DNA of 63,378 nucleotides from Octopus bimaculoides (Eukaryota), in assembly GCF_001194135.2 (NCBI RefSeq), contig NC_068981.1, forward strand, positions 109,376,113 through 109,439,490, given 5' to 3'. The first letter of the stretch is position 1. Each line of letters starts with the position of its first letter. Under the pieces are notes generated by a model. That model was given only the letters and a program-made list of their open reading frames with translations, was not told the DNA's origin and searched no databases. This document shows positions 1-63,378 of the stretch, piece after piece. Position numbers and translations under genes: made by a program.

Positions 1-66
1 GTGGGGTATGAGTTGATCTATTTATAACGTTAAGAGGGCTCCAAATGCCTTCAGAATTTTACTCTA

Positions 67-144
67 TCACGTGACCTTATTAGGGGCCGTGATTGGTCAG
101 TTTGCGTTCTGGCGGGAAAGGTTCGAAGAATTTGCCGATTCGAA
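67..144 (+). promoter_or_regulatory. Promoter-like cluster: E-box TCACGTGA (67-74), reverse CCAAT box (92-96), E2F/CDE site TGGCGGGA (110-117), 4-nt spacer, CHR-type TTCGAA (122-127), second TTCGAA (139-144)
   Basis: Motifs read directly; local CpG enrichment in a CpG-poor window. Confidence 0.6.
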
Positions 145-1171
145 TAATAATCAGTCACATGATGACAAGGAATGGGTTCTCTACTATGCTCGCATTTATT
201 TATATTTAAATGAGAAGATTGTATGTAATGGCGATAGTAGTTTTGTATCTAGTGACGATAGGTAGTTTCACTACATATATATATATATATATATATACAT
301 ACATACACACACACACACATATATATATAATCTTCTATTCAAATTTTAAAAGAACTCCAAAAATTTGTGAACTTAGAAGTTTTTCATTTAAACTGAATTT
401 AGAGTAATACCAAATTGGTAGGGTACCAATAAATGATTTATTATTATTGCTGTTTTTAGTTTTGGGCCATAGGTCCAATTAGCCCTCCACAGGAGCCATC
501 TTAGAAGTCTGCATGGAGTGCGGCTTTTAAGCTAGTGAATATTAATAATGATAAAATTAGGTGTTCATTTTTACTTAATTAGCTAATATTCAATATTTCA
601 GTTTGGAAAGGACCGAATACAAAGTTCTTACCTTTAGGGACCTTGCTCCACAAATCAAATGATAGATGTAACAAACTTAAATTTTATCTCTACCTGAATG
701 ATAATAATGATGGAGAAATATAGCTATCAACCAACAACTTAATTAGTTTTGACTCAAAAGATCAGAAAATATGCCAAGAAAATAGTGAGTTTAGATGAAA
801 ATTATAACAAGAAATTGAGAAGTTAAAAGCTAATGAAGGACAAGAATTCCTGGTACAGCATGGGGCAATGCATCACAGTTGCAACTGCTTGAAGAAGATG
901 GTCCCATTAAACTATTGTAGCCTCTAAATAGAGTGTACGGAGACTTCGTTGACAGCCACATATCACTACTTTTCTGTGCACTGCTGATATCAGAAATACA
1001 TCTCATCAATTTCTTGTTACACAAAGTTGATGAAGCTAATAGTCATTGGATAGGAAAGCTCACCGGCTAGTTTGGAACATTTGATGGAGTGGGCACCTTA
1101 AAAATGTTGAATGGTGAGGAATTGTAGTACAATGAACAATAATCTTCCTTGCTTTAGTTAGAAATTCTAGT

Positions 1172-1480
1172 CATCATCATCATCATCATTTAGCATTCAT
1201 TTTTCATGCTGGTGAGCCAGAAGAATGCATCGAACTTCTTTGGCATGGTTTCTGCATACAGCTGGATGCCCTTTCTAATGCCAATCACTTTACAGGGTGT
1301 ACTGGGTGCTTTTTATGTAGCACCTGCACTAGCGAAGTCACCAAGAACTCTCGACTATAGAGGGGTGGTTTTATGCCAAGTGATGAGAGGCTAAAGTATG
1401 ACAGAGAAACAGGAACAAGTGTCTTGCTGTAAAGAGATGTATGGTTACTTCAGTTGGAAAATAAAGATGAAGTTGTATCA
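1172..1480 (-). mobile_element. Diverged RTE-tail-type repeat
   Basis: (CAT)n ttagcattc...gctggatgccctttctaatgccaatcac. Confidence 0.65.
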
Positions 1481-2616
1481 GCATGGACCTTTCAGTTATA
1501 GGAAGATGAATTTAAGAAGTGGTATGGGTGGGTAAGTTCATGGAAGTGGGGGGAGAGTGCCAGAAAGATAAGAATAGAGGGAAATATAGTGAGTGGTGAA
1601 CATGATGGGGCATGGTTGATCATGAATATCAACTAGAGGGGAAGGTAGAGAAAATAGATGTGGGACAGGAAGGTAATAGGTGGCAGAGAAGCATGAAGGA
1701 GAGATGGTGCAAGGACAAAGCCAGAGGTACATACAGGGGAAATAGTGGGAGATGAATCAAGATGGTGGTGGTAGGAGGGCTGTCATTAGAAAAATGAGGG
1801 GTGTACATTTTTCAAATGATAGAAAAATGGAAGGGGAAAATAATGTGAGATAGGACATAAAGCATGCTGCTGCAATATGTAGAGCAAAAATTGTGGAATA
1901 GTAATCAATGGTCAAAAATTAGCCAACAGAGAGCCCTGTTATGGCAGCCAAAGCATAAATCTGTTTTCTTGTTAAAGGAAACAATAGATTGTTATAATTT
2001 GTGAAGTTTTTCACATATATACATAATCATCATCCTCATTTTTATGCCCATTTTTCTATACAGATATAGGTTGGACAAGATTTTTGGAAGTAGTATTTTA
2101 TGAAAGGTTAACTTCTTGACATCAGCCCATGTTTTCATGTCAGGTTCTTTATCTCACGTATCTTTGCATTCTGAACAGCTAAAACAGAGAAGATTGATCT
2201 TTGAAATTTAACTTATAAAGCATTGGTCAATCTCAGGTTACAGAAGACTTACCAAAGGTGCTACATACTGAGATATTTTAAAGGCTCCCTTCAGCCACGA
2301 ATGGCCATCAGATTGCACCTTAGAAAGTTCCCCTCTGAAGCACAAGTCTGAGCAAGATTGTTTGTGGAAGACCAGCAGTTGTCCATGCATACCAGTTCCC
2401 ATTCTCCATGCCACCAATGTTGTCCAAGAAGGCAAAGGCTGATACAGCTTGGTACTAGTGACATTGCAATCCATTTCTACAGCTGAGTGAACTGGAGCAA
2501 TGCAAAATAAAGTGTCTTGCTCGAGAACACAACACACAGCCCGGCCCAGGAATCAAACTCACAACCTCATGATTGTGAGCCCAACACCAAGCACTGAACT
2601 ATACACCTTCACACTG

Positions 2617-2657
<41 letters not shown>

Positions 2658-3017
2658 NNNNNNNNNNNNNNNNNNNNNNNNNNNNNNNNNNNNNNNNNNN
2701 NNNNNNNNNNNNNNNNNNNNNNNNNNNNNNNNNNNNNNNNNNNNNNNNNNNNNNNNNNNNNNNNNNNNNNNNNNNNNNNNNNNNNNNNNNNNNNNNNNNN
2801 NNNNNNNNNNNNNNNNNNNNNNNNNNNNNNNNNNNNNNNNNNNNNNNNNNNNNNNNNNNNNNNNNNNNNNNNNNNNNNNNNNNNNNNNNNNNNNNNNNNN
2901 NNNNNNNNNNNNNNNNNNNNNNNNNNNNNNNNNNNNNNNNNNNNNNNNNNNNNNNNNNNNNNNNNNNNNNNNNNNNNNNNNNNNNNNNNNNNNNNNNNNN
3001 NNNNNNNNNNNNNNNNN
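2658..3017. other. Assembly gap (360 N) after a (TA)n tract
   Basis: N run. Confidence 1.
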
Positions 3018-3362
3018 CATCTTTGGATGTATGCATATGACAACACAGCCATTGACTCACTCACACTGTCTCTTACAAACACGCACGCGCATACACACAT
3101 GTCTTTGTAAATATGTTTGTATACATTTATGTATGTGTGTGTTTGTAAGAGACAGAGTGTGAGTGAGAGAGAGAGGTTTGTTATGTATACGTACATGCAT
3201 AAATATACATACATCTTTGGATGTATGCATATGACAACACAGCCATTGACTCACTCACACTGTCTCTTACAAACACGCACGCGCATACACACATGTCTTT
3301 GTAAATATGTTTGTATACATTTATGTATGTGTGTGTTTGTAAGAGACAGAGTGTGAGTGAGT
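3018..3362. repeat. Tandem duplication with period 194 bp; each unit contains an inverted repeat
   Basis: catctttggatgtatgc... at 3018 and 3212. Confidence 0.85.
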
Positions 3363-3487
3363 CAAGGGGTGTGTGTGTGCGTGTGAGACAGAGTGAGAGA
3401 GCGGTGTGTATGTAGTATTTACTCTCTCTCTCTCTCTCTCTCATACACACTCACACACAAAATAGAGAGTGAAGCTTGTTGCCGTTG

Positions 3488-3506
3488 TTACGTCAATACC
3501 GGAAGT
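3488..3506 (+). promoter_or_regulatory. Promoter-like module: CRE/ATF-type TTACGTCA (3488-3495) next to ETS site ACCGGAAGT (3498-3506)
   Basis: Two consensus sites 2 nt apart in a small CpG-containing patch. Confidence 0.5.
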
Positions 3507-6200
3507 TGACATTGAGGAACTTTTTTAAAGAAGTGAATCTTAAATATAAAGCAATATTATTTATTTTTAATTAAAAAAATCAAATGAAGAGCCTAACATT
3601 TATCCGAGGTCAAATTATTCATGCATCACAAGTATGGAAGCATTTGGTGAAGTCGATTTCACGTGAAAAGTGATTACACACACATCTCTGTTTTATATAT
3701 AGTATAGATATATATACATACATACACACATTCTTTCTTCCAACACACATTAAAAAGTAAGAAATCCATTTTTTTAGTATAATTGCTTCTGTCTAATAAT
3801 ATATTCTTCTAGTTATTCATTCTAAAAAGAACTTGGAGTCTCACAAGCTATAAAAGAAATGAAGACAATAGAAAGAAAAACAAAAAGGATGAATTTTTCA
3901 TACTATACTTATTTATTATGTGTCTTGAAAGTATGAAGAAAATTTTTGGAGTATCAGTTAATGAAAATATTCTAGTTGATAAGAACAGATTTCTTGATTA
4001 AAATCTTAAGCAGAAACAAATAATTAGTAATGTAAGAATTTGAGAAATTTGAACAAAAATTAGTGTTCTAAGTCCATAAATTCTTAAAAAAATTTTTTTC
4101 ATTTTACAGAGAAAATACATGGAAAATATTACAAGTGAATATTCAAATGAAATGAGTTTGTAAATGAATATTGGTACATCTTATTTACAACTACTTTCAC
4201 ACACTACTTAAATCATTACAATCAAGTGGATAAACCCCTTGAAATGATCAACCAAGGTTTGCCCTAATTAGTGGTTTTCTCAGATTCCCAGTGGGTGTGG
4301 GGTCTTTTTTTTTTGTATTCAATGTACACTTATCAACTGGACAAAAGTATATTATTCATTTATATCATAGGAGGGACCCGCCCCCCACTGCAAATGTATA
4401 GAATTAAAGATAGGGTAATTTTTTGAAGCAGATTTCACTACACCCAAAGATTTTATATATTTATTTTAATATATTAGATATTTGAAATACATTCTGTCAT
4501 AAAAGAAATATGCCATCTGATTCATTTAAAAACATCCAATCAAATGTTGGTTATTAGAACCAATTTTTTCAGGTTACATCATCTATAATTTAACTGAAGG
4601 AAATTCAAATATATATCACTCTTTTCTTCCAGTTGACTAAATAAAATACATTGGAGCAGCATTAACTATAAATATTCAGGAGAAATTTGCTCCAAAAAAG
4701 TAGAAAAAGTGAGAAATTTATAAACACTGTAAAAACAGACTTAATATAATAACTATATATCAGAAATTTTAAAAAAGGAACTTAAAACAAACTTATTCTT
4801 TATACTTATTAGCTGGGTTAAATATTTTCCTTCAATTTTTTTAAAACTGAATCTTTTTAGAAATTATAGATGTTAGTTCGAAAAATAGAAAAAACTGATG
4901 CAACCAACATTTTGTTACAAACAGCAAAATTTGCTCCCTTAAAGTAGAAAAAGTGAGAAATTTATAAACACTGTAAAAACAGAATTCTCCAGCTCTGTAA
5001 TTACCACAAATTTCTATAATAGAACTTATGTTAAGTATATCTATACATGTAACTGAAGAATTGCTAGCCCCATTTACACCCTAAGAAACTCATATCTAAC
5101 ACTACCCCATATACTAATTGCCTCTCCAAAATAATGAAATAGAAGCACCTCATTCTCACACCAACCATCTCATTAAAGGAATGAGATACAAAGAGAAATA
5201 AACAGAGATACTTTCTGGCTGATGTCCCGTTTTCCAACAATATTGTATGGCTGGTCTCAATATTCAATGAGAACTTCTACATGGTTGCTCAACACACTGA
5301 AAACAGCCAAATCTTCTTCAAATCATGCCCTACCATTTTATATAAAGGATATATTGGATAACAAAATTCATAGATAAATAATCAAAACTAGATCATTAAT
5401 CATCAATTAGGACTGGCCATAGTTTGTTAGCTTGTAGAGTTGAATTCATATCCTCTCCTGGCTTTCAACTTGGACCAGGATGGTCTTTATATGGTTGATT
5501 TACATTAGTTTTTTAGCAGGCAGACACTATATACACCACCTGAAGACAAATCATTCAGTGTTGTCCAACAATTCAATGCTTTATGAAATATCCATATCCA
5601 TATTATTACAGTTGTTTTTGAAATTTGGATAAGAGTGAAAAAAATTACTAGCATAGATATTTTTATGGCTGAACAGGTTTTGCAATTTTCAACAGGTGGA
5701 ATAGGATAAGCTGTGTAATATGCCTTTGCCCTAAATTCATGACATAACTGGTATGAACCAAACATACTTTTGGCCATTCAGCCAGTTTCACAAAAAAAAC
5801 AATTTAGTTATATATTCTGAAACTTATATCAATTTTCTTCACTAAAGTACTCTTATGTGAATACAAAAAAAAAAAAAAAAAAAATTTCTTCTAGATAATC
5901 CACTGAGATGATATTTTCAAGTAAAATATACCTCAAAAAATTTCATCTACAGAATTTAACAATTTCACTCCCAACATACCCCTAAAAATAATGTAAGAGG
6001 CAGTAATAAATTTTCTTGGCATTTATACAAAGATACATGGGTTACCATATTTATACTGATTGATACTTCTGAAAAGGAAGATAGAGAATCTCTCAACTAA
6101 CATAGCACTTAAACAAAAATTAAAACTATGCTTATATTTTGGATAATATTAGAGATGGCTTCTTTTTCATTAACAAATGTGTTTGCAAATAGCTCTCAGT

Positions 6201-6206
6201 TTTATT
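6201..6206 (-). promoter_or_regulatory. Candidate polyadenylation signal AATAAA for the USP gene
   Basis: First AATAAA I found on the minus strand after the stop codon (about 700 nt downstream); hexamer is common in AT-rich DNA. Confidence 0.3.
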
Positions 6207-6905
6207 ACACACAGAATGTTAATTATCCAGTCGTTGATAACTTCACATTCAATTTCCTCTCAAAATATTATTCATTATCTAAATAATTATATATTCAGTT
6301 ATCCATGAGATAACTCTAGACCAAAAAGTATTTCAAAGTAGAAAGAAATTACTTCTTTAAAAAGAAGAATGTTAAGTTTCTGGAGAAAATAATTTAGAAA
6401 GCTTTTAGAAAGAATTAGTGAAATCTTATACCAATAAAAGTCTTAAGGTGGGTAAACTTATGAGAAGGTTTTTAAGAAATAAAATAGCAAAAGGGAAAGT
6501 ATTTGATGAAAATAGAAAAATAAATATATTTTCATTAGAAAATAGAATTATGTTCTAGTAATTAATTTTTTTGACAAAAGTATAAATTTTCCAGTTATTA
6601 GTTCAGAACTAAGGGGGGGAGAAAAATTTTTAAAACAGTTTGCTGAGATTCGATGTAGTAGATTTTACATAGTCATATGTTTCTCTGTGGTTACTGCCAA
6701 ACTTCTTCCATATATGTATGTTGTTTGTGTAAAATGTAAATGAAAGTTGGCTTTAAATTGCAGAAAATGAAATGAAGTCCAATAAATGTGAAAGATAGGA
6801 TTAGTACACTAAGCTATCTCTACCAGTAGAGAAGAAAATTCATTCATGTGGCAGTGTCTATCACATAACAGAAGAAGTCTGGATTGAAAATGTTTTCTCT
6901 AAAGA

Positions 6906-7460
6906 TCAAGTGCAAGGTTTAAACCGACTCATATAAAAGTCACAGTCTTGACAGTAAACTTGTCCTTGTTGAACTCCTTTCTTTTGACACAAATTGCAAA
7001 AAGGACCATTAGTTAGTTCAGTGGGGTCTTCACTACTAGAACTGCTGTCATCATCCCAATCATATTTTTCATTGGTGCTCTTTTCCTTCTGATTTATGTT
7101 TGCATCATGGCTTGTGTACATCTTATTGTTTGGAGCAATCATTGCAATATTATCAGCAAATGTCACAGATTTACGTGGTCTAGAGCCTTGTTGAAACTGG
7201 TGCTTGCTGAGTGCTGGTTTTGGTTTCATTGTACTTGATTCTGACTTGCTTCTAACCCTAAAAGACCTTCGCTGAGTAAGGTTACCATTGCCATCTACAG
7301 AATCTGAAATTTTGTTAGTGACATCATATTCAAACTTTGAAGCCAAATCCTTGACACTAGGTCTGACAAAATCTTCATCATCACTGGCACATAACCTCTC
7401 TGAGATCAAATTCTGAGAATTAGCCAAATGAACGAAAGTTTCACTATTACTTTCAGAAAC
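6906..7460 (-). CDS. USP54: Terminal coding exon 16: VSESNSETF...SVKDLASKFE...RKSVTFAD...CNLCQKKGVQQGQVYCQDCDFYMSRFKPCT*
   Basis: Acceptor cctctatttttctag, phase 0, open to TGA at 6908-6906. Confidence 0.9.
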   Translation of the reverse strand, partial: VSESNSETFVHLANSQNLISERLCASDDEDFVRPSVKDLASKFEYDVTNKISDSVDGNGNLTQRRSFRVRSKSESSTMKPKPALSKHQFQQGSRPRKSVTFADNIAMIAPNNKMYTSHDANINQKEKSTNEKYDWDDDSSSSSEDPTELTNGPFCNLCQKKGVQQGQVYCQDCDFYMSRFKPCT

Positions 7461-8118
7461 CTAGAAAAATAGAGGAAATAAAAGCTTTCTTTAAAATTAA
7501 TGTAAAGTAAATAATTTACAAGTATACAACTCAGCAAAACTTAAAAGTTTGAAGACTATAAAAAGTATTTTACAAATTCACAACAATGAAAGAAGACTGA
7601 CATATTAAGCTTCCTTTGATATGCTCTGTAAATAGAAATCTCAATATACTATTTAATAACATTACAGTGAAAAATTATGAAGTGTTTTTGTCAATACAGA
7701 ATACTATGGCAAGATATGTTGTAATGTTCCATCTTTATCAAACAACAAGCTGACCCAGACAAGATTTGAAAAAAAACCCCAAAAAACTTCAATGTGATCT
7801 ACTAAATTATGTATTTATGTAGCTATTTCAGCTTGAATTAATATATTATTGGGACTTCTGAAAACTGCATTCATATACTGTATTTTCAGACTATCAGATT
7901 CCTCTAAGTAGTATTAAAAGGAAGATGAGCCCAAAACTGTAAAGCTGTATGTGGTGACCAGTAAGCCAACAATATAAAACCTCAATTGGCAGCTTTTATA
8001 CTTTGTTTGGATATCTAGCCATAAAAATACCTAAATCACTGCTTCCATCTCACCTATGGAGAATTAAAAAACATTACAAGAAATCCAAACAACAATATCT
8101 AAATTGCTATGAACTAAC

Positions 8119-8177
8119 CTTTAATGCAGTATTTTTAGTAGCTGTATCAGCAGTGCCATTTGTAATTGAAGAGCCAT
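8119..8177 (-). CDS. USP54: Coding exon 15: (D)GSSITNGTADTATKNTALK
   Basis: Strong acceptor tttttctccctccttttcag, donor GTTAGT; phase 1/0 bridges exons 14 and 16 exactly. Confidence 0.82.
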
Positions 8178-9246
8178 CTGAAAAGGAGGGAGAAAAATAT
8201 TGTATTAATTTCTTTTATTACATTAAAAGTTAAAAAGTTTTTTGGTGTATTTCTGATGACAGAAACAACTTACCCAGTGCTTGGAGACTTAAGGGTATCT
8301 CTAATAAAATCCAGTATATAAGCTATGATATTGAAACTGAGTCCTCAGTGCAATTTCTTTGAATATTTGAAATTGTTTCATTTTGCTTGTTGAATGCAAG
8401 TAGGAGGGGAGGGAGGGGGTGTTTGTTTATGTTTAATATGCTAGATTAAGCAGAGAACTGGATTTGAATGGCAGCTAAATCCTCCCTTACCACACAATTA
8501 GTAGAAGTTCAGTATGTATGGACATTATTACTTATACAGTGTAGTCAACACCAACTCAAGATTTGGTTAAAGTTGCTATGATGATATAAATGATCAATAT
8601 GACCAAATATACATAGAATACAAGAATAATGCTCTAACATATATTAAGCAGTATTTAAGAATACACTTAATTCAAATCTTTGGACAGCTTTTAAAGGGGC
8701 AACACATTAGCTAAACATCAACCAAGTTTTTATCTCTAAAAATAATTTAAAGTAAAAGAAATAAAGATGCATTTTATCTGCAAGATCTGGTACATTTAGG
8801 TACCCAATAATATTTGTATAAAATTCTAAGTGTGAAAAATTAGTTTTAAAATATTAATTTTCACTGTATTTTAGTAAAACCATTATCACTGTAACTATAA
8901 ATCAACACTTTTTTTTTACTAAAAGCAAAAATCTTAATTTCTTTAATAGCAAATTGGTAAAAATAGAGAGTGTAGTCTAAGTAATTTAATGTCTTTAGTA
9001 TCATCTCTAAATGTTCTGAGTTCAAACACCACCATCTGAACTAACTACTTTTCAATCAAAAATCCCAAACCACTAACAAAAATGCATTTTTGCCAACATA
9101 AAAAAAGACTAATGATATCTACATTTTAAAGAAAATTCAATGTTTTTCAATTGCAAATCTCTGTAACTCCCCAGTGATTGCTACCTAAGGGTTCCACTTG
9201 TAAACAATGGGACTAAAATAGAAACAAAATACACCTATAACAGTTC

Positions 9247-10200
9247 ACATCATCATTTAACGTCCGTTGTCCATGCTGGTATGGGTTGGATGGTCTGATC
9301 AGGGCTAGCAATCTGGAAGGTTGCACCAGATTCCAGTCTGATTTGGCATGGTTTCTACAGTTAGATGCCCTTCCTCATGCCAACCACTCCTAGGGTGTAA
9401 TGGGTGCTTTTACATGCCACCAGCATGGGTGCCATTTGCATCACACCAGTATCTCCCACAGCTGCAATTTTACTTGGCTTGATGGGTCTTCTCAAGCATG
9501 ATATAATGCCAAAGGTTTCGGTCACTCACCATTACTTCCGTGAAGCCCAACACTTAAAAGGAGCTTTTCACATGCCACTGGCATCGGTCACTTTGTTTCC
9601 ATGAGACCCAACACTTGATAGGTGCTTTTTATGTGCTACCAGCTTGACGGGTCTTCTCAAGCACAGCATATTGCCAAAGGTCTCAGTCCCTCTTCATTGC
9701 CTCTGTGAGGCCTAAAGTTCAAAGATCATACTTCACCACCTCATCCCGTGTATTCCAGGGTCTATCTCTACCACAGGTTCCTCCACAGTTAGAGATCGGC
9801 ACTTCTTTACGCAGCTGTCCTCGTCCATATGCATCACATGACCATACCAGTGCAGTCATCTCTCTTGCACACCACATCTGATGCCTAACTTTTCTCTCAA
9901 GATTCTTACACTCTGCCGAACATGCACATCCAGTGAAACATACTGGCTTCATTTCTTTCAAGCCTACGCATGTCCTCAGCTGTCACAGCCCATGTTTCAA
10001 GCCGTGTAGCATAGTTGTTTGCACACAAGCAACATACAATCTGCCTTTCACTCTGAGGGAGAGGCCCTTTGTTGCCAGCAAAGGTAGGAGCTCTTTGAAC
10101 TTTGCCCAGCCTATTCTTCTCACAGCTACGCTCTCTGAGCATCCACCTCCACTACTAACTTGATCAACTAGGTAACAGAACCTATCTACTTCCTCTAGCT
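9247..10200 (-). mobile_element. 5'-truncated RTE (C-terminal ORF remnant plus 3' UTR)
   Basis: LETWAVTAEDMRRLERNEASM and GRDRPWNTRDEVVKYDL on the minus strand; catcatcatttaacgtcc terminus. Confidence 0.9.
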
Positions 10201-11160
10201 TACCCCACTGGCAGATGATAGAGTTTATTTTCTGTACATTTTCCTCTTCATATATTTACATTATCAGAGTTGAGAAGAGTTACCTCAACAACAACTACCA
10301 GTAATAGTATTATACCTAATAGAAATAACATTATGCAAATCAATAGATTAACAAATACCATATTCAAAAGGATAATCTTTCAGCAAACCAAGCCGAAAGA
10401 CTGTCTTTGATACCCTGTTATGACTTGTTCACTTTACTTAGAAAGCTCATGTTCTTGGGAAGTTACAAACATCATAAACACTTCCTTCATGCACTTTAAC
10501 AATTCTAATATCACTTTGACACATTTGATTACAACAAAACAAAAACAAAACATTTGGTTATTTATAAGATTTTCATATACAAACCAATCAAAAAAGTACA
10601 GAATCATCTCTATTCCTACTGAACATTATGATTTTAGTTGATATTATTTGTAAATCTTGAAGAGTACAGGTAGTTTTACACCTGTAAAACAATGATTGTT
10701 GCAGTGGTGCAGTAACTACTGTTATGGTAGTTTAACAGTTTTGAAAAGTTTGGTTATGGACTAGCAATACCGAAACTGCATACTAATTACAATCATCATT
10801 GTACTTACATCTACTTTTTCCAAGTTGGCAAGGGCTGTATGATACTTTTTGAGGCAGTATTCTATAGCAGGACAACCCTTGTTTTTCACACAAGGCACTT
10901 TAATCAACATCAGTTCATAATGAATTGCAGCAGGGTATTTTATAGATGGGAGATGTGTCTTCCATTGAAGTAGTGTCAAGAGATGTGGATACAAACACAT
11001 AGACATGACTGGTAGCCAAACAGTTATCTACCAATTTCATTCACAAGGCTATATACAGTAGAAGATATTGCCCAAGATGTCTTTAATGTACAATATCAAT
11101 CACACATAAACAGTGTGTGTGTGCTTTTATTTATACACCAAATTTGCTGCAGGTTATTAG

Positions 11161-11367
11161 CTGGGATAGCTTGCTACACAATGATGAGTGTTAAAGAACG
11201 TCATAGACCAAGCAAGACAACCCACTTCAGATTGAATCTGAGAGTGGTAGATACCAATATGTCATCTTTATTATAGCTTACCAATACCACGTGGCAAGTT
11301 GTCTCATCTGGTCTATGACATTCGGGTGTTCTTTTAACACTCAGTATTGTGTAGGAAGCTATCCTAG
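11161..11367. mobile_element. Fold-back/MITE-like element with inverted arms of about 60 bp
   Basis: ctgggatagcttgctacacaatgatgagtgttaaagaac..gtcatagacca pairs with tggtctatgac..gttcttttaacactcagtattgtgtaggaagctatcctag. Confidence 0.75.
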
Positions 11368-12725
11368 ATGCTATCCTGCATAAATGCATATAAACAAAAT
11401 GTACATATGCTATGTATATGTGATCGATAATCTTTACATTACTAGAGCTGCTTTTAATTAATAATTCAATATATTTATCAATTATCCAGAGCATACATAT
11501 AAAAATGAATAGGCTGTATTCCTTAAGTACAGAGAAAGTAAATTGTCTGAAGTGTGTCCTTTCTTTAGGTTACTGACTAAAGGTAGAAATTGTAAATATG
11601 AGAAGTGAAATAATTTAACTAGAAGTCAAATTTGTACTGCACACTCAATTTGCTGAGAATAGGAACTTACTCTACAAACTTTATAATGTTTACCATATTT
11701 TCAAAAAAGCTGTCAACATTTTCTTCTCTAGAAATAAAAATTGTATCACAACCTGACACACAACTTGATCCCTCCTCTGTCTTCTAGTAACAGTGCTTAT
11801 TCCTTTCGCTATTACACTAGCCATCTTTTTCTAATTGTTATAGATATGCACAACAATTTATTTTACAAATGAACTGTAATAGTGTGTTTAACCAATACAA
11901 AATATAGTTTTAATGAAATATTTTTTAAAATTCCAATAAATAAAAAAGTGCAAAAGCAAATTTAGTGGTTTTGTTAATGAATAACTATGTATTAGCATAA
12001 ATTGTTTATTAGTTTCAATGAATTAGTATAAGAATTAGTATAATATAAAAATAATAACAGATATTAAATAAATTACAACTAGCAATAAAATATGAAGAGA
12101 AATTTAGTCAGAATAGAAAATTATGAAAGGTGCATGATGAGAAATATTTAAGAATCCCTAGGAGACTTAATTCATATTGAGACAAATGAAAGAAGTAAAA
12201 ATTTCCATGCAGTAACAAAAACTGATGAATTTCTATATGAAAGATGGTAATTGATGGTAATAGTAGTGATGATGACCACTGTGGTGGTGGTGGTGCTGCT
12301 GCTGCTGCAGGAGATAGCTACAATGATGTCAGTGGTGATGAAGATAAATAAATAATATACTAAGTAAGAAAAAAAAAAAACCAAATGCACTAGTCATAGA
12401 TTGTAATTTATATTTGTACTGTTCACTCTGTCTTTGGGTCAGCTACAATCCAGCAGATCTACTGATCAAAAGGCATTCCAATTCCAGTCAAGGAATCCCA
12501 ATCTTTGGTTCAAATACAGTGCATCTAAAACTATATTATCTCAGGCATCTTTGTAAAAAAAAAAATCTATATATGTATGGTATATACATGTGAATGTACA
12601 GGTCATGTGTCTGAGATTATTATTTTCTATTTATTTTGCTGTTTTAGCACAGATGAAGAAAAAAACCCCCAGAAAATGAAAGGTTAAGAAGCAGAGGATT
12701 ATAGTTAGTAACAAGCATTATATAC

Positions 12726-13894
12726 CTGACTTATGAAAGCATGCAGTTTGGAAGCAAGCATCTGCCAGAGGTCTGTTATGTCTCACAGTTGAGAAGATTT
12801 GGATTCTCTCATTCTTTTTACCTTCTATTGTTCTACTTTGGAAAGGAAGTACAAAGCTATTTTCACTATAGTTTGGTTTTGTTTGTGCAGTATTAGTTTT
12901 GAAAACAGCGATAGCACTAGGAGGCTGGCACGTAGATGGTACCACACTGGGTGTGGTCTGAGCTGTTGCTAAGCTACTTTTTACAAAATGAGAAACTGTT
13001 AAACAAGAAGAAAACCCACTTGTATTTGATACCACATTTGTCCTTGTTCCAACATTAGTTTCACTACTTTCTTGACCCATCACTGATTTAAAAGATTCCA
13101 CAGAATGGTTAAAATGTGAAGACTGTGGTGTTGTTGATTGCTCAGGTTTGACATGGCTTTCATCAGTATTTCTGTACATGGTCCCTGAACCATGTTGGTA
13201 TGTTCTTGTCTCACACTGAGTAATAGTTGGAGTATCTTGTCTGTAAGGTCTGTTCATAGCAGGAGAATTATTTTGTCTTCTAGAGTGGAGTGTAGAAATA
13301 GTAGTTACTGCTGAATCACATGATATAAGGCTGTTAGCTGAAGAATCAACGGAATCTGATCGACTGTGAGGTTGTGAAATTGTACTTGAAGGTCGTGTTT
13401 TGTTTAAGTTACTGCAAGAATTACTCATGTTACTGTTTATTTGAGAATTTGGAGAAAAGGCCTTGCAGCCAGTGCTCATGTAAGAAGACATAGAATTATT
13501 TTCTTTGTTCAGTTGTTTCTGTCGATTTAAGAACATTTGGTAGACTTCAGCTTCCTGGTTTAACACTTTAGACACAATTTGTCTTGGTTTGTTCTTTGGT
13601 AATGTACCATATACATTTGCATTACTCCAGCTATCTACAGTTTCAGGTAGTTCTTTTCCAACTTCTCTGCTAGCTACTGAAGACATTTTATATTGTAGCT
13701 TAGAACTGTTTTGGTTAGAATCAGAAAAATGTTTCTCTAAACACTTGTCATTGTTAACTGATGCAACATGCTTTTGTTGTTGATAGTTAGGACATGAAAT
13801 TGAACTAATTGATGTGTTCAAGTTATCTTTCTTATTACTACAAGAGGAGGAAGAAGAGCTTCCATTTGATGGCAAATGACCAGCCATGCTATTC
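12726..13894 (-). CDS. USP54: Coding exon 14: Ser/Asn/Thr-rich disordered region; 3' end could be 12726 or 12822
   Basis: Lies within ORF 12718-13887; acceptor ccttttttattgtaccag (phase 2); phase-1 donors CAG|GTATAT (12725) and AAG|GTAAAA (12821). Confidence 0.82.
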
Positions 13895-14442
13895 CTGGTA
13901 CAATAAAAAAGGAGAAATTAATAAATCAAATAGGCAAGACAAAGGCAGATAAGAAGTAAAAAAATGGGAGGGAAAATTTAGAACATGAAAAGAATATTTC
14001 ATCAAGAAATCAAGATTACATGCTTTTCAAAAATTTTGCATGCATTTAGCTCATACAGAACAAATTATATTTAAATTTATATAATGCCTCAGAATAACAT
14101 TCATCAGATATATATTACACAATTTTTTCATTATACAATGCAAGCACAGGAATATCAAATTTCATTCAAGTCCTGACATGTATCTATTTAATTAGCTCAC
14201 AATAATAATTAATCAATAGTTCATACAAAGCAAATCAATATTTCCTAAGAAGTTTTAGCTTTGAATTTTGATGACAAATCATTGATTAATGAATTTTAAA
14301 TGATCAAATTTTCTAACTACTTGTTAATAAAAACTATTTCCTAGATGTTCTAATTGCTGTTGACTTTAATCAAAGATAGAAAATTTTAGTCAAAATTTTG
14401 GAAACTTAAGATGGGAAAGAAAAGAACATTGTAAATTCTTGC

Positions 14443-14635
14443 CTAATTTTCTCCGCTTGCATGCTTTCATCAAGTGATGGCCCTACAGAACAATGAGCAG
14501 CTGCCTGTTGCTGCTTGGTGCTATACTTGTTGTATAGAGATCGCCTCTTCAACACACAACAGTGCAGTTTGTTTTGCATAAATACCACTGATTGATGAGG
14601 AATATTTACCAACTCCAAAATCTGCTTGCAATAAC
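14443..14635 (-). CDS. USP54: Coding exon 13: YCKQILELVNIPHQSVVFMQNKLHCCVLKRRSLYNKYSTKQQQAAAHCSVGPSLDESMQAEKIR
   Basis: Acceptor ttttttgtcacag, phase 1. The best phase-2 donor is AG|GCAAGA (GC donor); a weak GTATAG upstream is the alternative. 193 nt. Confidence 0.85.
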
Positions 14636-16019
14636 CTGTGACAAAAAGAACATAAAAATTATTGTTTTCATCTTCTACCTTTGATAATCTCAGAATATTT
14701 TGGTGAAACTAAAATACATTTAAAAATGTTGCTTTCTAATGAGTAATCTTATGTTTTAAGAAATGAGGAACTGTAAACAAAATATGTAACATACAAGACT
14801 TACAGATATAATTATTTCTATTTTATATTCAGCTGTTGAGATGGACAAGAGAGCATTTCTAACTGTCAATATCACATAAGACCTCTTTTGAAGAAGAACA
14901 CTGAGCTTTTAGTTGTCTTGCTAATGTCTACAATGTCTACATCTCTTACTGATATATAATGTTGAAATATATATGTAATGAAAATCACTTTGAAATCTTG
15001 GTTTTGGGTTCAGTCTCAGTGCTCCATGTTTAGCAAATATCTTTTACTATAGCGCTGGACTGACCAATGCCTTCTGAGTAAATATGGAAGATTAAAATTG
15101 TGCCAAAGGTTATCTCTTACTGTTTGACAACTTGTGTCCCTTGGTGTATATCCTTAGCAGTTTAATAAAAATAGACAAAGAATAAGTACCAGACTTAAAG
15201 TAGTGGGTTTGATCTGGTTAACTAAACACTTCAAGACTACACCAACATGGCCACAGTCCAATGACTATACCAGTTAAAGGCTAAAAGAATGAGACAGGCA
15301 CAATTTCCTTTTACCAAATTCCACTGACAAGATATCTGTCAACCCTACTCTGTAGTAGCAGGTACACTTGCCCAAGGTGCTGCTCAGAGGGATCAAACTT
15401 GAATCCAATTGGTTGCAAAATGAACTTCTTAACCATAAAAACATGCCTGTACTGATGCCATCTGATATCAGTTCTATTTCTATTCGAGTTACAGAGCTGA
15501 TCAAATGGTAGAATATCAATAAAAATGAAACATTAAGTTTGGTGTTAATGATTATTGATAATTTTCTTTTGTTAGACTGACTGCCAACATTAATGGTGTG
15601 ATGAGTTACCATCTGCATTTTATAAAGAAAGCTATCTATTTCATTAGTAAAACAAAATTCATTTACTAATACATTTTGTAAATACTTCAGTCTTTGACAC
15701 AAACCTCCTGTACTACATTTTAAAATTCATTGGTATTATCTGACAATACTGTATATTTCATATTTATTTTCCAGTTGTTTCATCACTAATATGCCTTTCA
15801 TCTTCTTGCAAATCAATGAATATAACTCGTTTCCACTCACTTTGCACTTTGGGAGATCACTCTGATACTTCATCATGACTATGTTTCTCTCTCTTTCCAG
15901 TTCCATCCTGGATACTCCCACCCTTTCTTCTATAACGTGAGTAGCCATGTAGCTTCTCTACAGCCTCTTCTCTCATCTCCTACCATATACCTCTCTCTAC
16001 TATCGGCCCACTCAGCCAA

Positions 16020-16175
16020 AGGGAGTTTTAGTCTTACAAATTGCATGGTGACCTCACTAGCGCTCGGGCCATGAAAAAAGCGCCCAGGACACACTGTAAA
16101 GTGATTGGCATTAGGACTGACATCAAAGCAAAGAAACCATGATGAAACAGACACTGAAGCACAATGCAGTCCCAG
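16020..16175 (+). mobile_element. Diverged RTE-tail-type repeat immediately upstream of the LRRC45-like exon
   Basis: gtgacctcactagcgct...aaaaagcgcccaggacacactgtaaagtgattggcattagg. Confidence 0.6.
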
Positions 16176-16202
16176 ACTATTTATCAAACAACTGTTTGAC
16201 TA

Positions 16203-16380
16203 GTCTGTCTTGAATGGAATGACTCTGGCATACTGGAAACACCATTCATCGTATTTTGTGATGGTCTTCAAGCTAACTGCAACCTCAAGCAACTTGATAT
16301 CAGAAATAACCAGGTCACCCACCATGGAACCAAACAGCTGGCAGAAGCATTATCAACAAACAAGACCCTTCAAGTCATTG
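16203..16380 (+). pseudogene. LRRC45: Orphan LRRC45-like leucine-rich-repeat exon: VCLEWNDSGILETPFIVFCDGLQANCNLKQLDIRNNQVTHHGTKQLAEALSTNKTLQVI(D)
   Basis: 59 stop-free codons followed by G|GTAAGT; aligns by eye with human LRRC45 LTLEWNSLG...[43 protein letters not shown]; no other exons found. Confidence 0.75.
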
Positions 16381-16599
16381 GTAAGTAATTATCGTTAACA
16401 TTTAAGTAATTTAATTATTATTTGAATAACTATAATCATCATTTAAATAATGTTAGTATTCAATTCAGCAATCATAGATATCATTTGTGTAATTATAATT
16501 ATCATCAAGTAGTTATGATGGGGTTTATCTCCTATGTAATGTAGTGATTATGTAGCGCATAAAATGATGGTGCAGTGTTTGCAGGTTGAAGGCTATTGT

Positions 16600-18975
16600 A
16601 AGTTTATGAGTTCTGCTAAATGTGATGCTGCTGTCCCCCATCCCAGGGTCTCAAGGGCCCACACCTCCCACACCCTCAGAGGTGGCACACTGAAAGGTAG
16701 GTCTGGTGAGATTGTTGTTATGCTTGAACGGAGACATGTAGATTCGTGCTGCATCCAAGAAGTAAGGTGGAGAAGTTCTGCTAGGTTCCTCACAGGCAAA
16801 GAACATAGGTATAAGATTTTCTGGGCAGGGAACACTGACAGGGTCGAGGGTGTGGGTATATTTCTTGCAGAGAAATGGGTTGATAAGGTAATCGGGGTAG
16901 TCAGAGTCTGTGATAGAATACTTAAGATTAGATTAGTGTTACAACATGGGTTGGCAACCATTATCTTGGCTTATGCCCCTCAGCCAGGGCTACCTGATGA
17001 ACAGAAAGATCGATTTTATGACACCCTCTTGCAGACTACCTCGTTGACAAATGATAGGGACCTTCTCTTTGTGGCTTGCAACTTCAGTGGGCATGTTGGA
17101 CAACATGCAAAGGGTTTTCATGGCATACATGGAGGCTATGGTTTTGATTCCCCCATTGAGGAGGGGACCAGGCTGCTGGAGTTCTACGGTGTAAATGATC
17201 TTATGGTTTGTAATACTAACTTCAGGAAACCTGCCAGTCATCTATTCACCTACCGATCTACTGGACACAGTAGTCAAATTGACTACATCCTTGCCAGGAA
17301 ACAGGAAAGATGGCTACTTATAAATGCCAAAACTTTCCCAGGTGAAGAATGCACCCTACAACATAGATTAGTAGCTAGCAACTTCAAGATCAGGGCTAAA
17401 TGGATGCCCAGAAGATGATCAGCATGGAAAAGAAGGGTCTGGAAGCTTAAGGGTCTTGCTAATGGACAGAAATTTAGAGACGTATTACTCGAAACTTTTG
17501 ACAAAATAGAGGAGGATATGGCATCACATGATGTGAAAGACAACTGGAGGTTCCTACTCTAATAGTCACTATCAGAATTATCAGAACTAGAGGAGACATT
17601 TCAAGTGTGGAAGCAAGGTCTAGAATCGAAGGGCCTTAGAGTCAATCTAGCAAAAACCAAAGTCTTAAAAAGTAGGAAGGCAAACAAATCACAAATCCCT
17701 TCAGGTAGATGGCCCTGCTCAATCTGTAGAAAAGGCGGAGGTAGAAACTCCATATGATGTACCCAGTGTAAGCTATGGACATATAAGAGGTTATCAATAT
17801 CAAAGGAAGGCTAACTGGAAAGATAGTTTTTGTATGTGGCAAATGCTCAGGGGCAATAAACACTGAAAATGTGTAGAAAACAGCTTGTCACATGCTAGGG
17901 GAAAAAACTAGAAGTAGTTGATAGATTCTGTTACCTAGGTGACCAAGTCAGTAGCTGGGGTGGATGATCTGAGAGTGTAGCTGCTAGAATAAGAATAGTC
18001 TGATCAAAGTTCAGAGAGCTCCTGACAAAGGGCCTCTCGCTCAGAGTAAATGGCAGACTGCATGATGCATGTGTACAAACAGCCATGCTACATAGCAGTG
18101 AAACATGGGCTGTGACTGCTGAGGACATGCATAAGCTTGCAAGGAATAAAGCTAGTATGCTCTGTTGGGTGTGTAATGTCAGTGTGCATACACGAAAGAG
18201 TGTAAGCACCCTGAGTGAAAAGTTGGACATAAGAAGCATCAGAGTCAGTGTGCAAGAGAGACGACTGTGCTGTATGGTCATATGTTGCGCATGGATGAGG
18301 ATAGCTGTGTGAAAAAGTGTCACACCCTAGCAGAAGGAACCTGTGGAAGAGGTAGACCAAGGAAAACCTGGGATGAAGTGACGAAGCACAACCTTTGAGC
18401 GTTGGGCCTCATGGAGGCGATGACAAGTGACCGAGACCTTTGGAGATATGCGGTGCTTGAGAAGACCTGGCAAGCCAAGTGAGACCATAACCGTGGTCAG
18501 TGCAGCATAACCAGCCCATTTAAGAATACTCCTCAATCATTGGGCAATAAACCGCGCTTGTGAAGACCTGTTAAGTCAAGTGAAATCATTGTCATGGCTG
18601 ATGACAATGTCACCTGATTGGCACTCATGCCAGTGGCACATAAAAAGCACCATTCGAGTGTGGTCGATGCCAGTGCCACCTGATTGGTCCTGTGCTGGTG
18701 GCACATAAAAAGCCTGACTGGCTGCCATGCCGGTGGTGTGTAAAAAGCACCATTCAAGTGTGGTCAAAGCCAGTACCACCTGATTGGCCCTCGTGCCAGT
18801 GACACATAAAAAGCACCCACTACATTCTCAGAGTGGTTGGCATTAGGAAGAGCATCCTGTAGAAACTCTGCCAGATCAGATTGGAGCCTGGTGCAGCCAT
18901 CTGGCTTGCCAACCCTCAGTCAAACCATCCAACACATGCCAGCATGGAAAGCAGACGTTAAACAATGATGATGAC
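16600..18975 (+). mobile_element. RTE-clade non-LTR retrotransposon, internally deleted and decayed
   Basis: AP-endonuclease ORF 16564-17418 (CIQEVRW, AYAPQ, DYIL). Jumps near 17556 to the end of RT, then a Cys-rich segment and SETWAVT...RWYGHV...GRGRPRKTW-like C-terminus. 3' UTR ends in (GAT)n. Confidence 0.92.
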
Positions 18976-19475
18976 AATGATGTCCAACCCTTGCGTGCAT
19001 GGAACATGGATGATGACAATGATGAAGATTCATTCAACTGACTACACCCCTTCCCTGTCAAATATCACCCTCATTTCTTTTCTCCTAGATTCTTGAATTT
19101 GGCATGTTCTCTTTAGAGCAAATTCATTCATTCTATCTTTACTTTCACCCCAACAACATTAGCAGGCGTTGCAGGGTACTCGAACTAATCTCAGTCTTCA
19201 GAGCAATGAGCAGTTGCATCACCTTTCTCTTTCTAGCTAAGATGTTAGTCTAGTGATATCTAAAAAGATTGGGCCTAAGAAACAAACCCATGCAACTAGC
19301 TGAAAACGAACTATTCATCAAATTATCCTTATAAAAATATAATAAATACACCAAAACCTCCTTTAACAAATTTGCTTTTCTCTAGAATGAAGGTTTTCTT
19401 CATTTTGTGCCTGGTGATTTTAGGTTACTAACTAATAAATGAAGTTTATAGAGCAGAGCATGCGTGTGAACTTAC

Positions 19476-19604
19476 CAATAGCTTTATCACAATCACAAAT
19501 GGCACAACGAAGGTCTCCTTTAGCTTCAGCTGCCAGGCAATTATCCATCATATTATCCGCTTGAAGACAACAATACCTGATGTATTCATCTTCAGAAGTT
19601 GGGC
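19476..19604 (-). CDS. USP54: Coding exon 12: PTSEDEYIRYCCLQADNMMDNCLAAEAKGDLRCAICDCDKAI (MIT-like, first part)
   Basis: Acceptor ttttgtcctcttttag, donor GTAAGT, phase 1/1, 129 nt; resembles the E-xx-GDL-xx-A-xx-C-xx-A helix of USP54. Confidence 0.9.
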
Positions 19605-20489
19605 CTAAAAGAGGACAAAAAATGGTAAATATTGAGAATGAATTAAAACTTAGAGACGTACTATTTTACCTACTAATGTTCTTCCTCAGAAAATTATCAA
19701 TGGGGGGAGATAGTTAGGTTAGTGTCAAGATAGAATAGACAGATAATTCACAAAAACAGGAGCATATACTAAATCTGGAGAAGTAAGAAAGAGCTGGTGA
19801 ATGACACTACTTTGGATGCCTTGAAATGGTTATTATTACATTGATGACTCTGCAAAGACATGCCAATCAGGTAATAGATGACACTGGATATAACCAAGGG
19901 GAACTGTAATGTCATGGAAGATTGGGAGAGGCTCAGGGTCAAGTGAATGTGAGCAAACTAGACTTGATGAAAGATTAGTATTTTTCTGGTCTGAAATTAA
20001 CTTCTAACCTAGAGATAAAATTCAGTTTCAGCCATGAGTAGAATGGATGGTTTTCATGGGAGATTGACAAAGATTGTGAGTCTTAACGGAAATAAACAAA
20101 ATTTAAAAAAAAACAAACGTATACCTTTGTTTCCTTGCATGGAATTCATATTATTCTGGATGCCACTTTTAAAATTTATCAAATCATTACCATTGGCAGG
20201 ACTTGGATTTGGATGTGGCGAAATAATTGCTTTAGTTTTGGCATCTAGAAAAATGATTTTCATACCTTTAGCAAGTGATTTACACAATAATTACATGAAG
20301 TATATCAACATATTTAACACAAAAACCTTAACACACAATAGTACACATAAGAAGAAGAAATGAAACAATCTAAACAATCGAAAGAATAGCTTTTACATAA
20401 TTATAATCTCATTATTCAAATCATTGACATCTGCTAATGAGAGTCAAATACACTTTATTATAACAGGGCAATGCTTAAAATATTGGGTG

Positions 20490-21330
20490 GTGTGGATTAT
20501 GGTCTTGTCACCAGCATCGTAAATCAGGTAGTTGATGAAGGAGTCATACTTAATGACTGATGTAGCAGCACCATAGTCAACTGCTACAAGGGGAAAGGTG
20601 ATGCTTTAGATAGAAATAATTACAGGGATATCAAATTATTGGATCAGGTGATGAAAGTTACAGAGAGGGTCATAGCCTAACTAATTAGGGAGAGAGTTAA
20701 TCTAGATGAGATGCAGTTCGGTTTTGTGCCAGGAAGAAGCACCAATGAAGTTATATTTCTGGTGAGGCAACTGCAGGAGAAATACCTAGCCAAAGATACT
20801 TTGTACTTGGCTTTTGTTGACTTGGAGAAAGCCATTGACAGAGCCCCCTCGATCCCTTATCTGCTGGTCAATGTGCAAACTGGGGATAGACAAGTGGCTG
20901 CACAAGCTCTATACAGGGACACTGTCAGTAAGGTGAGGGTGGGTAATGAGTTCAGGGAATTCCTACCTCTGCTGGTAAGTAAGGGCCTCTCGCTCAGGGT
21001 GAAAAGCAGACTGTAATGATGCATGTGTGAAAACTGTCATGCTACACAGCAGTGAAACATGGGCCATGAATGCTGAGGACATGCATAAGTTTGAAAGAAA
21101 TGAAGCTAGTATGATCCACTGAGTGTGTAATGTCAGTGTGCATACACGACAGAGTGTAAGTGCCCTGAGAGAAAAGTTGGGCATAAGAAGCATCAAATGT
21201 GGTGTGCAAGAGAGGTGATTGTGCTGGTATGGCCGTGTGTTACGTATGAATGAAGACAGCTGTATGAAGAAGTGCCACCCACTAACTGTAGAAGGAACCT
21301 GTGGAAGAGGTAGACCCAGGAAGACCACCT
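20490..21330 (+). mobile_element. RTE fragment: RT core (NYRGIKLL, MQFGFVPGRST, AFVDLEKA) fused by deletion to the C-terminal region
   Basis: ORFs 20711-21016 and 21219-21533; closely similar to 18030-18370. Confidence 0.9.
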
Positions 21331-21599
21331 CATCCCATGTCTTCCAAAGTATTGAAGTGTTTCAAAGTCAGAAGTTATATCATTATCACTTAATGTCTGT
21401 TTTCTTTGCTAACATGGGTTGGACAAAAAAGAAAAAAGAGAATGTTAAAGAAAGAGATGAAAGGTTTGATTGTAGCTGTGCAATCAGAACAAGATACATG
21501 AGGAAGACTTGGCTGATACCGTTTTTGATATAAAAAAGAGAAAAGACATTTATCTGCATATAGTTTCTAAATCAAAATAATGGTTGCTCAGAGTGTCTA

Positions 21600-21990
21600 T
21601 GAGAACTAGAGACAAGATTGCTATTGACAAATCTGTAAAAACATATGAAAAAAAATGCTATGACCATAAAACAAAATATTCTTTTGAAAATGACCATGTA
21701 ACTGTACTATGGGATATGAAATTTCAAATAGATAAGCAAACAGGATTGCCCATTTCATTTGAGACTGGTAAACAAAAGAACATGAGAAAACAGAAAAATA
21801 CCAGGAGCTGAAATATGAACTTCAAAGAATCTGAAATTTTCATAAAGTTATCATTATCCCAATTATAATAAGAGCCCCAAGAATAGTTACAAGTAGTTTG
21901 AATGGCTGACTGAGGATGTTAGCTATCAAGAATTTTTTTACTTTACAGAATTCTGATTGGTTAGTACAGCAAGGACTATAAGAAAGGCGC
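21600..21990 (+). mobile_element. Remnant of an R4/Dong-like non-LTR element (restriction-like endonuclease end)
   Basis: ENDHVTVLWDMKFQIDK followed, after frameshifts, by EKYQELKYELQRI and KVIIIPIII. Confidence 0.65.
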
Positions 21991-23042
21991 AAGATACCTA
22001 AGGTTGCAGTATTCAGTTTGATATCTAACAATCTAATACCAACAGAACAACAAAATTCTGAATGAATGAAAACAACAATAATGCTTTCTGATTTAGGTAC
22101 AAGGCAATTTTGAAAGGTGAGGCTTAGTCGACAACAATGACACCAGTACTTGACTGGTACTATATTTTATTGACTCTGGTGGGATTTGAAATTAGAATTT
22201 ATAATAAACAAAGAAATACTGCAAGGCATTTAGCTTGATGTTCTAACAATTCTGCCAGCTTGCTGCCTTTATAACAACAGTATCAATAACAATATTTTGA
22301 AAATTATATTATACTGCTGTGTCTTTGAGAAACAGATATGAGAAATTCCTATCATACAAAATACAAAAATGATAAGATACTGATTAAGCAACACAACAGA
22401 AAAACTATTAGCCACAACAAAAATACAGACTGTTCGTCAATAAAAACTGTTTTAATTGCAGGGGTAAATCTCAGAAATTGCGATTAACAAAGAAATATTT
22501 GTAATTGAGCTCCCAGCAGATCAATCAAAACAGAATATGAGAAAAAATAACAGCTGAATTTCAAATTAACAAAAAAATTATAGAGTAACAAAACCATAAC
22601 CATGTTATGGAAACAGTTTGCTGAAACAAACAAGACAATAATAATAATTGTTTCCTATGGGAGGTAGTGATATTCATACCTTTTGCAGTGACATGAATAA
22701 CATAAGTAAGCAAGTTTTGATAATTATCAGGTCAATCATCATGAAACATATCAGGAATTTTAAAGAGAATTTCAGTGTCCAAAACATTCCAACTGAAGTT
22801 ATAAGTTCTTGTCACTGGTAAAGCAAAATATTGGAGTTAAGCACTGGACAATTCCTACCATTCAGTAGAAAAACTGAGAACAACTGAGAAAATTAGAGAA
22901 TGGTTTGTCTATAATAGCAAGATCAAATTCTCACATGGAAGAATAAAGAAATCAAACTCACTAGTAAGAACAAACTTGGCTGCATATCACCAATTTAAAA
23001 GTGAACATACTTGAAAAGAAAAAAAAAAAAGCACTTGCTTAC

Positions 23043-24749
23043 CTCGTACAATATGTCCACTTAATGGTTTGTCAGGAAGTATCTTTTTCCCTTGTTGCAT
23101 TAAAGAAGATTTAATATCCATTGAAACATTCTCACAGATCAGATCTGTTAAAAATGTATTACTTGGATATAGAGGCTCGTTTAAGATACTGTCAATGCTA
23201 CCTTTCCTTCCAAGGTACATGTTTTTGTTGCCTGTTCTGTTACCTATATTTCCAGCAAATCCAGAATAAACACTATTCTTTTCCACATTTGAGGAAAACT
23301 TTTGATTTTCCGATAGAGAAAGTGACTGGATACCCTTGCTAGGCAAATATTGGCCGTAAGGATCCATAGTGATACTACTTGATGAACTGGAACTATTTCG
23401 GTCACTGCTTCCATAACCTGAATCCCTTTGAGATTCTAATGATACCCTATCATACGGAATTTCAAGTGTAAGTGCTTCACTCAGTTCAGTTGCCGAGGCA
23501 ATATTTCCCAAGCCATTCAAGTTTTCTTTGATTCTGTTAGAATGACGCAAGCCATTAATTGTACCTTTTGGTGGCTTTGTATAGAGTTTCTTCATGACAT
23601 GCTCAACAGTTTTACGATCAATATAGTTTTCCTGGCTATAGCTGTCTTCATGGTCTTGGGAAGGAATTTTATATGTTCTGTCTTTAGAAACATAAGTTTC
23701 ATTATTAGGAGAAGCCAGTGAATGAGCAGAAATACTTCTGATCATATTTCCTGGTTTTGGAATGCTATTTGAAGAATGATTAAAACTGGGATGATTAGAA
23801 CGATATCTGTTGTATTGATGTCCATTCTCAAATCTTGGTGGAGTCTGACATTTTAGAGAGACTGATGGGCGAGAATAAGATAACTGTGCCTGTTGGCTTA
23901 ACTGTTTCTTTTCCTTGGCTGAATCTTTATTTCTTGGTAATGTTGCTAGACCCGAATGCAAAGGACCAGCACATTTAATATTCTCATAATAATTGTCTTG
24001 CTGCGTACTTTGTACAGTTGGTTTGACAATCAAGTGGCTGTGTTTAATATTATCATAAGCTTTACTTTGTGTTTTATAAGTGTCTCTTGGTGGACTCGTA
24101 ACATCACGATATTTAGAATCAACTGAGTGAAGAACATGACTATCTATAGGTTTTCTATACCCAAAATCATTTGGTGTACTTCCTTCAGTTATAAAGTTTT
24201 CAGAATGGACATTTTCAAAAGATTTATCCCTCAATGATGGAGATGAACGTCTTTGAGCTGAAAAGTCAGACAGGTTGCTTCTTTGAACATTGTAAACTCC
24301 ACCATTACAACTGTTTGAGTTGGATGAATTATAAAATGAAGCTTGGAGTCTTCCTTCGGTACATATGTACTCTCCTAGCAGGTTCTGGTCAACAGATTCT
24401 GATGCAATGCTGCTTGGCTTTGATGATGGATTACTCACAGATGGAGACAATGAACGGATCAAACTTACTGAATCCAAAGGAAAACTCTTAACACTTGAAT
24501 GATTGGATGCTGTATCATCAGATCCTGAAACAGCTGTCAGAAAACTAGCTTGTCTTTGATGTTCAGCATTGCTTGATGTTACAGAATCCCTGTCTAAATC
24601 CTTTAATCGATAATAGGTTTCTGGACCTGGTGTTATAGATCTTCTATGCTGAAAAGTTGGATCTATGTAGCAGTGCATGTCTGGTGTAGGGGTAACTGCT
24701 CGGCGGATATCTGCTGATTGACTTCTAAGTATACCTGCACCAGTTGAGG
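23043..24749 (-). CDS. USP54: Coding exon 11: 1707-nt Ser-rich disordered region
   Basis: Lies within the 598-aa ORF 22987-24783; acceptor ttttgataatttcag, donor GTAAGC, phase 1/1; contains DSGYGSSDRNSS. Confidence 0.92.
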
Positions 24750-26036
24750 CTGAAATTATCAAAATAAAGAAATTAATGTCCATATTAATGTCTTTATCAG
24801 TATGAATATGCTAGCAATATCAAGTATTATGTTACTTATTGTGCTTGCATGTAAAGTTCAAAATAACTGAGAATCTATATCATTCAGGTTGTTCCCACTA
24901 ACTTTCATACATATGTTCAAGTGTTAGTCTTGAAGTCACAATTGATATCATTAACATAATGAAGCAATGATATGAAGAACCACATTCGTATGCCTCAAAA
25001 TAATAATACTTTTTAAATGAGGGGTTTCCATAGAACTTGCAAATAACTATTATAATAGCTATCATAATTACAAAAATCAGTGGAGTAACAGAAGTAGTGT
25101 TCTAAACTGAATGCCTTACTGTATTAAACTACATCTCTATTACATTATCAGTTGAAATGCCTCTGAGGTTGACTTTACCTACTGTTTATTCAGGGACAAT
25201 AAATTGAATATTGGGCATATATTGAGATGACTCAAGTGACAATAGCTACTCCTTGAAAATTAGTGGAGGTTTAATACCAATATAAATAAAATAACAAACA
25301 TAAACACCATCACATCTGATTTTTCTAAATTTGCATAGGTTGGACAGGTAAGTAAACAATATATTTTCAATTTGACCCCACTATCTTTAATCATATCAGC
25401 TCATCTTTGGAGCTGTAACTGTTTTATTCAGCAATAATCCATCAGGAATTCATAATTTACCATAGCAGTTACTACTATGGCTGGTATCAGATGATGGTTT
25501 TGATTGCCAAACGAGAAAATATTACAGAGCTGGGTTAACAGCTGCCGCACTAGACTTAATGTATTATTGAAAGGAATAGGTAAAAATGGGATGCTTTTAT
25601 TTCTATAATCTACAACAATGGAAAGTAATTCTCTGAATTTAGTTCCCAGCGGGAAGTGGTTAAGAGAGAGAGAATAACAAAGAGAGAAAAATGTGTATAA
25701 AGAAAGATAGAATGATAAATGAAACAGAGAAAGCAGATGTAGTGACTATTTCTCCTGAAAGTAGAGATTGTTTTCTTCTGAATAGTCATTATAAGTCGAA
25801 GAAACTATTATGTGGAACCATCACAGGTGTTATATTTTGAAGTTATAATTGACACAGCACCAAACATTGACAATGAGATTGGATGCACTGATGCAGCAGC
25901 TGTCATGAGTTGATGCACTCCCGATTTTTATAGCCAAGAGTTAGAGTAGCCACTGTAGCCAGGAGCTGCTAAAGTTATTTTAGGTTAGATAAATAATTGT
26001 AGGTAGAAACAAAAGGCATGTAGAAAACATACTTAC

Positions 26037-26184
26037 AGTTATTGTAACCCGGAGCCATTACAGTTTTCCGAGGGGCTTCAGCAACATTAATAGGAGTAGC
26101 ATTAGGATTGGCATAGATTAATAAAAGGGGCTGATAATGACCACGGCAACATTTTTCTACAACAGAATCCCAGCTAGGACCCAT
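26037..26184 (-). CDS. USP54: Coding exon 10: MGPSWDSVVEKCCRGHYQPLLLIYANPNATPINVAEAPRKTVMAPGYNN (end of USP domain)
   Basis: Acceptor atttttacag, donor GTAAGT, phase 0/1, 148 nt. Confidence 0.95.
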
Positions 26185-26518
26185 CTGTAAAAATAAATAT
26201 ATAAATAAATTACAACATGAATATGAAAACAATATTCTCTATAAATTAAGAGTTATTGAGTTTTATTTTTATCTCTTTTTAAGCTGAAGTTTACTGCATT
26301 AAAGTTATTTTTCTGGTTATCTTAGAAATAAAAGTGATTATAATTATAATGACAAATAATTTGTATGAATGATTATAATGGCTACAATGCATAAATAATT
26401 ATTATAGCTACCATTATTATCATTGTTATCACAATCACTGTCAAGTAACTTCTTTTGAAATAGAAATCAAGGATTACAATTAAACAAACAAAACAAAAAC
26501 ATAAGACTGATTACCAAC

Positions 26519-26662
26519 CTCCTTAACTGTGGCATCATCAAAGTAATACCACGACCGATCTCTTGAATGGAAGACAAAGGTAGAATAGTGTTTCCCATAG
26601 TAACAGACAATACCAACTAAATGCAGTTGAGCCAGGTCTCTGATTTTGGAACAATGGAACAT
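26519..26662 (-). CDS. USP54: Coding exon 9: [48 protein letters not shown], His box (H299) and Asp (D316/D317)
   Basis: Acceptor cctctgtag; donor GAG|GTTGGT is required for phase 0 with the next exon; 144 nt. Confidence 0.95.
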
Positions 26663-27565
26663 CTACAGAGGATTAACAGAAATAAGCAAAAGTGTTTTTA
26701 TCCATTAGACATATTCATTTCTTTCTTGGGAACAAAGTAAATTGTCTAATAGTTGAATGATAAATCTCATTTATAAATTTTATTGATATATGAAAGTCCT
26801 TGCAGCATCTGCTAATGGAACCTATCAGGACACTACTGCCTATTGTAATGCATGTAGTCCAGTGTTCAACTGTCTATCAGGTTTTACCTAATAAAACGCT
26901 AGTTTTACATTATTTCCTTGCTGTTAGGATAAAGGTTAGCACAGTGCATAAAGAGAACTAGATAGTACAGAATGTGAAACTATAAACAATATTTTTTTTA
27001 CCAAATGTCTACAATATCTAAGGGGAGCAGAATTTGACTAATATGCTCTTCTATCAATGATTTAGGAGAAGTGCAATGGAAACAAACAGAAATATTGATA
27101 AGATGAGGTTTAGCAATTTTGAAGCCACATACAGCTTCAGCTACTTATGAGATTTCTCGTTACATTATATTTGGACAGCTTTTGTAAGAATTATCAAGGT
27201 AAGATTTTATGATTATTATTAAAGAAGTCAACAGTACTCAATGTGGTGATATTGTAGATTGAAGATATTGTGTTTCCCAGGGTTTGTACTGTCTGTCAAG
27301 TCACAAGGACCTCAGACAGACACTACTTTACACAGTATGCATGCAGTTCCAAAAAGCTGATTTTTGCAATACACCAAGATTGTAAGGTATTTTTAAAGTG
27401 TCATGGCAAGCTGGCAGAATTGCTAGCATGCCAGGTAAAATGCTTAGCAACATTTTGTCCATCTTTTTGGGGTCGACAAAATAAGTACCAGCTGAGTACT
27501 AGGTTTGATGTAACAGACTTACCCCTTCCCCCCCAACTTGCTGGTCCTGTATCAAAATTTGAAAC

Positions 27566-28060
27566 ATCATCGTCGTCATCATTTAACGTCCACTTTCCAT
27601 GCTAGCATGGTTTGGACGATTTGACTGAGGACTGGCGAACCAGATGGCTGCACCAGGCTCCAATCTGATTTGGCAGAGTTTCTACAGATGGATGCCCTTC
27701 CTAACACCAACCACTCCGAGAGTGTAGTGGGTGCTTTTACGTGCCACTGGCACAAGGGCCAATCAGGCAATACTGGCAACAGCTACGCTCAAATGGTGTT
27801 TTTTACATACCACCTGCACAGGAGTCAGTCCAGCGGCACTGGCAATGACCTTGCTTGAATATTCTTTCATGTGCCACCGGCACAAGTGCCAGTAAGGCGA
27901 CACTGGTAATGATCACACTCGAATGGTGTCTTTTATGTGCCACCAACAACGGAAGCCAGTCAGCTGCTCTGGCAACGATCACGCTTGGATGATGCTCTTA
28001 GCGCTCCACAAGCACAGATGCCAGTGATCGAATTTGATTTTGATTTCACTTGCCTCAGAC
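27566..28060 (-). mobile_element. RTE 3'-UTR-derived repeat copy
   Basis: catcatcgtcgtcatcatttaacgtcc...ggatgcccttcctaac...gtgccac subrepeats, shared with 9247, 36955 and 63017. Confidence 0.85.
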
Positions 28061-28255
28061 AACCTTCAAAATAAATCCTAATCACCAGAAAATGGAGGAA
28101 TGTATTCTTCAGCTATGAAAACTGAATGTAGACATCTTGAAATTTACAAATAAAACTAAATAAAAGCCACAGAAAGCCATAAAAGAAAACAATGAGACTT
28201 AAAATATTTTGAAGGGAGAGGGGAAACAAAATTATAATCACAATTTTATACTTAC

Positions 28256-28350
28256 ATCTTCGAGTACAATAGATGTTCTGATGTTGGTTAAAACATCAGA
28301 GACAAGATCTCCACTTGGACGGTCTGTATCCCATACCAAACCAATACTTA
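28256..28350 (-). CDS. USP54: Coding exon 8: SIGLVWDTDRPSGDLVSDVLTNIRTSIVLED
   Basis: Acceptor ttttgtcttctag, donor GTAAGT, phase 1/0, 95 nt; IGLVWD motif. Confidence 0.94.
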
Positions 28351-28677
28351 CTAGAAGACAAAAGCATAGAAAAACAAACACTAAATACTTTATTGCAACT
28401 ATTAAAATACTTTCTAGAAACTATAGATGAAATCTTCAATGATTGTCTCGTTTTCTAATGGATTATTACAGTAACCTAAAGCCAATTATTGTAGGGAATA
28501 CTAAATAGACTATTCTAAACAGATAGGTAAAATGAAAGGGAGAATAAATGCAAGTTACATAGTAGAAATTACTCACTCTGTTTCACAATAAGATCAACAG
28601 ATGTTATAGAAAGCTTGCAATATATAAGCAATACTGCTTATGTATTTCTCATTACTTTTATATATACATATATATAC

Positions 28678-28726
<49 letters not shown>

Positions 28727-29599
28727 AATCATATAACCATCAATCAATAACCAATTTTATCCATGCAAAGGTGGTAAATGGATCAAATTACTCATCACCA
28801 GTTGTCTACATCTTTTAGTTTCAAAGCAAGATTGTTATAAACTATATCTATGGTTGGATTAGCTAGACAGTCACTGATAGATACAAAGCTACAGCTGGAA
28901 AGATATGAATAACCAGACATGGATAAACAGGCTGCAACATGCATAAACAGAGACAAGGGACAGAGAGATATATGAAGATAGGCAATCAGGTATACATATT
29001 TCATTTGATTGCCAATGAGATGTATATAAAAACATATATTAAGTATACACAAATTGACGTAATTGCAAGTGAATTAAGACAAATGAATTAAGAAAAATTT
29101 CTTAGCCTAAGCTGCACTTTAAAGTGCTCTTAATTGAAGATAATAAAAAATAAATTGAAAAGAGAGTAAAAAAAATCTTTTTTTAGTATTTCAATGTTAC
29201 CAGCTCTATTTAGCCTCCAGGCTACCACCATCTATGATTTAGTTATCTGTAAATTAGATATTGCAATCAAGTTTAAGAGTAGAGAATGGTTCTGCTTTAG
29301 AAAAAAATGTGGTTTGGCTGTTTCAGTCCCCATCTCTGCTAATAGATACTTGAGTTTAATATTGGGAAGTCAGCAAAATACAGGTTACTAGAGCAACAAA
29401 AGCATAAGGTGTATTGGCCAAAATCAAAGTACAATATTTGTGATGGGATATAAACCACTGACTGTTTGGCCAGTAAGATGACATCAACTTTGTCACCACA
29501 GACAGTCTTTACTATTAATTCAGATCTTAGGTAATCAATGATGGCATTTTTTTTGTTTTGCTTTTTATTTATCAACTAAGATTTCTCTTAGTCATCTAT

Positions 29600-29630
<31 letters not shown>

Positions 29631-29887
29631 AAATCTTTTGTCACTCTGTCTCTGTTCCCAATGCATTCTCAAACGGCTCAACCAAATCAAATCAAATTTT
29701 ACATGGTAATACTATCAGACCTCTTGAATGTCAACATGTAATTTTTTTTTTGTCATTTGGATTAAAGCAATGCAACATTGGCACTGATTCGGTATTACAT
29801 ATCAAAAGTCAAAGAAGAAAAGTGAAAGAATAAGATCTATATTGTAATGTGATATTTTGTTTCACTTTTATACTACTTTTAATTCTA

Positions 29888-30790
29888 ACCACAATGACGT
29901 CACATTTTGTATATGACTATGTCTCTGAATGTATGTAAGTGTATGAGTGTGTATATGTCTCACAGTGTGTGTCTTTCCGCATTAAGTACGTTATTAAATA
30001 CATTATATGGATGCAAGGGATAGTCAGTGTCAATATGAAATTTAATTTTCATTTTGATTAAGACAATATAACATTTGATACAGATAATCTTTCTATTTGT
30101 CAACAGGACATTTTATACCACAATGACAATGACATCACATTTTGTATATGACTGTATCTGTCTATGAGTGTATGTAAGTATGTATACGTCCCAGTACATG
30201 TGTCTCTCCGCGTTAGGTACATTATTAAACACACACACATCTACACATACATGTGACAACTGACATGCATGAATGTATGTCTGTGTGTCTATTTTACTAT
30301 ATGTATGTGAGGGCTGGCCAATGTCAATGCGAAATTTTATTTTCATTTCCATTAAAACAATATAACATTTCATAGAGATAATCTTTCTATTGTCAACAGG
30401 ACATTTTATACCACAACAACATCACATTTTGTATATGACTGTGTATCTGTCTATGAGTGTATATATGTAAGTGTATGAGTGTGTATAAGTCTCATAGTGT
30501 CTTTCTGCATTAGGTACATTATTAAACACACACGTCTACACATACATATATAACAAGTGACATGCGTGAATGAATGTCTCTGTGTGGCTATCTTAGTATA
30601 TGGATGTGAGTGTATGTCAGGAACAGTTTATACCACAACGACGTAACATTTTGTATATGAGTGTATATTTGTCTGTGAGTGTATGAGTGTGTGTGTGTCT
30701 GTGACTGTGTGTGTTTCCGCATTACATAAATTATTAAACACACATCTACACATACATATGTGACGACTGACATGCCTGAATGTATGTTTG
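29888..30790. repeat. Degenerate tandem array of 4 units (starts 29888, 30117, 30410, 30632)
   Basis: Each unit starts accacaa..cacattttgtatatga and contains ttattaaacac. Confidence 0.85.
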
Positions 30791-31597
30791 TGAGTGCTAG
30801 AGGTGAAACTCTTGAAAAAAACAAAAAAACAATGAGGGTCCAAGGTATATATAAAAATACACATTTACTGTTCCATTACTACTTAATAATTATTGCAGCA
30901 GTTGCAAGGTATTCAAAACTATATATTTACCCTTATATTAACAAAATTTATTCTATATATATATACATATATATATAATTCTTTGCCTCTTTCTAATAAT
31001 TATTGTGGCATTTACCGTTAAATTAGCAGTTCCATACATGTGCTTATATTCCGTTCATTTGCTTATATTTCATTAATTTACACTAAATACAAAAATACAG
31101 GCATATCATATACATACCACACGGTAAGCCATTATACCTTGTTTTTACAAGTAATTCATTACTACATAGGCTCACATTATGTTTCTTATTCTACAACCAC
31201 ACCAGCAATCCAATGTTAACTCTTCACCTTCTGCAACATTTCAGCAGTTCACTTCCCCATTGCCATCTCCCATTACAGCCCATTTCCAGAATGTACCCTT
31301 CTAAGTACAATATCTCCACAGCACCTCCATCCATTTGACTGTCAACCATACGATGGGCTGTGTTAGATGCAGCACTGACCACCTCAGAGGCGAGTATATC
31401 CACTGGCAGCTTTTCAGTAGGTTAAAAAAATTACATATCCTCCTTCCCCCACTCTCAATTTTCCATGACAGGTTAGGGCCTGGAATCCTTCAAACAGATG
31501 TATTACATGTCACCTAGTCGAATTAGACCATCATTTACTCCACAAATGTTTTGTCGTCAATGTTGCACTTTCCCGTATCACTTGTTCAACATAACTG

Positions 31598-31635
<38 letters not shown>

Positions 31636-31741
31636 AACCATTATACTCCTGAGCAACGCCAGGTATCTCTGCTAGTATTCCATAATATGTCTGTAACAAA
31701 AGTTTTGACAAGGCTATAAAATATAAAACTTGATAACTCAC

Positions 31742-31799
31742 CAACATCAGGTTGATTATGTAAAGTTCTTCGTATATTGACCTTTCTGCCACATGATTT
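31742..31799 (-). CDS. USP54: Coding exon 7: KSCGRKVNIRRTLHNQPDV(V)
   Basis: Acceptor catatttacag, donor GTGAGT, phase 0/1, 58 nt. Confidence 0.92.
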
Positions 31800-31934
31800 C
31801 TGTAAATATGTAGAACCAATATGTAAACAAAGCAAATTATGAGCTATGTGAAAGTAATAACTGTTCTGAGTTTTCTAAGTCAACTGGAAATCTAAATTGT
31901 TGAAGTAGTTAAAGTTAACATAGTTTTACATAAG

Positions 31935-32372
31935 TGTAGGTGGTTAAGAAGTTTGCTTCCTTACCACATGGTTCTGGGTTTAATCCCACTGGGATTAGCA
32001 TCCCCTACTATATTCCCAGGCCAACTACAACCTTGTGAGTGTATTTGGTAGCTGGAGAGTGAAAGAAAGCCTGCATGCATGTTTGTGTATTCTTCTACTT
32101 GTTTCAGTCATTTGACTGTAGCCATGCTGGAGCACCGCCTTTTGTATGTGTGTGTATTATTTTCTGCTTGTCAGGATATCAGGAAATAGCTGTAATACAA
32201 GCATTGTTGATCATGTCCAATCTTCCGTTAAAACATGTCTGGCCATGGGGAAATATTACCTTATATGGAAACAAGTAAAGGCTGGTGACAAGAAGTGTAT
32301 CTGGCTACAGAAAATCTGCCTTGACAAAGTTCATTCAACACATGCAAGCATGGAAAAGTGGACATTAAAATG
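31935..32372 (+). mobile_element. Composite SINE (tRNA head plus RTE-like tail)
   Basis: gtggttaagaagtttgcttcc..ccacatggttctgggtt; ends catgcaagcatggaaaagtggacattaaaatgatag. Confidence 0.7.
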
Positions 32373-32646
32373 ATAGTGATGAGAAATAACTCCCTTCCTG
32401 GATATAATACTGAATTATCAAAAGTAACTTTCTATTGGGAATTACACTACAATGATGCTGCAACTCACATTGGTTAATTCACATATCTGTATTAATTCCT
32501 CATTTCAAGTACTTAGGTTATGAAAACATTTCACTACTAGTAATGAGATATGAACCACTGCCCTCTCCTCTTGGCTAGATGAATGGTGCTCTTAAACATA
32601 CTTTCATAAAAATGCTAATTATAAAGCAAAATTTTAAAATACTCAC

Positions 32647-32752
32647 AGGACAATCACGGACATCACCAACACTACAGGCATTTCGAAGTAAAAGACCAAA
32701 TTTATCTGATGTAACTTTGCATCCACTTTCAATTATCTTATTTGCTTGGTTT
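32647..32752 (-). CDS. USP54: Coding exon 6: NQANKIIESGCKVTSDKFGLLLRNACSVGDVRDCP
   Basis: Acceptor gtttttacag, donor GTGAGT, phase 2/0, 106 nt. Confidence 0.92.
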
Positions 32753-33529
32753 CTGTAAAAAACACACACAAAAAAAATTATCAATACAATATCTGTTGGT
32801 TTAAATGACAAACTGTAACACTTCTACACTGCTTGCCCCACTCCTTACATTTGCAGCAACAGTGCATCCAGTGTTGGTTTTGTTAGTAAATTTGTTGGTA
32901 TTTCTAGTAACACAGTTTGCTTGAAATCTGGCCAAAAATTTTATATTATCAACTATTGTTTAGATGGAGATCAAGTGTGCTTAACATGTTACCAGCACAA
33001 AACCTAAGATTGAATTGATATGGGCGAAAATGAGATATATATAAAGTATGATTATCATGAACATCAGCAATAGCATTTACTTTCTCAGCTCAAGGATCTA
33101 TATCACATTACATCTTCAGCCATGGTGGATGAGACAGCAGTGCTAGAAAAGTTCACTTTTACAGCTTTAAATGTCTTCACCACTGAAATGCAAATTATGC
33201 ATCCATAAATAAGTTGATACAAAATAACCAAATATGCAGATTATATTTATCACGATGTGTAGTTATAAAGGAAGTGAAAAGATATACTGTGTCCATGTTT
33301 TAATATTAGTAAAGGTGAATTGGTTATGTTAATATCACTAGTAATCTATGAAGTGTAACACATTACTTTTACTTAGCAACAAATATGCTAGGTGTCTTCT
33401 ATTTCAGATACTACGTGCTTGCCTTACTCCATATATGAAGAAGAAAAAAAGAAAAAAAACCCTCTATTTCCTTGATATGAAATCACTAGGTTTTATATTC
33501 AGACTGAGAAAACAGAAAAATATACTTAC

Positions 33530-33609
33530 ACCAGAGCTGCAACAGACACATAGTGAACTATTTCAGAGAAAACTAAAGGTTTAGAACTAGCACCACACAC
33601 ACATTGCAC
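33530..33609 (-). CDS. USP54: Coding exon 5: VQCVCGASSKPLVFSEIVHYVSVAALV
   Basis: Acceptor ctattctctttcag, donor GTAAGT, phase 0/2, 80 nt. Confidence 0.93.
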
Positions 33610-33899
33610 CTGAAAGAGAATAGGATATTGGATATATGTATTGTCTTTCTTTTTGTTTTTTAAGGAATGACTGAAAAGTTAACCAAATTTAATCAAAAGA
33701 AAAAAAATAGTATTAAATTGATCAGCATCACTGAATTGAGTGTTGTGTGTGTATGAATGATAAAGAGAGGGATGAGTGAAAGACAAATGTTGATATTAAT
33801 AAACACTTATCAGTTATAAACAAACATTCTGTACCATATATCAATGACAATCAGCAGATAAAAACAAGTGCAAGTGTGTATATGTATGCTTATAAGTGC

Positions 33900-33945
<46 letters not shown>

Positions 33946-33976
33946 AAGAGAGAGACATGTATATGCTTTGTATTAC

Positions 33977-34090
33977 CTGATCTGAAACAGTTAGAGCAAA
34001 TTTACGATGTGTCAGACAATGTGTTGCTGTGCACTGATCTTCACTGTAGCCATTAGCAATATGGAAATGGATCCTTCGGAGAATGTTTTC
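33977..34090 (-). CDS. USP54: Coding exon 4: ENILRRIHFHIANGYSEDQCTATHCLTHRKFALTVSDQ
   Basis: Acceptor ttttatacctgtag, donor GTAATA, phase 0/0, 114 nt. Confidence 0.95.
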
Positions 34091-34979
34091 CTACAGGTAT
34101 AAAATAGATACAATGCAAATATGTTGCCAAAATTATGATGCACTGAAGAGAAAATAGTTTGTATGGTACAACCATTTAAACTACATTAAAATCAGTGTAT
34201 CTCTCAACAATAGTGGATTTAATGAAAGAGCTGTATAGTTACTTAAACCAGCTCAAACTACACAAATCTTTTTTAGAATCCTTGACTGTAATTAAAATGA
34301 GGGACATTATGGTAAATAAATTGCAGAACAATATATACCATGATAAAGACCAACTAGAATATTGATCAAATCTCAGTTTCACCCTAATCAAGTCATCTGA
34401 TAACTTGCAACAGCTACTTCCATAATGCAAGTCTGTTTCAGAACTGACTGGGTTTGTGTAACAAGCAAAATATTACATATAGCAATAAGTGGAAGACAAA
34501 TATATTTACAACCTTAAAGAGAAAGACACAATGGTTTATTACGGTCTTCTCCAGAAAGATGAAGAATGTCAGGAAATCTTTCAGCACATGACCAATAAGC
34601 TCCCAATACTTTTTGTCACTTGCCATTTCACAGACAATATTAACAGAAATAATAATTATTAACCTTAATAACAAGACAAGCCAAACATAAAATAATAGTT
34701 TCTTTGTTTTATAATAAAACAGAAAAATTTTCATTTTTAGATTCACACCGGTTTATAAAGCTGGTGTTTGGTTCTGACTACTCTATCTCATTAAACAAAT
34801 TAAGTGCAAATATTCCAAGATAGGAAAAGTTTCCTGTACCAATTTTATGAAAAAGAACTGATGTCTTTCCCTCAGTATCTAAGACAAGTGGAATTAATTG
34901 TATAACTCTTTGGTATAAACATATAATTGTAATTGGATATGAACAGTAAGAATACCAAAGAAGCATTCTGTAGACTTAC

Positions 34980-35114
34980 AAAACATTCTGCAGCATCATC
35001 CATATGGCCAAGCTGAAAGCGGTGTTGGTCAACAAAAGCCTCAGCCAATGCTCGTCTCAGTGCATTTGGATGCAGTGAACTTTTGTCACTATACCGAAGT
35101 TGTGTGAAGATGAC
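34980..35114 (-). CDS. USP54: Coding exon 3: VIFTQLRYSDKSSLHPNALRRALAEAFVDQHRFQLGHMDDAAECF
   Basis: Acceptor tcattacag, donor GTAAGT, phase 0/0, 135 nt; QxDAAE box. Confidence 0.96.
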
Positions 35115-35622
35115 CTGTAATGAGATAAACTTATCTTTTAACAGAAACTTTATCATTGTTTATATATTTTTTAACAGACCTGTCAGGAAAAAACTATCCT
35201 ACAATAATAATTGAGTAGATGTGAAACTTTAAACAAGGTTTTTTAATACAACACTATGTAGTGAAATATTAACTTGTAACTGCATTCTTATCCAAACACT
35301 TTTTTCTTTTGCTTATGTACCAGGGAAACTTCTGTTAGGGAAGGATACAGTTAATCAAATCAGTTCAGTACAATTTGTAGAGAAACACTGTAGGCAGCTA
35401 AATCAGTATAATATATTTGTAGTGAAAGTATATAATGAAATAATTAAGTTTAATATTTTATTAGTAATTATTTTAGTGATGAAAAATGAAATCAATTGTT
35501 GAGATTTGAAGTAAGAATTTTGAGTCAGCTTATATAGTATAGGAAGTTTGCAACCAGACATCCAAGAAAAAATATGCTTTGGTATAAGCTTGCATAGAAA
35601 CAAATGAAAGACACATACACAC

Positions 35623-35672
<50 letters not shown>

Positions 35673-36479
35673 TTTATTAAAAAGCAGCAAAAATCTCACA
35701 AAAACTGTTATAGAGTAATAAAGCATATTACTCTACCTCTGGTTTTCGAGTACTATTTTTTCTACCTTGTTTCGCATTTATGTGCTTACTCTGGTAAAAA
35801 AATTTTTAACAACTATGGACCAAATAACAAGACTTTTACTAACCAGATTTTACCAATACCAATATTTCTAATAAGATAAACAATTGTAATGTCACAGACA
35901 GTCATTATGAGAAAAACATTAACATAGCCGGAAATAGTAACATGAAAAAGTTCTTCCATTAAAAAATTTCATATTTCTTCACATACTCTTAATTCCCCAC
36001 ACAACTATATAACCAACTTTAATGATGTTCAATATTTCTTTAATAATAATGATGGTAGTAATAATAATAATAACAATAATAATAAGATAAGTAATGTTAG
36101 TGATGGTGTCAATACGAGAAAAAGAAACCTATACCATTTATTCAAATGGGTGACCATTCTAACAAAAACTACCATACCAATAACACAATAGTAACATAAT
36201 TTGTATTATATTTCCTTTTGCTAAACATTTGAAGTCTAATTTTATAAAGTCTATTTGTTCTATTAGTAAATCAAATTTTAGTAAATTTAGATATGCTGGG
36301 ATATTCAATAACAGAATGACTAGATTGGGCTTTTCTGTTTCTCCTGACTTATTTAGGATTATTTCTTCCTTTACCAATAGAAAACTAAACCTTTACTACT
36401 AATACTAACCCCAATTATTCAAATAGCTCTGTATCTTCTACCAATGATTGCCATACTCACACAAACTCTACCTCTATCA

Positions 36480-36610
36480 ACACACATACACATAACAATA
36501 GTATGTCTAATATTAGTAACAATTGTAACTGTAGAAACCCTAACACCTGTGAGGTTAAAGGTAATTGTAAAATGAAATATGTATATAAAGCTACTATTAC
36601 AACAATGATC
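36480..36610 (+). mobile_element. Penelope-like retroelement remnant
   Basis: NNCNCRNPNTCEVKGNCKMKYVYKATIT resembles the CNCR-x4-C-x2-G-x-C...VYKA linker upstream of the Penelope GIY-YIG domain. Confidence 0.6.
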
Positions 36611-36649
36611 TCTCTAGGTTTCATTATATAGGTTGCATGCATGTTTATG

Positions 36650-36738
36650 TTTTATGTATGTGTATGTATATATTTATATATGTGTATGTATATATATATA
36701 TGTATGTATGTATGTGTGTGTGTGTACATGTATGTGTG

Positions 36739-36776
<38 letters not shown>

Positions 36777-36874
36777 CGTACGTCTTATGTGAATACATAC
36801 TCCTTTATTATTTTACTTGTATCCTCCCTTACACTTGCACCCTTGTATGTCTATGTGTGAGTGTATGCACGTTT

Positions 36875-36917
<43 letters not shown>

Positions 36918-36945
36918 ATGTTGTGTATGTGTGTATGTATATATG
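36650..36945. repeat. Compound TA/TG microsatellite field (others at about 272-330, 28655-28725, 33903-33945, 46995-47058, 52908-52988, 62742-62782)
   Basis: Direct reading. Confidence 0.9.
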
Positions 36946-36954
36946 TATGACTAT

Positions 36955-37450
36955 ATCATCATTTAACGTCCGCTTTCCATGCTAGCATGGGTTGGACAAT
37001 TTGACTGGGGACTGACGAACCAGATGGCTGCACCAGACTCCCATCTGATCTGGCAGAGTTTCTACAGCTGGATGCCCTTCTTAACGCCAACCACTCCGAG
37101 AGTGTAGTGGGTGCTTTTTATGTGCCACTGGCATGAGGGCGAGTCCGGTGGTACTGGCAATGGCCACACTCAAATGGTGTTTTTTTACGTGCCACCTGCA
37201 CAGGAGTCAGTCCAATGTTTTGTTCACATGCCACCGGCACAAGTGCCAGTAAGGCGAAGCTGGAAATGATTGCACTCAAATGGTGCTTTTTATGTGCCAC
37301 CAGCACAGAAGCAAGACTGCTGCTCTGGCAGTGATCCTGCTCGGATGGTGCTGTTAGCGCTCCACTGGCACGGGTGCCAGTCATCGAATTTGGTTCAGTT
37401 TCGATCTCACTTGCCCCAACAGGTCTTCGCAAGCTGAGTTTAGTGTTCAA
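36955..37450 (-). mobile_element. RTE 3'-UTR-derived repeat copy
   Basis: Same family sequence as 27566-28060. Confidence 0.85.
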
Positions 37451-37648
37451 TGAAGGAAGGTTGGCATGGTGTTAAGTGTATACGTTCTTTCTAACACTTG
37501 TAAATTTATAATAATTTTCTCCTTCATATATTCGTTTTTGTTCCTATTCTTTTTTTATTGTCTCCCCTACCCCGGGCTAGTTTTTAAGTAAGGTAACTCT
37601 CTTGAATACACCAACTGGTCCTGTCTGTGATTGTTGCTTTTCCTTTAA

Positions 37649-37869
37649 CCCTTTGGTGTTTAAGCCGGCCATATCCGGCCCAAATATCCTACATGATTTA
37701 CATTCAAACTGGCCATATCTAGCCCCTCACACCTGACCTACAATGACATTCTAAGAATAAACTATAACACCATCGAAACTTCAAAGCTGTAAGATAATGT
37801 ACGATTAATTCAAAACAATTTGAGTGAAAAAAGTATTACATCTAACAGATTAATCTGAACATTAAAGGG
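37649..37869. mobile_element. TTAA-flanked piggyBac-type MITE
   Basis: TTAA|CCCTTTGGTGTT...AACATTAAAGGG|TTAA. Confidence 0.85.
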
Positions 37870-39153
37870 TTAAGTTCTCTTTGGTTTCTTCTTTGCTTGT
37901 ATGTACATTTTTACTTAAATATTGCAACTTTTTCAAACATAGTCTTGCCTATCACCTTTAGCCTCTTGTAATATATTTTTTTGTTTTCCAATATTAACAT
38001 GTATAACTCTCTATGGTTTTCTTCTGCTAGTGTACCTGTTGCATTATATTCTACTATACATACGTGGCCTTGTTTACATTACACTTCATCTCGACCTATT
38101 ACTATTTCTTAAAACAAATCCATTAGATTCTTATTTTTAAGTTATAGTTTATTGCACATATAGACTTGCATACACATGTCTATCTTTTTCTCTTTCATCT
38201 CTCTCACTATTATTATTATTGGTATTTTCTCATTTTACAACTTGTTTCTAAATACCTGATTTTCCCTATTACCCCATCTGTATTCTCCCTTATTTATCTT
38301 ATTTTATTTTATTTTATTTCATTAAACCTTTTTTTGATGTCCTTCCAAAAATTCCTCACATTGATGAGAATGGTAATGCATAAATTTAATTATAATTACT
38401 ATGATTATAATTTTTTTCTTACATATTTGTATTGTCTTTTGAAACGTGCATATGTATTGAATTCAATTTTGTATTAAATCTAATATTGATTCAACATCTT
38501 TTTCTCCTCCATTTTTAATACTTGTTTATGGTATATTTATACCTATAACGACATTTATTTAGAGTTTTATCATCTTAACCATTTAGTTTTTGAAAACTGC
38601 CCAATACAAGCAATATAACCTACATAATTCTACATTTGAAGAATTTCAACATCTGCTCTAAACAACAAACAAATATATCAATAAATACCTAATTATTTTA
38701 AAATGAATGACCACAAACTTGCAATCTTGAACAACTGAAATAACCACAAGTTGAATGCTATCTGATATATTACATACCTCATATTTATAGTTACGGACTG
38801 TTGAAACCTGTGGTTACTTCATTAATATTTAATCCATTACACTGGTTCGTGGGTTACTCAACAACAACATATAGTAATTTGTAGAATATATATATTTGGA
38901 AATTTGAGGGAGAAAACAGTCAATTATATTGACAACATGGCTGGTACTACAGTTTATTGACCCCCAGAAGGATCAAAAGGGAAAGTTAACCAAGACAAGA
39001 TTTGAAATCAGAAAGTTAAGGGCTGTAACTAAATACTGCAAGGCATTATATTATGTCTGACGCTGAAACAGACAGACAGAGTGTAAAACACAGAAAACAT
39101 TTAAGCATAGAATAATAAGCATATCAAATGTAGAATATATAAAGATAGATTAC

Positions 39154-39246
39154 CTTCAAATTACAAAAAATGCAGGAATTTCCCATACACACATGTCCAT
39201 TATAGTTCTTAAAACTACGTCGAAATACATCAAGATGCCAGAATAC
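39154..39246 (-). CDS. USP54: Coding exon 2: [31 protein letters not shown] (Zn-binding H-x-C-x4-C-x2-C)
   Basis: Acceptor tatttttccacag, donor GTAATC, phase 0/0, 93 nt. Confidence 0.95.
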
Positions 39247-39457
39247 CTGTGGAAAAATAGAAGCAGTTAGAGAAATACATTTATACACTCACAGACACAC
39301 ATATTGTCGTTATCAATGGGTATCTTTTAAACAGAATTGTAAGTAAAGGTTACAACAATATGTTTATGCAGGAAACTATCAATTGAGTAAATTAAAATCA
39401 CTGAAACAATTTTAATTGTGTGACTAATAAATTAATCAACTTCCATATTTAATTGAT

Positions 39458-39521
<64 letters not shown>

Positions 39522-39573
39522 NNNNNNNNNNNNNNNNNNNNNNNNNNNNNNNNNNNNNNNNNNNNNNNNNNNN
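39522..39573. other. Assembly gap (52 N) inside a (GA)n tract spanning about 39461-39617
   Basis: N run flanked by GA repeats. Confidence 1.
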
Positions 39574-39623
<50 letters not shown>

Positions 39624-41697
39624 TTCATTCTGTTATTTAAATGAAACAAAGAAAACAATGACTAGGTTTACCTGCAGAACACGATGGACAGCATCTATGA
39701 TAAAGTAGATATGAAATGTGGAGTTTGTTTCTTCATTATTACTGTCTAGTTTTCCAACACAGAAATGGGTGGAGGGGATACTAAAGAGTAAGGAGTAAGG
39801 AGGCAAAACACACCACAATAACAATAGCAGCTGTTGCAGAAGTAGGGTTAGAGAATACATAAAACAGTTGGTAGTTGGTTACTATTGAGACAATGTAAGA
39901 AAGACATAATGACATATTCCCACCATTATCCCCTACAGTTAAGTTGTCCTGTTAGATGCAACCTCAACTAACAACTTAACAGCAAATGGACAGTAACTAA
40001 TATGAAGGTAGATAACTAACTAGAGTCTCTAAATGGAAGCTGGAGTTAAACAATGGAAAGAAGGAGAAAAACAACTGTGAGCTTCTTTGCTTTTAAGGTG
40101 AATTAAAGCTTAAAAAAATAAAAACAGCTAAATCATTAAGTTCCTTTTAACATGAAAATTTTTTTTTTATTAAGTAATATTAATTTACTTATTAAAGGTT
40201 TAGTTTCTAAAAATGTACTCATAGTATACAGTGAAAGTTATGCATGGTTGATTGAAATGAGTGCTATAGTTGAATGCATTTCCTGGCAACAGTTAGTTTC
40301 TTCTGTTGAGGTGGATTTAATTGTGCTGTTAGTGTGAAACAGGTCATCATTTATGAACTTGAATTCCCTTTGTTTTTATTTGATGATGAATTGAATGGCT
40401 TGATTTTGAGCTGACCATTCTCTGAAACAGGTAAATTATCTTCAACTTATATTCCAACAATACCAATTTACTTCAAGAAGATCTATAAGTAGTTCAGGCA
40501 AAGTTCCATACCAAAATAAACCATTAGTTTTCTACACAAGAAAGCCAATATTTTTTTTTAGATTTTATATTATTGTATTTATCTCAAGTATATGTCTGAC
40601 TGTACAGGTTATGTTCTGAAAAGATAGACAATAAAGACAAGGCTGGTGAAATTCAAACTAAAATCTGTGAAATCTACAAGCTGTTCTGTAAAACAGTCTG
40701 TGTTGCATGTCTACCATTGAAAATAGACTGCATCTTCCTATTTTTTTTTTCATCACTCTTGATGGATCATTTTAATGAAGTGAGTAGTGTAAGTTATGCT
40801 CTAAAAATGGGTCATCCTTTTTGATGGTACCCAATGGACTGTGCTGTAAAAAGAAATAATATTTTTATGAAAATAGACTATGTAATGGCATACTGAATAA
40901 ATTTAATCAGAGAAAATACAATGAACAAGTAAATGCTACTCAAGCAGAATTAGTACTGAATTGATTGAGGTAACTTATCAAGCATTAAGAAAAAGGTACT
41001 CCATAAATCTAAAATGTTAAATATGATATTGAACTAGAGACAACTGAAATAGAGTCACTTCACTCATGAGGGAAATATCAGTTATCAAAGCAATATTTGG
41101 CACATACTATACCTAAAATGTATTGTCACTCTTTGAAAGTTACTAAGTAGCTTTGGGAGATTGGCTTCACAACCAAGAGAAAATGCATATAATCAACAAT
41201 AAAGACCTTTTACATTTGATATACTGTATATGGTTATGTGTGTATGTGGGGTTAAAAGGTATAAAAATAAAGAAAATAAAATAAAGAAAAAAATAAAAGA
41301 CTGCACATTTAGGTTCTTTACATGTGCTATTATGTTAATATGTCTGGACATTACCATTGGTTAACATTTAGCTAATCATATTCCACATCCAACTGTTCAG
41401 AAAAACAGAATCTGCCGATTTTGCAATTCAAGGCGAACATTCTTTATTGGATTCTTAGAGAACGCATGCTTAAAGGACTTAGTCCAAACAACAGAAATTG
41501 TTTTTTTCTCAAAGCTGTTTATGACTCAACCTATAGATTTTATATTATTTACTTCTTTTTATACAAATGAAGGATAAATCAATATTCCTTTTAATTTCAT
41601 GCTATCACAGTTGTCTTTGCATTTCTTGTATGAGCAGTTTTTAGTGTTACATTTAAGATTTGAAGATAAGTTTGTGAAGTAATATTTCTACTTTATA

Positions 41698-41832
41698 ATC
41701 ATCATCATTTAGCATCTGCTTTCCATACTGGCATGGGTTAGACGGTTTGACTGAAACTGGTAAGCAGGAGAGGTGCACCAGGTTCCAATCTAATTTGGCC
41801 CGGTTTTTTACAGTTGGATGCCCTTCCTAACT
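41698..41832 (-). mobile_element. Short RTE tail fragment
   Basis: catcatcatttagcatctgctttccatactggcatggg...ggatgcccttcctaac. Confidence 0.75.
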
Positions 41833-42281
41833 TTTCTATGGATTAATGCTCTTCCTATCACCAAAAAAGACAAAGGATAATGTAGTTCTAGATATACCAC
41901 ATCATGAGAAAAAAGACAGAAAGCTCATAGCTGGAATGCCTTTGATCATGTTTTTTGGTGAATCAGGATTAACTTATGGTTAAACAAAAAAACATAATCA
42001 CAAGTGGATTAACTGAACTACAGAAAATGTCTTATGTAACGACATAGTACTAGCAATGATATAAAATGTCAGGTGTTCAGTTAATTAATGATACTTCAAT
42101 GACTCAATAGTGTTTCTAACATTATGATCTATTAAAGCTACTTCGCAGCTATTATTCATTGCCAGCAAGGACTGACACATTTGACCTATTCTCATTAACT
42201 AAAAGTACAACAATCAAGAGGTTAATTTCATCTTGAATTATTTAAATAATTTGGCTTATATTCTATCTGAAATCAATAATA

Positions 42282-43160
42282 ACAAGAGCACTCACAGAGC
42301 GCAAACCTCTGCCAAGGCAACACCAACGATTAGCCAGAGATGATTTTTGAAATGAGAATATCTGAAATTAACTTGACTGCTCTCACCAACGAGAATACTA
42401 AAAATGAACCCAACCGCTCTCAAAAATTAAGTAAAAAAACAGAAAAATAATCCAGAATCCTTGTCCGGTACCTGATCGATCCCAATGGTTGTCATGGTAG
42501 CTGTAGAAAATTTAGCAACAGTAATAAATAGTTTATCCTTATCTAATACAAGCCAAAGTTAACAAATTCACTATTCAAAATAGTTTCAAAGGCAGAGGTA
42601 ATAATAATAAGTTCTACTCAGGAATTTTTAAATGAATAGCATGAGACATTTTTGTTTTCTTGTCTCTTAAATTCTAGCATCCTTTAGTATTCCTGTTGTG
42701 TTAGATCTATGTATAGATGTATGTATGTAAGTATACTGTAAAGTGTTAATATGTATTATATATTATAAAAATGTTAGTGTTATTTAATTTCTGAACGGTT
42801 TTGCTGTTGTTTGTTTATGTAGTTTGATTTCTTTATCCATCAGTTCCTACTAAGAGATGCATGTAAAATTAATAATAGAGAAATGAAAATAAAACTTTGG
42901 AAATAGCCTAAAGGGAGATATATGAGAAAGGCTTGGAAGTCAACATAAGATTGCAATCATGTAAAGTAAATATAATAAATAATCCAGAATCCTTGTACAG
43001 TACTGGATTGATCCCAAAATCTAATCAGTTTGTGCCAGTCATGAGATCAAACATGCCTGAAAGTTTCATCTGAAGCTACCCAGCAGTTCTTGATATCTTA
43101 TCCACAGACAAATAAACACGACTGAAAACAATACTTCCGCCTTCACTAAGGCAGAGGTAA
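42282..43160 (+). mobile_element. Helentron/HINE-like non-autonomous element pieces (42282-42605 and 42975-43160)
   Basis: Starts aacaagagc; ends aaaacaatacttccgccttcactaaggcagaggtaa with a terminal hairpin; internal block aataatccagaatccttgt..gatcccaa occurs twice. Confidence 0.5.
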
Positions 43161-44059
43161 TAATTGTTTCAGATTTTGGTGCAAAGCCACCAATTTTAAG
43201 GGAAGGGGGCAAGTCAATTACATTGACCCCCCCCCCCAGTAATCAAGGATGAAAGACAATTGATTTTAGTGAAACTTGAACTCAGTATAAATGCATTTTG
43301 TCCCATGCATTTAATACTAATATTTATAATTATTTCTAATATTACTGAATCAATGAACCTCAGAATTTGAATAACACTCAAAAAAAAAAAATAAATAAAG
43401 ATAAAAGTTAACCCAATAGGATTTGAACTCAGTCTACTGCCATATATACATTTATAAATACTAATAAAAAGTGATGTCTGAAATCAGCATTCAGGCATAA
43501 ATTTGTAGACAAGGAGTGTGTTAGCAAATAGAATCATTCAGTTTGCTACTTGTATGGCAAATTCAACATCTTCAACAGTTTCATAGTGAGAATCCCTTTA
43601 AATATCTTTATATGTACATTAAATTCAATTCCTATGTGGCAAGTTCACAAAACAAAATAAATACATAAAAATTAGCACAAACTAAAAATAAAAGAAAATA
43701 TTAAGCTACACATCTTTATGTAAAATATACAAGTTATAAGGTTCCCAAGAGAAATAACTTGTATCTGACGTGTGAAATAGAATTAGCCGAGTTTCATCTA
43801 AGAGGTTATGACAATGAAGCAATCTAAATCCCCTCCTAGAAGAAAGGGTGCTCAAGGCAGTTCAGGTTCAATGCAAAAGAGAATATTACAAATTATAATG
43901 CACACAATGGCTTTGATTAAGCTAACCACTCACAAATATCTATTTCTTTCACTATTTGTTGTTAGTTTACTTTTATGAAGCCCTAGAGTTATGACATAAG
44001 ATTTGTGCTTCTCAAAGGATTCTGCAATGTTATTTTAATCGCTTAGTTTTACATGTTTA

Positions 44060-45261
44060 CACTTTTAACACCTTCAAAGTACTCTCCATTTAAAGTAATG
44101 CATCAGTCCAGATGCGTTTTCCACTGTTCAAAGCAGTCCTTGAGCTCTTATGAAGTGATACCTTTTAATGTCTATTTTTTCTTTCACCTCCTCCACATCT
44201 ACAAAACATTTTCCTTTAAGGACTTTTTTCATTCAGGGGAAACAAAAAAAAAGTCGCAAGAAGCAAGATCAGGTGAATGGGGAGGGTGGATAAGTGGGAG
44301 TCATGCCATTTTTGGTCAAAAACTGTCTCACACTCAAAGCGGTGTGTGCAGGCGCATTGTCATCATGAAACCGCCACTCTCCACAGGTTGGGGCATATTC
44401 GTCTGTGTCCTGAAAATGCTTCAGAACTGCCAAGTTAAATGTCTGGTTGTCCAGGAGGAACAAATTCTGTGTGGACAATTCCTTTCACACCAGTGAAACA
44501 AATCAGCATCATCTTGACATTGGACTTCATTTGATACACTTTTGGGGGTGCATGGTGACATTGAATGCTTCTATTGACTTGATTGCTGTTTCATTTCTGG
44601 GTCATAGCCATAGCACTAGCTTTTGTCACCAGTGATGACCTTCAAAAAAAGGTCTGGATCAACTTCCAACTGTTCTTTCAGTTCACGACACTCATTCAGT
44701 CATGACTGCTTTTGATCTTCTGTGAGCAAGTGAGGTACAAATTTTGCAGCAACTCTTTTCATTTGCAACTCCTCATTCAAAATTTGTTGGCAGGAACTCC
44801 AGGACACACCAGTCATATCAACAAGTTCATCAATTGTTCGTGATGTTTTCATTCGTTCAGGAAGTCAACAGTGGCTCTGAATGAGGTTGGTCTTCGAATG
44901 ACAAGTAACCATTCCTAAAGCATGAACACCACTCATAAACTTGTGTTTTGCTCATGGCAGCATCCTTGTAAGCTGTTTGAGTCATGACAACTGTTTCAGC
45001 CACCATTTTCCCCAGTAAAAAAAGAGAATTTCATGGAAGCATGCTGTTCCTTCCTTTTAAACATCGCAAAAATTGATGAACAGGGAAGAAGCACTGCAAA
45101 ACAAGGATGCACCACATGGCAGTATGACTCCAAACAGTGCTGCCAGTCAGCAGACTGAAGCCTGAGGGTTGCATCAAGTAGTTTCTGGCAGCAGAAGCCT
45201 GAACTACAACAGGCTTGTCCCACAGAGAACATTTCCTGTTACTTTTGGGTACCCCCTCATA
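44060..45261 (-). mobile_element. Degraded mariner (Tc1/mariner) DNA transposon
   Basis: Minus-strand remnants VITGDKS, FHDDNAPAH, SPDLASCDF and GEYFEG; 5' terminus TA-TGAGGGGGTACCCAAAAGT at 45261; no matching TIR found at the other end. Confidence 0.9.
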
Positions 45262-45932
45262 CATGCTGAAGCCCACCTGATACTTACCACTTCTCTACAC
45301 TGTCTCTTCATACCCACAACACTTTTTTTACTTAATCCTTCCTACTACAAAGCCACAACCCTCAGGAAGTCTCTTCCCTTCTTATAGGTCAACAACCTGT
45401 TAAAGCTAAACATCAACCACACTTGTCTGGAAAGCTTGCAAATGATATGGGCACTGACCTTTTCCTCAAACTAAATTCAAATAACATAAATGTAACTTGC
45501 TCGAATCACAAGACTCTTTTAAAAAAAAATTATAGTGACAAAAGTAGCACTGATACATCCCAACCTGAAACAAAGATGAACTAATCAGAGTTCAACACCT
45601 TTTATCATAGGTCAGCTGAATTTAGGGTTTACCTGGGTTTAAACAAGTAAATGAGAAAAGAACATAAAAGAGAGCTATCACACCCCATTTATCAAGGATA
45701 ATTTTGTAAGACAGGCAATACAACTGTTGGTATTGATTTATTTAATAGGTACAACAAGGCCTTAGATCTTGATATGAAATTGATAAAAGTGAAATGAAAT
45801 AGCTACAGCAAGGATTTAAAACCAAAGTACAGTAGTGGCTCCCCTATTTTAATTATTAGTTTCTTGCTTGGATACAATTTCGGTGCTAGAGTACAGTAAA
45901 TTGAATTCAGCAGATTATTATTATTATTACAT

Positions 45933-46147
45933 AAGGCAGCAAGCTAGCAGAATTGTTAGCACACTGGATGAAATGCTTAACAGTATTTCATCCATTGCTA
46001 CATTCTGAGTTCAAATTCCACCAGGGTTGATTTTGCCTTTCATCCTTTCAGGGATGATAAATTAAATACCACTGAAACACTAGAGTTGATGTAATCAACT
46101 AGTCTTCTCTCATCAAATTTCAGACCTTGTGCCTTTAGTAGAAAGGG
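45933..46147 (+). mobile_element. Second SINE family (tRNA head plus gcctttcatcctttc.gggg core, possibly MetaSINE-like)
   Basis: aaggcagcaagctagcagaattgttagc...gagttcaaattcc...gcctttcatcctttcaggg; related copies at about 22090-22270 (-), 27404-27565 (+), 38890-39060 (-), 43170-43290 (-) and 57060-57660 (-, three stacked). Confidence 0.75.
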
Positions 46148-46991
46148 ATATTGTTATAATTACCTAATAGAAGGAAGATAAAGACAGGTAAAATCAAATC
46201 TGATAAAACTGCAACTAAATAGGAGGAGACTGGCAATGAATAAAGGAAACAAAAGGAATGGGAAGAAAAAGGAAGGAAGGAGGACAAAGAGATGACATAT
46301 CAAAGAGATCAAAAATACAAAGATAAGTTTGAAAATTTTAAAAAGCAAGATGGGAAAAGAAATGGACATAGTGGATAGAATAAGTTACAAGATGAATGTA
46401 GAGAAGGCAGTTGGGAAATGAAAAAAACATCTAGCAAAAAAAAAAGACGTAGTGAAACAAAATAATGACATGAATAATGAGAGATTATAAAAATAACTTG
46501 ATTAACAGAAACCAACAGACCTATTGAAACTCTCACATGTAATACTGCCATCTAATTGTTACAAACCTTTAAAAATTCATACAAAGCCCACAGGAGTCAG
46601 CAGTTATCAATAACTAAATACACAGTCGACTGATTACATGTGGTAAGAATCAATACTGAACACAACAAAAGAAGGAGTAAAACTGGTGGAAATCATATAG
46701 TAATAATGTAGAATAGAAGAACATTTGACTGCCTGATCATCATATTAGTAAGGTCCAATAAAGGAAGAAGGATGCAGTAGGGATTGCAGTCATAACTGCA
46801 ACTCAGAGAGATTTCATGTTTGAACATGTTTCAGCCCTTCTTTTCAAGTCAAGAAATTCAAAGAGAAATGGAAACTAAATGACATCATCCATTATGCAGG
46901 AAGAGAAATAAATCTGTTTGTTGTTGTCAACTGTTTCTAATGACATATTGGATCAAAATTTCATTTAAAAAAATTGGAAAGATATTTTTAC

Positions 46992-47036
<45 letters not shown>

Positions 47037-47837
47037 CATATATATATATATATATATACACCTCTCTTAAGTGTAGAAATATAGCTGTACTAGTAAAATA
47101 ACTGACTATGAAATAATAGAAGTTAAAACATTTGATGCATGAGGTGCAGCTGTTACAGCATCAGAGTGCATCAATGAAAATAGATATTCAAGTAATTTCC
47201 TATTTGGGATATGTGAAGGGCAGGATTTCCCAAATACATAAGTGAACAGAAGAGGTCTGACCTGCAATGAGATGTCAGAAGTACATCATTACAACTAACT
47301 TACTTACAGTTGATGGGATAACTGTGACAGTTTGGTCTCATTGATATATTTAAATACACATTATGAATAGAGAGGAGGGGAAAGAAGAGGCTTAAGAATT
47401 TTTACTACACACACACATATATATATTGTAATCTATCTATTGTCTTGAATTTTACCTTGAAGAGGGAGGGGACCTCGAGATAAATACAGAGGGTAGTCTT
47501 CTTCAATAGAAGTCAATTCAATGAAATGCCTCAAGTGGGGTGTGTTGGTGTACCATAACAACATGTAGGAAAGATAATTAACATTTTAGGCTGAACTTTT
47601 TCCAGAATATGGCACAATTATTGTCTATGAAATTGATTACCTCCATAGTATTGGTATGTGTAAAACTTAAGATTGATGTCTTTAAAACATTCCATACTAT
47701 TCTCTCTGTTCAGAGGAGTACATTTAACATTAAGCTATTTGTTTTATTCCTCTTATCAAATTCTTGAAAAACACTAGGAAATCTTAAGAACATTCCAATT
47801 TCAAGTGAGACAAAACGTCCTAAATATGTAAACTTAC

Positions 47838-47978
47838 CTGTACAGCACTGTTCAAGAAACAGTTATTTTCTCCAGGCGGATTACGTAACCCTTTTGTAGT
47901 TGCCAAAGAAAGGCTGTGATGTCGGTCCCAACCATTGAGGTAAGTCTCAGGTAACTGGGACAAGTCTTCTATCTCCAT
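47838..47978 (-). CDS. USP54: Coding exon 1 (exon spans 47838-48005): MEIEDLSQLPETYLNGWDRHHSLSLATTKGLRNPPGENNCFLNSAVQ, Cys box (C40)
   Basis: Acceptor tttcttttcttttacag at 48007-48006; in-frame upstream TAA; ATG in A..ATGG context; donor GTAAGT at 47837. Confidence 0.93.
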
Positions 47979-47980
47979 TA

Positions 47981-48004
47981 TTATATACCTTTAGTCATAA
48001 ACAT
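47981..48004 (-). promoter_or_regulatory. uORF ATG TTT ATG ACT AAA GGT ATA TAA (MFMTKGI*) directly upstream of the main start codon
   Basis: Read directly from the 5' part of the exon; out of frame with the main ORF. Confidence 0.65.
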
Positions 48005-48861
48005 CCTGTAAAAGAAAAGAAACCAATGTAGTGCAAAATAAAACTAAAAATAATATCTAAGTATACTAGCTGATATAAAAATCATCATTACCTTCAAGTT
48101 TTGCATCTTGCATTATTGAAAGATCAGAAACATTTTTAGTTATCTTCTTGCTTGTTTTTCTTTTAAACATTACAGCTGTCTTTTTGGAAAATACGCTAAC
48201 AACTTATGGATGCTCATTCACTATGAATCATCTTCCCATAAGTCCATGCTGATATTGTCTGTCTTTATTTCAAGATACATTAACTGATACTTTAGCTATT
48301 CAGATGCTGTCCTAATACATTCAGGTGCAACTTCTCTTGCATTTTCCCACTGCATATCTTTGAGCCTACACTTGTTAGATACAGAGATGGTCAAGTATTG
48401 TGTGATTTTTGTGACATTTCAAAGAACTACATGTGGTATTTAGAGCAAGATTGTACCGCCCTATCACTCTAGATGAAAAATAAGCTGCAATTTCACTGAT
48501 TGGTAAACATTTTCCAACAATTTAGGAAAAATACTTAAAGAGTTGGCAATCTAAACATATGCAGGGCTCAAAATCTGAATATTATATAATGCATAGCCAG
48601 TACACCTTCTCACTGATAAAACCTATATAAAAATCACTGGCAATGTTATTTAGTAGATAAATCATTATAAGGTGAATTTATTTCAAGTTAAGATGGTAGC
48701 AGTATCTCCACTTAAGAGCTTAGTCAATCTCCACTTAAGAGCTTAGTCAATTTCCACTTCTCATTTGCAATGGTTCCATAAGGTCCAAAAATCAAATCTG
48801 CATAAGTATTTCTATAAAAAATTATCTAAACACACACACAGTGTGTATGGGTATATATATC

Positions 48862-48895
<34 letters not shown>

Positions 48896-50303
48896 ATTGT
48901 GTGCAAAATAGATATGGAGTACAAATTAAAAAATTATATGCAGACACACATAATATTCAGTGGAAATTCAATAACAATATTGTTTTTTTTTAATTTTTAA
49001 GAATACAATAATGTATAATAGAGAAAAAACACTGAGAAGGCCAAAATACAAGATGTCCTCCAATATAACTAGATATACAAAGTAGCTATGTGTAAGTGAT
49101 CAAGCAGCAACTATTGCTGCTTTCAATATGCAATAACAAAAGCTTGAAGCTAGTCTATTGTTCTCACTTATTAGGCTGTTTGTTATGAAATCACTGAAGG
49201 GTATTAATATTGAAATGTTAGAACAAAGCAATTACAGGGACAAAACATTAACAAACAAAAAGAGTCTAAGGGTCCCTTGAAATAGGAGGGAATATTTGTT
49301 AAAGATGTATTAAGGAGGAGAGGCAGGTATTTCTAAATTTAACTTGAAAATAAATACACATGTATTTTTTATTTTATACAGCTCATTATTCGGTTATTTT
49401 GCCAGTTGTAGTTTTGTTTACAGATATAATTTATATTTTATTCTTGTTATTGTTGTAGTGGATTGGCAAAACTGTTAGCATGTCTGACATCTGTGATATT
49501 CAGCTACAGCCTTTTTCAGCTCAAATCCCACTGTGGTTGATCTGTTTTCCCCTTAATATGTTAGAAAAAAAAAACCCTTTTACTGTGGCATAAAAAGCTG
49601 CCATAGCTCAGTGATAATGCATTTGGTTTCCGATCCATTGTTTGGAAGAAAAAAAAAATTCAAAATAAGAAATCATAACTGAATGTCAGTTGTTAAAAGT
49701 TGATTGTTTTTGCTATTTAATGTAGTCTGCTACCAAAGCTAAGAATAATTAGGTCCAGTAAGTGCCTAAATAAGATTGCTGAAATAAATGTAAACATTGT
49801 AACACAATTTTACAATTAAGTAATCAAGGAAATTAAGTAGAGTTTTGATTAATGGAAATACATCTTCATTAAGTTGTTGATTAAGCTGAAAATTGTTTTC
49901 ACTCCCCATTCTACCAAACAGGTAATCATTATTTGGTCTTTGAAGTCATTTCAGATAAATAGCAGATTAAAATCCATAGCATAGAAATAAAGAATTAGCA
50001 ATCAGGAACTGTTTAACCCTTTCGTTTATGGTAAAGGAAATTGTAAGGTCAAGTGATTTGCATGTATAAAACACACACCCATATACACAAATGCTGAACA
50101 TACTCAATTCTGTATTTTCTGCTAAACTGTATCTTATTAACAACATACAGCCATCCACCAGTAGGAACTGTTAGCCATATGGATTTCTTTGACAAATGTT
50201 TAAGGTTGTGTGTAATTAAATTACATGTTTTGTACAAGTAAACGTTATTAGTTGAGGAATAAATATAGATGAAAATAAATAATTACATAAGATATTTCTT
50301 TAA

Positions 50304-52499
50304 CCCTTCGAATCCAAACCACCCACAGGAATTGAATGCACCACCCTAAGCTCTCAGCGAATTTCACTGAAAAGTTTTAATTTTAGGATACATGCTGAAA
50401 GACATGCTTGGTTCACAACACAAGGGTACAAAATAGAGAAAAATGATAAAATACAATATGTTCAAGTCTTTTTTCACTAATTTACCTCCAACACTGCACT
50501 TTGTTGTGCCAATCATGCCAGCAGTTTGATCCTGGTTTCCCAATACAGAGGAAAACTTTGCAGTGGTTACACCAGAAAATAGTCTTTGTTTTGGCAAGTC
50601 CTTATACTGAGCATTAGGATTTGCTCCCCTAGCCTGCCTATATTTCTCCATTTCTATATTTCAGCACAACAACTGTTTGTGGATGCATGTTCAGCTTGTT
50701 CCACCTCATGCAATCCAATGTCAACCAAACAATCCTCTGCAGTTGCTGGATGATCATGTCTTGCTTGGGGTACTGACTCTCACATCACCAATTAGTTCAT
50801 GACAAAGCTTATGCAAGAAAACATGGAACGTGAAGGTTCTTTTGTTGGGCTGGACATGAGGTTTGTAAAATTCCTGCAAAACAGGCATTATATGATATCC
50901 ACATAAAGAACTTCATCACTAATTGGCATGGTCGTTTGTAATGGCATCAACATTTTTGCAGGCATGTCATTTAGTTGTTTTTGTCTCTTCCTCCTATGAA
51001 GTTATTGTAACTCTTCACTGCTATCGGACAGGGGATAGGTACAAAACAAAATATATGGGGCGTTTGTTCATCCATACCATTGCTGCAACATTCCCACTGA
51101 ACAGAACCATTGATTCCTCTTTTTGAATTTACATGTTAGTTCTTTTGAGACACTTGGGAAAGAGTTTCTGTTGATCAAAGCTGGTCCACATAATCCTATG
51201 CCTTTATCCAATAAATATTCTGCAAGCTCAACTGATGTATAAAATCTGTCCATGAATAGTTCTGGGCCTGATACCCACTCCATCATTTGCACTACGAGAT
51301 TCCCTACGACATCCAAATTATCAACTGCTCAAGCATCCAGTCTCCTTCCAGTGTACACTTCAGCATTCACAATGTAACCATTTGCACTGTCTGTTAGCAA
51401 GAATGACTTCAAGCCCCAATGGATGGGTTTGTCTTTGATGGATAAGGCGTTTTTGGTTGGAATCATGTCTTCATCTAAAGATAGCTCACATTCAAGCACA
51501 AAATGTTTATGAAACCATGGCAAGATATAATAAATAATTAGCTGTGGCTTGTATATTTTATCTTTCTTATTTACATTAGGATCATCCTCATCAACACAAT
51601 ATAACTTTGACCATATAGCTAAAACCTGTCCCTTACCATGACCTGCCCAAATCCTGGAGTTGATGTCAAAAAGCTACCTTTTGTACACCAGTACTGATCA
51701 TATCTATCCTTATGAACTAACATCTCTATGGCAACCCTACAACCAAAGAAGGCCATCATCTCTTTTACTGTTGTGTCATACCATTTTTTTTTGTAGCATA
51801 TTGGACTTAGCAGCCTTGACATGTGCAGCCTTCTTATTACTTTCTCTAACCAAAATGTCCCAAAGCACATCGTCCCAAAATAGGGAAAGGAAATCCAAGG
51901 AGCTACTTTCTCCATTTATATGAGGTGGAATATCCTTTGGGCCTGTGGGGTAGTTAGGACTAAACTGTCATGCTATAAAACCAGCCATATCTCGTCTCCA
52001 GGGAACAAAAATATTCATGTTTACTACTGCCATCAAGCCTCTACCGTGCTCACCACAACACCCCATCTCGTATTAGCCTGGGATATTTGGGCATGCACTG
52101 CAGCATTGTCTACATTAGGTACAAGTTTACCGTGATCACTATCAGAATCACTGGGCAATTCTTCGCTAGTCTCTTTCTCAAAAACACTTTTGTTACCGTA
52201 ATCAGACTCATCTAAATCCTCCTCATCATCAATTAGAATCTGAGCTAGTGCTTCTTCAGCACTGACACATTTTGAAGACATTTTCAGCAAAATTCAAGCA
52301 CTAAATAAGGAATCCACACTAGAATATGTATGCTGAAGACCCAAAATAACACACTCACTAATTGGTTGCTATGTGACTCAAGTGGCTATTTTTATAGCGT
52401 GTAACAAAATGAAGACATGTGGAGTGCCAGTAGACCAGCATTTTGGGAATATACAGCCTTAGTGTAGTGCCAGTGCACTGGCATTTCGGGTTCTAGGGG
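50304..52499 (-). mobile_element. Near full-length degraded piggyBac element (PGBD4-like transposase)
   Basis: TTAA at 50300-50303 and 52500-52503; imperfect TIRs CCCTTCGAATCCAAA and CCCCTAGAACCCGAA; remnants LSLDEDMIP, KPIHWGLK and FMDRFYTS; acidic N-terminus from ATG 52281; Cys-rich C-terminus; frameshifted. Confidence 0.92.
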
Positions 52500-52906
52500 T
52501 TAAACAATATCAAAAAGTTGAACCATTTTAGATAACTGTAATATCTAAAACTGTATTTAATTTTTTTTTTTTTTGAAATTCTATTTTAACAAATTAATAA
52601 ACCAAAAAGATTAAGTAAAATATCTTTGATATATTGTTATATTTAGATCTTCCATGAGTATCATTTAACATAGATGAAATTTGAAACAAGACCAGGCTCC
52701 TAAATATATGGAAAAATTGCAGACAATACAAATTACAGGACAACGTCTTATATATCAATAGGCAGTGGATTAGTGAAATCTTTGAAGTAACATTCAAGAA
52801 CTAGGGGCAATTTAATATTCCAATCAAGCATTTTAGATGTGAGAAGAATTATAGTATAAGACAAGGCAATGATTTAGAAAAAGAAAAAAAAAGTTGATTG
52901 CTAGCC

Positions 52907-52966
<60 letters not shown>

Positions 52967-53613
52967 TATATATATATACACACACACAAAATATTTAACC
53001 TTCTAACAAAGGATAGGGGTTCACACTAACCCAATTTTCATTAAAATTGTTCTTTATAATACTTATGTAACGTCAGTTAAGGAAAACATTAAATATTTTG
53101 AGATTGCATGCAATTAATAAATTCTCTTTGGGTTCTGAGGAAGCACTGAAACTTTCTTGGTTTTGTAAAGTTGAAGTAAATCTTTTTTTAATTGGAATAG
53201 TAGGAAGAATGATGCTGAAATGAGTTCAACACTTCTCGTGATTGACTGGTTTAAAATAGAAAAGGCTAAAAGTGGGAATATTGTTTATAAATGTACAGAT
53301 CAGAGTTTGATGACAAAGGCTAAAGAGGAAATATTGTTTATTAATAGAGATCACAATTAAAAATATTTTAAAAGAGGATCTAAGTGAATAATAAATAATA
53401 ATAACCTAGGTAGCAAGAAAGAATTCACAATCACCTCAAGTTTAATATCTATTTAAAAAGTATGTTATTAGTCTGAGAAGTTGTCAAATAAAACAAAAGG
53501 TTACAAAATGAAGAGTAGTAGAGATGAGACTGCAATATGGTGTGGCAAGTTTGATATTTTCTGAAAACTATTTACACTTTCAAGCGGAATAGACATTATT
53601 TAGTAAAGCATTA

Positions 53614-54082
53614 TCTTTTATCCTTTACGTGTTTCAGTCACTAGAGACTGTGGTGATGCTGGAGCACTGCTTTGAGGAATTCAAGTCAAACTAATTGACC
53701 CCTGGGACTTATTTTCTTTTTAAGCCTGGTACTTATTCTATCAGTCTCTTTTGCCAAACCACTAAGTTATGGGGATGTAGACACACCAACACCGGTTGTC
53801 CATCAGAGGTGGGAAACAAAACACACACGCACACACAGGGCTTCCTGGTGGTGTTGGATCATGTCTGCAAGGATCCTGTGACAGAAGGACGACTTGCCAC
53901 CGGTCGTGTATGGTGGCTTATGAATACAGATGGGAACTGTTCTCACAGATTCTGATCATCCCTTGAAACTTCTATGAACTCACAATAGCAGTCAGCTTAC
54001 CCCCACCCCACCAGGTGACTAAACTTGGAACCATGTGGTTGGGAAGGAAGCAAGCTTCTTACCACACAGCCATGCCTGCACC
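53614..54082 (-). mobile_element. tRNA-derived SINE of a related family
   Basis: Same head and tail motifs as 59655-60000. Confidence 0.75.
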
Positions 54083-57000
54083 ATTATAGGAAAAAAGAGT
54101 AAGGGAGTAAAACAAAACCCACCTTAAGCATAAGAATAATTACTGAAGAAAGAATACAGTCTGATGATATTATCTCATTAGGCATTGCAATTATTATTAA
54201 TGTTGTTGATTAATATAAAAAAGAGTGGGCAGTAATGTTACTTGTAACCTTGACTGATCATTATCAACTCTTTCGGTGGAAATAAATATACAAAAAAAAA
54301 ACTTACTAAATATGTAGATAAACTTAGTGTAGGAGAGTGAATGATAATATTGTTCACTGTAAGAACAGAAAGGATAATATTTGAATCTATATACATAATG
54401 ATACACTATAAGTGAACTGAAAATGCTAGTTAACACTCACATACCTAGAAATTTGTGTAAAAAAGAGAGAACATGAAGGTAAGGAAGAAATACACCAAAC
54501 AGCACCCACATGATATCAGTGATTGCAGAAGAATGTGATTAAAACACCATTTCAGTTGTTGCTGTGACATTTGAAGTGGAGATAATGGTTATATACTATG
54601 AACCAGATATAATTATACACAAGATAAATAAAACCCTATCATTTACTCTCCTAGGATTATTGGCAATGAACTAATTAAAGTGAATGAAGTACAGCTTATT
54701 TTATGTACAATTCTACCATGGTATAGTAGTAAGTTTCAGAGAAAGATTAGTAGTAAAAAAGAAAATCTATCAGATATCATTTCATTTAAACAGTTTCTGC
54801 TTAGAAAGCAAAGTGATAAAAATGAAGGAAAGAAAGTTTCTGCTAAGTTGGAATTGAAATGATAGGAGGAGGTATTATCAAATGTGTGTAGAAGTAGTTG
54901 AGTTTGGGAGAAACTGGGACTGTAAGTAGTAATATAGTGAGGACACAAGTAAAGAAGGAATCAAGTGTTGAGAGAACTAAGCTACCAAGTAATAGTTTTG
55001 TTGTTTTTTATTTTTAATTATGTGGTTTATGGTGTTTCATATCTACTCAGGTGTAAGAATAAGAATAAATAGCTCGTTTCACTTTGGTATGATTTTAATT
55101 GTTACCATCAACAAAAACTCATCAATGTAATAACATAATAGCTGAATTGTCTTCACATCAAGAGGATGCTGCAGACAATTAGAAAATATTGAGTTCATAA
55201 AAAATGTTGTCTATGCAAAGACATTGTCAAAATTTCCTGATTGAGGAATGTTGTATATAATGTATAAAGAAGTAAAAACTAATAAGTATTTTGATCTATT
55301 AACTATTTCTTTTAATTCAGCATTGTTTTACCTTTCTTTATTTTTCTTGAATTATATACCTATATTTTAGGGAATGTACTAGCAGCAATTAAAGAAATCA
55401 ATAGAAAAATGTCAATGTTTTTATATCCTTCTTTAAAACTAACCAATGTGTATAGAAAAAAAGTGGCATTTATGTCATTGCTAACGAGTAGTCTGATCTA
55501 ATCAGTTACTTATGTTAGACATAATAAATACTGGAAAGATCTTGTTTCACAGCCACCGAGTTCTAATCAAACAGATTTATGAACAAAGCCATTTCAACCA
55601 TGCCCATCCCACTTTTTTTCCAGACACTGTATCAAGGACTACATTTTTTATGACAGTAGATGTAATTTGAAGGAGATTAGGCAGGTATTTCTAAAAGTTG
55701 AGCAATCACAAAACAGTTCCCTTGTTGCTTTGTAGTGGAGATATTTTTGAAAAAGGAGAAACATTCAGCTATTAGATGTAACATATTTAAAGTTTAACTT
55801 ACAGCACAGAGTCAACAATATACTATAGGTTTTTTTCAAGAAATTTCTGTGTAGTTTCCCAACCTACTAAAATGAAGCAGCCAAATCTCTCTCAATTTAA
55901 TACTTTCACTTTAAAGTAAGAACATTTTAGTTTCTAAATCGTAGAAGAGCAAACTTCATATTAAAGATAAGAAAATCACTGCTTTAAACATTGATCAAAT
56001 GCATGATATTGACAATTACAGTACTGCAAGTCTTCAGAAGCAATGCTAATCAAGACTATTAAACATAAAAAATAAAATTCTTTTCATAATTTTATCTCCT
56101 TCACTATATACCAAATTTATGGTTGCTGGCAGCACTCCCACATTAGATAACAAATGTAACTCTTTCAGAAACAAACCATAAAATACTTCTGTGGAACACA
56201 CATACACATCATAAGTGAGTTTTGCTTTAGAGTAAATCTAAAGTATTTACCAGCATGCAAACAAGTAATTTCTACTTCAAACAAGGACAATGGAATAGCA
56301 GAAGTGGCTGAGTGTTGGACTAAGTACTATGAAATAGTCTCATGCTCTTTAGCATCTCAAATGTCAAAATTACTGTCAAAATAACTGAACACATGAAGAA
56401 ACCTTACAGTATTTAAGTAAATGAGCTATAAAAGTAGTAATTATTATTTCTAATTTAGGTACACAGCCAGAAATTCTGATGGAGAGGGGTTCAGTCAATT
56501 CTGCAAGAGTCTACCTTCTGTATGTAATCAATAAAAATAAATAATAGTCATAAACTGATGTTCATTCTATTGACTAAATTTCTTTACAATTTCATTAAGT
56601 TAGAAATAAATATTTTCCTTCAGAATCTTCAGTACAATAACTCAGAAAATAAAAGATGTCCTAATAAACTGAAGGACAATTTGAAAGTCAAAATATCTCA
56701 GCCTATTATAATATTTAAAAAATAAAAAATAGATGAGTAACAAATGGTGAAGTTACGTTACTATTTCCTTACATTTTGAGGATCAGATGGAAGAAATTAA
56801 TAAAATCATCTAGAATTTATTCAAGAGAATGAATTTATTCAAGAGAAAGCAATATTTTAGTTATATATATGAGAGAAAAAGGTAGGATGGATTAACAATA
56901 CAGATTGTTTTGTAGATGGATTTTATGGTTAAAAAAATAAATAGGTTAATCTTTAGCCTCTTAAATGGATTTACTGCCAAGGCAACAGTGAACAGCCACT

Positions 57001-59406
57001 GAAACCACAGAGCAAATCATACCAATAAATAGCATTTAAGCAAATGAACTATAAAAATAATTATTTCTAACATAAGCACAAGGCTGACAATTTTGAAGGA
57101 AGGGGTTGGGTTAAGTCAATTACTTTGAACCAGGTATTAGACTGGGTACTTCATCAACCCCAGATGGATGAAAGGCAAAGTTGACCTCAGTGGAATTTGA
57201 AGTCAGAATTGTAAAATTAGACCAAATACTGCAAGGCATTTTATCTTACTGATAAAGAATCAGTGCTTTACTGATTCTGTCAATCTACTGTCTCATCAAC
57301 AACAATAATGGTTTCAAACTTTGGCACGAGGCCAGTAATTTCAAGGAAGGGATAAGTTGATTAGATTGATCCCAGTGTTCAACTAGTGCTTATTTCATTG
57401 ACCCCAAAGGGATGAGAGGTAAAGTCAACCTCAGCAGAATTTGAACACAGAAAGTAAAAATGGACGAACTACCACTAAGCATTTTGCCCAGCATGTCACC
57501 TTAACAACAGCAACAACAACTGACTTAGACACAGGAAAAATACTTTGAGGGATAGTACAAATACTTTGAGGGATGTAATCAATCTCAGTACTTGACTGGA
57601 ACTTACCCCAATCTAGAAGGATGAAACAAAGTTGACTATAAAGGAGGCTTGAACTCACTGGATAAAAATGTAACTAATAATTATGCTTTTAAAGAGAAAA
57701 TCAATGAAAAAGGTATTATCATCTACTTGCAGAATCTCCTTTATATCCATATTAGAAATGAGATGCAATACTGTTCACACAAAGGTGAAGTATTTATTGC
57801 GTCACCTGCTATTTCTATATTGATTGCAGATGTTCTACATTAACTTCATCTACTGATGGTTGCACAGCAAAGATACAGTTGCTATGATTGAGATATGACA
57901 GTGATTCTAACAATATAGACTTGACATGAGTCATAAGAGGAAAACAGCTGTTGCTGTATAGGTTAAGTGAACTAGTTTATTCAACATTTTCAGTATTGAA
58001 TTATTCTCAATACTAAACAGTGCTACACTAAAGAAAAACAAGTGTTATTGATATACATAAGTACAGAGCAAGTCAAAAATCGTTTATCTTTGAGGTCACT
58101 GCTGATGATAATGGAATGGGAAATCTTTGTTGTTAAAGAGGAAACTTCAAAGTTTAAAGTTTGTAGAGTTTCATTTATGATGCAGTAAATGTTTTAATGG
58201 TTTGTTATAAAATTTGAAGCATATTTAAAAATCAAAAACAGTAGTCTCTCTTTTCCTGTTATTTTGTCACTTTGCCTTGCTCTGTTGTATTGTTTTTAAC
58301 CATATCACAGCAAATATCCAAGAGCTAATGTTCTTAATCATATCAAAGATCTAAAACATTTGGCCATACTCAAATACAAGATAAAATCCAGCTCATGAGA
58401 GACACTCAACCTGCTAGAAATGGCAACCAAATTTATCTCAAATTACACATTACTTTCTTTAATAAGGAAATTATTATATTAGATACCTTCAACTGACAAA
58501 GACAAATAAAGTTTCATTCGACATCATCAAAGAGAGAAAACTAAAATATCTTGGGAATTTAATTAGAAAAAGTTATTGAGACCATTGTTACTATTAGACA
58601 AAATGAATGGAAAAAAAGGAAAGAGTAAAGACAGCACAAGGAAAACCAAGATGGTAATCTAAGGTTTTCAATCTACAGAAAGCAAACAATTCTGATAATG
58701 ATTGCACATATTGTGACATAATGGATCATACATGTACTCAAGCAGGGCTGGGAATAAATAACAAATCCAACACAAATGAGTTAATAAAGTTTATATCAGT
58801 CATACAAACAGAATAGTATGAATTCACTACAAGGAAAGCAAATGGATGTTGATGTTACATTGGAAAACTGTTTCTGTACAAGAACTTCCTTTTTGTCTTA
58901 CTTCTCATGGCAACCACAAAACTTCAAACCAGCAAGGGAGCATGACTTGCAAGAAATAGCAGCTGGCTTTCCTTCAATCACATGTCTTCAAAAGAAAGAA
59001 CACACTGAATAATATAGTCCTAGATTTACTACAGAATAGTCACAGCTAAAAATTCATTGACCATAGGTTTGCTTGTTGGGAACTGAACTGAGAGTAGACA
59101 GCAAGAAAACTATACTAAAGACAGCAAGAAAACTATACTTAGTGCTGACCTGATACACTTGTTACTAAATTACATCCAAAGTAATTCATCTGCCTGACAG
59201 GAAAACATTCACTAACCTAGATTCTAGACTACTCCTTTTTACACCTACCTAGAAGCACTCAGCTCACTTCCTTCCATCTCACCGACTGCTACTTATTATT
59301 GTATACTAAATGTTTTCCTCACTTGTCTCTCCTTGGATTTGCATTGCTTCAGAATTCTCTGTCCATACTTTTAAAGTATTTTGTTTGATCTAACATTGAA
59401 CATTAA

Positions 59407-59602
59407 CCCTTTAGTGTTCAGATTATTCTTTCAAATATAAGGCCTATTTATTCACATTGTTTTGAATTAATCTTCATTGCTTTGAGATTTCAGTGAAGTG
59501 ACTATTTATTTTTAGAATGACAGAGTAGGTGTGCGAGGCTGGATTTAGTCAGCATGAACATAAAACAAGTGAAATTTTTGGGCCAGTTTAAATGCTAAAG
59601 GG
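59407..59602. mobile_element. Second copy of the TTAA MITE, opposite orientation
   Basis: TTAA|CCCTTTAGTGTTCAGATT...AATGCTAAAGGG|TTAA; its left end matches the reverse complement of the 37869 end. Confidence 0.85.
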
Positions 59603-59654
59603 TTAAGAAAAATAAAGCTTATAAAACTGCAGATTAGAAATTTACCTTATCACT

Positions 59655-60000
59655 TTCTTTTTTTTCTTTTTCTTGTTTCAGGCATTAGACTGTGGTCATG
59701 TTGTGGGGCACCAGCTTGAAGGATTTTAGTCAAACAAATCAACCCCAGTACTTATTATTTTTTTGTAAAGCCTGGTACTTGTTCTATTGATCTTTGGCCA
59801 AACTGTTAGGTCATAGGGACGAAACACACCAACACTGATTGTCAAGCAGTGGTGGGGGACAAACACAAACGACAAGCTTCTTCTAGTTTCTGTCTAGCAA
59901 ATCCACTCACATGGCTTTAGTCAGCCTGTGGCTAGAGTAGGACTGAACCTGGAATCAAGAGGTTGGAAGACAAATTTCTTACTACACAGCCATGCCTGTA
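59655..60000 (-). mobile_element. tRNA-derived SINE of a related family
   Basis: Reverse-strand head (ggactgaacctggaatc...ctacacagccatgcctg) and tail (tttcaggcattagactgtggtcatg). Confidence 0.75.
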
Positions 60001-60473
60001 CCTATTTACTTGTGTACATCTTCCTTCAAAATTGAAGGATTTGTACATTCACACATAACTATGGCTGCAGTCTTCCCTGAAAACATGTCTGAACAAGGAG
60101 ATATTTTACTTGGAAAGCAAATAATATATGGTCTTATCAAAATATATCATTCTATAGCCAGATTCACCATCAAATAATAGTAACTTTACTCAAAGCACAA
60201 AGGTCTTTTTGCAGCTGAAATATAGTTGATGATAACCAAAAAACTACAGCAGGAAAGATGTCTTGAAGAATTCTGGACCTTATATACATCAGCAAACGAA
60301 ATTACTTAGAACCAAAGGCACTTCTATAAATTTTGACTATCAGTAGAAAACTGAGGAAATAAAACATTTTTGATTGGGAATTGAAACTGAATTACATATA
60401 TAGTTTGATAACCTTGTCCAGTTAATTCTACAATGTGTACTTACTACTCTCATTAGACAAAAACATTCTACGT

Positions 60474-60619
60474 AGCTTGCTTACCAACCACATGGTTCCG
60501 GGTTCAGTCCCACTGCGTGGCATCTTGGGCAAGTGTCTTCTGCTATAGCCTCGGGTCGACCAAAGCCTTGTGAGTGGATTTGGTAGACGGAAACTGAAAA
60601 GAAGCCCGTTGTATATATG

Positions 60620-60652
<33 letters not shown>

Positions 60653-60845
60653 TTGTCCTCCTAGCATTGCTTGACAACCGATGCTGGTGTGTTTATGACC
60701 CCGTCACTTAGCGGTTCGGCAAAAAAAGAGACTGATAGAATAAGTACTAGGCTTACAAAGAATAAGTCCCGAGGTCGATTTGCTCGACTAAAGGCGGTGC
60801 TCCAGCATGGCCGCAGTCAAATGACTGAAACAAGTAAAAGAGTAA
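60474..60845 (+). mobile_element. tRNA-derived SINE (octopus type), CpG-rich and probably young
   Basis: B-box-like ggttccgggttcagtccc; central TA/TG microsatellite; tail ggtgctccagcatggccgcagtcaaatgactgaaacaagtaaaaga. Confidence 0.85.
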
Positions 60846-62740
60846 ATCTGTCCAAATGAGTATTTTGCATGCATCAGGTATAATCAGAACCACCAAGCAG
60901 CTAAATGACAAATGAGACAACATACTCAGACTGCAATAAACTATTGTATGTGAGTGTGCAATGTGGTCCTCCAGCAGATAAGAAGCATCTAGAGCACTGA
61001 ATCTGGTGAATTGTATTCAGTTAGTCAAACAACTACCTACATCCATGAACCTGATAAACCAGTGCTGACCAAAATCTACATAACTAAAAGGTCATTGGCA
61101 GGATTCTACTGTTACAGTGTGTTGATACTTGATAAAAATCACTTCAATTAGTAAATGAAACTCCTAACCCACATATAGATAGCTATGTTTTTGACATTAA
61201 CTTATTGTTAGCATAGGTGAAATTATTGTAGGAAAAGTTTTACAGCAAAATATTCTTTTAACTATTTGACTAGAATGTGACAAACATTTTTTAACAAGAC
61301 AGCTCGAGTATAAAAATATCTTATCGTAGATAAAAGTGATAAAAGACCATAGCAAGTATATGTAGCTACCAGTAGGTCAACTTAGTTCAGTATGTGTGGA
61401 TATTATCTTTTCTAATCAACTCCTGCTTCATTTTGTTAAATCTACTATAAAAGGAAATGGTTTCAATTAATATCTCTTGGTAAATGAGTAGATCAGAGAG
61501 TGAAATATCTACTACTACCAGTACACACAAGAACTGAAGGTGCAGCAGTCAGGTAGTAAACAGGTAAACTTCCATTTCTATTGTAGTAGACAATCCCAAC
61601 TTTCTTTCGTTTTTGTTTTTTTATAGGTGTGCTACAAACAAAGGTAGGGTATAGGTAAATATTTTTCATAAATCTAAATCAAAAAGGAATATTTTAGTTT
61701 CAAACAACAGAAATAATATTTCTTTCCAAATAACAGTTCTATTTTAAAATTACATTACTATACAAAGGAATATTAAATATTAATTTACTCACAAAGCTGA
61801 AATTGTAATTCACACATTTTATTACCAATATTTGTTATTTTGAAAAACAATTACCAAAGAGAAAAGAAATTCACTTTTATGATGGATAAATGCTTCTACC
61901 CACCGGTTGTAAAGTTTGTTTTATGTAGATTTGTGTGGAAAAAAAAATGATTTTATAAAGTTCTATAAAAAAAAAAAAAATGAATATTCCCAGTTATAAA
62001 ACAGGTTATATTCCAGAAACATAGCTGGAACAATATAAAGTATAGCAATTTGTATTACCCTAACATTCAGAACTCAAATCTTATAATGTTACTGTATAAG
62101 TATCACCTACATGCAAGGTTGAAATAAATTCTCTAGCAAAAGAGATCTAAAACTAATAATAATAATATAATAAAAGAAAGAAATCAATATGTGCTCTATA
62201 ATGATTAAGGCTCCACATCCTAGCCATGATAACTGGCCATACCAATACCAGTTGAAGTTCATGGAATTTTTTCAGATTATATCAAACTGTGGCCTTTCAA
62301 ATAGAATCAAAATGAGAACTCAATATTATATTTGTTACAACCTTCAATATTTGTTTAATGAATGGTATTAAGTATATTCTTACTATCACAATATCCTACA
62401 GATCAAGTTCTCATTCTTTAAAAAAAAAAAGCATTTATTTTGGGGGTAGTCAAAATACAAAGTTAATTTTCTCACACCTACAACTTTTTTATCTGTATAA
62501 TTGATAACCCACACCAGAGCAACTTGACAAACTTTTACCAGCAATAAAGTTCCAATTAAAGAAAAAAAAAAACTTCAAGGTAAATCAGTTATTCAGCCAG
62601 GTATCTCAGTTTTCTTTTGTCAAAATAAAGTAGAAAGAAAAATAAAAAAAACAATGTTTTAAGTTTTGCTGCACTACAGTCACAAAAATAGTAACAGCAA
62701 GTTGAAGGACAGCACAAAGTCTAAGCTTTTCAAAAGAGAA

Positions 62741-62784
<44 letters not shown>

Positions 62785-63016
62785 CAGGTTTCATTCAGCT
62801 TTCTTCTAACAAATCCATTTATAAGCAAGGCGTTGACTGAAGGCACTTGCCTGAGGTGCCATGCAGTGGGACTGAACCTGGAACCATGTCATCAGGAAGC
62901 AAATTTCTTAGCATACAGCTATACATTGCCTAACATATATTTTAATAAAAATTTTAGTTAATCATGATAGTAAATAAATGAATTCACTATTTAAATGGAT
63001 TCCTGTACTTTCTCAA

Positions 63017-63378
63017 CAGTTAGCCCATTCTCTCACTGATGTCCACATTTTTTGCTGATATACATCATGAGATATATCATCATCATCATCATCGTTTAAC
63101 GTCCGCTTTCCATGCTAGCATGGGTTGGACGATTTGACTGAGGACTGGTGCAACCGAATGGCTACACCAGGCTCCAATCTAATTTGGCAGAGTTTCTACA
63201 GCTGGATGCCCTTCCTAACGCCAACCACTCAGAGAGTGTAGTGGGTGCTTTTACGTGTCACCCGCACAAAAACGGCCACGCTCGAAATGGTGTCTTTTAT
63301 GTGCCACCCGCACAAGAGCCAGTCCAGGGGCACTGGCAACGATCTCGCTCGAAAACCCTACAAGGCCAGTCAGGCAGT
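63017..63378 (-). mobile_element. RTE 3'-UTR-derived repeat copy (CpG-rich, probably young; runs off the window)
   Basis: (CAT)n cgtttaacgtccgctttccatgctagcatgggttggacg... Confidence 0.85.

Follow-up and report, generated by a model that had tools for sequence, protein, structure and literature searches.

The locus raises the question of whether an exon-like stretch on the + strand belongs to a second gene hidden within a gene of the opposite strand, or whether it is a relic and, if so, by which route it arrived. The window, i.e. the whole 63,378-nt stretch of Octopus bimaculoides DNA that was analysed, had been described in the first-pass annotation as containing, at 16203-16386, a stop-free + strand stretch that codes for leucine-rich repeats (LRRs) of the ribonuclease inhibitor (RI) type, resembles the centrosome-linker protein LRRC45, ends at a phase-1 G|GTAAGT donor, and lies between RTE-like sequences within a USP54 gene. 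These observations on the fragment were borne out by the results given below. The translation of 16203-16386, VCLEWNDSGILETPFIVFCDGLQANCNLKQLDIRNNQVTHHGTKQLAEALSTNKTLQVIGK, is free of stops, and GTAAGT and AT-rich DNA follow. The open frame alone is unremarkable, because the window contains 284 stop-free segments of at least 55 codons; homology is what counts.

Ribonuclease-inhibitor-like LRR units have about 28-29 residues (LxxLxLxxNxL...), and the fragment matched RI-type LRR proteins of the PDB (LRRC34, ribonuclease inhibitor, and the LRRs of NLRP proteins) with E values from 1e-13 to 1e-7. With the fragment alone, the Pfam family LRR_6 gave a weak match below the cut-off. A word-index protein search with the 60-aa fragment yielded no match, and an exhaustive HMMER search of representative proteins was needed to reach the LRRC45 proteins. 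The latter search led to a protein of 608 aa (P0030), whose residues 120-177 are matched almost perfectly by the fragment. This protein, two others (P0176 and P0174), and their cluster mates carry the names LRRC45 or LRRC45-like at NCBI/UniProt and stem from O. bimaculoides and O. sinensis; the more distant matches are the LRRC45 proteins of amphioxus, a hemichordate, and fish. When the window was searched by tblastn, the O. bimaculoides LRRC45 (P0176, XP_014769258) showed 94.9% identity over 59 aa (E 4e-31), and the value for the O. sinensis LRRC45 was 89.8%. Two LRRC45-family proteins from Logan contigs (P0153 and P0154) had values of 61-66%.

For comparison, the LRRC45 loci of O. bimaculoides (L001; CM046601.1:109.16-109.24 Mb) and O. 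sinensis (L002; CM016859.1) were analysed, both of which serve as proxies for the parent. Mapping the proteins back revealed that the true LRRC45 gene has 17 coding exons, spread over 52 kb and 77 kb, respectively. An intron-containing parent gene is present at another locus in L001 and L002, and no USP gene was called in either of them. The window fragment is a copy of exon 5 (16204-16380, + strand), encodes LRR repeats at residues ~118-177, and has a nucleotide identity of 97.7% to exon 5 of L001 over 171 nt. Its 3′ end is the exact exon 5 donor of the true gene, G|GTAAGT in phase 1, which is intact in the copy. The first-pass annotation had foreseen D as the next residue, encoded by a codon split as G|AT, and this is what the true gene contains. 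An ENA gene model of 112 aa from another assembly (P0128, on a contig of 390,960 bp) also contains an exon-5-like sequence, which is 69% identical to the window fragment and resembles P0153. It was modelled as a stand-alone ORF and continues beyond the octopus exon end (...AIG|TSFYV), illustrating that LRRC45 exon 5 is easily miscalled as an isolated gene.

One of the proposals made for the fragment had been a live exon of a large antisense LRRC45-like gene that is interleaved with the USP54-like gene. The open frame of 59 codons and a G|GTAAGT donor identical to the true exon 5 donor are compatible with this proposal, and cephalopod introns may reach tens of kb, with partner exons that could in principle be situated outside the window. 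However, exons 1-4 of the true gene are all located in the 7 kb that precede exon 5, and exon 6 follows ~6 kb downstream, whereas the 16 kb upstream and the 47 kb downstream of the fragment in the 63-kb window are devoid of any other LRRC45 exon. The search for sibling exons comprised tblastn with two octopus and two Logan-contig LRRC45-family proteins as well as blastn-short with all 17 O. bimaculoides exons; what we take to be the human LRRC45 sequence was an additional tblastn query, and it likewise uncovered none. A complete LRRC45, with its N-terminal LRR domain and long C-terminal coiled coil encoded by 17 coding exons, is not represented by the window copy, and it exists at another locus in two Octopus species.

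Further arguments come from the sequence directly adjoining exon 5. The nucleotides 16187-16203 (+ strand), AACAACTGTTTGACTAG, are the last 17 nt of LRRC45 exon 4. They are identical at 16 of the 17 positions to the exon 4 end of O. sinensis (AACAACTGTTTGACCAG, then gt; L002 15383-15399) and at 15 positions to that of O. bimaculoides (AACAACTATTTGACCAG, then gt). With up to two mismatches, this 17-mer has a single occurrence in the whole window, compared to a chance expectation of 0.03, and its position is the one expected in a spliced transcript. Intron 4 sequence was not found in the window, neither upstream of 16204 nor elsewhere. The exon 4 end is fused to exon 5 without intron 4, and therefore the template was an RNA that had lost intron 4 by splicing and still contained intron 5. 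The fragment is thus a partly processed retrocopy, in which the apparent acceptor “gactag|tc” is the exon 4-exon 5 junction.

This junction affects several of the initial statements. The doubt that had been voiced about the acceptor was justified. That the window holds no sibling exons is correct as far as any other exon is concerned, but the 17-nt remnant of exon 4 adjoins the fragment. In contrast, the argument that the retained donor speaks against a processed retrocopy fails, because the end of exon 4 is fused to exon 5; a retained splice donor does not exclude an RNA-mediated origin.

The junction is also the site of a frameshift. A deletion of 2 nt is present right after it (TCT--GTC in the copy versus TCTTTGTC), and the frames of exons 4 and 5 disagree; in the frame of exon 5, a TGA is found at 16197-16199. 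A usable splice acceptor with an intact frame into the exon is missing, as the upstream sequence, including the “ag”, is exon 4 sequence. Compared to O. bimaculoides exon 5, the copy contains an L to S replacement (two substitutions), an R to Q replacement, and one synonymous change, i.e. three of the four substitutions are non-synonymous. The L to S replacement affects a conserved LRR leucine (NDL), which is kept in the octopus LRRC45 proteins and in the two Logan-contig homologues. This leucine is presumably conserved also in human LRRC45. These numbers are small, and they give no apparent sign of purifying selection on the exon copy. With its acceptor, its frame, and a conserved leucine gone, and with a true 17-exon LRRC45 elsewhere and no other exon in the window, the fragment has hardly any chance of being a live exon.

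The homology to the LRRC45 locus extends well beyond exon 5. BLAST comparisons revealed that 16206-18981 of the window is colinear with L001 17110-21198 and with the equivalent stretch of L002. The shared sequence takes in exon 5, continues past the GTAAGT donor into the first ~140 nt of intron 5, and then runs through a LINE, which resides in this intron in sense orientation in both species. The intronic part (16381-16522, + strand, including the donor) matches only the start of LRRC45 intron 5 in L001 and L002, and it differs from L001 17285-17475 by four mismatches and one 11-nt indel. It is followed by the LINE copy (16523-18981, + strand), which is colinear with L001 17475-21198 and L002 18008-21060 and ends in the tail ...AACAATGATGATGACAATGAT; the homology of another RTE copy also begins at 16523. 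In every segment tested, the intron-5 copies of L001 and L002 are the closest relatives of the window copy, with 8-10% mismatches versus 11-20% for other copies. The RTE tail (18981) is the exact point at which the homology to the LRRC45 locus ends, and unrelated sequence follows in the parent intron. The Octopus LRRC45 genes (XP_014769258 and XP_029644324) and the window copy thus have exon 5, its phase-1 donor, the adjoining intron, and the RTE in common, with nucleotide identities of 88-98%. In contrast to these genes, the window copy contains only one of the 17 exons plus 17 nt, lacks the coiled-coil part, has a broken 5′ frame, and resides at a different locus. Intron 5 of O. sinensis harbours, ~25 nt downstream of its start, a lineage-specific SINE-like insertion with a (GAT)n end (L002 17433-17836), which is missing from O. 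bimaculoides and from the window copy.

A capture at the DNA level or a segmental duplication of part of the LRRC45 locus would explain the retention of the donor and of intron 5 sequence, as well as the colinearity with LRRC45 genomic DNA over 2.8 kb. However, a genomic copy would carry intron 4, of which no trace was found; instead, the end of exon 4, which in the genome precedes exon 5 by 1.8 kb, adjoins it directly. In addition, the copy ends exactly at the RTE tail, as expected of reverse transcription that was primed there. Because intron 4 was spliced out, DNA-level capture is ruled out in our view, and we grant it very little probability. The first-pass annotation had named a dead captured gene fragment as its second proposal. 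Its first half, that the fragment is dead, stands, but the capture at the DNA level does not.

The LINE fits the RTE type, as judged from its domain and tail features and from the octopus literature. Like RTE elements, it lacks poly(A) and has a short-repeat 3′ tail that is common to SINEs. Its 3′ end is a tail of the GATGAT type, and the window, L001, and L002 all contain numerous short, SINE-like copies of the ~200-270 nt of this tail. A reverse transcriptase (RT) domain (PF00078, E 4e-13) was found in the parent copy at L001 19466-19915, which is the part missing from the window, where an internal deletion of ~0.8-1.2 kb at ~17557-17579 has removed the RT core. The Exo_endo_phos match in the parent RTE copy (E 0.016) is below the cut-off. 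None of the RTE copies in the window, L001, and L002 is intact. The endonuclease-region ORF at 16564-17418 (+ strand, 284 aa) is open in the window copy and exceeds in length all ORFs that the two reference parent copies have retained. RTE LINEs have been described as abundant, transcribed, and recently active in Octopus (PMC9115989).

Further sequences of this type occur in the window. A second, separate RTE fragment at 20471-21326 (+ strand) spans the RT region, which the transduced copy lacks, and is 72-85% identical to the RTE copies of L001 and L002. Copies of the RTE/SINE tail family with lengths of ~200-500 nt are found at 9236-10243, 27559-28057, 36952-37471, and 63066-63353, with 72-93% identity to members of the family at the LRRC45 loci. 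These genomes contain very large numbers of such copies.

The flanks revealed the target of the insertion. On the 5′ side, 16031-16189 (+ strand) is the upstream half of an older, diverged 3′ tail of the RTE/SINE type, which has further repeat matches in the window, L001, and L002. On the 3′ side, 18982-19030 (+ strand; GTCCAACCC...GATGATGACAATGATGAAGAT) is the downstream half, which continues the tail consensus where 16189 stops. When the upstream half is joined to 18982-19060, the two align unbroken across the junction to the window's own RTE tail and to the O. bimaculoides tail, i.e. ATCAAAC, then (T)GTCCAACCC. Without interruption, the older tail would read ATCAAAC-TGTCCAACCC across the insertion point. 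The flanks reconstitute one older tail, and therefore ~16190-18981 (~2.8 kb) arrived as one insertion. At its 5′ junction, AAC (16187-16189) is common to the old tail and to exon 4 and represents a microhomology of 3 nt. Template switching was considered as the source of the upstream tail fragment and was rejected, because the downstream flank continues that tail exactly.

At this site, a target-site duplication is not visible, as the flanks rejoin without duplicated bases, and the copy, which ends with ...GATGATGACAATGAT, has no 3′ poly(A) tract. Both are acceptable for RTE-type elements, yet two classical hallmarks are gone. The identical 15-mer GATGATGACAATGAT is present in the new RTE tail (18962-18981) and in the old split tail (19008-19030), and the reference parents read GATGATGGTGATGAT or GATGATGATGATGAT at this site. 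The shared 15-mer could be due to chance, could be a tail variant of the true parent, or could be a trace of priming or repair at integration.

The structure of the locus could also be explained by an assembly artefact, in which reads from the LRRC45 locus or cDNA were joined to the USP54 locus. The region is rich in repeats, and the window includes two N gaps. However, these gaps are far off (2658-3017 and 39522-39573), the copy differs from both reference parents throughout by substitutions and indels, and the flanks reconstitute a single split repeat, as for a true insertion. An artefact is thus exceedingly improbable.

We propose that ~16190-18981 is the product of a single RTE retrotransposition, i.e. 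the 5′ transduction of a partly spliced LRRC45 pre-mRNA, which is 5′-truncated in exon 4 and non-functional, and we assign a probability of about 90% to this reading. The alignments themselves show that the copy is homologous to the source locus and colinear with it, that it contains a spliced junction and ends at the RTE tail, and that its target was split. From these, we infer the following order of events. The source would have been an RTE-type LINE that resided in intron 5 of the real LRRC45 gene in the sense orientation, and the template an LRRC45 transcript in which intron 4 was already spliced out and intron 5 with the RTE was still present. An RTE reverse transcriptase, acting in cis or in trans, would have initiated target-primed reverse transcription inside that RNA, at the 3′ tail of the RTE itself. 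Synthesis would then have proceeded through the RTE, ~140 nt of intron 5, and exon 5, and would have ceased after 17 nt of exon 4, resulting in the 5′ truncation. The cDNA would have been joined into the older RTE/SINE tail, with its 5′ end attached via the AAC microhomology. Work on the eel element UnaL2 reportedly indicated that “stringent” LINEs recognise their own 3′ end, with internal initiation at the element's tail.

LINE 5′ transduction is best described for human L1. There, as proposed here, non-element DNA directly 5′ of the source LINE is co-transcribed from an upstream promoter and both are retrotransposed together. In accordance with such an event, the passenger corresponds in order and sequence to what lies immediately 5′ of a source element that can be identified, the two are contiguous in the window, L001, and L002, and the copy ends at the 3′ end of the element, as a discrete insertion that splits an older repeat. 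Unlike in L1 5′ transduction, the element is of the RTE type, its tail is GATGAT-like instead of poly(A), a target-site duplication is not visible, and the flank underwent partial splicing, by which intron 4 was lost.

Retrocopies that are partly (semi-) processed form an established class (PMC5470649, citing Soares 1985; Baertsch 2008; Zhang 2014). The window copy resembles them in being derived from RNA, with a spliced exon 4-5 junction and a retained intron 5. However, classical members of the class are primed by L1 on the poly(A) of the mRNA and cover the 3′ end of the gene, whereas the priming site would here have been the tail of an RTE within an intron, and no sequence 3′ of that RTE was captured. 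A further parallel is the 5′ transduction by splicing of SVA elements, in which a MAST2 exon became attached to SVA_F1 (PMC6139936). In both cases a non-LTR element that had resided in an intron of the host gene was retrotransposed with spliced exon sequence of this gene at its 5′ end. In the SVA-MAST2 case, an upstream exon was spliced into an acceptor inside the element, whereas here the exon is linked to the RTE via a retained intron. Unlike SVA_F1, the window chimera exhibits no sign of propagation as a subfamily.

The copy is a non-functional relic, judging from the frameshift, the upstream stop, the missing acceptor, the lack of an LRRC45 promoter of its own and of other exons, and an RTE devoid of its RT core. 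Its divergence was analysed by a three-way comparison of site patterns between the window copy, O. bimaculoides, and O. sinensis. In exon 5 plus the unique intron (304 columns), the numbers of lineage-unique changes are 6 for the copy, 0 for O. bimaculoides, and 9 for O. sinensis. The respective numbers for the RTE part (1993 columns) are 126, 63, and 85. The divergence is thus uneven, with ~2% in the exon and unique intron versus ~9-10% in the RTE part. In all three lineages the RTE changes faster than the adjoining AT-rich intron, and G>A and C>T dominate. This looks like a faster, transition-dominated decay of the RTE that resembles CpG decay, to which we attribute the uneven divergence; alternatively, gene conversion among RTE copies may account for it. 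Hyper-editing of the template by ADAR was also considered as a cause of the higher RTE divergence and was rejected, as the changes on the copy branch are mainly G>A and C>T. A>G changes have no consistent excess on this branch (12 versus 3 T>C in one block, 8 versus 10 in the next).

The RTE part yielded a near-star tree, in which the length of the copy branch is about double that of O. bimaculoides (126 versus 63 sites). In the unique part, the copy clusters with O. bimaculoides (0 sites unique to O. bimaculoides versus 9 unique to O. sinensis), which places the source, as far as can be judged from this part, on the O. bimaculoides side. Across the LRRC45 locus, the orthologous divergence between O. 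bimaculoides and O. sinensis is ~4-7% mismatches. These values suggest that the insertion is not recent and that its age is of the same order as the split between O. bimaculoides and O. sinensis, a dating that is loose.

The surroundings of the insertion belong to another gene. The minus-strand sequence 34875-35159 matches the catalytic domain of human USP54 (PDB 8c61, E 1e-9), which makes a USP54-like host gene on the minus strand a reasonable assignment. The insertion is thus antisense within this USP54-like gene, probably in an intron. A retrocopy that is dead as LRRC45 might still have been co-opted, with its donor or the RTE providing an exon or a promoter to an antisense lncRNA or a chimeric transcript over USP54. 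The intact GTAAGT donor and the endonuclease-region ORF of 284 aa that is still open are in line with this, and TE fragments have been found to be pervasive in octopus transcripts and lncRNAs (PMC9115989). On the other hand, the copy has no sign of constraint, with three of the four exon substitutions non-synonymous and a frameshift, and a search of 14000-21500 with Rfam did not identify any family. We consider co-option quite unlikely.

The reading as a 5′ transduction of LRRC45 sequence removes a false lead, i.e. USP54 is not interleaved with a hidden antisense LRRC45 gene, and the fragment should be masked as a piece of a retropseudogene. The event is of an ordinary kind and a clean example of it, instructive rather than surprising. 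Its value is that of a traceable cephalopod case of 5′ transduction by an RTE-type LINE, in which the source element, the state of the template RNA, both junctions, and the target can be read. The expansion of TEs in cephalopods has been much discussed, and to our knowledge few mechanistic footprints have been described. A speculative extension, to which we attach a low probability, is that intronic sense RTEs move spliced host exons via host pre-mRNAs, a form of exon shuffling, and that the present copy may have been exonised antisense in USP54. If this were true, and common in the abundant cephalopod RTE/SINE families, it would be an unrecognised source of new exons.

Three additional features of the window were observed. 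The minus-strand stretch 22990-24810 is a stop-free segment of 607 codons without a Pfam domain. It is nevertheless conserved, with amino acid identities of 83% to a Logan contig and of ~44% to two further assemblies. Its matches are ORF calls only, and a named octopus protein was not returned; presumably, the segment represents a large exon of the USP54-like gene that codes for a disordered region. A contig from another octopod (L003, Logan SRR11869385) is orthologous to 21387-27149 of the window over 5.9 kb with ~10% mismatches, about twice the divergence of O. bimaculoides and O. sinensis at the LRRC45 locus, and it ends 2.4 kb short of the insertion. Lastly, a stop-free minus-strand stretch at 51332-51673 contains a transposase domain of the piggyBac type (PF13843, DDE_Tnp_1_7, E 9e-11) and is probably either what remains of a DNA transposon or a PGBD-like gene that has been domesticated.
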